From: Gekko japonicus
Taxonomy: Eukaryota
Direction of reading: 5' to 3'
DNA: 64,000 nt
Assembly (NCBI RefSeq): GCF_001447785.1
Contig: NW_015172628.1
Coordinates: 75,135 to 139,134 of the forward strand
Made by a program: the position numbers and the translations under genes. The notes under the pieces are model-generated. The model had not been told where the DNA came from and did no database searches. It worked only from the letters and a program-made list of their open reading frames with translations. Shown piece by piece: positions 1-64,000 of this stretch. Each line of letters begins with the position of its first letter. Position 1 is the stretch's first letter.

Positions 1-246
1 AAGGTTATAACCGAATGGTCTTCTTGATACTGTTAAAACAGTGTATTTCACTATCAGTAAATATACAACATTAATTAAGGTAGAAGGAGATGGGTAGTCT
101 AAAGAATTAAAACAAGGGGGGGAAGCCATAAGGATCAAAGGAAGAATGCATTTAAATTTTCAGTGGGAGAAAAAGTATTTGGATTAAATGATAGCCTTCT
201 GTAATGTTAATTCATATAGACAAAGCTATTCAATATCTTTCCTTAC

Positions 247-437
247 TTGCATAAAGTAACCAGATAAAAGAGCTTTCTTTATCCCCAGCACATTTTCGTT
301 TAATCCAAAAGCAGGAGCTGAAATTGGCAATTCGATTCGTCTCATAATGTCAACCAATTCAGTTCTGATAGCTTCCGCTATCCTTAGTGCCGAGCAGTTC
401 AGAAAATAATCTTGACACCACTTTTCAATATCGTAGT
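247..437 (-). CDS. DHX32: DHX32 coding exon 9 (gene continues beyond position 1)
   Basis: Not in the ORF track; manual translation gives YYDIEKWCQDYFLNCSALRIAEAIRTELVDIMRRIELPISAPAFGLNENVLGIKKALLSGYFMQ. Acceptor ccctattag, donor gtaagg; 191 nt. Confidence 0.95.
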
Positions 438-1870
438 CTAATAGGGGAAAATGGTAAAATTATATTTTACTGGGGAATCCAATTTGTAATTATGGATGTT
501 AAGCCAGTCACCTGGCAATATGCTCTTTTGTGGAAGTAATTCTTGCTTTAAATATATAAACAGAGACTCAGCTAGCAGAATGTTTGCTAACAGAATAGAG
601 AACTAAATGAATGCAGTGAGCATCTCTTTTTCCACTTGGACCTGATTTAGATTTTTACTAAATATTTTGCTTTCTGTTTTTCACATTTCTGATCTTAAAA
701 TTTTAATTATGTTGCTTGTATTATTTGTCTTGCACACTACTTTATGATAATATTATTCCTCTCTTGTTCTGTTTATTGGCTCTCACTTTTCCTTCTTACA
801 ATATTTTCAGTTTTTTATACTTTGTAACAATGCAGTCTTGCCCATCTCTCTGCAGACGAAAACCTTACATTAAAAGAGGCTTAGTCCCAGGTAAACATAC
901 ATAGCCAGCAGCTCAAGACTCTCAATACTTTAGCCTTTCTGATTTCATCTTTTATGCCAACTCTGTTTGTACCTTTTTTAAATGTAAGGTCCAAATGTAT
1001 CAGGGAAACCTGTTTATTCCTTTTTCAAACATACAGAGATACAAAAGGAACCAACAAATAAAAAGTAATCAAAATATAAAACTTAAAATAACCTGAGGAG
1101 ATTTAACAGAACTGCAGATTGCATCCTTATTAGACAGACAAGATAGTTGTGTGGGATGGAAGAGAAATTACTGCACAAGAGCTGAACATTCCAATCAAAT
1201 CTAAATTCAGAGTCATTAATTAGGATGGATAAGAATTAGATCCTCACTAGATGAGCATAAATGAGTTTAAAAGAATTTTGTTCAATTTGTTTTCAATAAA
1301 AGATAAGTAGAGAAACCACTAGTCTAAACAGCAGTTTGGTTAAATTCTTCCTAGCATGTTTTTGGTTTGTGAGGCACTTTCATCAATAAGGAGCATGTCC
1401 CAGATGTTCTCAAACCATTTCAGAATGTAGTGGCGTTTTTGCTTGCCTGTTGCAAAGTTTATGAACTTCAGCAGGGCTTTATTTAGATATATTGGAAGTC
1501 TGCAATTGCTGATAGCTTGATATAGTCTACAATCTTAACTCAAAAAAGCTAGGCCTTGGCACTTGCTTGTAAAACACAGTACTTATCTTTGTTTGATATA
1601 TCATTTCAGCGTGTCCAGAGTGACATAGTATCTGCATATCATTTTATACCTGCTTTTTCAGTTAATACACCTAGAGAGTAAGGGAGAAAGTTGTATAATG
1701 TTTCTTAAACATCTGTATCAATCTTTTCTCCTAAACTTTTCCCCCTTAGTTTCACAGAATTGATTCCGCAACTGAACATTTTAAATAGCATTGATGACCT
1801 TTAAAATAAGTAACCCTTAATTCCATTGACTGTTTAAAAGAGACTTTATCACTGTACAGTTAATGTTTAA

Positions 1871-2096
1871 TTTGGAGCAGATAGTGTACTTGTAAACGTT
1901 TGGTTTACCCCCTCTTTTTTTTTGGTAACAGTTCTCTCTTGGTCAGTAAACTCCATTTTGCATATCTAGTAAATCTAGGTTTGGAGCAGATAGTGTACTT
2001 GTAAACGTTAGTATCAATTTGGTTACCCCCTCTTTTTTTTTGTAACAGTTCTCTCTTGGTCAGTAAGCTCTATTTTGCATATCTAGTAAATCTAGT
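1871..2096. repeat. Local tandem duplication (~105-115 bp unit, 2 copies)
   Basis: tttggagcagatagtgtacttgtaaacgtt...catatctagtaaatctag occurs at ~1871 and again at ~1980. Confidence 0.9.
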
Positions 2097-5000
2097 TTAT
2101 TTATATTCATCCCAAGTTTTAAACAACTAGTTTGGGCACCCTCCTGGGCGGAGTTTGAATGGAGAAATTTATAAAATTTATAAAACACCAAGTGTCAAAA
2201 CCACTTCCAACTTTTCCTTACTCTTGTCGCTCAGCATTAATGTACAAGCGATAAACACTGGTATCTGTGATACTGAGTCCAAACTGTTTCTTCAAATGAC
2301 ACCTTATTCATGGATTCCCTTTTCAAAGTCCACCTACATTAGGCCAGCTAGACACTCTAAATAAAATGGTTTTCAAGGCAATCAATCAATACTTTATTTA
2401 CAGTCCATGACCAGAATACAAACCAGTAAGGAAAAAATAAAATAAAAATGACCATATAAAAATTAAGGTATGCAAATATAGAAGTATATAAAATTAAATT
2501 AAAACTAATACTAATAAAAATACAGTAGTTTCTAACATTGAAATTCTAATATAGAATACAATCAGCTACTATCTTCCGTTTTTCAAGTTAGCAGCTTCCC
2601 AGTAATGTGTGAGACAAGAGCCCTCCTTTTTTCTTTTGGGCAATATAAAATAACACAAAAACAGCTTCATAAGCTTAACCTTATTTGCAAGCATATTGAA
2701 GGTACTTAATACAAAACTAAAGATTTTTTTTAAAGAAACTTTGATTTCTAGGTTGTTTTCTTTTTGTTCCTCTCTAAATTTTTATACTCTTTCTTTATGC
2801 AGTGTTTCAGTCTTACACAGTCTACAGGGTGTATCCCATCCAGACTTTAACTTTTTACAAGACTACTGCAATGCATTTGACTCTTAGAATACATTTAACA
2901 GCATCTCAGCTCGTTTCTGTGTATGCCGGGGCCCTGACTCACCCTGGGTTCTGTTTGCAGTGCTGCAGGGAGGGCATGGCGGGCCAGCGAGGCAGAAAGG
3001 GCTGTCTGGCAGCAAGCATGGGATGCTGGGGCCTGCCTGATCCAATGCCAGCCCTATCAGCAGGTCTGGGGTGTCCAGGGGGCAGGGTGTGACGGCTGCT
3101 ATTTAGGGCACTGCCCCGCCCCGCTTACCATCTTTCCAGCACCGGACAGCTTGGCCCACCCTCCTGGCTCTTGAGTTAGCTGTAGTTGGTTGGGGTTTGC
3201 ATGTGGTTTTGTTTCACTTGATCTTTTGTCTTGTCACAACTTGGTGGTATCAGCATGGGGGCAGATCCTTTACCAGGAAAGGTGGCTTGAGTGCCCATTT
3301 GCCTGAGAGTAGGGATCCCCTTAAGAGATCTTGGCATGAGGGTCAGGTAGTGCGCCTAGCCTGGGGGCACAGCCGGTAATTACCCTCACACTCAGGTGGC
3401 AGGGAAGACTACCTCAAGGCGTCTGCCTTCGTGTTTTATTTATTTATTTATTCCTTCGATTTATATACCGCTCACCCCCTAAGGGCTCTGAGCGGTTTAC
3501 ATCATACAGTTGATACCATTCCTAACCTAAGGCCACACACATACAATGGGGAAGTGACTAACCTAGCAGGCACCCTATGGTGGAGTCACATGCGGTCACA
3601 GCCATCTTAATACATAACACTCTAGTAGTTTCAAGATGTAGGGTCTTGGCAATAGCTGTTTCAAGCAAAAATTAAGTCAGCCACAACATCACGCAGGATT
3701 AAGTGCATTTCAACATATTGATTTAGACAGACATAAGAACACTAAAGGATGTGTTAATTCATAGCCAAAGTGTTCTACAGTTCTTACCTATCTTCCTCAA
3801 AGGGTAGTTCAGAATGAATGATAACGCCTTGTCCAAGGCTACCCAGAAAATATCATGATAATCTCTTGGCCTCAGCATCATATCCAAAACCAACACACGG
3901 TGTGCTTCCTCACATTATCTCTGGGCATATAGCAACTGTAGATTAGAAACAGACTTCTCTTGCCAAACACCATCAAAATGAATGGCAGTTGTTTGAGTGC
4001 ATGCCATCTCTAGGAACAGGCACAAGTTGTAAGTGTTGGAAATGTATGTGTTTACAAGGTCTGATTCAGTCATTATAGGGTTAACTTGTATTCCTAGTTT
4101 GCTATTGTTTAGACTGACCTGGAAGGGATACCTGGCACTAAGCCAATGGGGCTGTTTAACAGTATGTGTCTTAAGATGAATGTATTATTTAAAAATATTC
4201 TCTTGCGTACAAATGGCCTACCTTAAGTCTCACAGTGAAGGTTCTTGTACTGTGGGGGCACCATGAGATCTCCAGTGGCCAATCATAGGTCCTACTGGGC
4301 AAAAGCCCCACCTGGTCCTGCCCACTTTCAAAAAACACCCGGTGGGCACCAGGAAAGGTATTGGCAGGTGCCATGGCACCCTTCAGATTTGTTGGTTTAC
4401 ATCTGTTGGTTTAGGTCTCTAAACATGTCTCGGGGGCAACATTGTGAGCTCTTTCAGTTACAGGAACTTCATCAAATGACAGAGCGACTAAGCTTTTTCT
4501 AGATTTGAGCCTTCCAGTATTCTTAAGAAAACTGCAAAAAGACAAGTTATTATGTCACCTCTGATATTCCAGTTCCTGTTCTTTAATCCATAATTCTTTT
4601 TCAACCTATTGTAGGATCTATGCCTTCCTCCTACAGGGAAAGTTTTAACTGTATGATCATTTAACTGCCAGTTGTAAAACCAATGTTTCATTAATAGTAT
4701 GATCCCAAGAACACTTGCCTGGAAGTAAGCTCCACTGAATCGACTTAAGTAGGATTCTGGGATTGTTCTCTGAGTTGTTCACAGATGGAATTGAGAAGTG
4801 ATGCTTTCTTGAATGTTGTTAGTTTCCTCCAATTGGCTTGCAAGTGGTATTTGGATTTAAGTGTTTCATGCCAACAGTGAGGACTCAGCCATCATATCTC
4901 TTTTGATTTACTTGCTCCCTAGATCCTCTCTCCAGTCAGGAGTAATGTTTTAAAGTTTTCAGCTGCAGCTGGGAAACCTTTAGCTCTTCCACCACCATTC

Positions 5001-5626
5001 TTGCTCATTTTGGGAAGGATTAAGGTACGGTATACTATACTGTTTAACATTTTAGAAAAAGTAACTGGAAGATGGAGCTCCTCTTCTGTGTATCTGCATC
5101 TGATAGATCCATTGCTCCCCTCATATACCCCCCTGCAAGGATTTTTTTTTGCCTTATGCCAAATCTAATAATTGATCCATCCATCCGGCTTGGTATTAAT
5201 TTCTGTGGGACTTTCCAGATTCAAGGCATATATTCTCCCACTGAGCCTTGTTCTTTGTTCCAGTGTTCAACAGATGAGTCTTTCTTGACCATTCTGTTAC
5301 TTCTGAAATTTTATACATACTAGACAGTATTTACAATGGAATCCTAAACAGAATTACACATCAAAGTCAGTGAGCTCAGAAGGGTGTAGCTTTGTTCAGG
5401 ATTGGTCTATTAATTTACAGTTTAACTGTTACCATTTGCTTCTTATCATCTCCATTCTCATTCCTTTTGCTTCTTGTTTTTTTGTTAGACTGTAAATCAC
5501 TTTGGAACGAGACTTGTTTTATCTTCTATAAACTTCAAGCTTTAGGTCATGTCAGCTGAAATAACTGTTAACAAGCTATTCAACACAAATCTTAAAGTAA
5601 AATTAAAATATCTGACACACACTTAC

Positions 5627-5776
5627 ATTGGCTTATGGCGTTTGTACTAGCTTCCTTGTAAGACTTGTATACATTGATAAGAGTGAAATGATCTCCTGCA
5701 GGATGCAAGAATTTTTGCTGGCAAGTTACTGCAATCTCCTCTGTTCCCTGTGGTGGGTTTACAAAGCAACCAGGAG
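5627..5776 (-). CDS. DHX32: DHX32 coding exon 8
   Basis: APGCFVNPPQGTEEIAVTCQQKFLHPAGDHFTLINVYKSY.... Acceptor acgcaag, donor gtaagt; 150 nt. Confidence 0.94.
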
Positions 5777-7011
5777 CTTGCGTTGAAAAGGATGTGGAAT
5801 GAAAACAAGCCAACAATAAATAAGAGAATATGCTAGATACACAGTGTATACAGTGTGACAATTTTTCATTGGGAAAGCTATGAAACATTCATCTCCATCC
5901 TTTGGTGAAACCTCTAACTCACATTCTAAAATTCAAGGCAGAAATTAATACCTGGCTTATCACATTTTTATCCAGCCCTTCCTTTCAGGGTGGTGTACAT
6001 GATTCTCCATTTTATTGTCATGGCAACCTTAGGCTTGGCTGAGAGGGAGTGACTGGTCCATAATCACTCGTGGCTGATTGCTTTGAATCCTGAATGATAT
6101 TCAACCCTGGTCCTCCCAGTCATGGTCCACTACAACTCCACAGTGACTCTCAAATTATTAATTTACAACTTCTTGCATTCTGGACTGTCATTGTCACACC
6201 TCCACCCTTCCACCAGTATCTTGAATTCAGTGGCCAATAACACTAATAATAAATAGGAATGTTGGCTACTTAATTACCTAATATTGTTTTGAAAATGTTT
6301 GATATTAAGGCTTCCATACGTCCCTATATGACAGCTATGGTCATCAGGCAGCCATTTTTTGGCTGTTTAGCAGAGTAAATGAAGTGCAGCAGAATAATGT
6401 ATCACAGACACGTGTGTGTTTAGCTTCTACGAAAAAGTTTGCTACAAAATTAGGGAAAGGGTTACATGGAAAGAAAACATCAACAGTCTAACTCATCTTT
6501 CTAGTACTACGCCATCTTGTTTCTTTTGTTCCCCCCCTCTTTCTTTGTGTCTGACCCTAAGAAGAAAGGAATGAAAGTTTCCCCCCAAAGCTCCACCCCT
6601 TGTGTAGATGCAGAATAGCATGAACTATCTCCTTATTAAGAATAAAACCTCCCCCTTTTGGTGGCAAGATTTTATGCTACACCTAATTGGCTCTATGCTT
6701 AACTTTCTATCATTAGCTTACAGAAACTTCAGCTTAACTCTTTCATGACTGAAGGGATGACACTTGCAAAACCCAACATACTTGTTGGATATCCCATCAC
6801 TTAGAGTGGCCTGTCTAGCACTGACCAGAGCCCAGGCCTTTTCCATCATGGTTCTAGCTCTGTGGCTCCCTAAATAGTTGTGGAGGACCCCTGCCTAGAG
6901 ATCTTCAGGTGCTGCTGCCAGGCCTGCCTGTTTGCCAGAGCTTGGGGGCGGGGTTTTAAATGGCAGGCATCTTTTAAAGGAGGAAGGAAGAGATATTTGG
7001 GACTTGCTATG

Positions 7012-8950
7012 TTATGTTAGAAGCAGGAAACCAGCCAGGGAGGCAGTGGGGCCCTTGGATGGCCAAGGGGTAAAAGGAGTACGGAAGGATGATAGGGAAA
7101 TGGCTGAGAAGCTAAATGCATTTTTTGCCTCTGTCTTCACTGTGGAAGATGAGAAGTGCTTGCCCACTCCAGAACCGCTGATTTCAGGAGGGGTGTTGAA
7201 AGACCTGAGTCAGATTGAGGTGATGAGAGAGGAGGTCCTAAAACTGATAGACAACTTAAAAACTGATAAATTACCAGGCCCAGATGGCATACATCCGAGA
7301 GTTCTGAAAGAACTCAAATGTGAACTTCTGGATCTCCTTACAAAAATATGTAATCTTTCCTTAAAATCTGCCTCCATTCCTGAGGACTGGAAGGTAGCTA
7401 ATGTCACTCCCATCTTTAAAAAGGGTTCCAGAGGAGATCCGGGAAATTACAGGCCAGTCAGTCTGACGTCGATACCGGGTAAATTGGTGGAAACCATTAT
7501 TAAGGAAAGAATTAGTAGGCACATAGATGAACAAAACCTATTGAGGCAGACTCAGCACGGTTTCTGTAAGGGAAGATCTTGTCTCACTAACCTGTTAATG
7601 TTCTTTGAGGGGGTGAACAAACATGTGGACAAGGGGGATCCAATAGATATTATTTACCTTGACTTCCAGAAAGCTTTTGATAAAGTTCCTCATCAAAGGC
7701 TCCTAAGCAAGCTCAAAAATCATGGGATAAAAGCACAAGTCCTTTTGAGGATCAAGAAATGGCTAATTAATAGGAAACAGAGAGTGAGTATAAACAGGCA
7801 GTGCTCTCAGTGGAGGAGGGTAAGCAGTGGGGTACCGCAGGGATCAGTACTTGGTCCACTGCTTTTTAACTTGTTCATAAATGATTTGGAGATGGGAGTA
7901 AGCAGTGAAGTGGCTAAATTTGCGGATGATACAAAGTTGTTCAAGGTGGTGAAAACCAGTGAGGATTGTGAGGCACTCCAAAGGGATCTGTCAAAGATGG
8001 GCAAGTGGGCGTCAACATGGCAAATGGGGTTCAATGTGGCCAAGTGCAAGGTGATGCACATTGGAGCCAAAAATCCTAAATATAAATACACATTGATGGG
8101 GTCTGAACTGGCAGAGACTGAGCAAGAGAGAGATCTTGGAGTTGTAGTGGATAACTCACTGAAAATGTCGAGACAGTGTGTGACTGCAATAAAGAAGGCC
8201 AATGCTATGCTGGGGATTATTAGGAAGGGTATTGAAAACAGATCAGCCAATATAATAATGCCCCTATATAAATCAATGGTGAGACCTCATTTGGAATACT
8301 GTGTGCAGTTCTGGGCACCACACCTTAAAAAGGATATTATAGCTTTGGAAAAAGTGCAGAAAAGGGCAACTCGAATGATAAAAGGGTTGGAACACTTTCC
8401 CTATGAGGAAAGGTTAAAGCGCTTAGGGCTCTTTAGCTTGGAGAAAAGACGACTGAGGGGTGACATGATCGAGGTTTATAAGATTATGCATGGGAAAGAG
8501 CAGGTAAAGAAAGAGGTACTTTTCTCCCTTTCTCACAATACAAGAACTCGTGGGCACTCCATGAAACTGCAGAGCGGTCGGGTTAGAACGGATAAAAGGA
8601 AGTACTTCTTCACCCAAAGAGTGATTAACACATGGAATTCACTGCCACAGGAAGTGGTGGGTGCTACAAGCATGGACGGCTTCAAAAGGGAATTAGATAA
8701 GCATATGGAGCAGAGGTCCATCAGTGGCTATTAGCCACAAGGTATAGCTAGGGGCTCTGGGGCAAGTGATGCTCTGTCTTCTTGGTGCTTGGGGGGGGGG
8801 TCAACAGTGGGAGGGCTTCTAATGTCCTGGCCCCACTGCTGGACCTCCTGATGGCACTGGTATTTCTGGCCACTGTGTGACACAGAGTGTTGGACTGGAT
8901 GGGCCTTTGGCCTGATCCAACATTGGCGTCTCTTATGTTCTTATGTTCTT
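7012..8950 (+). mobile_element. 5'-truncated CR1 LINE with uninterrupted ORF2 RT region
   Basis: About 570 open codons with PGPDGIHP, FKKGSRGDPGNYRPVSLTS, YLDFQKAFDKVPH, GVPQGSVLGP and FADD; 3'UTR ends in (CTTATGTT)n. Confidence 0.95.
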
Positions 8951-8991
8951 AAATGTAGGAGCAGGACCAGGGTACTTTAATCCATCAGGGA

Positions 8992-9229
8992 AGAGGTCCA
9001 TCAGTGGCTATTAGTCACAAGGTATAGATAGGGGCTCTGGGGCAAGTGATGTTCTGTCTTCTTGGTGCTTGGTGGGGTCAACAGTGGGAGGGCTTCTAAT
9101 GTCCTGGCCCCAGTAGTGGACCTTCTGATGGCACTGGTATTTCTGGCCACTGTGTGATACAGAGTGTTGGACTGGATGGGCCTTTGGCCTGATCCAACAT
9201 TGGCATCTCTTATGTTCTTATGTTATGTT
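8992..9229 (+). mobile_element. Second copy of the CR1 3' end/3'UTR
   Basis: Near-identical to 8712-8950 and separated from it by a ~41-nt spacer. Confidence 0.9.
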
Positions 9230-10187
9230 CTTTTATTTTAGTTGGGGATGTTTTAACTATTATTGTAAACTTCCTTGAACCAAGAGGAAAGATGGGATAT
9301 AAATGTTTTAATAAATAAATAAGGCTAATGCAAAGAGGACTTACATTTGCTAATATGGATATTTATACACTCTTCTTTTTTTGGTGACAATTACAAGTCA
9401 ATTTGAGGTGATAATCTTAAATAAGCAAAGCACCCCTTCTATAAGTACTTTTACACATCTGTCTACCCACTTGACCAACCATAGGGAATGAACATATGTG
9501 ATGTCTGTAGAAGAGTGCCATAAACCTGCCACTGTTTCACACCTTCCTGTCTGCTTTAAATATTCTGTTTTAAAATACATTGTTGTTCTTTCCAACTAGT
9601 GGTAGAATTTATTCAGGTACATATACAGGATTACAAGATAGTGACTTTTTAAAAAGTAGTGGTAAAAATGGAAGACATATTGTACACCTGTTATAAAAAC
9701 AGATTCTGAAAAATTATTTGATATGTACAAATACAGACAAAAATGTATAGGTGGTGTTAGGGGTTAAACTGATATCTAACTTGTACCACTACAGGCCAAA
9801 ACTACATGTTACAGGGAGATGAATGTGTAACTTGTAATGTGTAACTGAGGAAAAATAGCATGTTAAGATATTCTATTTATAAGCAGCATTTCCCTGCTCT
9901 CCCTCCGCTTCACTGGCTGCCAATTGTGGGAGGTGTGGTGAAATGCTAACACAATATCATCACACCATTTTCAGATATACATTCTTGTACATAGAAAACT
10001 AGGTGTCAGAGGGTGCGTTCAAACAGCTCTTTAGATCTGCGCGAGGCACGGGTGCCTCATGGATTTAAATGTAATGTCTAGACATCAACATCTGGGAAAC
10101 GTCTGTCTTCCGTGAGCATCCAGTTTTGCCGCGCTTAGGAGCCATACTAAAAAGATACTACTTTAAATCTAGAGTTTTCAGTTCCGA

Positions 10188-10503
10188 CCTTCGCGCCCCG
10201 CTGGGAAGAAAAGAAGGGCCCAGGGCTTCCCTCCCGGCCGCTGCACGCGGCCGGGAGAGGGATCGATGGGGGGGGGGGGGGAGATTTCTCCCCAGCGGAG
10301 CGCCTTCGCGCCCCGCTGGGAAGAAAAGAAGGGCCCAGGGCTTCCCTCCCGGCCGCTGCACGCGGCCGGGAGAGGGATCGATGGGGGGGGGGGGTGAGAT
10401 TTCTCCCCAGCGGAGCGCCTTCGCGCCCCGCTGGGAAGAAAAGAAGGGCCCAGGGCTTCCCTCCCGGCCGCTGCATGCGGCCGGGAGAGGGATCGATGGG
10501 GAT
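10188..10503. repeat. CpG-rich ~115-bp tandem repeat (~2.7 units) in a GC-rich insertion (~10010-10720)
   Basis: ccttcgcgccccgctgggaagaaaagaagggcccagggcttccctcccggccgctgca... repeats at ~10188, 10303 and 10418. Confidence 0.9.
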
Positions 10504-11262
10504 GGGGGGGTGGGGGAGGAAGGCAAGGCCGGGGAAGGCAAGGCCCGGCTACTTACCCTCCTGCTTCGTCCTCATTCTCCAACGGAATGAGGATCGAAGC
10601 AGAGGGCGGGGTGAAGAAGGGGGCGGGGCTTCACCACATGACCGCCCCGCCCCCTAGAGGTTCTCTTCCGGAGCGCCGTACCGGAGTGCTCCCCCCCGAC
10701 TAGAGCCAATTGATGTGTTCCTACAATCCTGAAAATCGATATCTACTGAAAAGGGATTTAATTCTTTCAATACATTTAGGAGTACACACCTACATATTCA
10801 CACATCTTGGAAAATGTGACAACATACTGCCAAACTATTAACCAATCATTACATCATTAAATTAAGCAGCATAATACACGGGTTTTATTGTGTTTACAGA
10901 GCAAATCTGTAAAGGTCTGCATAGTTTTATTCTCATTAAAAATCATATGGGAACAGATAACCCATAGCAAATTTTTGAGCAATGCAGAAAAGAACTTGAA
11001 TCACTTTTCAATCTACACTTCATTAATTATGATAGTTAGTAGTCCAAGACTTAAGAATTTTACAGTGCAATCCTAAATGCTCCCTTTTAAACCCATTTAA
11101 AATATTTAGGATTGCACTGCTAATCAGTATGTTAATCAACTATGCATTCTGGGGTGTTAATTAATAAGCACCCATTTTAACTAATGTGGCAGCAAGTCAA
11201 AGGCATGCTTATTGATTCTTTTCACACCATTTTGGTTGATTTGTATTACTGAAATAATTAAT

Positions 11263-11394
11263 GGAGGGAGGGAGGGAGGGAGGGAGGGAGGGANNNNNNN
11301 NNNNNNNNNNNNNNNNNNNAGGGAAGGAGGGAAGGAAGGAAGGAAGGAAGGAAGGAAGGAAGGAAGGAAGGAAGGAAGGAAGGAAGGAAGGAAG
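11263..11394. repeat. (GGAG)n/(GGAA)n microsatellite containing an N gap
   Basis: Directly visible. Confidence 0.95.
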
Positions 11395-11615
11395 ACCAAA
11401 AATCTGACAGCTTTTGTTTATACTTCTTTCAGTACCTCTGCAAAGGTTTTGGTAATATCTTATCTTGTTTAAATTTAATCTGTTAGTTTATTAAAAGGTA
11501 GATGATTAATCAACTAATCATTCTTTAATTGGCTGATAGCTTATTTGTAATTAGACTGGACTTCAACAACAACCTCTATGGCCTAGGTAGGGGGCAGAAA
11601 TACTTCAGAAAATAC

Positions 11616-11807
11616 CTGTTACCATAGCAGCAATAGTTAGCATTTCCTCTACGCAATCAAATTCACATGAAGCTAAAATAGACTTGGACATCTGTGGATC
11701 CACAGGAAACTCAGACATTATTATTCCAAATTCGGAAAGGTTTCCATCATTGTCCAAGGCAGCCAAATAATCAAGATCTTCCAAAGCTTGCATGAGACTT
11801 TCAGGAT
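11616..11807 (-). CDS. DHX32: DHX32 coding exon 7 (HA2 region)
   Basis: [64 protein letters not shown]. Acceptor atcccag, donor gtattt; 192 nt. Confidence 0.96.
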
Positions 11808-12154
11808 CTGGGATGGGCAGAAATTTTAAAAATCAAGCACATTATTAGATAAATTAGCTTGTATCATAGTCCTATGCAAATAGAATGCAGTCTGTTATCT
11901 AGGTACTCAAAATGGAAGGTACTCAAGGGAAGTATACAAGACAAGAAAGACTATAATTATTTCATCCATTGAACCAGATAGTGCTAAATATTAAAGGACC
12001 AGTTGATAAATATTTTGCCATATTTATGAGTAAAACATGATAGATGACAAATGACGTTTAGAACAAACTGATGAAAGAAACATATTCGAAAATTCTACAG
12101 GTCTTCAAGTATATTTTTATTTATATTTAAAATCTACCACCTTCCCACATAGAC

Positions 12155-12365
12155 ATCCAGAATGGTATAGCAATTAGAGTAATGGACTAGGATCTGGAAG
12201 ACTCTACTTTGAATCCCTACTATGTATGAATGCTTGCTGGGTGACCTTGGGCCAATCACACATTCTTAGCCTAACCTACCTTTCTAATTGGTTATGAGGA
12301 TAAAATGGAGGAAGAGCACAGCTGTTCCAGATCATTTTTTGTAGTAAAGGTGAGGTATAAATTTT
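12155..12365 (+). mobile_element. Degraded tRNA-derived SINE
   Basis: Box A-like tggtatagcaattag and box B-like tttgaatccc, followed by gggtgaccttgggccaatcac...agcctaacctacc core. Confidence 0.55.
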
Positions 12366-12489
12366 GTGTCCATTTTTGGAAAAAAGAGACATGTAAGAGT
12401 AGTAACATTAAAAACATATGTTTTTGACACAGATTTTAGGTTTTGTCTAAATTAGGTTCAGACAAATCCCAAGAGAGAGGTGAGGCATT

Positions 12490-13060
12490 GAGGTCTACTC
12501 CATTGTCCAGCCTGGGACCAACTGGTGGCATACCAGATCAGGTTCAAAGTTCTGGTGTTAACCTTCAAGACCCTTAATGGTCTGGAACCCACTTTTCTTC
12601 CGGACTGCCTCTCCTGGTATACCTCACAAAGAGCATTACGCTCAGCAGATAAGAACCTATTGGTGGTCCCCAGCCCGAGACACATCTGGCTGTCCTCAAC
12701 CAGGGCCAGGATGTTTTTCGCCCTGGCCCCAACCTGGTGGAACCCTCTGCCATATAACTTCTGGGTCCTGCAGGATTTAATGCAATTCCTGCAGGGCTAT
12801 AATGCAGAGATGTTCCACCAGGCGTTTGATTGAGGACAGTGATGGTTTCCATCTGTCTGGTGCTCCTATCTCTTGCCTCCCCCTGCAGTGGCATAATTGA
12901 CAGTCTTAGTGTCATCTTATCAGGCCGTTTATTGTATTTTTATTGTATTGTTATTGTTTTAATTCTTAAATTGATATATATTTTTATTGATGTACACTGC
13001 TTCAAGTCCTGTTTTTTTACAGAGGAGAGCAGTTTAGAAATCAAGTTTAATAAATAATAA
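12490..13060 (+). mobile_element. L2-type LINE 3' fragment
   Basis: YQIRFKVLVLTFKTLNGLEP...RMFFALAPTWWNPLP; AT-rich tail ending in aataaataataaa. Confidence 0.8.
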
Positions 13061-13432
13061 ACTGCCGTTGGGTTCATCCCCACCAACTCTGTCCCTGCAG
13101 CAGCATCCCACCAGATCATAATGGACCAGTTAGAAAACGAGAGTTAATGCTTGTTTTCCTCTTTCATTTATTTCCCTTTTTCCTTTTGTCTTGTTTGTAG
13201 TATATTGTAGGTGTTATTTTGAATTGTAAACTGCCTTCAATGCAATGGCAGAAAGGAATTATATTATCTATATTAAAGAAATCCTTAGGTAAACCTTGCT
13301 GTGTAGTCGTAGGCTCACCTATTAAATTCTGTTGCACTAGCAGAACAAAATGTTACACTGAGACAGTGCATTTACACTACTATATCATTACCATTGTGTT
13401 GGAGGTACATAATGCCATCAGAGCTGCTATTT

Positions 13433-14865
13433 TGGGAGGCGGGGTCTACGGCACAATGATGGCGGACACCTTTCCCAGCTCTCTGGGAAGGCGCACCGCA
13501 CAGCAGCGGGGGGGGGAGAGGTGCCGCTGGATCGGCACCCCCATGGGAGTTCGGGGGAAACTCCCAGGCCATAGGGCTTTTGAGGGTGAGCCTCTTTTCC
13601 TGCTAACTGCAGGGAGATGGAGGCTTCCCTCCACCCTGATGGTCCCTCTCGCTGACTGCGTCCTCTTAGCGAGGCCACAAGCTGTGTCGATCCAGTCAAG
13701 TGCAGGAGATCTAGCAGAGGAGCGATTAAGAGTGTGGTCAAGATAAAGACCAACAATGAACTGTGAGTTAAGGAGTGAACTGTGAGTTAAAATGAGCGAT
13801 TTGTCTTCAGAACAGAAACACACACCCCCAAGACAAAACTTTCTGAGTGATTGGAACGTGCTGAGAGAGGGATNNNNNNNNNNNNNNNNNNNAATTAGCT
13901 TGTATCATAGTCCTATGCAAATAGAATGCAGTCTGTTATCTAGGTACTCAAAATGGAAGGTACTCAAGGGATATAAGTATACAAGACAAGAAAGACTAAT
14001 AATTATTTCATCCACTGAACCAGATGGCGAAAACAACTCCGAGAAGAAGGGAAGTAGACGTCATTGCAATTGTAGCGGAAGCCACCAAGCTGATTCTGGA
14101 GCAACTTGTTGGTATTAACCAGCAGCTTGCCAAGATAAATCAACAATTTGTGTCCCGGCAGCTCCAGTTGGCAACGATAGCAGAAAAAATGGAACTGAGG
14201 GCTTTCAAAGCGAATGAGATGGACACTAAATTAAACAGCGATCTCATTGAGAAAAGGAGAAAAAGCACAAGAGAAACAGGAAAGATTTACAAGGACTTAA
14301 CTCCTTCCTTGCAAGTGTTCTTAGAAACTGTCATCTTAAATCCTGCTGAGAAAAAAGAGCTTGAGTTTCCCTTCACAATCAAGAAACCTTTGAGATGCCA
14401 CTGAGCCCCAAGGGCGAGACCAGAGAGGAAGAGGCTTAAGACTGGCAGTTTTATCCTTTTGGATGGAGGAAAACTGGGCTGCAGAATTTGGAGTGAACGT
14501 CTAAGAAGCTATTAAGATTTTAGAGAGTCTTAGTATAGAGTATAGAAGGACTCTGGAAATTGCCTTTATGAAGCGAGTTGGAGGAGATGCAGCCAAAGAG
14601 GTCCATGCCCTGCTAGCTGGTTCTGGCAGAGTGTGATTTAGTTAATACCCCTAGTTACTATTTTCTTCCCCTGTTTTCCATTGCAACAGACAAGGGAAAG
14701 ATAAGTATTAAACCGTAAACCTACCAACCTCTTAAGTAAATGGGACTATTTTATGTACTTCTGTAACTCTAAAGGAACTTGATTGTGTGAGAGTGTGATT
14801 CCGTTTTGTGTGTATGTGATTTTTGATATTATTCAGTAAAAGACAAATTGTTTTGGAAAAACACC
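13433..14865 (+). mobile_element. Non-autonomous retroposon, copy A (HAL1-like, short coiled-coil ORF)
   Basis: Homologous to 38429-40159 from the same 5' terminus (ggaggYggggtctacggc...gatggc). ORF 14024-14404; no RT; 3' boundary approximate. Confidence 0.7.
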
Positions 14866-14964
14866 AGTCTAGTCTCTTTCACTGGGACTTACCTGGGGTG
14901 GATTCGGACCTCCGTAAACTTTGGCAAGAACTCACATTAAATTTAGTTGCCATCTGCTGTTCAT

Positions 14965-15353
14965 AAAGCAAGTTTGGCTAACAACATTGAAGTATCAGCA
15001 CTTGACCTGACGGAATCGGTGACAAAATTTGCAAAGGAAAAGGCACACAAAATGAGATTTTGATATGCCTGAAATGGAAGCATACAAGAGCCTTAATTTT
15101 TGACATCACAGTTCACAGGATTATTCAAAATGATAGGTGAGTTGTGTGCTAAAACTGTTTTCTGTTTGAGAAAGAAAACCAAAGGCTGTCATTTTACTTA
15201 TTCTCACTTTTTTAAACAAAATAGCAATGTCAAGTTTTGTGCTTTTAATTTTCCCTAGAATTAATCTGTTTTTGAAAATTGGTTAGTGGGAGGGCACGCG
15301 CACGCAAGTAGTTAGCCTTGCCTAGGGCGTCAAAAAGCCTGGCACCGGCCCTG
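14965..15353 (+). mobile_element. hAT transposon 3' remnant (transposase C-terminus plus right TIR)
   Basis: Translates LANNIEVSALDLTESVTKFAKEKAHKMRF*, resembling the FAxxKARK hAT dimerisation-domain tail; ends ...ggcaccggccctg. Confidence 0.55.
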
Positions 15354-17941
15354 CCTGGGGCCACTTCAGGTTGGGAAACTGGCATAGAGGGCAAGCCTGA
15401 AATCCCCTCTCCCCACATGCCATGGTCCCTGTCTCAGTTGCTATAGAAGAACACCTCCCACTTCTGGAATCCTGCTGCTGCTTGGTGGAGCAGTGAGAGC
15501 AATGATAAGGGGGGGAAAGCAGCAGTGTGGTGATACCACAGTGTCACTTCCAGTTATATAAAGCCAGAGGTGACATCACAATGTTGCCATGATGCTATAG
15601 GGATTTACCAAATCTCCATTACTTTTGCTTCAAGTCATCCCTGCCCCCCCCCCGAACTCCCTGGTGTTGCCAGCAAATGGCCTGCAACTCTATAAAGCAT
15701 TGAAGAATAAAATTACATAATAAAGCTATCAATAAAACTATAAGAATTCATTACAACCAGCAGCAGTACCTTTCAACAGATAAAAGCAGCAGAAGTAAAA
15801 ATTAAAAAGACAATCTCGTTTAGCAGCCCAATATAATATCAAGATTTAAATATACACATAATTTAGCAGCAGGTGAAATAAAAGTACACAAGATGTAAAA
15901 CAAAAGCAGGGAAGCAAAACTAAGACCAGTCATAAAACCCAGACATTACATGACTGGATTATATGTTGGATATGAGCTTTGGCCAAATATTATGCATTTT
16001 GCCAAAATGACTTCTACAGCAAAGATTCCAGGTCTTTATCCAAAGACCTGGGTTATATTATTGGAATTCTGATCCCTTCCTGCACATCGCAAAAAAGTCT
16101 GAACATTTATTAGCCAGCCTGCGAGGTTTAATGTGACAAAAGATGAGTCCTTGAGAAAGTCAAAGCATCGAAGAAGAAAACTGGTTGGACATTTGAAGAA
16201 AAAAAAGTTTGAGTTTTATCACTGAGCCATGAAATGAAAAGTAACAGCTGATGAATGGGAGAAACGTAGAGTCAGTGACAGAAAATAGGGATGCAAGATT
16301 TAAAGGAGGGGCATGACTGGCTACTGAGTCTTAGAGGTAATTACCAGAGAATCATGACATGCTAATTTCTATAAATCAATAAAGCAGTTTGCATTGTGAG
16401 CTGAATATATGGCTATTGTCCTTACAAGCATTTGGCTCAGCAGCCAGTTCTAGCCCCTGAGGAGTCTTTCTGCTTTGCATTTTTATTTCTCTGAGCTGGT
16501 TTGCTCTGAGACGGAGGAAGAAGGGATGACTCCAGGCTTTTGCTTCAGTATTATAATAAAAAAGTATTAGATTTTTTATTATATTAGAAAGGACAAGTTA
16601 ATAAATGCAGATTATACAGGTGAAGGAACAGTAATAAAATAAAAGAAAACCTTGAATAGGATTTTCAGATATTAGCCTGCATTTGCAGCCTATAAAACAG
16701 TCATTGTAAAAATAGCACAGGTTCATTTAAGATTTTTTATGGTATGGTTTTAGATTTAAATAAAACACAACATAAATAAAGGAAACAAAAGCAACTTCCA
16801 TGTTTTAAATCAGAAAGCCTTTTCTTTAAAGGGACAACAATACATAGTGCTTTATAAAAGAGGTTTTAACAACAGCCAGTGTCATTTTTATTACGTCTGG
16901 CCTGCCAAGGTCAGAGTTACAGAGAGCCAAGCAGCACATTTCATTCAGGGCTTTGTGATTCTACCACAGCAGTGTGGGGGGGGGGGGGGGAAACTACATA
17001 AATTTATCCTAGATTGAGAAACAAAAAGATGGTCCCATTTTTGCCTGGCTAGTTATTTAATATTTTGTTACTGTTTTAAAAAGCAATGCTCCATTTTTCC
17101 TACAGAAGTTAAAAAAGTATGAGGATCTGTCCACATAGATTTTTAAAAAAAACACCTTTAACAATAATTATATGAAAGTCTTCCAGGCAGGCCCATAGCC
17201 AGAAAATTGGGGGAGGGGGATGAGTACAGTGGTGGTGAGCATATCATTATTTATTTACTTTGTTATGACTGAGCTACGATGTAGTACAAAATCTCTAAAG
17301 GGGTCATTCTACAAAGAAGTTTAAACGATAATCCATTTTGTTTGAAACCAAATATTCCCTTCATTTATTTACACATGATGAACAGAGGCTTGTAAATGCA
17401 TGAAGATCTCCACCCCCATATTGGCCCACTTCCACTTTCCTGGGTTGCAACGTGCCAAATGGGAATCCCCTCCACCAATGTATCAGCATAAAAATGTCTG
17501 TTTCTTCCTCTGAGCATGAAATGAAGCTTGCTAACAGACATCACAGAAGAAGGTGCGTTTTCTTGGATTGATGGCCCCTTTGATTCACAACACCATTTTC
17601 CATTGAACTCCCCTCCGCCACCTTCCCCAGGCTTCATCCCGCAAATCTCCAGGAATTTCCCAACATGGATTTGGAACCCTAGTGAGTAAGTGCACATGTT
17701 TCTTTCGCAGCTACAGCTTGCCAAGCATACAGGGGAAGGGTGGCTTTTTTGCTTCACGTAGATGGGAAGAGAAGCTGGGGAGGCTCCCCTCTACAGATTC
17801 AGAGATTGACTTCTTCCCCCTTGCTGAGCCCAGTTAAAAGAAAAAGCAAAATTGTTTTTATTATTTTGATGTATATCCCACACTTCCCACAAGCCGGCTC
17901 AGGGTGGGCTCAGCTAGCACCAATTCATTATCATCATTTTA

Positions 17942-18906
17942 AAGGTAAAGGTTTCCCTTGCTCGAAAGCAAGTTGAATCTGACTCTAGGCGGGCGGTGCT
18001 CATCTCTGTTTCCAAGGAGAAGAGCCAGTGCTGTCCAAAAATTTTTCCATGGTCATGTGGCCCGCATGATAGGCTTGCCAAGTCCCCCCGGGGGACAGGG
18101 AAACCCTCGCCCGAGAGGCCCGTTACCCGCCGCCGGCAGATCGGGCCCCGAGGGGAACCCCACCCCCAAAGCACGCGACGTGCCCAGCATCAGCACGTCA
18201 CCCGAAAGTGACGCAGTCATGCCAGGCGCATTGGGAGCGGGGCTGCGGTCATCCGAGGGAAAACTCTATGGTTTCCATTTTATGGGTTGCTAACCAAAAC
18301 TCTATGGTTTTCCCTCGGGTGATTGTTGCCCCGCCTCCGGCATGCCCAATGTGGTTGCGTCACTTCCGGGTGATGTGGTTGCCGGCGGATCGGGCCCCGG
18401 GGGAACCCCACCCCAAAGCACGCAATGTGCCCGGCATCAGCATGTCACCCAAAAGTGACGCAGTCGCGCCGGGCGCGTTGGGGGCGGGGCTGTGGTCATT
18501 CGAGGGAAAACTCTATGGTTTTCCTCGGATGATTGTGGCCCCGCCTCCGGCGTGCCCGCCATGGTTGCGTCACTTCCAGGTGACGTGGTTGCGGGGCACG
18601 TGCTCTTCACACACGCACACGGACTCCTAGAGCAGCGCTGGAGTCCCCCACTCTACATGCAGTAAGGACTTGGCAACCCTACCGCATGACTAAATGCTGA
18701 GGTCCAAGGAATGCTGTCACCTTCCCACCAAAGTGGTACCTATTTATCTACTTGCAATTTCTTGCTTTCGAACTGCTAGGTTGGCAGGAGCTGGAACTAG
18801 AGACGGGAGCTCACTCCATCATGTGGCACTAGGGTCTTGAACTTCTGACCCACCGACCTTCCAGTCTGCAGCTCTACGTCTTAACCTCTGAGCCACCGTG
18901 GGCCCC
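17942..18906 (+). mobile_element. Sauria SINE interrupted by a MITE
   Basis: aaggtaaagg...gactctagg...gctcatctc...ggtcatgtggcc-gcatgact...tacctatttatctacttgca...ttcgaactgctaggttggcagg; homologous to 44466-44808; imperfect TSD atcaYcatttta. Confidence 0.85.
18070..18681. mobile_element. hAT MITE (TAGGGTTGCCA-type TIR), CpG-rich, with internal duplication
   Basis: TIRs taggcttgccaagtcc / ggacttggcaacccta; 8-bp TSD ccgcatga on both sides. Confidence 0.9.
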
Positions 18907-19669
18907 AATCACCATTTTACATTGATTTTAAAATGCTATGATGTCCTGATACACTGTGAGCTTGTAGTGCACAACTCTTTTCCCCACCCCAAGTGTTTTC
19001 AAGGGCCAACACAGCTTTGTGGGCATGAGCACACACTGTAAAATGGGTCATCATGAGTCAACTTGTGAAAGGCAGAATACAGAGGCTGCTGATGCCACCC
19101 ACCCCTTCTGATCCCAACCACCTCTGAACATTCCTCACCCGAATAAAATAGAGCCCCCCCCCAAAGCTGCCACCTTAATGTGCTACAGTGCTGCATATTA
19201 GAGGAATCCATGGCTGGCACAAGCTAGCAAGCGAAGACAGGAAAGGGGCTGTGTCACGTGCTTCAGAGCACAGCTGGATCAACTACTTTGTGCAGGAAGC
19301 AGAGTGCACAGGGAAAGCCTTGGTGGGAGGAGGAAAAGAGACTCTCTCTTTCTCTCTCTCTCTTTCATTGGCAAAGCCTGGCAGGAGGAGGGAAGGAGAA
19401 TCTCTCCCTCCTTGGCAAGGCCTGGGGAGGGAGGCAGGAGGAGGGAATGAAATGCCCTCTCTCACTGGCAGAAGACTTGTGAGAGACTTCACAACAATCC
19501 CTAGTGCTGATTGGAGGGGCATGACAAACGATTGGTGGGGCCCTGCTCCTTTGTGCACCACTGTGGCTATAGGCCTGCTTCCAGGGCGGAAAGGGTGGTA
19601 AAATGCAAATGTGATGATGAAGTCAATCAGCTGTGAATCCACCTGACAGTATTATCAACTAGCCCACAC

Positions 19670-20010
19670 TCTTGAGAGTCCCTTGGACTGCAAGAAGATC
19701 AAATCAGTCAATCCTAAAAGTAATCAACCCTGACTGTTCCCTGGAAGGCCAGATAATGAAACTGAAGCTCAAATACTTTGGCCACCAAATGAGAAAGGAG
19801 CACTCACTGGAGAAGACCCTGATGCTGGGAAAGACTGAAGGTCAAAGAAGACGGGGACGGCAAAGGATGAGATGATTAGACAGTGTCATAGATACAACGA
19901 ACATGAAATTCAGCCAACTTGAAGGATGGTGGAAGACAGGAGGGCCTGGCGTGATCTGGTCCATGGGGTTGCAAAGAGTCAGACTCGACTCTGCGACTGA
20001 ACAACAAAAA
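19670..20010 (+). mobile_element. RTE-BovB 3' fragment
   Basis: RVPWTARRSNQSILK...LKLKYFGH...LEKTLMLGK...RRRGRQRMR; ends gactgaacaacaa. Confidence 0.9.
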
Positions 20011-21150
20011 AACCCCAAAATATTACAGGGGATTTTGTCAAACTCCATCCTGAAATCAAGGAATATTGTGTTCACAGCATTCTCACAATCCACTAGGATA
20101 ACACCTAATCAAAAATGCCATAAAACTAATCTGGCAGGATTTGTTCTTGACAACTCCCTGTTAAATTCTACTAATCTTACAGACACTTACAGACTGACCT
20201 CTTTACAATATTTTCTAGCATCTCCCCTGTTATCAAACAGTCTGTAGTTTCATGAATCCTCCTTCTCCTCCTCTTGAAGAGCAATACAATTTTTCTTCAC
20301 CTCCTGTTTTGTGACATGTACTCTGAGATTACATCAGCAAATTCCTGTAGCATTTTAGGTTGCAATTCATCTGACCCAAAACTTGAACTCAAATTCAGTA
20401 GCTACGTTCTCCCTGACCATCTCTTTATCAATGTTGAGCTGCAATCCAGTCTCCTTGCCATTCAGGCTATTTCTGGTAGGTTGCCCAAAATCACCCTTTT
20501 GGGACAAGAGTGGCAAAGGTTGAACCTTCCCTTTGCCCTTGTTAACATTTCACTGTTCTCACGGGACCTACCATTTCCTTTTTCTTCTTCCAAACGTACC
20601 CAAAAAAGAACATTTTTGTTGCTCTTAACATCCTTTGGCATCCCTCAGGCCATTTTGAGCTTTAACTTTCCTGACACTATTCCTACCAGCAGAGGTCATT
20701 TCGGGGGGGAACGCGGGGAACCCAGTTCCCCCGGGTGAGGTGCAGGGGGCGGGGCACATGATGAAGCCCCGCCCCCTGCTTCCGGCCGCCCCACTTCCGG
20801 CCCTCATTCAGCCAGGAGGAGGCAGGAGAAGAGGAAGGGTAAGTTGCTTCCTCCCCGCCTCTCCCCACCCCTGCCTGCCTGGGGCCAGGGAGGGCCTTGG
20901 CGGGGCTTCCTCGCACTCCCGCTGGCCTTGCAGGTCCACCGCCGGGCCCCTGATGTCAGGGGGTGTGGCATATGCTAATGAGTTATGCTAATGCGTTCCC
21001 CTAGCTCTTTTTCTATGAAATGACCCCTGCCTACCAGTCAGGCTACCCATCTGTAGATATCCCAAGTGACCTGTCCCACCTTCAGTTTCCTGCACACATT
21101 CTTTTTTATTTTCAACTCATCACTTAGCTTTATGCAATCACATTGGTTTC
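20010..21150 (-). mobile_element. Old degraded CR1 fragment
   Basis: Minus-strand VNTIFLDFRMEFDKIP resembles CR1 VDxxYLDFxKAFDKVP; interrupted by the MITE at 20690. Confidence 0.55.
20690..21029. mobile_element. hAT MITE (CAGGGGTCATTTC TIR)
   Basis: TIRs cagaggtcatttc / gaaatgacccctg; 8-bp TSD cctaccag. Confidence 0.88.
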
Positions 21151-21440
21151 TTTAGATGCCAAGCAGCATCAACTGTCTTTTCAGGATTCACTTTTAGGCT
21201 GTTCTCCCTCAGTTTCATTCCAATTAAAACATATAATTCCAGAGAAGTAAAAGGAACATCCAGTAGGTGTATAATAGTTAATAACATTTGTTTGTGGGTT
21301 TCCTTCTTTTTTGTGGGGATAATATTTGTAGATATAACATTAATTCTTTCTCCAGCCATGTAAGTAGACCATTATGGATCCCATAATGTAGATCCAGGGC
21401 TGATATATACAGGCACAGCATCTTACCTAAAGCCAATTTA

Positions 21441-21527
21441 CAGTGCCATCCTAAGCAGAGTTATTCTTTCTAAGTCCATTGAAGTTAATAGGCTTGGAAG
21501 GGTGTACAGCTGTTTGGGATGGCACTG
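21441..21527. mobile_element. Tiny palindromic MITE with TTA TSD (relatives at ~5335, 11063, 27673, 30140, 53350)
   Basis: cagtgccatcctaagcag...ctgtttgggatggcactg flanked by tta/tta. Confidence 0.65.
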
Positions 21528-23259
21528 TTAAGCCGATAATCTAGAAATGCCCCAACAATTTTAAGGACAGGAAAACTGCAATGATTCCAGATCTAGTTCT
21601 GATCCATGTCTAACAACGCAACAGTACTATGTACTAGGGAAATGTTGCTCTCTTTTAAATATGGAGAAAGGAGGACAATTTGTTTAAGATACATTTTTTT
21701 TTGCAGAATTGTGTCTGAAATTCTTGTTCAGTAAGTTTGACATTGATAAAGTCACCCTCTGTCATCTCTGATTTCACATCTTCGTTATGGAAATATTGAT
21801 GGCCAATCTTAGAGAAATAATAGCCTTAGAGAAAAGCTTGTGAATTTTTAGATTCTTCCAAGTCTTACCATGATTAAAAAAAAAAAAGTACAGCCTTAAT
21901 CATAGCCAAGTGAAATTGGTGAACTTCTCCTGGGGCAGCCCAATGGGCTGTAGCAGGCTGAGAGATGCTTTTACTTCCAGACATTAAACAAAGAGATAGT
22001 ACATTTACTGCAAATGATGAGCTGTCTAAAGTGTCGTTTCGGTTCAGCTAGTGTCTTCAGCAGGGCAATGCTGCTGGATAAATGGCTGACTTGAGAGTAT
22101 CACATTCAAGACTAGTTTTGTAAGATACTGCTTTTCTGCTCTGTTCCAAGCAATGGACTTCTGCAGCATAATCATTCATCAATTAATGATGCCTTGTACT
22201 GTTTTGAATGACCATGTTAGAAAATTTCTGACCATTCATCATTACTAGTATTCCACTCTTCCTCTAAGGAGCTCAGATCAGCTATTTCACTTGACAATGT
22301 CCCTATGAGGGCCTAAGTTTGCCTTGCTGCAGCCTGTGAGGAGCCACTTCATGTTGCACATGTTAATTCACCACAATTCCCCCAGCATCAGTCAAGAAAT
22401 TAAGCATGGATAATCCTGAATCAATGATAACCACTAGGAAATTGCCATCAATAAAAGGCATAACTGTGTAATACATGTGTAATAAACCCAACTGTGGTTT
22501 GAGATAAATGTTTGCACCCAAGCCAGCACTCTGTTACAGATATGGGGCTTCAATAGCCATAAGGTGTTCCTCTCCAAGCAAGAGCTTCCCCACTTGTTTC
22601 AGTGAAGGAATAACATATCATATAACAATTTTTTTTACCATGAAACTTATTACCAAGCACATGGCACATGAAAAAAAGTTAAGCCTGCTACTTAAATCTG
22701 GGCACAAAATTCACAAATGATGCAATCTTGCTTGTATGTGGAAACAGGTTCCTAAGTAAAGGAGCAAATATGAAGTGTCCCTTGACTCAGGCATTAAAAT
22801 GGAGGTCATGCAGTGGCACTACTAAAGGCTAATAGAAGTAGTAATATATTTATCACACTGAGACTAAATCAATTTTATGCAAAGTGAAGATGAAGTACCT
22901 TTGGAAGGTCTAATGGTAACTATAATGGGTTTCTAAAATGGCATTTCAGAGGAATCTTGCCAGTGGAATAACTGAACCAAATTAGGTGCTTGAAAACTTT
23001 GAAATGATAAGTTGCTACCCAGGACAATATACTTTCAGTACGGCATTAACCTGGGGTGTTTGAATGTGGTTTTGAGCCGCATCTTTTTCTGTTCCAGTGT
23101 GGGTTTGGTACAACAACAGAGCAAATACTAAATGCAGATTGGGCCAAAACCACATTCAACTGCCCCAGGCCAACACTGTACTGACTGCAGAGTCACCCCT
23201 GAATGGCCATAAAATCTATGCAGACAGCCATGCATAGCGGCATGCAGTCTGGACACTGC

Positions 23260-24420
23260 CATAAAATTTGACAATCAATCAAAGTGAAAGTGGCATGCAA
23301 TGCAGATGGGAATTTCTGTTCCCGTTTCTTGCATTGATTTATAGAGGAAGAAAAAAGATCCTCCACCTTAAGATTTACAAGAGATAATTTCTGTTCAAAA
23401 AGCCAGAGCCAGGGAGCCTTGTAAGAGTCCCTGAGGGTTAGGCTTACCAAGCTCCCCTCCAGGGCCTCAAAAAACAGATAAAACAAAAAAATTAAAGGCA
23501 CGTACCCAGACACAGGGTTCTATAGAGCTAAGACCAAATTCATAACGAAGCGCTGATGATGAAATGCACCCAGGGACCCCCCTGACTGCTCGGAGGAACA
23601 AGGACTCCACTCTATTTATAGAATCATCTACAGCAGAAATCCATATAGGGATGCCATATAAAAGTTGTGAGATCACCACTGAGTTAAAATCTAATAGCAG
23701 CTGGAATATTATGTGTCCCATTAGAAGCTCAAATACTTTGGCCACCAAATGAGAAGGGAGCACTCACTGGAGAAGACCCTGATGCTGGGAAAGATTGAAG
23801 GTCAAAGAAGACGGGGACGGCAAAGGATGAGATGGATAGACAGTATCATAGATGCAACGAACATGAAATTGAGCAAACTTCAGAGGACAGCGGAAGACCG
23901 GAAGGCCTGGCGGGATCTGGTCCATGGGGTCGCGAAGAGTCGGACTCGACTGTGCGACTGAACAACAACAACAACATTAGGAAAAAAACACAAAATTGCC
24001 TTCATAACAGCCATAGATTTTTGAGTGACCAAATGTTTATAACATCTCCAGGACAAGGTAGAATGAAATAAAACACCCAAATACCTAAAAGAAGAAACCT
24101 GCAAGATCTCCCACCCATTAACTATCCATGTCTGTCTTTTGGTCAAAGAGCGGGATGCAAACTTAATAATTTTAGTTTTAGTAAAAATTACTAGAGAATT
24201 CCTCATACAAATAATAATTATTGAACCTTTTCAAAACCCGAATAAGACTGACCCAAGCTCAGGAAAGTAAGACTGAGTCATCTGCCTAAAGTAAAAGAGG
24301 AACTGAAATGTCTAGTAATTTAGGCAAATGCAAAAAAGAATCTGTAAAAAAAAAACGTGGCAAATCAGACAAATACAAATTAAATAAAGATGGCGCTAAA
24401 AGGCACTCACAGGGTTGTGG
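23260..24420 (-). mobile_element. Degraded non-LTR retrotransposon RT region (clade uncertain), split by BovB
   Basis: QVSSFRYLGVLF...LSW and QLLYGIPIW...ALRYEFG motifs on the minus strand. Confidence 0.6.
23722..23975 (+). mobile_element. RTE-BovB 3' fragment with (AAC)n tail
   Basis: LEKTLMLGKIEGQRRRGRQRMRWIDSI...WRDLVHGVAKSRTRL followed by aacaacaac. Confidence 0.9.
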
Positions 24421-26459
24421 TTAACGTAAGCCAAGAACCGATTACTGTTTGGTGTTAACATCTTATGTCACTGTTTGCCCTGAATTCTATCTATTTTATT
24501 TATATCAGTTTCACCATGTGTTGATCCATACTCCTGCAGTTTCAAAGCTGGACTACTGAAATGTAACTATGTGGGGCTTCCTTTGAAGATGACTCAGAAG
24601 ATCCAAATCGTACAGAACACAGCAGTTTCAATCGATACAGACTCAGAGCTCATAAGCATATCTCTATTTTAAGAAAGCTACATTGATTGTCTACAGCAGT
24701 AGAAAAGAGCAAGAGTCCAGTAGCACCTTAAAAAGTCCCTGAGGGACTGTTTAACAAAATTTGTGGCAGGGTATGAACTTTTATGAATCACTGCTCAGGT
24801 CTTCAGATACATCTAAAATGGGAATCAAAAAGGCATTTGATGGAGACCTTGGTTTTTTGTGGGGACACTGAACACTAAACTGTTTGTATGTTTATATGAT
24901 GTTTAATTGTTTTTGTATAGTACTTCCTCAGCACTGTTTTTGTAAGCCTTTTTGAGCCCACTGTAGATGGTGGGAAAAGCAATAAATAAATCACAGTGAA
25001 ACTAAATTATATTAATTGGGAAGAGAACAGATCCTCCTTGGATCTGAACTTTGTCTTACCTCTTTCTTGTTTAGCTGAACCGATTTCAGAAAGTAAGTAT
25101 AGTTCACTATTACTTATAAAGCAACATCTGAAGTGGGGGAAAACTCTGGTAATTGGAAATGGGCAGTCAAGAGAGACTCCTTGACATATCTGGATGGCAG
25201 TTAAAGTCCTGCATTTTTAGGGTGAGGGAGGAGGGAGGGAGGGAGGGAGGAAATCACTGGTTGTGGTAATAAAATCAATGCCATTAATACTATCTACTTC
25301 TACCTTGCTTTCCTCTTCAGTTAATTTGCTTCCATTGGAAATTAAAAACACAAAATCTATATTTAAACTATACCAGCCAGCTGTGAAGGCAGACACAATG
25401 CTTTCCGTAAGCTCTACCAGGAGAGAGGACTTGAATGACAATGCTGAGATGCAATCCTGGACAGGAGAATAAAATAACCAGTGTTCCTCACCATCTTTTT
25501 GAAAGTAATTTCATCTGCAGGAAAATGATACCTTCTCTGCTTTTTCCTAAGTCTTTAAAAGGTAGCTTTTAAAAGAATAAGGTCAAAACAAAAGAGCAAA
25601 ATGCATGGCATTTGGAACACTGAAGGAAAATGCAAAAAGGAGAATCTGGCAACATCTAGCAAAGATATTTTATTTATTGGGATAATTCCATTTTGCTAAA
25701 AGCAAGATGGTATCATTTATGGGATCATATTGCTTTAGGTGCCATTTTAATTAAAAATTTGCCTTGTGTTACAGGTGATTTTAGCAATAGTAAAACACTA
25801 CCAGAGAGACTAATGGAGAACATTCCCATAAATAAGTCCAACTTAGCCACAAAGGTTAGGTTCAGACATAACGCAAACCAAGGTTTATTTTTATCTCAGT
25901 TGGTTTATGAAAGCAGATTTCAATACAAAGACCACACCCAAATCCTGGCTTGTCTCAACAAATAACCAGTTACATTTCCTTTTCTTCTCCTGCCTGGAAT
26001 GGCATAACCAGTAAACAAGCTCAGATAAAACCATCATTAAGCCAAGATGTGCACATTCAGACATCACACAGAATCATAGTTACAACTAACTATGGTTAAA
26101 TACACCAACTTCATTGCCTGACTTCAGATCCTAGCTTGGTGAATTGTAATTGACTCCAGTTAGTGGTGTGACCTGCATTCAGACAGTCACACTAGTCGTA
26201 GTTAGTTCAATTAAAGCATGGTTTCATGACTGAGTCATGGTCCCAAAATCGGTATCATGCAGAAACTCTACTGTAGACAAGTCAGGTTATTTGAGGGTTC
26301 AATCCCTGGCATCTCCAGTTAATAGCAAGGTTGAAAAAGACCTTCTCCAAGGTTCTTGGATAGCTACTGTTAATCAGAATAGAAATTATTGGACTAGAAA
26401 GACCAATAGTATGATTCAGAACAAGGTTTCATTCGTTCAAACGAAATATAAGAAGAAGT

Positions 26460-27230
26460 GTCTGTGTGTGTGCTAAGTGCCATCAAGTCCCTTCCGAGTT
26501 ATGGCAACCCTATGAATTAATGACCCCAAAAACGTCCAATTGTTGACAGCCTCGCTCAGGTCTTGCAAACTGAGGGCCCTCATGGCTTCCTTGATTGAGT
26601 CAACCCATCTCATGTTGGGTTTTTCTCTTTTCCCCCCGCCTTCAACTTTTTGTAGCATTATTGTCTTTTCCAGTGACTCTTTTGTCTTCTTGTAATGTAA
26701 CCAAAGTACGATTGTCTCAGTTTGGTCATTTTAGCTTCTAGGGAGAGTTCAGGCTTGATTTGATCTAGAACCTTGTCTTTCTGGTGGTCCATGATAATCA
26801 TACTCTCCTCCAATGCCACATTTCAAAGGAATCCACTTTCTTCCTTTCAGCTTTCTTCATTGTCCAATTTTCACACCCATGCATATTAATGGGCAATACT
26901 GTAGTATGAGTTATCTTCATCTTGGTGGCCAGCAACAAATCTTTACACTTAAGGATCTTTTCTAGCTCCTTCAGGGCTGTCCTTCCCACTCTCAAACTCC
27001 TTTTGATTTCTTGGTTGCCATCTCCTTTTTGGTTGATGATTCAGCCAAGGAATAGAAAATCTTGAACAATTTCAATTTCTTCACCATCAGGCTTAAAGCT
27101 GTGTAATTCCTCAGTAGTCATTACTTTTGTATTTTTGATGTTCAGCTCTAATCCTGCTTTGGCACTCTACTTTATCCTTTACCAGTAATCATTTCAAATC
27201 GTCACTATTTTCTGCCAGTAAAGAAGCATC
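26460..27230 (-). mobile_element. RTE-type LINE 3' fragment
   Basis: GRTALKELEKILKCKD...GCENWTMKKAERKKVDSFEMW; KVEGGGKREKPNMRWVDSI; (CA)n-like tail. Confidence 0.8.
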
Positions 27231-27801
27231 TAGTTACTGCCCAAACCCTCACCGATGTGCCTTGTTCTGCCCTTCCCCTTTATGAGGTCCCTTACAATTT
27301 CCCTGTATCTTGATATCAAAACATCCTACGTTTCTTGGGTATGTGCTGTACTACATGTTACAGAGAAGGAAGGTGCAGCAGACATATGACCACCATTTCC
27401 AAAGGGGGATACATATTTCTCGTAAGATCTAGGTTGACTTCTTGAGCAAAACCATGCAGTCTTAAAGCACAAAGATTGTCACACTCATAGTAACTGCATT
27501 TTTAGAGTGGCTCATTGTTGAAATAATGTTTTATTTGTATGTACACAGACAGAGCTGACTAGTCAGCAGTGTGAACAGTTGGCTTTTGCAGCTTACATGG
27601 TGAGTACATTTCAAGAGCCCCTCATCCCTTCAAGTAAAATTTTGTTTATACATAGCCAGAGGGAGATGAATAGTGCAGTCCTAAACACTGCTACCAAATC
27701 CACTTGTATTAGTGGTTTTAGAAGGGTATAACTCCGCTTAGGACTGCTCAGTTAACAAGCCCATAACATACTAATATTCAGTACAAGGTTAAAGTTGCAG
27801 C

Positions 27802-28153
27802 TAGAGTTGCCAGCCCCCCGGTGGGAGTGGGAAAACCCCCACATTTGCAGGATCTTGCCCACCACTGGCCAGCTGGCCAGCAGGGAGCAATCCTGCCCCC
27901 AACTGACCTTTTCAGACCTACTTCCAGTTTTGAGCCTACTTCCGGTTTCAGGCCTACTTTCATTTAGGGGTGAAACTCCAGTTTTGGGGCAAAACACTTT
28001 GGTTTGAAGCCGAATATACCATAGACTTTTGCCCAAAAACCAGAGTGTCACACCCGACTGGAAGTAGGCCCAAAAATGCCCATCGTCACTTCCAGTCTCC
28101 TGGAAGGCCGCTCAGGAGACCCCGCTGGCCAGGTAAGTAGAACTGGCAACCCT
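27802..28153. mobile_element. hAT MITE (TAGGGTTGCCA family)
   Basis: tagagttgccag ... ctggcaacccta termini; TSD eroded. Confidence 0.7.
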
Positions 28154-28359
28154 AGATGTATCCCAGACAAAGCAGAGCTGAAAAAGAGACGAAGAGAAAT
28201 CTATGGTTTTCCTAGAAATTGCCCAGGAAACTCAACTCACACTTTAAAAGTTATTGTGCCACACCACTATTGGTAAATATCAGTCAATTAGCAGCATCCC
28301 CCCCCAAAAAAGTAAAATTCATCAAAGGATAAAGCAGTGGGGGTAACTATCTGTATTAC

Positions 28360-28518
28360 CTGGCCTATCTATGAAGTCACAGTGGCCTAGGCCTGCGATA
28401 TCCATCCTTTTCAGAAAAAGAACCATGCTGATCAGGTTGGATTCCTGTAGTTTGGCTGGTGGAAGTGGCTTCATCTCCTTCTCCATAAATTCTTCAGGAT
28501 AAAGGCAGAAACATTTTC
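28360..28518 (-). CDS. DHX32: DHX32 coding exon 6
   Basis: KCFCLYPEEFMEKEMKPLPPAKLQESNLISMVLFLKRMDIAGLGHCDFIDRP. Acceptor ctggcag, donor gtaata; 159 nt. Confidence 0.95.
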
Positions 28519-28603
28519 CTGCCAGAGAATTCAAAAGCAATCTTGCTTTACACACTATTTTCAGAGTGACATGGTTGTTTACAATTGACAATGATATTTT
28601 TAC

Positions 28604-28703
28604 CTGATGAAGACATGCCTAGAATCTGCTTACGCATCTCAGCTTGGCTTTTGCTAATGGGCTGTATCACAACAGTGTCTGCTCTGATTCTGGGATTGTA
28701 TAC
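28604..28703 (-). CDS. DHX32: DHX32 coding exon 5
   Basis: VYNPRIRADTVVIQPISKSQAEMRKQILGMSSSG. Acceptor ttgcaag, donor gtaaaa; 100 nt, followed by an 85-nt intron. Confidence 0.95.
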
Positions 28704-31364
28704 CTTGCAATATGAAAAGAAACATGACTGTGGTAAAGAAGAAAGATTGATCAAACAGCAAATGGGTTTGCATTAGGTTTCTTGTTTTGCTTGGGAAGGA
28801 TTCCCCCCCCCCTTATATTTTATAAAATACTTGGCTGTAACTTCATGTACTTTTCAAAATATTTATTATTGTTTTGTCTCGAAACAGAAAACTGAAAGTA
28901 CCTTGAGATATTAACTGAAACACAGATTGCTTCTGTCAGGAGTACTGTAGTTTTGCTGAAATAAACACTGTCATCCCTTATTTCCTTCAAAACAATACCC
29001 AAGGTAATCCTATTGGCTCAAAAGAGTCCCATTTCCTCCTTTCTTGCATATGCAGCAGCAGTAGCCATTGTGTTTAAATGGGAGGTCTATGACCACTTCA
29101 GTATCACCCCTGTATAATCCCCATCCATCAGTACAAACTACAAATTCAAGATCTTGAATAGTCTTTATTGAGTGGTGAGAAAGGATTAGGATGGGATATG
29201 AGATCTTCATGTAGACCTTCCATTCAGCATAATGACCATCTAGGGCTGTGTGAGAGGATGGGTAACTGGACATGGTAAGAAGGCATTGACTGGATTATGC
29301 TCACAGCATTTGCCATTTACAGAAGACCATGGTAAGAGAATAGTTTGTCTGTCTGGTTTTCTTTATTAAAAGGGAAGATTCACACTATAGTTAGTTAATG
29401 TTCTGTTCCATCTAAACTCTGGGCTTAATCTACTGGCTCACAAGTACACATCCAAATGGAGTTCAGATGCCGTTTATATATGCAATGAATTCACCACCCA
29501 ATCCATGTGCTTGCACTTAAGTGCTTATATTGTGCTAATCTTCACAATTCAAATCTGACTGGGCAGCAGCAGGATCAGTGCTTGCTTTGCAGTGTGCACA
29601 CCTATCTTTAGATTTCCTACGGTGGTGGGGCAGGGGGAAGAAGGCAACTGTTTTATCTAGGTGATGAAATGTTCCTTGAAGAAGTTATTTTGATCAACTT
29701 CCTTCTCTTCCCTCATTTGTCTGCCCCCTCAGAAACTGCAGAAAGCAGCCACTTGGGCCTTCCCTCAACAACATATAAAACCAAAATGTTTGTGCACATG
29801 TAAACATTGGTTCTGTATTTCTGGCTCCTTGGACCACCGAGAAAATCATCAGGAGACACCAGCCAATATGTACAATATATACACAGATTAATTAAACCTC
29901 GATATCACAATTTTACTTTTCAATCAGTATCTTCCTTCTGCTTTTTGTTGACTCAGTTACGTACGTGCAGAGTAAGGCATGCTTGCCCAACTTCTGACCT
30001 AACAACCCAATCGCAATCCAGCAGCCTGCTTTAACTGCCCAGCACCACCTTGTTAGACCCCTAGAAGGCTCCAATGACTTACCTGGAGAATCACAAGTCC
30101 TGAGGGGCTCTTATAAGGGAACAAAGAGCCAAAAACTCACTGTGTAATCCTATGGGGAGATACTTAGATCAGAGTAACTCTTCATAGGATTGTACTCTGT
30201 GACACTTATGATCTAACCTACTAGATTTTTTATAAACTCTGTGAAGATTCCATCCTCCCCAAATATTGATTAACTATCCCTATACCGCAGGAGGGAAAAC
30301 ACAGTCTCTTATCACAGCAACTGAAAACTATTGGGTACAACTGGCACAGCACATATTCATGCTTCGATTTCATAGAAGACTGCCACCCTAAGCAGCATGT
30401 ACAGATTGAGACTGGAGGCTCTAATATGCATTCAGATCTCCCATGCCTGGAATAGTTTCTGCATCCAGTTTAACAAAGGGAGCTAATCTGCACTCACGTT
30501 CCTTTGTGAATGAAGACTGGCTACATCTACTGAGCTTGACCTGTGCAGGACAGCAGCAGTTTTAAACTGTGTTTTGGGATACCCTGAAGGCAGAAAATCA
30601 GGAAACACTACAATTTAGGGTATACAACTTAGAATAACGTTGGTGCTATATGTATGTTAAATAGCAGCACTAGTTGTAGAAGCATTGTAAATAGCATCTC
30701 TGACTCAGGTGGCTTCATTGGCCATCTATTTGGCACAGTGCTAGTAATCAACATGTAATAGTCTTATTATTCCAAATTTTCATTGCAAGGTGACTGTCTC
30801 CAAGTCAGCTTGTCTACAGATGTCAGACTAAACAAGGAATTCTGGATTGGGCTGAATAGCTAACCAACAATGCAAACAAACCCACTGTATTTTTGTTCCT
30901 AGCACAGGGCAAGGAAATGGGTAAACTTGATTGAGAGTTCCTTGAAATTAAAACAGGCTAGCTTAGCAGTGTGAAAAAACCGGCTACTGAAAATCACGTT
31001 TGAGGAGAAAACCCTATTATGCTTTATATATACACATCTCACACCCACACCCAAACGCAAAACCTCATTTTCTCTAGATATGTTTTATGCCTTTCAAGAC
31101 CAGTGCACCATCCAAGTGGTTGCTTGGGGGCACCAAACCAAATCCCCTGTGGAACCAAAGGGGAATAGTTGACAAGCATAATTTGCATCTGCTGCTGCCT
31201 CCCAGCCCAGCTGGGTCTGAACTTCTGCAGCCCCTTGGAGCCAGGACAGCAAGAGTAGAGAGAAGATGCATGCCCCATTCCCGCCTGAACAGCTACCCTT
31301 TCCCCAGAGACAAGGGGAACACACAGGGGAAGGGGCAGCTGTCTTGGAGATGGGTAGCAGTGGT

Positions 31365-31570
31365 CAGTGTTCCCTCTAAGCTGAGTTAGTGTGAGTTAGC
31401 TCACAGTTTTTTAGCCTCCAGTTCACAGATTTTTGTCTTAGCTCAGGAAGGATGGCCCCAGAGCAAACTAATTTATGCAGTAGCTAAATCGCTTGCTCAC
31501 AACTTTAATGTCAGTAGCTCACGAAGTAGAATTTTTGCTCACAAGACTCCACAGTTTAGAGGGAGCATTG
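31365..31570. mobile_element. hAT MITE
   Basis: TIRs cagtgttccctctaa / ttagagggagcattg; 8-bp TSD gcagtggt. Confidence 0.88.
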
Positions 31571-31689
31571 GCAGTGGTATAAATTGAGGGAGCACACCTT
31601 TTCCCATGCCACAGTCATGCCACTTGGGGTGGTAAAAATGAGCCAGCATTGGTAAAATTTATAATATTAACCTCTGTTATTTTACTTAC

Positions 31690-31929
31690 CTTTCGTCTCT
31701 GTATCCCAGTATCTATAACAAAGGACACTCTTTTGGACAAAACCAGAGATTCCCCCATACTTGTGGTTAGCAACACTTTCCTTCTGTAATTTTTGCAAGG
31801 CTTTTCTTCATTTGACTTGAGGATTCTCTCTTGTTCATTGGGAAACAAAGGAACAGGGACCAATTCACCAAGATCAGGATTTAAATTATGCCCCTCTTGC
31901 CGAATAATCCAGAAGGCATTTCCTATTTC
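31690..31929 (-). CDS. DHX32: DHX32 coding exon 4
   Basis: EIGNAFWIIRQEGHNLNPDLGELVPVPLFP...FVIDTGIQRRK. Acceptor cttatag, donor gtaagt; 240 nt. Confidence 0.95.
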
Positions 31930-33007
31930 CTATAAGCATTTAAGACATTTTCCATGAGTATTAAAACAGGCTCAATTGTCAAATTTGAATCTATTCTTTT
32001 TTAAAAATGGATTTTATCTCTATGAAGCTCTAATGGCAAAAACAGAACAGCCGTATTGATGATTAAACTGGGAAAACTGGATCAGAACTATGTATGGAAA
32101 CTTCAGACATTGTAATGTGGTGATTTTGTTTCTTGAGGAATTTATTTCAGCTTGGGAAAAGACTCTCTTCTTTTTCACCACCCCAATTTTCTAAAGTGTA
32201 ATTGTCTGAACAGATTTATACCATTTGATAGTCTACCATAGCCACACCAATCTCACAGAAAGACATTCTACTATCCATAACAATACTTCAACGTGCTATT
32301 AGAACAGTAATATAGAAAAATTATAACACAGCCACTAGATTTTCCATATCTGTGTGCTCCACACACTCTGATCAGAAATAGTAAGAATTAATTTGGAAGA
32401 ATATCTATGTAGTTAACTTTGAAAATTGCTATGTTCTTAGTCTACTTAGAATTTAAAGTATCACAAATGTCATAAACCATGTATGAAAGCGACTAATTTT
32501 TCTTTATCTCTAATAAAATAATAGGACATATAGAGGAATTGTAAATTTTATTTACAGCTTTCTTCCCAGTGTCACATGAACTCTCTGGGGGTAATAAAGA
32601 TCAATAAAATGCTAAAAGAAGCCATTAATTAAAAATTAAGTTTGAGAATTTAAAGGCATATAAGAAAAAAAATTCTAAAGATTAAAATAAGCTTCAAAGC
32701 CCTTGTTAAATTATATCATTATTCTTTTCTACTGCTATAAAATTATTCTTTACAACATATATGGAAAGAAGTACAATGTGATTTAAACTACTTTTTTCTC
32801 TCCTGAAGCTTAAAGAACCTTATCTGCATACTTCTCAGTTTCCTCAAATACTAACTCATACCAGCATCAGAACTTTGTGCCAGCTTTCATTGTATCTAGG
32901 CCTTTAAAATGCTGATCAATAAGTCTGCACAATAGGGCCAAGGACAGAAGGGGGGTATTCTTACAACCCTGAGGGAAGCCCCAGATTTCCAGAAAAATAT
33001 GAACTGT

Positions 33008-33355
33008 AAAAAACAAAAACAAAAAAATTAGGGACTATTACGAGACTGTTCTCTCCATGTACACAACTCCAATCCATGTAGGCAACACTTATCAGTAGAA
33101 AGAAACTTACCCAGATGACAAGTTTATTAGCACAGAAATGAGGTAGCTGTGTTTAGTTATGGAACCTCATTCAGTGCCATCAAAAACCAAAACCAAAAAC
33201 CATTAGGGACTATTACAAGACTGTTCTCTCAATGTAAACAACTCCAATCCATGTAGGCAACACCTATCAGTAGAAAGAAACTTACCCAGATGACAAGTTT
33301 ATTAGCACAGAAATGAGGTAGCTGTGTTTAGTTATGGAACCTCATTCAGTGCCAT
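33008..33355. repeat. Local tandem duplication (~174-bp unit, 2 copies)
   Basis: attagggactattac...gaacctcattcagtgccat repeated back to back with few mismatches. Confidence 0.92.
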
Positions 33356-34251
33356 GGAACATGAGAACTAGTGATAAAGAAGAGTGTCTCTCTAAATATA
33401 TGTAGAATACATTTACCACACAACGGAACAACCAAATCACACATTGTAGGCCGTGATCACACAGGCAGTTTAGCCCGACACAGGCACTCCGCCCCTCCGG
33501 ATCAAATGGGCGCAGTCAGACGCCCCTTCGGATCAAATGGGAACAGTCAGACAGACACATCTGTCAGGCGTTCCCCAGCCATACTTATCCCATCACAGGA
33601 TGACTTGGAGCCGGGTTAAAAAGGCACCACATCACAAGTGGTGTTTTCAGTTCCCCACACAGTCATTGCGCATGGCCGGATGTCTGAATGTGGGGGAGCG
33701 TACACAGAATGGTTTTGGCAGTCTGAATTGTGAAAATATTTTTGCAGCATGCTCCGTGGCTGAGGTGCTGCAATAATGTGGAGGCTTTACCATGGGATTC
33801 TCTGAGGGTAACTTGCAGCAGGGTGTGCTGTATGGCTGATATGCCCCGCAACACTTTCAACTGGTTCAACTAGAGGCGGCACCATATCACGCCAAGCCAC
33901 CAGTGTGACCACAGTCATAGACAGCATTAAGAAACAGAACTTCTAGGCTAGAATGAAATTACAGGTAGGCATATGACCAGGCATATCTCACTTAAAAATG
34001 TACCGCAGCAGTCTTAATATAACAAGAAATTGTTAAATACCTTGTACAGCAGGATCATTTCATCTGAGGCTACAGCAGACTGCTACTGGAAACTCTTGGA
34101 AGCAGCTTCCTACTTTTCATTCAGTGTGACATGAATACCCACCTCACTTCATGAATACCAGGTGTGAGTTTTGATGGGCTACAAAAATCGCTTATCCCCA
34201 CATGTAGGAACATGCATACAGAAATTTTCTACATGTTATTAAATTACTTAC

Positions 34252-34624
34252 TTGTTCACAGGCTAGAAAGATCACAACATCACCTCTCCTTTTGGAATTA
34301 TGAATTTCAAAAAGCAGCCTTAAAGCAGACAAGAAATAATCTTTTTGAATGCCAGAGGTATATGCAACTTCTGTCTGGTTCTGGCTTTGTACTCTTATGA
34401 GAGGTACAGGGCCATAATATGCCTGTAGTTTGCTGGACAACTGAAGAGATGTGATGATAATTAGTTTCAGCTCTGGCCTCAGTATCAAGACATCTTTAAG
34501 GAGTCCAAGCAGTACATCTGTGGGGACAGTCCTTTCAAGCACACAATCTATGATGATGATTCCATAACTGCTTAGAAGGGGACTGGACATCATTTCTCTT
34601 TGAAGCATGTCATCTGTACTGAAT
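34252..34624 (-). CDS. DHX32: DHX32 coding exon 3
   Basis: FSTDDMLQREMMSSPLLSSYGIIIIDCVLER...DVVIFLACEQ. Acceptor ttacag, donor gtaagt; 373 nt, restores phase 0. Confidence 0.95.
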
Positions 34625-34919
34625 CTGTAACCATGCAAAACAAAGAAATGTTACTGCATAAAATTAAACACTGAGAGATGACACAGGTTGGGGTAAACAA
34701 AACAAAACCTTTAAGCTACATGGGATTGGGTAAATCATTTCCTTCAGAAAGTGTGATCCATGAATGAATTAACACATGGCAGTAGGAATGTGTCTTAGTT
34801 TTGAGTGAGGGAACTGCAGCAGATAGGATATGCCATGTCAAGGTTATGCTGCCACACCTGTAAAAGGCCAGAGTCCAATGCACCCAGTGACATAAAATCC
34901 CATTGACTGCAGTAGATGG

Positions 34920-35105
34920 TGAGTGTGTAAAGTTCTCAGCCAATTTATGGAGACCCAAGCAATGGGCTTTCAAGACAAATGAGAAGCAGAGTTGAATTGC
35001 CATTGCCTTCCTCTGCAGAGTCCTCCTTGGTAGTCTCCCTTCCAAGTACTGAGCCTGCTTAGTTTCCGAGATCTGACGAGATTGGGCTATACCATGCTGC
35101 TTTCC
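34920..35105 (-). mobile_element. 5S rRNA-derived SINE with RTE-like tail
   Basis: Minus strand gcccaatctcgtcagatctcggaaactaagcagg...cagtacttggaagggagac aligns to 5S rRNA GCCCGATCTCGTCTGATCTCGGAAGCTAAGCAGG...TAGTACTTGGATGGGAGAC. Confidence 0.8.
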
Positions 35106-36114
35106 CTCTCGCAGTAGATCTTAAACATGTTGAAATACATGCTAGACTTAGAGCACAGAGCTGATCTATGTTCAGGAAAATGGCAGTCAATAAGCCCGCT
35201 TTGCGGGGAGGGAGGGCTAAAAATCCCAATAAATAAAATAAATAAATAAATATAATCTAACAGTTTTTTCAGAACAGGAAAACAAATGTGACAGAGCTTG
35301 AGAAAATTTTGCAATTTGCTTAAGCTTGAGAAAACTCTGCGATTTGCTTATTCTATTTCAAATTGCATATTAAAACACTGGCTTTAATCCCACCTAAAAT
35401 TTCTAAAGATAGAAGGGGAGAAATTCTCACAGATTCCCCTCTTATAACACACCCCAAACTACTCCTTTTAGGAAAATTTAGGAAGGGTCCAAGCAATAGT
35501 TTTAAAATACATTTTTAAAAGCATAAAGTCAAAATCACCAGAGGTGAATAATATTATTTAAAATCCGATATATTTTAAAACTTCCATGAAATATAGATTG
35601 TACAGATATTCCCAAGATTAATTACCCTTTATATTCAGGACACTGAATATACCATTTCAATCAAGGCACCTGACAGCCTGGATTGTTTGTAACCTTCCCA
35701 CAATCTCCTCATCCCCTCAGATAGACATGAGAAACCAACTACCAGAAGGGGAATTGTCACAGAGTGCTGAGGATGGACCTCCACCCATTCTGGTGATAAG
35801 CCTCGATTTGAGACCAAACCGAACAGCTCAACTGTGCTTGCTCCTGTGAGACTGGAGACTTGTTCTTGAAACAACCAGAGATGACCCATCTGCTCCAACA
35901 TGTCATCTTGACTATCAAGCAAGGTCATCCTTGTGCCCTGATTCCCCTTTCTGTGGTATACCATTGAGCAGGAGGTATGTAACATGCAATTGATGGAGCC
36001 CCATAGTTATAGTACCTAAGCTGGATGGGGCAATCCATTTTTACATTAATTTCAGGGTTAGTTGCGGCCTTTGACACATACCTCATGTTATGGATGGACA
36101 TCATGATTTTTTAA

Positions 36115-37550
36115 AATTTAATCTTTATTTATCATTACATTTATATCCCGCCCTCCCCGCGGATGGGCTCAGGGTGGCTTACAAATAAGGGCAGCATGTG
36201 CCAGTAAAACAATAAAATCACACATAAAAACAACCATTATCAACAATAATAAAGTGCTCAAAGATGTTACCAATTTAGTCAAATCAAGATGGTGACCTGT
36301 AACTATACCCAAAAGCCCACATCAACGGCATCGACTCATCTCAGTACTGCTGCGAGATCCCATTACCCCATTGTTACCACAGAGTAGTTGTTGTTGGTGG
36401 TAGTGGCGGCTCCTAATTAAAAGCCTGGCGGAAGAGCTCCATCTTGCAGGCCCTGCAGAACTGTGAAAGGTCCCGCAGGGCCCTGATCTCCTCCGGGAGC
36501 TCATTCCACCAGGTAGGAGCTGCCACTGAAAAGGCCTTGGCCCTGGTTGCCACAGGCCTGGCCTCCCTGGGGCCTGGGATCACTAGACGATGTTGGGCCC
36601 CTGACCGTAGTGCTCTCTGGGGTATGTATGGGAAAAGGCGGTCCCTCAGGTACGTCGGACCCTGGCCATATAAGGCTTTAAAGGTAAGCACCAGCACTTT
36701 GAAGTGAATTTGGAAAGCTATTGGGAGCCAGTGCAGCGCTTTCAGCACAGGCTGGATGTGCTCCCATCGAGGGAGGCCCATCAAAAGCCTGGCTGCAGTA
36801 TTCTGCACTAGCTGCAGCTTCCGGACCTGCAAGAAAGGCAGCCCCATGTAGAGAGCATTATAGTAGTCTAATCTCGAGGTGACCATCACATGGATCACTG
36901 TAGCCAGGACGTCACGGTCGAGGAAGGGGACCAACTACTGAATCAGCTGAAGATGATAAAAAGCCAAGCCGGCAGCGGCTGTTACCTGGGCCTCCATAGT
37001 TAAGGAGAAATCCAGGTGCACTCCCAAACTCCAAACCTTTGGCGCTGGCACCAAAGGTGTCCCATCGAAGGCTGGGAGAGGAAGCCCCATCCCCAAACCA
37101 CTCTGACCCAGACACAGGACCTCCGTCTTCGCTGGATTTAGTTTCAGCCGGCTCAGTCTAAGCCAACCAGCCACAGCTTGTAACGCCCGGTTAAGATCTT
37201 CTGGGCTGGAGTCCGATCGGCCACCCAACATCAGATAGAGCTGGGTGTCATCTGCATATTGTTGACACCCTAGCCCGTACCTCCTGGCAATCTGGGCAAG
37301 GGGGCGCATATAGATGTTAGCATCGGGGAAAGCACAGCCCCCTGGGGCACACCGCATTCGAGTGGGTGCCTTCGGAACTGCTGTTCCCCTATCACCACCC
37401 TTTGTCCCCGACCTTGGAGGAAAGAGGCAAACCATTGATGGGCAAGCCCCTGTATCCCCGCATCGGCGAGACGGTGGGTCAGCAGCTGATGGTCGACCGT
37501 ATCAAAGGCGGCCGACAGATCTAACAACATCAGATCTACAACAACAAAAT
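36115..37550 (-). mobile_element. 5'-truncated L2-type LINE
   Basis: LLDLSAAFDTVDH, GVPQGAVLSP, YADDTQLY, SRLDYYNALY, LHWLPI; a few frameshifts. Confidence 0.9.
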
Positions 37551-38428
37551 CAGATCTAAGCCATTTATGTGCAGCCAAGTACTTTTATCAGACTGGAACT
37601 CACAAAAGGGTACTGGCAGGTTCTCTTGAGGGAACAAGACTGGATAAAAACAGCCTTTGCCACCCTACAAGGTCCTTATCAGTCCAGGACAACGCCATTC
37701 AGTCTCAACAGGGTTGCTGCAATCTTTCAACAACTGGTGGACCAAGTGCTAAACCTCTATAGAACCTTTCCCACAGTTTATATCAATGCCATCCTCATCT
37801 ATAGTAGCAGATGACTGGAGCATCTAGCTCATCTGAAACCGATGCTAGCAGCATTATGGAAGGATTCTCAGATGCCTAATACATGAGGCATTTGGTGGGT
37901 AAAGGCCTTGAAACACATGCCTTGATCTAAGACCCAAAAGCAAGTTTTCTTGGCCTTATCAGCTATTATAAACGATTTCCCCCCTCATTTTGCTTCCATT
38001 ACCAGCCCGTGACAGATTGGCTCCAGAAGAACATGCCAGATCCTGTGCAATGGACAGCATGTTGCGACAGAGCCTACCAAACACTGCAGGGCACCTTGAC
38101 TAGCTTCCAATACTGCATAACCCAGACTTCACACAACCATTCATGCTGCATATAGATTCCTCAAACACTGGCTGGGTCCTCTCACAGAAACAAGACAGGC
38201 AGGAAAACCCACTTGTGTACCTGAGCCAGAAGCTGTAGCCCTGCCAGCAAGCTTGGTCAGCAACTGAAAAGAGGCCCTAGCCATCAAATAGGCTATTGGG
38301 GTCCTGTAATACTTTCTCTCTGGGAACCACTTTACAGTTATTACTGATCATGCCCCCCTCCAATGGTTTTACTCAGCCAAGGATCACAATGCATATCTTT
38401 TATGATGGTAACTTTCTCTGCTTCCTTT

Positions 38429-40159
38429 TTTTTAAGACCCCCGGAGGGGATTTTTTATTTTTATAATACTACATAAACTACAAAGAAAAGAAGGGAAGGG
38501 GAACTACGACTAAGGAGAAAGAAAAGTAACCCACACTAAACTAAAAACCCAAGAGTAGGAGATCATTACCCTGTTAGACTGCAGTTAGTAATGAAAAAAA
38601 AATAAACAGTATACTTTGTGAGATCCTGTCTTTCTAAGCTTATGTGTTAGTTTATTACTTGTTATGAGAAGATTTCCAGAGCATCTCCTCCAGCTCTCTT
38701 CGTAAGGGCAATTTTCAGAGTCCTTCCGCCTTTACATCTATGCTAATTCTCTCTAAAGTCTTGATGGCTTCTTAGACGTTCACTCGAAATTCTGCAACCC
38801 TCCTCCATCTCCAAAGGGATAACACCGCCAATCTTAAGCCTCTTCCTTCTTGGTCTCANNNNNNNNNNNNNNNNNNNNNNNNNNNNNNNNNNNNNNNNNN
38901 NNNNNNNNNNNNNNNNNNNNNNNNNNNNNNNNNNNNNNNNNNNNNNNNNNNNNNNNNNNNNNNNNNNNNNNNNNNNNNNNNNNNNNNNNNNNNNNNNNNN
39001 NNNNNNNNNNNNNNNNNNNNNNNNNNNNNNNNNNNNNNNNNNNNNNNNNNNNNNNNNNNNNNNNNNNNNNNNNNNNNNNNNNNNNNNNNNNNNNNNNNNN
39101 NNNNNNNNNNNNNNNNNNNNGAATTTAAGACGACACTTTCTAAAGTCTTAACCACTTGAGGAGTTAAGTCCTTGTAAATCTTTTCTGTTTCTCTCCTGCG
39201 AGATCTCTGTTAGTTTTAGTGTCCATATCTTTTGCTTTGACAGCCCTCTGTTCCATCTTTTCTGCTATTGTTGCCAACTGCAGCTGCCGGGACACGAGTT
39301 GTTGATTTATCTTGGCAAACTGATGGTTAATACCAACAAGTTGCTCAAGAATCGGCTTGGTGGCTTCTGCTATGAGTTCTATAACTTTCACTTCCCTTCT
39401 TCTTGGAGTTGTTTTCGCTGACTTTTTTGGAGTGTCCGCCATTTTTACACTTTAATTCCAATATAAAATCATTTTCTCCCCGGCTCTGAAAATCGCTTAC
39501 ATGCTGTTTAGTCGCTTAAATACTCATGGATATCTCCCACAGCTTTCCGCTTCAAAATATCTGTTTACAATTGTCTCTTTCTCTCTCTCCCTCCTCTGCT
39601 TATCTAAATGCGTCAGAGAGGTCTCCCTCTCTCAGCACGATTCCAGTCACTCAAGAGGTTTCGGGGGGGATTTTAGCTTCAAAGTGTCCGTTTACAATTG
39701 TCTCTCTCTCTCTCTCCTCCCTCCTCTGCTTATGCAAATGCGTCTGAGAGGTGTCCCTCTCAGCAAAATTCCAATCGCTCAAAAGATTTTGGAGGGGGGG
39801 GATTTACACTTCCGTTTACGGTTCACTCATTTTAACTCACAGTTCATTGTTTCTTAACCACGCTCGTAATCGCTCCTTCGCCAGATCTCCTGCGCTTGAC
39901 TGGGTCGGCACATCTTGTGCCTCGCTAAGAGGACGCAGACAGCGGAGAGGACCGTCAGGGCGGAGGGCAGCCTCAATTCCCCTGCATATAGCAGGAAAAG
40001 AGGCTCACCCTCAAAAGCCCTATGGCCTAGGGGGCCTCCCTGACCCCCCGTGGAGGCGCCGATCCAGCGGCACCCCTCCCCTCCGCTGCTGTGCGGAGCG
40101 CCCTCCCTGAGCCTCGGGAAAGGTGTCTGCCATCGTTGCGCCGTAGACCCCACCTCCAC
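38429..40159 (-). mobile_element. Non-autonomous retroposon, copy B, with 17-bp TSD and poly(A)
   Basis: TSD ctttctctgcttccttt at 38412-38428 and 40160-40176; A-tail preceded by AATAAA on minus; ORF MADTPKKSAKTTPRRREV... begins at 39442. Confidence 0.85.
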
Positions 40160-40964
40160 CTTTCTCTGCTTCCTTTCATCTTCGCTGTCAAACAATGGAA
40201 GGGAAGTGCCCATGGCAGTGCTAATTTCCTGTCCCAGATATACAATGAGGATGCTGGCATCAACTTGGTGGGGTAATGGTGTCCAGAGCCAGATGGGGGC
40301 TCTGAAGCTGGTCCCATGACTATTGCAAAGGTGGTAGGCCAGTATGGTGGGGCCAGAGCCCCTTGAGGGGGATGAGAATAGGAGATAGGGCCCATCAGTG
40401 ACTCCAGTGAAAAACTGGTGTTTGGTGCAGTTGCAGGGCCGGGCTTCCTCAGGCTGGTAGAAACATGTGGCAAGCAGGCAAGGCTGTGTCTGTTACTAGA
40501 AAGCCATGCCTCCAAAGCTCAACAGTGAATTAATGGGGTCAGGCCAAGAAGGAGGCCAAAGCAGTCAGCCACAAGGGAGCACAGACCTCTCCTAAGTCTT
40601 TTCCAGGAATGGGAGGAACCACTTGTGATTGGCTGGTTTCCCATAAAGGTAAGGGGGAAGGACTTGCAGGGACTGAGAAGAGCTATTTAAGCTCCTCCAG
40701 CCCAGAGCCAAGGAAAACACAGTTGGAGCTACTCATCTCCCACACAGATAGCTCAGAGAGATGGGCAGGAAAGTGAAAAGAGAGTCCCATTGGGAGCAGA
40801 AAGAATTCAGGGTGAAGATTCAACACCCTCCCCTCCCAGTCTGAAGCCTCTGCAGGAGTGCAGTATGAACTCAGTATGCCCTCTGGTGAACTCATCACCA
40901 AGGAGGCAGAGATGACCTTTGCTCAACAACCCACCAGCCATGGATTGTTGCACTGCCTTCCATT

Positions 40965-42410
40965 TATTTATTTATTTATTTAATCAGATTGATACCCCGG
41001 CCTCCCAGCCTAGGCTGGCCCAGGGTGGCTTACATAAAATCAGCAAAACATTTGGTAATATACTAAAACATTTAAAACAGTATTAAAACAATTGTAAGTT
41101 CCCTAAAGTGTTAGATTGTAATAACAACATTCATGATGGCTTCCATCAGCTGTCTCTCTTCCCAGGCCGGCTCGCAGGTCTTCTATAGATGTCTTCAGTG
41201 TCTTTCTGGCTGTTGGTACAGACTGTTAGGGCACATTCCAGGACAGCGGAATTCTATCCTAGTTGTTAGTGGTGGTGGCGACTCCAAAAGCCTGGCGGAA
41301 GAGCTCTGTTTTACAGGCCCTGTGGAACTGTAATAGGTTCTGCAAGGCCCTGATCTCCTCTGGGAGCTCATTCCACCAGGATGGAGCCGCCACCGAGAAA
41401 GCCCATGCCCTGGTTGTCCTCAGCCTGGACTCCTTAAGACTCAGAAGGGCCAGTTGGTTCTGGACACAGTGCTCTCTGGGGAACATGTGGGGAAAGGCGG
41501 TCCCTCAGGTATGTAGGTCCCTGGCCATAAAGGGCTTTAAAGGTAAGAACCAGCACCTTGAAATGAATTCGGTACGCTATCGGCAGCCAGTGTAGTGCTT
41601 TGAGCACAGGCTGGATGTGCTCCCGACTTGGGAGTCCCATCAACAGCCTGGCCGCCTCATTTTGCACCAGCTGTAGCTTCTGGATTTGAGACAAGGGCAG
41701 CCCCATGTAGAGAGCATTACAGTAGTCCAATCTTGACGTGACCATTGTGTGGATCGCTATTGCCAAGTCATTATGTTTGAGGAAGGGAACCAGCTGCCTA
41801 ATCAGCCGAAGATGGTAAAAGGCTGCCTTGGCAGTGGCTGCTACGTGGGCCTCCATCATTAAGGAGGCATCTAGGAGCACTCCCAGACTCCTAACCTCTG
41901 ACACTGGGACCAGGGGTACCCCATTGAAGGTCGGGAGTGGGATCCCTACCCTCGGACCACCCCGACCCAGGCAAAGGACCTCCATCTTCATCAGATTCAA
42001 TTTCAGCCAGCTCAGCCTAAGCTAATCAGCCACATCTTGTAACACCCGGTCTAGATCTTCCGGTTTGGCATCGGACTGATCGCCCAACAAGAGATAGAGC
42101 TGGGTGTCATCTGCGTACTGGTGACAGCCCAGCCCATGCCTCCGGGCAATCTGGACAAGGGGGTGCATGTAGATGTTAAAGAGCATTGGGGACAACACTG
42201 CCCCTTGAGGCACTCCACACTCCAGTGGTGCCTCTGGGATAGTTGATCCCCCAGCGCCACTCTTTGTCCCCGACTTTGGAAGAAGGAGGAAAACCATTGC
42301 AAGGTCACCCCCTGAACCCCATTGTCAGTGAGGCGGTGGACCAGTAGCTGTTGGTCGACTGTGTCGAACACTGCTGATAAGTCTAACAACAGCAGCACCA
42401 CCAGTCTGGA
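40965..42410 (-). mobile_element. 5'-truncated L2-type LINE, same family
   Basis: LLDLSAVFDTVD, GVPQGAVLSPMLFNIYM, YADDTQLY, SRLDYCNALY; (TAAA)n tail. Confidence 0.9.
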
Positions 42411-42419
42411 GCCCACTTA

Positions 42420-42706
42420 GAGGAGGAGGAGAAGGAGATTGGATTTATACCCTGCCTTTCACTACCCAAAGATGTCTCAGAGCAGCTTACAAACTCCTTT
42501 CCCTTCCCCTCCCCACAACAGACACCCTGTGAGGTAGGTGGGGCTGAGAGAGCTCTTGACAGAAACTGTTCTTTTTCCAGAACAGCTCTTATCAGAACTA
42601 TGGCTTGCTCAAGGTCATCCGGCCAGGTGCAAGTGGAGGAGTGGGGAATCAAACGTGGTTCTCCCAGATTAGAGTCCACATATTTAACCACTACACCAAA
42701 CTGGCT
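42420..42706 (-). mobile_element. tRNA-derived SINE
   Basis: Minus strand agccagtttggtgtagtggttaa (box A) ... gtttgattcccc (box B), with an L2-like 3' tail. Confidence 0.8.
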
Positions 42707-44465
42707 ACTGTCTCTCCTTCTTGCACCCAGGTCTCAGTCACGCACACCAGCTCTACATTCTGATCTTGCAGAAAGTCCCAAAGGACTGTGGTGTTACACA
42801 ACGTCAATGTCGGAGGGGGGGTTACTCCTCCTAGCCCTACTGCATACTACCTTTGGGATGGGACACAGGCTGGAAGGGGGCCGAGCTACTCTACTTCTCC
42901 ATCCCCTTCCCATAACTCCATGCCTGGACCCACCGCTATACTTTCCCTTCCCCAGGAGCACTGGTATCGCTAACTCGGTCATTGCTTCACCTGCTGATCT
43001 TCGCTGGCTGTACTCCGCCACAGGTCTCAGACCAACTAACTTGACTCAACCCAGATAAATCTTTCAGCAGCAAATGCTGACTGCCAATAGCTCCACACTT
43101 AGCTTATCCCCTCAATTTACATGCCCTCCCAATTAATCCAGTAGCTTCTACTTGCCTAACTAACCTACCCCCTTCCCCTTTTTTTGGAAAATTTAGGTCC
43201 ACAACTGGATGGCCTCTTAATAATTTTATCAGTACTTTAACTACCAATTCAATTAACTAACAAATTCATCGATTACAGGGCAGTTAATAATCAATACATT
43301 CAGACCATAGTTAATTGGAAAATAACAACTCAATCAATTTATCACTATTCCTAAGCCAATCAACTAAATCTAAACCTAAATGTTCCCTATGGTCAGTTCC
43401 TCCCCATCTGCTGCCAATTATTAAACTGTAAATGGTAGTCCAATTCCAAGTAGTTGGGCTCAGTCAATCTGATGATTCCCTTTGGTTGACTTCGTCTGTA
43501 GTTACCAGACCCGGCCTCCGGTGTCAGTGTCCTGCCAGTGTCCACATCTGTCCAGCCCTTCAGGACTATCCAAATCAGCATAGCAATGTCCCGTGGGTCT
43601 GCCAGGCTTTTAAGTTCCCGATTCTACGCTGCCCCTGCAGCTGTTGCCCCAGATGAAAAATCCAAAAGGGGGGGCACTGCCTTAGTCGAGCAGCAATCTG
43701 TTGTATGCTGTACTTGGGTTCAGCCGGGGGAACACCGCAGAGAGCAGAGACCCTCCCTGGGCTCCCTAGCCCCCACCTGAGCACCTGGAGTGCTTCCATG
43801 GGTTGCCGCTGTGGCAGCCACCACCCCCCGTTGGGTGCAGGTGACTCTCACTGGAGCAGCTGGAGCAGCGACTGCACAGGTGATCACCCAAGCAGGCCGG
43901 AACTCAAGAGGTCCCGCAACCAGCCAGTATGCGCTCATAGTCGGTAGGACTTCTACTCCACGCCGCTGCTGCGCCAACGGCTGTCAGAAGCTGCACCGCA
44001 ACCAGAGAGGTAATTGTAGTTGTAACTGCATGTTTTGCTAGCAGTAAGCCCGGTGTTTCTGGCCTTGCATCAGTCCTTCAGGTACTATCCAAGCCCGCAT
44101 TGCTATTTAGCTATTTATTCCAAGGTCTGTTGGTTAACTGAGTCAGTGTTTCAGGCAGGAGCCGCTAGCACTCGCCTCCCTGCTCGGTGCCATCTTTCTC
44201 GCTTTTGTATCACTAGTGCCAGCCAACCATGTCACACATCCACATATTAGTAAAATGACATTTTACCATTTAGTGGCTATCGATATAGATAGAAGTATGA
44301 TGGTTGCTCCAATGGAAGCCATATTTAAAGAAAACATGGTTGCACAGAAGCAGTCTTTAGTAGGTTATATCCTTATTTATAACATTCAAAATAATTATGT
44401 ATAAAGTTGTATATGCGTCTTTATTATTTTATTGATTTTAAAATAACATTCCCTTGTGTTCTAGG

Positions 44466-44808
44466 TAAAGGTAAAGGTTCCCTTGCTCGAAAGCCAGTCG
44501 AATCCGACTCTAGGGTTGCGGTGCTCATCTCCGTTTCAAAGCCGAAGAGCCAGCGCTGTCCAAAGACGTTTCCGTGGTCATGTGGCCGGCATGACTAAAC
44601 ACCGAGGCGCACGGAACGCTGTTACCTTCCCACTGAAGTGGTCCCTATTTATCTACTTGCAATTTCTTTCTTTCGAACTGCTAGGTTGGCAGGAGCTGGA
44701 ACTAGAGATGGGAGCTCACCCCATCATGCGGCCCCCGGGTCTTGAACTGCTGAACTACTGACCTTCCACAGCCTGCAGTTCAGCGTCTTAACCACTTGAG
44801 CCACCGCA
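44466..44808 (+). mobile_element. Full-length Sauria SINE
   Basis: Sauria SINE-type sequence flanked by the direct repeat gttctagg (44458-44465, 44809-44816). Confidence 0.88.
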
Positions 44809-45411
44809 GTTCTAGGAAGAGTGAAAAACAAAATTATCTAAAATAAAACTCTCTCAAATATGTTAGATATGAACTTGCTTCATATCATTAGTTGTAAAGG
44901 GATTTTCATCCAAGCCGATAACCCTTTATTATAAAGAAGAAATAATGAGCCAGATGTATGATTGGAAGACCAGATATACTGCAGAAATGCTGATGACATA
45001 TGCATTTGAGTGTAAACATGTACACTCTTTGTGCACACATTGCATCCTCCTACAGGACCATCACTGGTGTGTATGTGTGTGTGTTTGTGTAATGTCTAGG
45101 TTTGACCCTCAGCTACAGTTGTCAGCCATTCTGATGCCACAACACCACTTCTGGTGTGACCCCATTAGTGATGTCATTGCATCAGTGCAGCATGCTAGTA
45201 TTCCCCACAAGAGACTTGCATATGTCTCTACTGGCTACTTCGGCCAAATTTGAGTGTTGGTCAAATTTGGTCAAATTTGAGTGTGGTGCTGAGCCATCAT
45301 GGTTATCTTGGGAATTTGCTTTATATATTGAAGCAAATATATATTATACACACACACTGGTTAAAGACAAAGCTTGTAATTATTAGTGGGATTAAATATA
45401 AATGCACCAAC

Positions 45412-45605
45412 CTCAAGATTGTTTCGTTGTTACAGCAATTATCATAAGAAACCACATAACCCACTTCATGACCAATATTGACATCCATCTCATCAGCAGC
45501 TCTCAATGCCAACCACACCGTAGCATGCTTACACGTTTGTGTGCAAACAACTGTTCCATGTTGAAAATGGGCAGCAAGAGAATATTCAGCACACCATTGA
45601 GGTAC
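45412..45605 (-). CDS. DHX32: DHX32 coding exon 2
   Basis: VPQWCAEYSL...LALRAADEMDVNIGHEVGYVVSYDNCCNNETILR. Acceptor cattcaag, donor gttggt; 194 nt, ends phase 2. Confidence 0.95.
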
Positions 45606-46183
45606 CTTGAATGTTAGAAAAGAGAGACAAAATGCATCAGTCTACAAAATAAACACGCTGGGTTTTTTTTTTGCTTATATGTTTTGATTATAAGAGATGT
45701 CCAAAGTGCTCCTATGTTACTTGCTAGCTGTCTGGCTCCTAGCAATTGAACAGTTCAATAAGAGGAAATTATCTTCCAGGATAAATGTCAAGACCTGGAG
45801 TCAGTTAAGTGGTCAAACATGAAGTGAAAGACAGTTCTGGGAATTTCTTGTTCTGCACTAGATTAGTTGGAGTACATTAGAGAAGTGACAGGAATAGCCT
45901 CTGGGGAGAAGAGAACATCTGCACTCTTGTTCTTGAGCTCTATGTTGTTTGCTTGGTTTAATAGTGTTATGTTATGGCAACTTCTGGTCAGGGCCACATT
46001 GTCTGCCTGTACTTCCTATAGGGCTTGTCTATGGCCCTATGATGATTTTAGTGCACTCAAAGGAAATGACCATCTGTCAGGAAGAAGTTAACAACCAACA
46101 AAAAAAAGTTTATTTGAAGTAGAACAACTGTATATATTATGGTAACTGTAGTACTCGTAGCAGAATTCCACAGTGGTTCTAAG

Positions 46184-46934
46184 TAGGGATGGACATGAAC
46201 TGAAAAAATGCAGTTCGGTTTGTGTGCCCCATTTGCGAACCATGGGCAATTACACATTTTTAGCTGCCTCACAAAACAAACCGGTTTGTGAGGAAGCTAA
46301 AGATTTGTAATGGCCTGTGGTTCACAGATGGGGCACACAAACTGAACCATATTTTTTTTCAGTTTGGTCTGTGGTGTTCGTGAGGCAGTAGAATGTCCCC
46401 CCAGTGTGCTAGAGACACCAAATAGTCATTTCCCCAGAAAGCACTTTCCTGGGGGTACCTTCTTTGGGGGGGGGGCATAACTCAGACCCCATATAGCCAA
46501 TCCTCATTAAACTTGAAAAGCAGGTAGAGGAGAGTCTGTCGGAGACCCCCTGTGAGTTTGGTGTCTCTAGCTTGCATACGATTCATTCTGTGCACTCCTG
46601 AACCTGCACGTGTCAAAATGACCAAGGCTCAGGAGTGTACAGAATGAATCCTGTGGAAACTAGAGACATCAAATTCACAGGGGGCCTCTCCCCGGAAGCT
46701 TCACTACATGCCCTCCAAGTTGTTGCTTTGAAGTTCTGTAAACATTTTGACTGAGTGGAGACAGTCTGTATGGAAATGTCTTCGCTCACGAACTGGCACG
46801 AACCTCCATGAACAGCTTGAAAGTTCATGGAAGGTTTGTGTCAGTTGACCTGTCACGACCTTCACTTCACAAAGCGCGAACAGCCAAAATTTGTCATGAA
46901 CTTTAGTTAGTGCACTGGTTCATTCCCATCCCAA
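46184..46934. mobile_element. Non-autonomous hAT element (TAGGGATG TIR)
   Basis: tagggatggacatgaac / gttcattcccatcccaa; 8-bp TSD gttctaag. Confidence 0.85.
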
Positions 46935-48666
46935 GTTCTAAGATCTTATAGTTTGTGGCTAGGACAGAATTTTAAGAGTGACACATGTAGCCTTAGAAAA
47001 ACAGATGAGGAAACCCACAAATTAGCTCCTCTCCAAGGTGCATTTTACACAAAATGAGTTTATACACCATCATATAGTGACTATTCCCTAACAGGTGATA
47101 GCATAAACTTATCTATTATTATCCTACCTTGCTTTCTGCCCCATCTGATCCCAATATATTACAGAACTGTACAGAACTGTTGCTTACACATCCCAATTTG
47201 TTTTTCCAGTAAAGTTTTTTTCCTGTCACAGAGCCAAGTCTGACTTCTGACAGTACAGAACAAGAAACAATATATATATGGGAGTACTATCTTAAAAGTC
47301 CAGATAACTATGCTTATTGATGTGTGGAAAGCAGTACAGGAATGTAATAAGCACCCATGGGAGAATATTTATAAAACAAGTGATGACTAATGTAACCCCA
47401 CAAACTCCACTAGTGCCATTCTGTGAGGGCTGTTTTCCAGTTTTAAAACATTCATTACTTCATGAAGAAGCACTCATCCAGCCATGCTTCTTTTTAATGG
47501 AGGCAGCTCACAGTTCCACCATTACTCAATAAACCCAGTGGGAGTGCTATTGCCCAAGCTGAGTGGACACTGCAGCAACTCAACTTTTTCCAACTGTGTG
47601 TTCCAAATCCATCAAAACTCAATCACTTCCCAATTCTGTGAGCTTTGACAGAGAACAGGAGCAACTCACAGAACTGGTATGAATGAAATGTCAGTTATGT
47701 AGCATTGCACTAACTCTGCCTCCTTTCCTTCATGAAACAGAGCAGTTGTACATGAAGCTCTTTTATAGAGCAGGGCTTCTGAGGTCCCTAGCTTACACAG
47801 ATATCTACATGTGCGATGTTTTTATACAATATGCAAGTGAAACATTTTTGATTTTATAGTCTGGAATAACATTACTATGAATAAAGGTTATGGCATAAAG
47901 GATGTTAATGTGTTTGCTGAGGAATTAAGAAAGCAGCAAAGCACCATTAACACATTCATGTGGGTTCGAGGGGAGGATAATTCTGGTTCATAGATTTGTT
48001 TGACTGTCTTTCCAAGGGGCAAATTAGACATTACACAAGAGACACGTAAACAGTCTCATGATATTATTTTAATGAAAAACAATAATAAGAGCTGCAATTG
48101 GGAACACAAGAACAATAGGGAAGGGAAACATATACCCCCCCAGCTGTTTTTCTATTAAAAATTACCAACCAAGTTGCTTTTCTCCCAAAGGGAAGAATCA
48201 AAACCCTGACTATTCCTCCTCTCAAGCTGGTACTTTCCTGTGGATGCTTTTTATTAAAAAATAATAATAAAAAACTGTTTAAATATCTACTGTGTTACTT
48301 CAATGTTGACCTGAGTGTCATTGGACCTACAAGTCATATGTACACTTTCATTTTAGGATTCTGGATGGTAAAACTGTTTATATTTAGTTTAAATCATTAG
48401 AAATCCATCATTAAAACATTTAGGAATCTTTAGAATTCAGTGCAACTCAGTTGTGCTGCTATTTCAGTTTCAAGAGGGTCTCACTTCACAATGGGATTAT
48501 TTATTTACTCAAATATTTATACCTCACCTTTCTCTTGTCACTCAAGGTGGCTTATATTCTAAAGTAAAACCATACATAATCCAATTAAACCCCATAATTC
48601 CTTTTCTTCAAGAAAATGTCTTCAGCTTCAACCCCATTAAAAGCTCTAGCAAACAAAACAGCCTTA

Positions 48667-48935
48667 GGCTGCGATCATACGTACCAGAAGCTGCAACAGA
48701 CATGCGATTCCCCCACGGATTAAAGGGACACGATCTGTCCAGCGTCCCGGAGTCGTTGGCGGGGCATCTTGTTGCGCTGCAGGAGCGTCGCAAAAAGCCA
48801 CTGGGAAAAGGCTAGTAGTATCCAGAAGTGCGGGGCAGGCGGGCGGAAGTCTGATCGCGCAAACGCGCATCAGTTCACCCTGGGGCAAACAGCCTTGCTT
48901 CCCGCTTGCAGTTCCTCGCTGGTGTGATCGGAGCC
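48667..48935. mobile_element. PIF/Harbinger-type MITE
   Basis: TIRs ggctgcgatcatac / gtgtgatcggagcc; TTA TSD; CpG-rich. Confidence 0.8.
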
Positions 48936-49279
48936 TTACACTACTTTCTGGAGAGTTCTAACAACAGTGTCTCCCTCATGCTCAGGGAGCCTATTTCATG
49001 AGGTAGTGGAAAGGACTGGACTATAGCAAATTCCAACTGGGCAACCTTATGTGGGGCTGTTGTAAATTCCAACTTATAGCAAATTCCAACTTATAGCAAA
49101 TTCCAACTGGGCAACCTTATGTGGGGGAACAACTAAAAGGTGGCAACTACAGGACTTTAATCAATACACAGGGACATATGGGAAAAGAGAGGTTAAATCA
49201 CTGTTTAATCCGTTTAACGTTTAAATACAGTAGCCTACTATTGAGCCAAGCAGGAATTTTATATCATTCCCTTTCTGAT

Positions 49280-49600
49280 GATGCTCCACTGGTTACCAAT
49301 CAGTTACAAGGTTAAATTCAAAGTGCTAGCTATCACCTACAAAGCCCTTAAAGGCACTGTACCCACATACGTGCAGGTCTGCCTCTCTTGCTCTGCTCTG
49401 CTGCAACAGCTCCACTCATCTAAACAAAGTCTTCTGAAGACGCCACCCTGCAAACAGTTTAAATTGGCAATTCCCCATTCACACACATTCTCTGTGGTGG
49501 CTCCTATATTGTGGAATAGTCTGGCTGAGGCTATCAGGAAGGCCCTAACACTTCTAGTATTTTGCAAAATAGAGTTCAGGAGGGCATTTTTTAAAGAAAG
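49280..49600 (+). mobile_element. Old L2 3' fragment
   Basis: LHWLPISYKVKFKVLAITYKAL...FSVVAPILWNSL. Confidence 0.75.
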
Positions 49601-50724
49601 AACAAAGCTGCAGTGTAATGGCTCAGTTCAGGAGGTGACTTTTATTAGGGATAAAGTCTTTCCTACAATGATTGTCTTGTAGCCTTAAACAGATATGATT
49701 ATATGTGTCATTCTGTCCCCCCCCCCATTCTCTAATCCCAGTCCAACCACCTTATGCTGGTTTACCAGGAATCTTTGCCATTGGATTCAAATGTTATCTT
49801 ATCTTGTAACTTGCTTACAGATCACCTGATATTATCAAACTTTGGAATATGCCTACTGATTGAGCATACTTTTATCATAGTTGTAATCTGCCTTGGGTCC
49901 AATGAGAAAGGAAGACATAATAACAATAGCAATAACAACAAAAAATTTACACTGAAATAACTGAATGCCGGTTACCGTCAACTGGGCAACTGTTCAGTCT
50001 GAACTACCAAAAAAATAGCTTGTCTAGAATTTCTACTCTATCCACACATAGTGTTGAAGTTGCACACATGCCTTTTGGGTCAGACTTATTAATTTGTGCC
50101 AAAAAATATGTAGGTACTTTTGGGCTCAGAATGAACAACATTCTTTACATTTTTTCAAGTTTTACAGCAGTTAGGTTTAGCTTGAGGTTCTTGTTAATTG
50201 CTTTTTGCATATTACAAGCAATTCATTAACTGAAGCTCCACGGTTCTCAAACATAAAAATTCGGTTTTTTCTTAGTCTTTAGACAGATTTCCTGCTGGTA
50301 CCAAGGAAGACTGCGGGGCTGAAAGTTTTAAAAGATTATTACTTTTATTATAACTATGATGAATTAAAATGCAGCTTTCAGCAAGCAAGAACACATTTAC
50401 ATTCTCAAAGTTCAGCCAGAATGCCACCTGGGTGGTGATGAAGCAGTATGTAATCACAAAATACCATTCTGAGAAACCAAGTAATATGCTGAGCATTGAA
50501 ACCCTCTCCACACACACCCACAACTTTAATGTGTAAACTCATGCCCAAACTAGACTTAAGGTGATAGCTGTTTGGGGTACCTTAATTCTTTCACAGCAGC
50601 TTCTTAGCCAGCCAAGAGTTAGACTTGGACCATGGAGGCCTGGATTCAAATCTCTGCTCAGTCACCAACTGAAAAACTATACTTCACTCACCTGTTGTAA
50701 GCATTCAGTGGAAGTGGAGACATT

Positions 50725-51174
50725 GGCTGCGGTCATACACACTAAATAATCCACTTTCAATACACTTTGTAACTGTGGCCCCGGTCACACGGGAGGCTTT
50801 GATCCGCAAGAGGAACGGATCGGGGGCGCATCAAGCAGGCGTGATCACACTGCAACTTCTGGGAAGCGGTGCGCACCCATCCCCGATCCATCTCTTCTGG
50901 CTGAAGATGCGGATCAGAAAAAAACACTAGTACTTACCAAAAAATCCGCTGCAGGGGCGGACGTGTGATTGCCGGTGCACCCGTCTCTCCCGCAGCATGC
51001 GAGGTCCTGCTCTGTGGTCCGTGGCTCCCCCCGGCATCTGATCGTGCCGGGGAGGAACTGTGCGGCAGCTGGGGGGATCTGTCTGATCCCGCCGCCGCAC
51101 TTCCCTTTCGGTACAGTAAAATCCAGTTGGAAAGTGCATTGAAAGTGGATTATTTAGTGTGTATGACCACAGCC
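50725..51174. mobile_element. MITE with ~50-bp TIRs and ATT TSD, containing a nested element (50778-~51110)
   Basis: ggctgYggtcatacacactaaataatccactttcaat... at both ends in inverted orientation; att on both flanks. Confidence 0.85.
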
Positions 51175-51423
51175 ATTGTATTCCTAAGAAGCTCATTAGA
51201 AGAAGGGTAAGGTAAAAAATGCAATATAACTAAATGCCTAATTATAGTAGTTACGTTAGCACAGCTGAGAGATCAAATGAGGATGGATGTAATCAGTTCC
51301 TTTTCAAGATAGTCAGAGCTGCCTAATAACCCTTTCCCCTGCTTATTTTAGCACCACCCCAGTTCACATGCAGCTTGTGTACTCTTTGCAGGTCCCTGAA
51401 GCAAAGGATGGAAGCACAACTTA

Positions 51424-51867
51424 GGCCCCTGCCACACAGGGGGGGGGGACACGGGCAAAGTGCGGCTTTTTAAAGCTGCACCAAAAGAGACACGCGGTGG
51501 CGGAATCACATAGAACCCCTGAGCCGCCGCGCACTTCCTCCCCGGCACGATCAGATGCCGGGGGGAAGCCACTGACAGGGAAGCGAGGCAGCCTAACTGC
51601 GCATGTGTGAGCATGCGCAGTTCGGATGGGAGCTGGGATTGCTACAAACGAAGAGCGCGCCGGCGATCCCATGGCCGCGCTTGATGCGGCGTCCCAGGTA
51701 AGTCCTCCTCTGGGGGTGGTTCTTTTTTACAGCATGTTATTGGCCTGAAGGGACGGATCGGGGACGGGTGCAAGCCGATTCCCAGATGTTGCGGTGTGCT
51801 CGCGCCTGTTTGCTGCGCCCCCGATCCGTCCCTCTCCCGGGCCAAAATCTCCCATGTGACCGGGGCC
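51424..51867. mobile_element. PIF/Harbinger-type MITE
   Basis: TIRs ggcccctgccacacagg / cccatgtgaccggggcc; TTA TSD; homologous in inverted orientation to 50778-51110. Confidence 0.82.
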
Positions 51868-52729
51868 TTAGTTGTCATATCAGGTACAACTTGTGGGAGA
51901 GGAGGAAATGTCAAGTACTTTGGAGTCCGTGACAGAGGAACTCTTAACCAGATCCTGACACTAGTGTTCTCTCAGGGCCAATTTCAAAGACTGATGAGGC
52001 TGGGCATTTGCCAAGCTTCAAGACTGGCAAGGGATCCTCCAGTCACTCAAAGAATGGTGCCATTCTCTCTATGTATGGCACACCCAATGAGATCAGAGAC
52101 AGCATAAGACAATTCTCATTTCACACACTTGTCTTTTCCAGAAGTCCAACAAGAATGCCTTGCTGAAGGATACCAAAATCTTACAGCCATCACTGAGTTT
52201 TCTTGCTGCTCGATCCTATGAGAACTATAATTCCACATAACATGATAAAATTATTCCAGTACTAGCTTATGACTATAAAATGCCCTCCATAGTTGTGAAG
52301 GTGGACATGAATTTCCAATAAACCATCTGTGCTCTGGGATGAACATGAGGAAAGAAATGGGGGAGGGGAGGAGAAAAGAACATTCCTTACAGGACACCAC
52401 AGAGTAGGGAAGCAGTACCTCTCTAGCCTGAGTTCCTGACCGCTGAATATTCAGTACTGTATGAGCCCTCCTGTCCCTCTACTCAAGCATGTGGGGGAAG
52501 ATAATAGAGTTGCACAATTCTTGGATTTTGTTTCCATTACAGCCTTTATTACTCACCTTCATTACAGTTCCTTCCCTTTTACTGTGTGGTAGGTGGATAG
52601 GCCAGTGCCAAGGCCTAGACAGAACACATAATGTCAGCCACTCTGAGGACAAAATTTCCCAGAATACCTTTAGGGCACAGTTCCACAAACACAATGGAAA
52701 GATATTTTCAGGTGGGGAGCCATTTTGGT

Positions 52730-52927
52730 CTGCAGTAGACGAGCCAGAATCAAGCCCAGTAGCACTTTAAAGACCAAGAAAATTCCCAGGGCATAAACTT
52801 TCAAGAGCCAAACCTCCTCCATTAAAGCTTGTATCTGACTAAGGGAGCTCTGACTCTTGCAGGCTTATACCCTGGAGTTCTGTTGGTCTTTAAGGTGCTA
52901 CTGGACTTGAATCGAGCTCTTCTACAC
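52730..52927. mobile_element. Penelope-like terminal repeat remnants in inverted arrangement (relatives at 24695-24812 minus, 60990-61080 plus)
   Basis: ccagtagcactttaaagaccaa ... ttggtctttaaggtgctactgg inverted pair; the shared motif resembles squamate PLE pLTR ends. Confidence 0.6.
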
Positions 52928-54268
52928 TGGAAAGAATATCAGAGCTGCAAGGAGAGAGACAGATTATCTTCCTGCCTGCCCAGGATGGTCCATTGGCCTC
53001 CTGCCTGGCAGTGACCCAACCTGAACCCACGGAGCACAGAAAGTGAGTGAATGGAACAGAAAGAGGGTTCTGGATGTCAGCTCTGTAGAATCTTTCCCTC
53101 TGTGTCAGTCTTAACATTGCAAATCAGATGGCCCATGCACCAGAATAATGAAGTAAAATGGTTATTTACTAATGCCATTGGTATTTTTAATTTTTTAAAA
53201 AATTCCAGTGAGTTAAAAACCCAATGTACAAATCCTAGCGGATAACTTTTAGCATAGCACATGGCAACCTGAGCAGGGAGATGCCCTCTCTTGTCTTGAG
53301 GGTCTGGGCAAGAAGACTGAGAAGCTCTTCTTTCCCTGTGCAAGTCTAACAGGGTCATTCTAAGCAGGTCTACTCAGAACCATACTCAGGTCTATTCAAA
53401 GGGGCTCGTTCCCAGGAAAGTTTTCTTAGGACTGCAAATGGACTTGGACAACTTGCTCCAAACCGAGGGTAGAAGAGACTCCCCCACCCACCCACAGCAT
53501 TGCCTCAACAATCCAACTCTAGACAGGTGCGGCAGTTGGAGGGACTGCTTCCATGGGGCTGCCCCCTCCCTTCACGGAGGGGTAAACAGAGAGTTGGTGG
53601 AAGTGATACTGCTGCTGCACCATCTAGCCACATCACATTGTGCATAATATCTAGATGGAAGTACTGCCTGCCCTTTTAATATATGATCACTAATACCTAC
53701 TTCAATAAATCAAAGAATGTAATCCTTTTTCCTTAGTTACATTTTAGTTGATTCCTGTGCCTAACATGCAGGTACCAAATTATCCTACTGAGATCAATGG
53801 AATTTATGTGTGTATAACTTAAGCTGAGAGTTGCAGTGTAGGGAGACTTACACGCATAAACTTCAGAGAAATTAATGAGACTATGCGAGAAAGTTTTTGA
53901 AAGTTCAAAGTCCATCTCAGATGTATAAGCTGCAACGGTATGGGGCAGGTTTGCTAGGTCCTGCCTTTGGGTCTGGGACTCTCCTTTTTGTCTCTTCCAG
54001 TTCAACAATTTATTTTGATATGGCTTACATCAGAGAAGTTCCTGCTTTACTGTGCTCTTAATTTATAGTGTAGTCTTATAAAATAAAAAATGGCATTTAA
54101 AATCAAAATGATTTTAAAAAGGATTTTAGTTTTATTTGACCTTTGTTTTTAAAACCATGAACATATGGCGTTACAATTTCATTTTCCCATTAACCATTCC
54201 AAATATCATATATCTAATTCTGAACCTGGACCCCCATGCAGATCAAAAACCCCAAGAATGGGGCCAGG

Positions 54269-54676
54269 CAGGGGTCATTTCATAGAAAAAGAGGTGCAGG
54301 AGCTCATTATAACTCATTAGCAGAACTTATTTGCATATGCCACACCCCCTGGCATCACCGGAAGTGTGTCAGAAGGCAACACCCAACTGCTCAGGCTCTA
54401 CTGGACTGTTTTGGATTGCTAGCTATTGGGGGGGCATGCAGATCTGTCCTCACAGAGGAGGGAGAGCTTGTGCCTGAATAAAACTTGGTCTTAAAGGTGT
54501 CACTGGACTGTTTTGGACTGGGGGTCCAGGGAGAGCTGTGCAACTTACCTGGCTGCTTCTTGCTCTGACTGAGGGCTACTGGGAGCAGGGGGTGGGGATT
54601 GTTGCATGTGCCTGCCCCCTGGGCTCTTTACTGCCAGAGCTCTGCTCCTGTGCACTCCTGCAGGAAATGACCCCTG
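54269..54676. mobile_element. hAT MITE, same family as 20690-21029
   Basis: TIRs caggggtcatttc / gaaatgacccctg; TSD gggccagg/gggctagg. Confidence 0.85.
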
Positions 54677-55239
54677 GGGCTAGGTACACATGTATATATC
54701 TAATTCTCAAGTCGTCCCCTGGTGTGCGGATGCTTAAATCCGCACATCGGGGGGACCTGGGGGGGAGGGAGAGGTTTATGCGCACGTGGGGCGGTCCCCA
54801 TGTGTGCACAAAAATCCTAAATCTTGGAAAAAAACATCGGGGGGATGTTTAAATCCCCCCGAAACTCACAGAGCATCCCCTGAGCATGCACAGGGAACGC
54901 TCTGCGACCGATGCTGCCGCCGCCTGGAAGATGAGCGNNNNNNNNNNNNNNNNNNNNNNNNNNNNNNNNNNNNNNNNNNNNNNNNNNNNNNNNNNNNNNN
55001 NNNNNNNNNNNNNNNNNNNNNNNNNNNNNNNNNNNNNNNNNNNNNNNNNNNNNNNNNNNNNNNNNNNNNNNNNNNNNNNNNNNNNNNNNNNNNNNNNNNN
55101 NNNNNNNNNNNNNNNNNNNNNNNNNNNNNNNNNNNNNNNNNNNNNNNNNNNNNNNNNNNNNNNNNNNNNNNNNNNNNNNNNNNNNNNNNNNNNNNNNNNN
55201 NNNNNNNNNNNNNNNNNNNNNNNNNNNNNNNNNNNTACA

Positions 55240-56880
55240 TAGTACAACGAAATTAAGGTGCAATCATTCGGTGATCTACAAGCATACTCATATACACTCA
55301 CACAACCATTAGGGTTCACATTGCAACTTAACCACCAATGTCACCCAAATTCCAATTCATACAGCATTTAAAGCAATAATAGCTCTCGAATAAAAACTGT
55401 TTTTTAATCTGTTTGTCCTTGTTTTGATTGTCCTATATCTTCTACCCGAAGGCAGCAGTTCAAACAGGGAGTGTTCAGGGTGTGACAAATCCTGCAAAAT
55501 GTTCTTTGCTTTTTTCAAGCATCGAGAACTATACAATTCCTCCAGGAACGGGAGAGGGCAGCCAATAATCTTCTGGGCTGTGATGATAACTCTCTGGAGT
55601 GCTTTCCTCTCCACAGCCGTACAGCTGGCAAACCAGGCACAGACGCAGTATGTTAAAATGCTCTCTATTGAGCAACGATAGAAGGACATCAGTATTTTCT
55701 CACTCAAGTTATTTTTCTTTAAAAGTCTGAGAAAAAAGAGCCTCTGCTGGGCCTTCTTCACCAGAGCAGTGGTGTTAGCGCTCCAGGTCAAGTTCTGCTC
55801 AATAATCACTCCCAAAAACTTAAAAGTAGCCACCCTCTCCACACGTTCTCCACCAATAAACAGTGGCTGAATGTCCGTTTTGTTCCTCCTATAGTCCACT
55901 ACCAATTCCTTGGTTTTGGTGGTGTTGAGGATCAAATTATTTTCCCTGCACCAAACACAAAGCCGTTCCACCTCGTCCCGATAAGCAGACTCATCATTCC
56001 CAGAGATGAGCCCTACCACAGTGGTGTCATCAGCAAACTTGATGATGGTGTTACTGGGGTGGGTGGGGGTACAATCCTGTGTGTAGAGGGTATAGAGCAA
56101 GGGGCTCAATACACAGCCTTGTGGAGAACCGGTATTAAGGGTAAGGGCTGTGGACATATAGGACCCTACTCTAACCCTCTGGGGGCGGGCTGTCAAAAAG
56201 TTCAAAATCCAGAAACATATGGAGCTGGAGAGTCCAAGGCCCTCCAATTTGGACACTAATCTATCTGGGAGGATGGTATTAAAGGCAGAACTAAAATCCA
56301 CAAACAACAGCCTCACATAACTCCCCGGCTGCTCCAGATGTGACAGAGCAGTATGCAGAGTAGTGTTGATGGCATCCTCTGTGGATCTGTTTGCCTTATA
56401 TGCAAACTGGTGACTATCCAGTGTAGATGGAAGATATGAGACGATGTGACTACGAACCAATTTCTCAAAACACTTCATCACAACTGGACTGAGTGCAACT
56501 GGTCTATAATCCTTTAGACTGCTGATTGTGGATGTTTTGGGCAGGGGAACAATAATTGAGGACTTTAGGCAAGACGGAACACTAGACTGGTGTAAGGCCA
56601 GTTGAAGATCTTAGTAAAGACCCCTGCCAACTGGTCAGGTACAAGAGGCACAGGTGCCGTTTTCTCCAGGGGAACTGATCTCTATGGTTTGGAGGGCCAG
56701 ACCTCAGCGTACACCTCACCTCATGCTCTTCTACCCTGAGGGAGGGGCCACCATGGACAGATGGCTGTAATATGGCTGTCCCCTTCAGCTCCACATCAAA
56801 ACGGGCAAAGCAGAGATTAAGCTCCTCCGCCAATGAAGGGTCTCCATCCACGGCAGCAAGAGTTGGTTTATAACTGGTAA
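55240..56880 (-). mobile_element. Rex1/Babar LINE, 5'-truncated, with long open RT ORF (55357-56481)
   Basis: [96 protein letters not shown]. Confidence 0.9.
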
Positions 56881-57145
56881 AAACAGCTTTAAAGGGGGAT
56901 TAGACAGATTCATAGAGAACAGATCTATCAGGGGCTACTAGCCATGGTGACTGAGGGGAATCTCCACATTCAGAGGCACTAACTCTCTGAATCCCAGAGC
57001 CATGAGGCAACATTAGGGGAAGGTCTCAGCCTCTATGCCCTGTTACTGGCCCTCCAGAGGAACTGGTTGGCCACGATGTGAGGCAGGATGCTAGCTTAGA
57101 TGGCCCATTGGTCTGATCCAGCAGGGCTCTTCTTATGTTCTTATG
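56881..57145 (+). mobile_element. CR1 3' end fragment
   Basis: Similar to the ORF2 terminus and 3'UTR at 8680-8950; ends cttatgttcttatg. Confidence 0.85.
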
Positions 57146-58509
57146 ACACCCTCAGGGATGCAGAAAAATATAGATTTTAAAACCCTAACATTTTAACAAA
57201 AAACATCAAGATCTTGTGATGCTACATCAGGTGGTGGTGGTGGTGGGGAGAACAGGAAGGAATGCCACAGGTGCCAGCAAGGCAGGCGGCCAGGCACACA
57301 GACGGGCAGGCACTGCTGGCCCTACTGCTGGCATGCCAGGTGAGAGGGTGAGCAATGGGAACCAGTGCTGCAGGCAGTAGCAGGAGCAGCCACTGCTGCC
57401 CCCACCTTTGCATGAGCCAGGCAGGCAGAGGGAGAAAAGGTGCAAGTGAGAGAGTGGGACCTGCTGCTGCCTCTCCGCCACTGCTGTGTGAGCCAGACAG
57501 GCAGAGGCTGTGGCACTGAAGGCAGGTGGGCTGGCCAGCAAGCGGCCAACTAAGCCAATGAAAGGGGGGGGGGAAGGATGGGATTCTTCCTCCTTGCAAA
57601 CCTTGCAGGTGCCCCACTTGTGTTGTAACAATAAGCAATGATGTATTCTGTGGGAAAATACAAAGTCGGGCACTCGCTCCATGTACTAATATCTGGGCTT
57701 TTTGTCTTTTGACTTCTCCAAAGCTCCATGGCAAACTACTTTTAAAATCCAACAGAATTCTGAATGCAATTTTTGATGTAGCATCATGTTCAAAGACAAA
57801 AGTCAAATCCCTACTGGTTGCGCACAAGTCCTTAAGCATGCTGTAAGCCACTCTTTAGTTTTTAACTACCTTGATCCAAAAGCATTGTGAATGTGACATG
57901 GAATTAAACACCAGCACAACTAATAACCTCTTTGCCTGGAGTTAATATTGAACTGGAGATGTTAGGTACTCAGTACTCTCATCATCAAATGGTTTTGATC
58001 AGATCTCCATAGGCACATAAATCCAATCAAGAAAAATTTATACCAGTAGCAGAAAAAAATTAAAGCATCAAAATCCTAACAGTTTAGCTGAAAACTTCAT
58101 ACCACATATTGTTCATATACTACAATTGGGCAGCAATACCAAATTCCAAATATTTTAATCCTTGAACTTTCCAAACTGAAGTGTTTGAGCACTGAGTTTC
58201 ACAAGCCTTCACAAAAACCAAGGGATTACTACTAGGTAACTACACTATATGTGTGTAATTATATGCTCTATGTAATAAGATATTATAGTCCAAAATGAAC
58301 ATTATGAACATTATTTAAACTAGTACTTCCAAAATTGAACCTGACAGAAAGACCCCTGAATTTGTAAAAGTATATAAGCAAATGTTAGTAATTAAATTAA
58401 AACATTATTGTCATTTTGGTCATCCCTCTTAAAACTATAACGGTACAAATGCAACAATCCAACATTTAATTCTGGTTGATAACATATAATTCTGGTTGAT
58501 AACACCCAC

Positions 58510-58788
58510 CTGGGACCTCTTGCCTGTTCTGGCATCTCCTGAAACAATCACAATCTGATGATGATGCAGACTTTCCATGAAAGCATATTTCATTTGCCAG
58601 ATAGGAAGTTCCTCTCTTTCTTTGAGAAGCTTGTAATAACGGGAAGAGAATGGCAATCTGTCAAAAGGATTAATCTCTAAATCTTCTGCACATTTCCCTA
58701 TCCTTGCCTCCTCCATCTCCTCCACATCAGTAGAATCAAATAATTCTGAAGAGCACGGCTTCTCAGAGGAAAAGGATAAACAGTCCAT
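58510..58788 (-). CDS. DHX32: DHX32 coding exon 1 (exon incl. 5'UTR runs 58883-58510)
   Basis: Translates MDCLSFSSEK...EDLEINPFDRLPFSSRYYKLLKEREELPIW...IVIVSGDARTGKRSQ, matching the recalled DHX32 N-terminus. Acceptor ttttttgttcctag before 58883, donor CAG|gtgggt; 279 nt, phase 0. Confidence 0.93.
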
Positions 58789-60502
58789 CTCTCTCCTTCA
58801 TGTATTATTTCCAGCGATGAAGCACTAGTGCTGGAACTTTAATGAAGACATTTACACTGATAAATCACTAAAGTCCTGGAAACCTAGGAACAAAAAATAA
58901 ATCCACAATCATCTGGTCCAGATAAAGAACTCGCCAAACTTTCAGGTCAAAAGTTTAACAAAGTTTCAGTCATCAGGCTTTATTTTGTCTTTGCCTTCTT
59001 TGTTTTCTCCTTGTCGCCTCTGAGGGCCTTGAGGATGATTGGCCAGAAAATACATCTGAGAAAAGTTTACACACCCACAGTTAAAATGAGTCACCCAAGA
59101 AGAAACAGTTCAGCAGAAACCGATTACTTTCTGCATATTAAATTAATGGACTGTTGCTTCAAATCAAACCAGTAATAATGAGTTGGTTGAGTTGTTTTTT
59201 TCTCCCCACACTGTAGTCTCCCTCTCCAGTCAGGAAAGTGATTAAGGACTCTGCTGAGCCTCCCCTTTGTCACATGTGTCTGCATCCTGATTCATCGTGA
59301 ATAGAGGGCTATGGGGTGAGATTATTGTGGCTGATTGAAAAGAGGGTCACGTGGTTGCTTAATGCCATCATAATAGATTGTACCACTGGATGTGGAGTGC
59401 AAAACTGGCAGGGCTTTGTGCAGTAGCCAAAAAGTCTCATTAGGAGACATTAAGCCAAGCATTCAAAACACTCTGCATTTAATACAATCCACAGTTTTCT
59501 GGGACATTACTTAAAATATATTGTTCATGATGAATAATTTGCATTGTTGGATTATGAAGTTAGATGTTTTCCCCTGAATCAATTCAAGAACCTTTAGGTA
59601 CAGGGACTCTGGAGTCCCCAGATGGCTCAGTTTCAGGATCAGGATGCTGCTATGATGCTTACGTGTGCAGTTATTTGGCTCACACTGATTTTTGTTGGTA
59701 CACATGACTGACCCAGACTGGAATGTGACCAGCAAAAATTGTATAGTTTGCATTTTACTTGTTTATACCTCACCTCGCTCCCCAATGGATATTCAAAGCA
59801 TATTACATCATTCTCTTCTCCACTTGATCTTCACGACAGCCCTGTGAGGTTAGATCCAGATGGTCAGTCATGTCAGTCATGCTGGTCTGAAGCAGTAGAA
59901 CAAATTTAGAGTTTCCGAGGTTGTAAACTGAGACTTTGACTCGCCTAAGATTTATTTTATTTATGTTATAGTCCTCCTTTCTCACTTGGACTCAAAGCAG
60001 ATTACACAGACTCCAACAAACTTTCATGGCACCGTTGAGATTTGAACCTGGGTCAGTGCATGTGTGCATCCTGGAGAAAAAAAGGGGCCTGCATATTTTT
60101 AATGCTTCTGTTTGTGTTACTCAGTGCTGAACTGGAAACAGGAAACCACCACCTAGTGAGCCTTCTAATTTAGCAACTAGTTTATTGCTGGCATTAAAAT
60201 GCCTCAGTGTGGTATTTTTCTTTTCCTTAATTTCAAAATTCAGTGTCAAAGTAAGTCTCATTTCTGCACTAAGAAAAACTGAATGCTGCAACTGGTACAA
60301 ACTAAGACAACACTAGCACATTTTTTCACAGATCAAAAGAGTGACAAGCTTAGTTCCTGGTTATCATCTGTTTTGGTTCAACTGGGGGGGGGAACAACAT
60401 AGGTAATAAATATGTCAGAAGTGGAGATTGATGTGCCCTAATTTGTGAGAATCCCGTCCTTTTTGTCGTTGTTGTTTGTTTAGCGTTAGCGCTTTCTGCT
60501 AC

Positions 60503-60620
60503 CTGGGAAGTTTTCTGGACTTCAAACAAAACAGACGCTTGGCGGGCCCGGTTCGGAAGGGCGTTGCGAGAGGAGGGATCTGTGGTCTTTTCTCCATCTC
60601 CGCCCTTCCTCGCGACCTTT
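60503..60620 (-). other. DHX32: Candidate non-coding first exon of DHX32 (5' end approximate)
   Basis: Minus-strand donor CCCAG|gtagca at 60503 at the edge of the CpG island. The acceptor at 58883 requires an upstream exon. Confidence 0.4.
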
Positions 60621-60658
60621 TGATTCCTCCCGTCTAACCTCGCCGGGCGGGCAGTTGC

Positions 60659-60672
60659 GCTGCTATGGCAAC
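60659..60672. promoter_or_regulatory. RFX X-box
   Basis: GCTGCTATGGCAAC versus the palindromic X-box consensus GTTGCCATGGCAAC, inside the CpG island. Confidence 0.65.
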
Positions 60673-60725
60673 GGAACTCTTGGCGCGGCCTTGAAGGGTG
60701 GCGGAGTGGAAAGCGAGGAGTGCTC

Positions 60726-60779
60726 ATGGAGCCAGCTGTAGTTGAGGGCGACGGGGGCAGGACGGACGGGAGCGGAATC
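60726..60779 (+). CDS. FANK1: Candidate first coding exon of FANK1 (MEPAVVEGDGGRTDGSGI; donor uncertain)
   Basis: ATGGAGCCA (MEP, as in the recalled mammalian FANK1 start MEPQ) about 54 nt downstream of the X-box; possible donor gtgagc at 60780. Supported mainly by synteny. Confidence 0.4.
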
Positions 60780-62070
60780 GTGAGCTTTGAGTGCATCGCT
60801 TCGGGCCAGTCGCTCTGTGGGGCTAGCGAGCTTCATAGAGTTGTTGATGGGGGGGGGGGGGTTTGGGGGGGGGGTGCTTAAATTGTTGTGTGTTGGGGGG
60901 GGGGGGGGATGTGGGCGAGGAGTTCTTTGGAGGAAAGGCGGGATACAACCTGTATTAATAAGAATCAGTACTATAAGCCACGGAAACGTCAGAAGTGAGC
61001 AGTGACTCACGAGAGCTCATCCCCTGCCACCTATTTTGTTAGTCTCTAAGGTGCTGCTGGACTCTTGCTCTTTTCTACTGTGGATTAGGGTAACTGCCTC
61101 TTTTCCTGATAAGGTTCCTGTACTGGTAAGATCTGCTTGACAGGCAAAATATGAAGGATGCAGATTTTACATGGAAATGTAGTGAAAAAGGAAACCCTTG
61201 GGTTGTGCCTGTTGTGCAGTTATTAAATGCACAGGAGTCCTGTGGGGGGGGGAGTGTCAGTGCTAAACTAGAGAAGTGTGCTTTTTGGAGTCATTGGGAT
61301 CGTTGGGTCATATGTGCCCTATGGGGTTGCCAACTGCCTGGAGAAAAACACTGCCCCTTTAATTGAGGCATAATGGGATTTTCCAGGTAGTATTATCTAC
61401 CTGTGTCATGAAAGGCTTCAGCTATCTAGTTCAACACGTTCTGCTTCTATTAACAGGACACTTTGCTCCAGGCTTGTTGGCAGCCATACAGTGCCCTAAA
61501 AATATTAAACAGAAGGGTGCAGTTGTGCTGAGTGTCTAAAACAAGAGGCATCTGTTATCTCCTTTGGGACTATTCTGAAATAAAGATCACCCTTCTTGTG
61601 CCAAAGGGGGTGGGATTTGGTGCTTTAAAATTGGAACCATTCTTTCAGCTTAGGGAAATATGAAATCCTTAAAGATGGGAAAGGAGGGGACAGTAAAGGC
61701 GTGATTCTTTTTGTGGGGAGAAAGGCATGGGAATGCAAGCCCCTAGGAGAGTGGATTGTGCTTGGTGTAGAATAAAAAGAAATTTTACAAGAAAATGTGG
61801 GAGCAGTAGGAGTAGTGGGGTTGTGAGGGAAGAGTAGTGGTATGGTATGATTTTGAAAAGTGAAAAATGCATGTGATTTATTGCCAAAGGCCTGTAAGGT
61901 AGGTGCTGAAGGGAAGGAACCCTTTTAGAGATCCAGCATAGTTGGTGGGGAAGCATATCAACATGAAGTTGTGTTGTAAACATCTAGAGAACAGTTTGAA
62001 AATGTTTGGGTAATGTATCTCAGGAAGCTGTATTGTTATTTGGTAGGGAACAAAATCTCTCCCTTATATA

Positions 62071-62336
62071 TACCCTGTTTCCCCAAAAATAAGACCTTCC
62101 CCCAAAATAAGCCCTAGCAGGATTTCTATGCATTTGTGGTATAAGCCAGCTGCTGCTCAAGGCTGCTGCCATGCCATTGGCTGGGAGGCGGGAGGCAAAC
62201 GCTGTGTGCGAATGGCGCAGCGGTGTTGCGCCCCTTGCTACGCCCCGATTTCCCTCCCCCACCCACCCAGTTGGAGCCCGGCGCCAGCAGTGATTCCTTC
62301 TCCCCACCCCCAATTGACGAGATAATCTTTTGCAGG
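62071..62336 (+). mobile_element. Tc1/mariner (pogo/Tc2-like) MITE left end, running into a gap
   Basis: ta-ccctgtttccccaaaaataagacc...ccccaaaataagccctagc terminal motif. Confidence 0.55.
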
Positions 62337-62503
62337 NNNNNNNNNNNNNNNNNNNNNNNNNNNNNNNNNNNNNNNNNNNNNNNNNNNNNNNNNNNNNNNN
62401 NNNNNNNNNNNNNNNNNNNNNNNNNNNNNNNNNNNNNNNNNNNNNNNNNNNNNNNNNNNNNNNNNNNNNNNNNNNNNNNNNNNNNNNNNNNNNNNNNNNN
62501 NNN

Positions 62504-62617
62504 TGACCACGGAAACGTCTTCGGACAGCGCTGGCTCTTCAGCTTTGAAATGGAGATGAGCACCGCAACCCTAGAGTCGGATTCGACTGGCTTTTGAGCA
62601 AGGGAACCTTTACCTTT
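62504..62617 (-). mobile_element. Sauria SINE 5' part, cut by N gap
   Basis: Reverse complement of 44466-44580. Confidence 0.85.
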
Positions 62618-63731
62618 TATATCATTCTACAAAATAAGTGTATAATATATCACCATTCCTTGTGTGTCTTTGCAACCCAGTGATCTAGTATGTCATTCTG
62701 TCTTTGCTAGACTTGCAGTCTGCATTTATTCCACCATTAGTTTATGTAACAATCTAATTTCTCTCCACTTTGTTTTCTGTGGCTAAAACTGCACATCCCG
62801 CAGTATTCCCCACTTGCTGCATGTATGAATAATCCACAAAGTAAATTTATTTCCATTTTTCTACACATCACCCCACTCAAACCACCTTGTACTGTGTCAC
62901 AAAACTGAACAAGTGTGCTGGAGTAAGTTGCTTAAAGAACAAAAAGAAGTTATTCATGTCAAGGGGAAAGGGAATAGATGTCTCTCCTACTACGATCTGG
63001 AACAAAATTTCTGCTTCATCACAAATAGTGACAATTTAGCCTCTGGCTGTGATCAAAGCCTACATACCATATAAACCAAGAGAAATATAGATAGACATAG
63101 CTCCATATTTCTCAAACTCTTTTCACAGATTTTGATAAAGTTTCTGATGCACCAGAAGCTGTGTGCATGTGGAGAGAAATCTAAGATCAGATGCACTACT
63201 TTTAATTTCTTGAAGGAACGGTGGGATAGAAATGGACTAACTAACCAACTAGGCCAAGTATTGAGTAGTCAAAACTGTCTTCAAAGGACCAAGGGTCTGC
63301 TTCAGTATAAGGTAGATTAATGTGTTCAGTCAGTCATTGTGGGAAGTGAGTAGGATTGCCAACAGATCTGGATAAAAATGTCTTATCTCTTTAATAAAAA
63401 CTTAATGTGTGGTAAATAATATCCCATTAAGCCTCAATTAAAGGGGCAGGATATTTTTCTTCAGGCAGTTGACCAGCCTAGAAGAGAGAAATCCTTGTTC
63501 CCAATGGACCATAATGCAGGTATCAGAAATGACATCAAGCTATATATCCTTTGCATCAAGCCTGGTCAGATGTTTTTGTCCCACTGCAGTTTCAGGGAAA
63601 CCGCTGAAAAACTTAAAACCTTCTTATAAATCTGTTAGTGTGCAATTTATAGCTGTTGGTTCTTGTACCTACTCAGATTTAAATAGCTCATTGCTCTCTT
63701 CTGCTAGTAAAATTCAATAGAGACTCTAAAT

Positions 63732-64000
63732 CAGGGGTATCAAGCATATGGCCCGCAGGCTGGAACCAGCCCGTTGAAGGCTCGTATCCAGCCTGTGAGC
63801 AACTGGCTCTCTCCTGCTTCTTTCCCCAGGGCTGCTGCTGCTGCTGTGTCACAGCTAGCATTTGCCTGTCTCTCTCAATTGCAGGTGGGGGGGGGATACA
63901 AAGCCAAGCCCCTCCATTCGCTGAGGTCTCCTCCCCCGACCTCCTGACTGAGATGGGGAGGGAGAGAGCCAGCAAGAGAGAGAGAGATAAAACAAACTTT
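63732..64000 (+). mobile_element. hAT-Charlie-like element left end
   Basis: caggggtatcaagcatatggcccgcaggc terminus resembles Charlie-type TIRs. Confidence 0.5.

Follow-up and report, generated by a model that had tools for sequence, protein, structure and literature searches.

A 64,000-nucleotide stretch of Gekko japonicus DNA (assembly GCF_001447785.1, contig NW_015172628.1, forward-strand positions 75,135 to 139,134; hereafter the window) contains an insert with L1-type ends and the remains of one short ORF. This raises the question of how an element without RT is copied, and of what its protein does. ORF1-only retroposons are already known, and the reason for which they keep a protein is unsettled. 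We think it rather probable that the insert, copy A, is a decayed member of a multicopy poly(A) retroposon of about 1.5 kb that lacks RT, is likely copied by L1 ORF2p and is likely helped by its own protein. Comparisons with published elements draw on those parts of the cited papers that were available.

Copy A is a decayed full-length insert with the hallmarks of TPRT

Copy A is flanked by a perfect 17-bp direct repeat, CTTTCTCTGCTTCCTTT, which constitutes its TSD, and begins at 40159 with the letters GTGGAGGTGGGGTCTACGG (Table 1). The AATAAA signal lies 20 nt ahead of the 8-A tail, and the T-tract of the target site is on the side from which priming by the poly(A) would start. The insert thus combines the TSD, poly(A) and T-rich target that are hallmarks of TPRT, and contains no ORF for an RT or an endonuclease. 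On each of these points the initial annotation, which had described an insert of about 1.7 kb with a 17-bp TSD, AATAAA and poly(A) and with neither enzyme, is borne out.

The same holds for the 5'UTR, recorded there as CpG-rich and about 700 nt long; its 717 nt have 52% GC and 34 CpG, 22 of which fall in the first 320 nt, and it is likely to be an internal Pol II promoter. Copy A has two tandem monomers in this region, of which other family members omit one, their contig joints skipping 126-129 nt. Compared by eye and at the level of motifs, the 5' end resembles L1 5' ends published in the available part of PMC5381506. At either end of copy A, hairpins were no stronger than in shuffled sequences (z -1.1 to +0.2).

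Table 1. Coordinates of copy A, copy B and neighboring features in the window.
Feature	Position	Strand	Remarks
Copy A	38429-40159	-	Decayed full-length retroposon insert
TSD, 5' copy	40160-40176	-	Exact match to 38412-38428
5'UTR of copy A	39443-40159	-	717 nt, G-rich start, ATGGC motif
Two tandem ~130-nt monomers in copy A 5'UTR	39549-39798	-	TRF period 130, 84% matches
Family ORF, N-terminal part, copy A	39121-39442	-	Basic head and heptad-rich helix
Assembly gap, copy A	38859-39120	.	262 N, inside ORF
Family ORF, C-terminal part, copy A	38772-38858	-	RPRRKRLK..., stop 38772; further small frameshift
3'UTR of copy A	38434-38771	-	About 340 nt, A/T-rich, AATAAA 38459-38454; ungapped, no ORF2
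Poly(A) tail of copy A	38426-38433	-	8 A; 3 A overlap TSD
TSD, 3' copy	38412-38428	-	Exact match to 40160-40176
Copy B, 5' part	13434-13873	+	Start motif as in A; 83% identity with A across 352 columns; stops at 19-N gap
Foreign segment in copy B	13893-14025	+	95% identical to window 11852-11979; supplies apparent ATG of B
Copy B, ORF and 3'UTR part	14027-14590	+	Family codon 9 to stop 14504; 86 nt of 3'UTR
Decayed LTR-retrotransposon pol relic hosting copy A	37800-38411 and 40177-40300	+	Weak RT_RNaseH match
Two DHX15/Prp43-like DEAH helicase exons	58435-58788, 34192-34608	-	

Copy B is a damaged relative

A second 5'-complete copy had been proposed elsewhere in the window. Copy B does begin with the same start motif, and is 79-83% identical to copy A across three blocks; however, it is damaged, and a foreign segment replaces the start of its ORF. 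The source of this segment, 128 nt at 11852-11979, recurs 2 kb away within copy B, adjoining an assembly gap and with small indels, as either a templated insertion or a misassembly; the ATG of copy B is located at the junction with this segment.

The remainder of the ORF carries a TGA at 14402 and a 2-nt loss near 14462. The TGA had been ascribed to CpG decay, but it aligns to Trp in all three of the Gekko kuhli proteins that span it (see below), and the change is therefore TGG to TGA rather than decay of a CpG. The apparent continuation of the frame to about 14515 is an artefact of the 2-nt loss, the true shared stop being at 14504. Nor could the end of the copy be placed at 14865, as previously suggested: homology to copy A stops at 14590, no TSD was found within 14500-16500 nor, with 14-16-mers, anywhere in the window, and no poly(A) was found. 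We take copy B to belong to a diverged subfamily and to have been either damaged or misassembled.

The family ORF spans the assembly gap of copy A

The ORF of copy A itself ends at 39164 after 92 aa and is frameshifted near 39199, because about 19 nt that are present in copy B and in a contig of run X3 are missing there. Downstream, the 262-N gap corresponds to 71 nt in two other family members. One X3 contig (contig 11; 306 nt, depth 86), whose locus of origin may differ from copy A, crosses the region with 71 letters between the matching parts, and in copy B the spacing is 74 nt minus 3 known bases, which again gives 71 nt. By way of the X3 contig, the ATG frame of copy A leads into the KRLK frame. 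Since the gap interrupts the ORF itself, measures 71 nt in two members and is followed by a 3'UTR that runs ungapped to the poly(A), the family is without ORF2. An ORF2 hidden in the gap of copy A was considered and rejected on the same grounds, in agreement with the initial judgement that the gap, if correctly sized, is too small for an RT.

Length arithmetic gives a family ORF of about 167 codons, or about 504 nt. Copies A and B share its stop (38772 and 14504, respectively), each with a small loss shortly before it, and two G. kuhli proteins, P0006 and P0007, terminate at the matching position. The single ORF of about 180 aa with a KRLK stretch that had been read in copy A was thus correct as quoted for its N-terminal part, whereas copy A stops at 92 aa and its KRLK stretch lies past the gap. 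In the same way, the proposal that the element keeps its own coiled-coil protein agrees with a family ORF of about 167 codons, but not with the two copies in the window, both of which are broken.

Predicted structure of the protein: a basic helical oligomer

The relatives of the ORF product are four unnamed predicted proteins of G. kuhli, two of which, P0006 and P0007, extend without interruption over 167 aa, starting at the matching Met and finishing at the matching end; the openness of these frames is partly ascertained, because gene callers select open frames. Protein searches matched 2 of 45 candidates, 4 of 4,472, and 5 of 1.84 billion representatives, these five being the four G. kuhli proteins and P0009. 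The latter is a repetitive diatom protein with 29% identity over about 49 aa (E 1e-7), and was dropped. Metagenome and viral scans found nothing, and a weak search found no longer relative among 8,000 candidates.

For all seven proteins submitted to Pfam at E ≤ 10, in a search run without a gecko ORF1p control, the matches were sub-cutoff and none was to an L1 ORF1p family; a PDB sequence search likewise returned no L1 ORF1p, and only designed or generic coiled coils with E ≥ 0.13. Neither an RRM nor a CTD was detected in the family protein, and a full RRM and CTD cannot fit well in about 167 aa. The ESM Atlas gave a single match at 0.79, which is at chance level, and otherwise none that was usable.

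The protein is basic and has a modest heptad pattern, with 0-11 of 200 shuffles equally good in five proteins. AlphaFold2, run twice with six-sequence alignments, predicts one helix of about 90 residues (block pLDDT about 50-80). The suggested structural check therefore yielded a single long helix, but the C-terminal third is of low confidence (mean pLDDT 53 and 50 in the two runs), and Foldseek found no match at E ≤ 0.001 with this low-confidence model as the query. The prediction adopted here is a basic helical oligomer. Among L1s, the N-terminal region with the coiled coil is described as too variable for alignment (PMC5381506, available part).

The element is present at many sites

A total of 4,066 contigs of the DNA run X1 map, at 80% likeness, to the region that holds copy A. 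Their summed depth, which is no copy number, is 23-107 in the flanks of copy A; within the element it is 37,384-172,910 across the first ~320 nt, 4,833-14,515 in the mid 5'UTR, 20,798-57,017 in the ORF bins, and 235,376-457,174 across the final ~320 nt. Depth far above that of the flanks along the entire length indicates that the element occurs as a unit at many sites. Consistent with this, 44 X1 contigs depart at 38426 into mixed flanks (agreement 0.39), as expected of a 3' end shared by many sites. The depth suggests a family of hundreds to thousands of copies, many of them 5'-truncated. These copies form diverged variants with differing UTRs. At 39354, 8 nt are deleted in a high-depth contig of X3.

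These data bear on the possibility of a burst of processed retrocopies from a small host gene. The retrocopies of a constrained gene would likewise show one ORF, poly(A), a TSD and a synonymous excess of the kind reported below for copies A and B. We nevertheless regard such a burst as very improbable, given the very large size of the family, its L1-like 5' end, its diverged variants with differing UTRs, and the recovery, outside G. kuhli, of only one repeat-like diatom protein (E 1e-7) among 1.84 billion representatives.

RNA reads on the element numbered 1,742 of 16,753,912 in X21 and 104 of 16,260,634 in X22, two runs of one study; they lie in both directions about equally, so that strand and promoter use are not readable from them. 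Many reads match the element just over its final ~30 nt (140 X21 reads, at 38459) or ~150 nt (69 X21 reads, at 38576) and then diverge; these could represent other subfamilies or the tail of an autonomous partner. Separately, one DNA contig links the 5'UTR to the 3'UTR across 38625-39884, skipping 1,258 nt, and is possibly a still shorter, ORF-less derivative.

Constraint is found in the N-terminal part of the ORF

The test for selection used a single pair, copy A against copy B. In the longest ungapped block, which comprises 71 N-terminal codons, 18 of the 29 differences are at third positions (Fisher P 0.003), with dN 0.106, dS 0.327 and dN/dS 0.32. After removal of CpG sites, 12 of 22 differences are at third positions (P 0.026), and when neutral evolution was simulated with transition and CpG bias, no more than 0-2 of 300 runs attained 18 third-position changes. 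The 31 alignable C-terminal codons, in three blocks, have no synonymous and seven non-synonymous changes. When all 102 codons are pooled, dN/dS rises to 0.50; three neutral models attained this value in 11, 65 and 103 of their 400 runs, the two larger counts coming from the transition-biased models; the third-position excess was matched by 4-11 of 300 neutral runs. Divergence in the UTRs is 0.14-0.15. The dN/dS comparison that had been proposed thus finds constraint in the N-terminal 71 codons, but none in the 31 C-terminal codons, and the sequences of this one pair support purifying selection limited to the helical N-terminal block.

Could this selection have been inherited? In an internally deleted L1 derivative the ORF would be a relic, its constraint dating from autonomous ancestors, and the element would travel as passive poly(A) RNA. 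The broken state of both A and B, the confinement of selection to the N-terminal 71 codons, and the greater depth of the first ~320 nt than of the mid 5'UTR, as if the head were shared, all fit such an origin. However, copies A and B and two G. kuhli proteins have one short ORF in common, and it ends alike in all of them, which implies that the short form is older than their divergence; moreover, the synonymous excess falls between two short-form copies, and the weak search described above found no longer relative. We consider a passive deletion derivative unlikely, and prefer a retroposon whose own protein assists it.

Comparison with HAL1, L1 and other elements

HAL1 is an L1 derivative that encodes ORF1p alone and has several origins in mammals (PMC5753468, available part); it is also given as ORF1-only and mammalian in the part available of PMC13756887. 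As far as these sources describe HAL1, the gecko element is like it in being non-autonomous, with a single ORF, no ORF2 and L1-type ends, and it has amplified at many sites with the poly(A) and TSD seen in copy A. It differs in that its ORF of about 167 aa has no detectable RRM, CTD or ORF1p homology, while HAL1 is mammalian. The full L1 ORF1p that characterizes HAL1, with coiled coil, RRM and CTD, is replaced here by an ORF of about 504 nt for which the low-confidence models contain a helix only, and for this reason we do not file the element as HAL1. By analogy, it likely works as HAL1 does, as an ORF1-only element mobilised in trans.

The available part of PMC5381506 gives ORF1 as 762-1,158 nt across 55 vertebrate L1 families, and reports an early ATGGCG at L1 5' ends and T-rich 3'UTRs in lizard L1s. 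Viewed by eye over the first 400 nt of each, 7 of 9 published clade-1 consensus starts show a GCTC motif after the early ATGGCG, a trait that the gecko element has in common with them. Like lizard clade 1 L1 (Anolis L1_AC), as far as its published description was available, the gecko element has a long CpG-rich 5'UTR, a T-rich 3'UTR, AATAAA and poly(A). Clade 1 L1s are described there as 6.2-6.7 kb long, with an ORF1 of 1,026-1,101 nt, an ORF2 and no tandem duplication in the 5'UTR, whereas the gecko element is about 1.5 kb long, with an ORF of about 504 nt and a pair of 130-nt monomers; its start also differs from the clade 1 GACTTCCGGTG consensus. The ORF2 of about 3.5-3.9 kb that marks an autonomous vertebrate L1 is absent.

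These comparisons also address the identity of the helper. An element of the same architecture could depend on another LINE that makes poly(A) and TSDs, from Tx1 or another clade, and derive its ORF from the ORF1 of that LINE. The absence of an L1 ORF1p match in the Pfam and PDB sequence searches would agree with this, as would the many reads that share the last ~30 or ~150 nt only, which could mark the tail of such a partner. Nonetheless, the G-rich start, ATGGC, CpG-rich 5'UTR, T-rich 3'UTR and AATAAA with poly(A) agree with the description of vertebrate L1 in the available part of PMC5381506, and we judge a non-L1 helper to be quite unlikely, keeping L1 as the preferred partner.

HeT-A and Ag-Sponge resemble the gecko element in having a single protein and no RT, and in their reliance on an autonomous partner (PMC5786205, available part). 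They differ in belonging to the Jockey and CR1 clades of insects, and no sequence link to them was found. A tRNA-derived SINE would have a small-RNA head and no ORF; the gecko element has an ORF, no tRNA gene was found in it, and Rfam gave one sub-threshold match (E 0.38). Among the best-ranked matches of a literature search whose coverage stopped short of Repbase Reports and most subscription papers, we found no HAL1-like family from a gecko or other squamate.

A proposed cycle and its significance

We propose that the CpG-rich, L1-like 5'UTR would drive transcription as an internal Pol II promoter, and that the ~167-aa protein, the frame of which is open in two G. kuhli predictions, would come from intact master copies. 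This protein may bind its own RNA through its basic ends, while the heptad helix may join ORF1p of the partner and so draw the RNA into L1 particles. A benefit in cis of the protein to its own RNA is our proposed cause of the selection on the ORF. L1 ORF2p, the presumed enzyme, would then make a nick in T-rich DNA and use the poly(A) for priming, with the 17-bp TSD as the result. Inserted copies would afterwards decay, as is observed in A and B.

The proteins of HAL1, HeT-A and Ag-Sponge have been proposed to multimerise with partner proteins (PMC5786205, available part). Fragments of human ORF1p that contain the N-terminus together with the coiled coil bind to ORF1p of full length and inhibit L1 in trans (PMC5605252, available part), which makes an interaction with ORF1p plausible, yet one that could be inhibitory. 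A bolder version would make the element a quarter-L1, its ORF1p trimmed to a basic head and coiled coil, with RRM and CTD lost, and selected as an adaptor that inserts itself in ORF1p oligomers, steering the L1 machinery towards the RNA of the element and poisoning L1 particles; this is possible, but we hold it to be doubtful.

If the preferred reading of an RT-less retroposon helped by its own protein is correct, it would extend the HAL1 lifestyle to squamates. The unusually short ORF (about 504 nt, far below the ORF1 of any of the 55 vertebrate L1 families), with selection on the helical part alone, would isolate the oligomerisation function. With this family one could test directly if proteins of the kind aid their own RNA, sabotage L1, or do both. 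Several unnamed gecko gene predictions can also be flagged as retroposon copies.

Genomic surroundings of copy A

The left flank of copy A matches RT_RNaseH weakly (E 0.0026; 18.4 bits against a cut-off of 24.8), and the right flank has no domain match. Both flanks read LSLLPF over the TSD, as would be expected if the element had inserted into an old LTR-retrotransposon pol relic, presumably Ty3/Gypsy. Copy A lies between the DHX15/Prp43-like exons and on the same strand, and is thus likely intronic.

Two further RT ORFs were observed in the window. An uninterrupted ORF of 544 aa at 7100-8734 on the plus strand (RVT_1 E 3e-35) belongs to a young LINE fragment that we take to be CR1-like. On the minus strand, an uninterrupted ORF of 373 aa at 55357-56478 matches RVT_1 (E 1e-23) and ALKBH8_N (E 2e-16), a layout characteristic of Rex1/Babar LINEs, which are known mainly from fish; a near-intact copy of this type in a gecko could be a lead to horizontal transfer.
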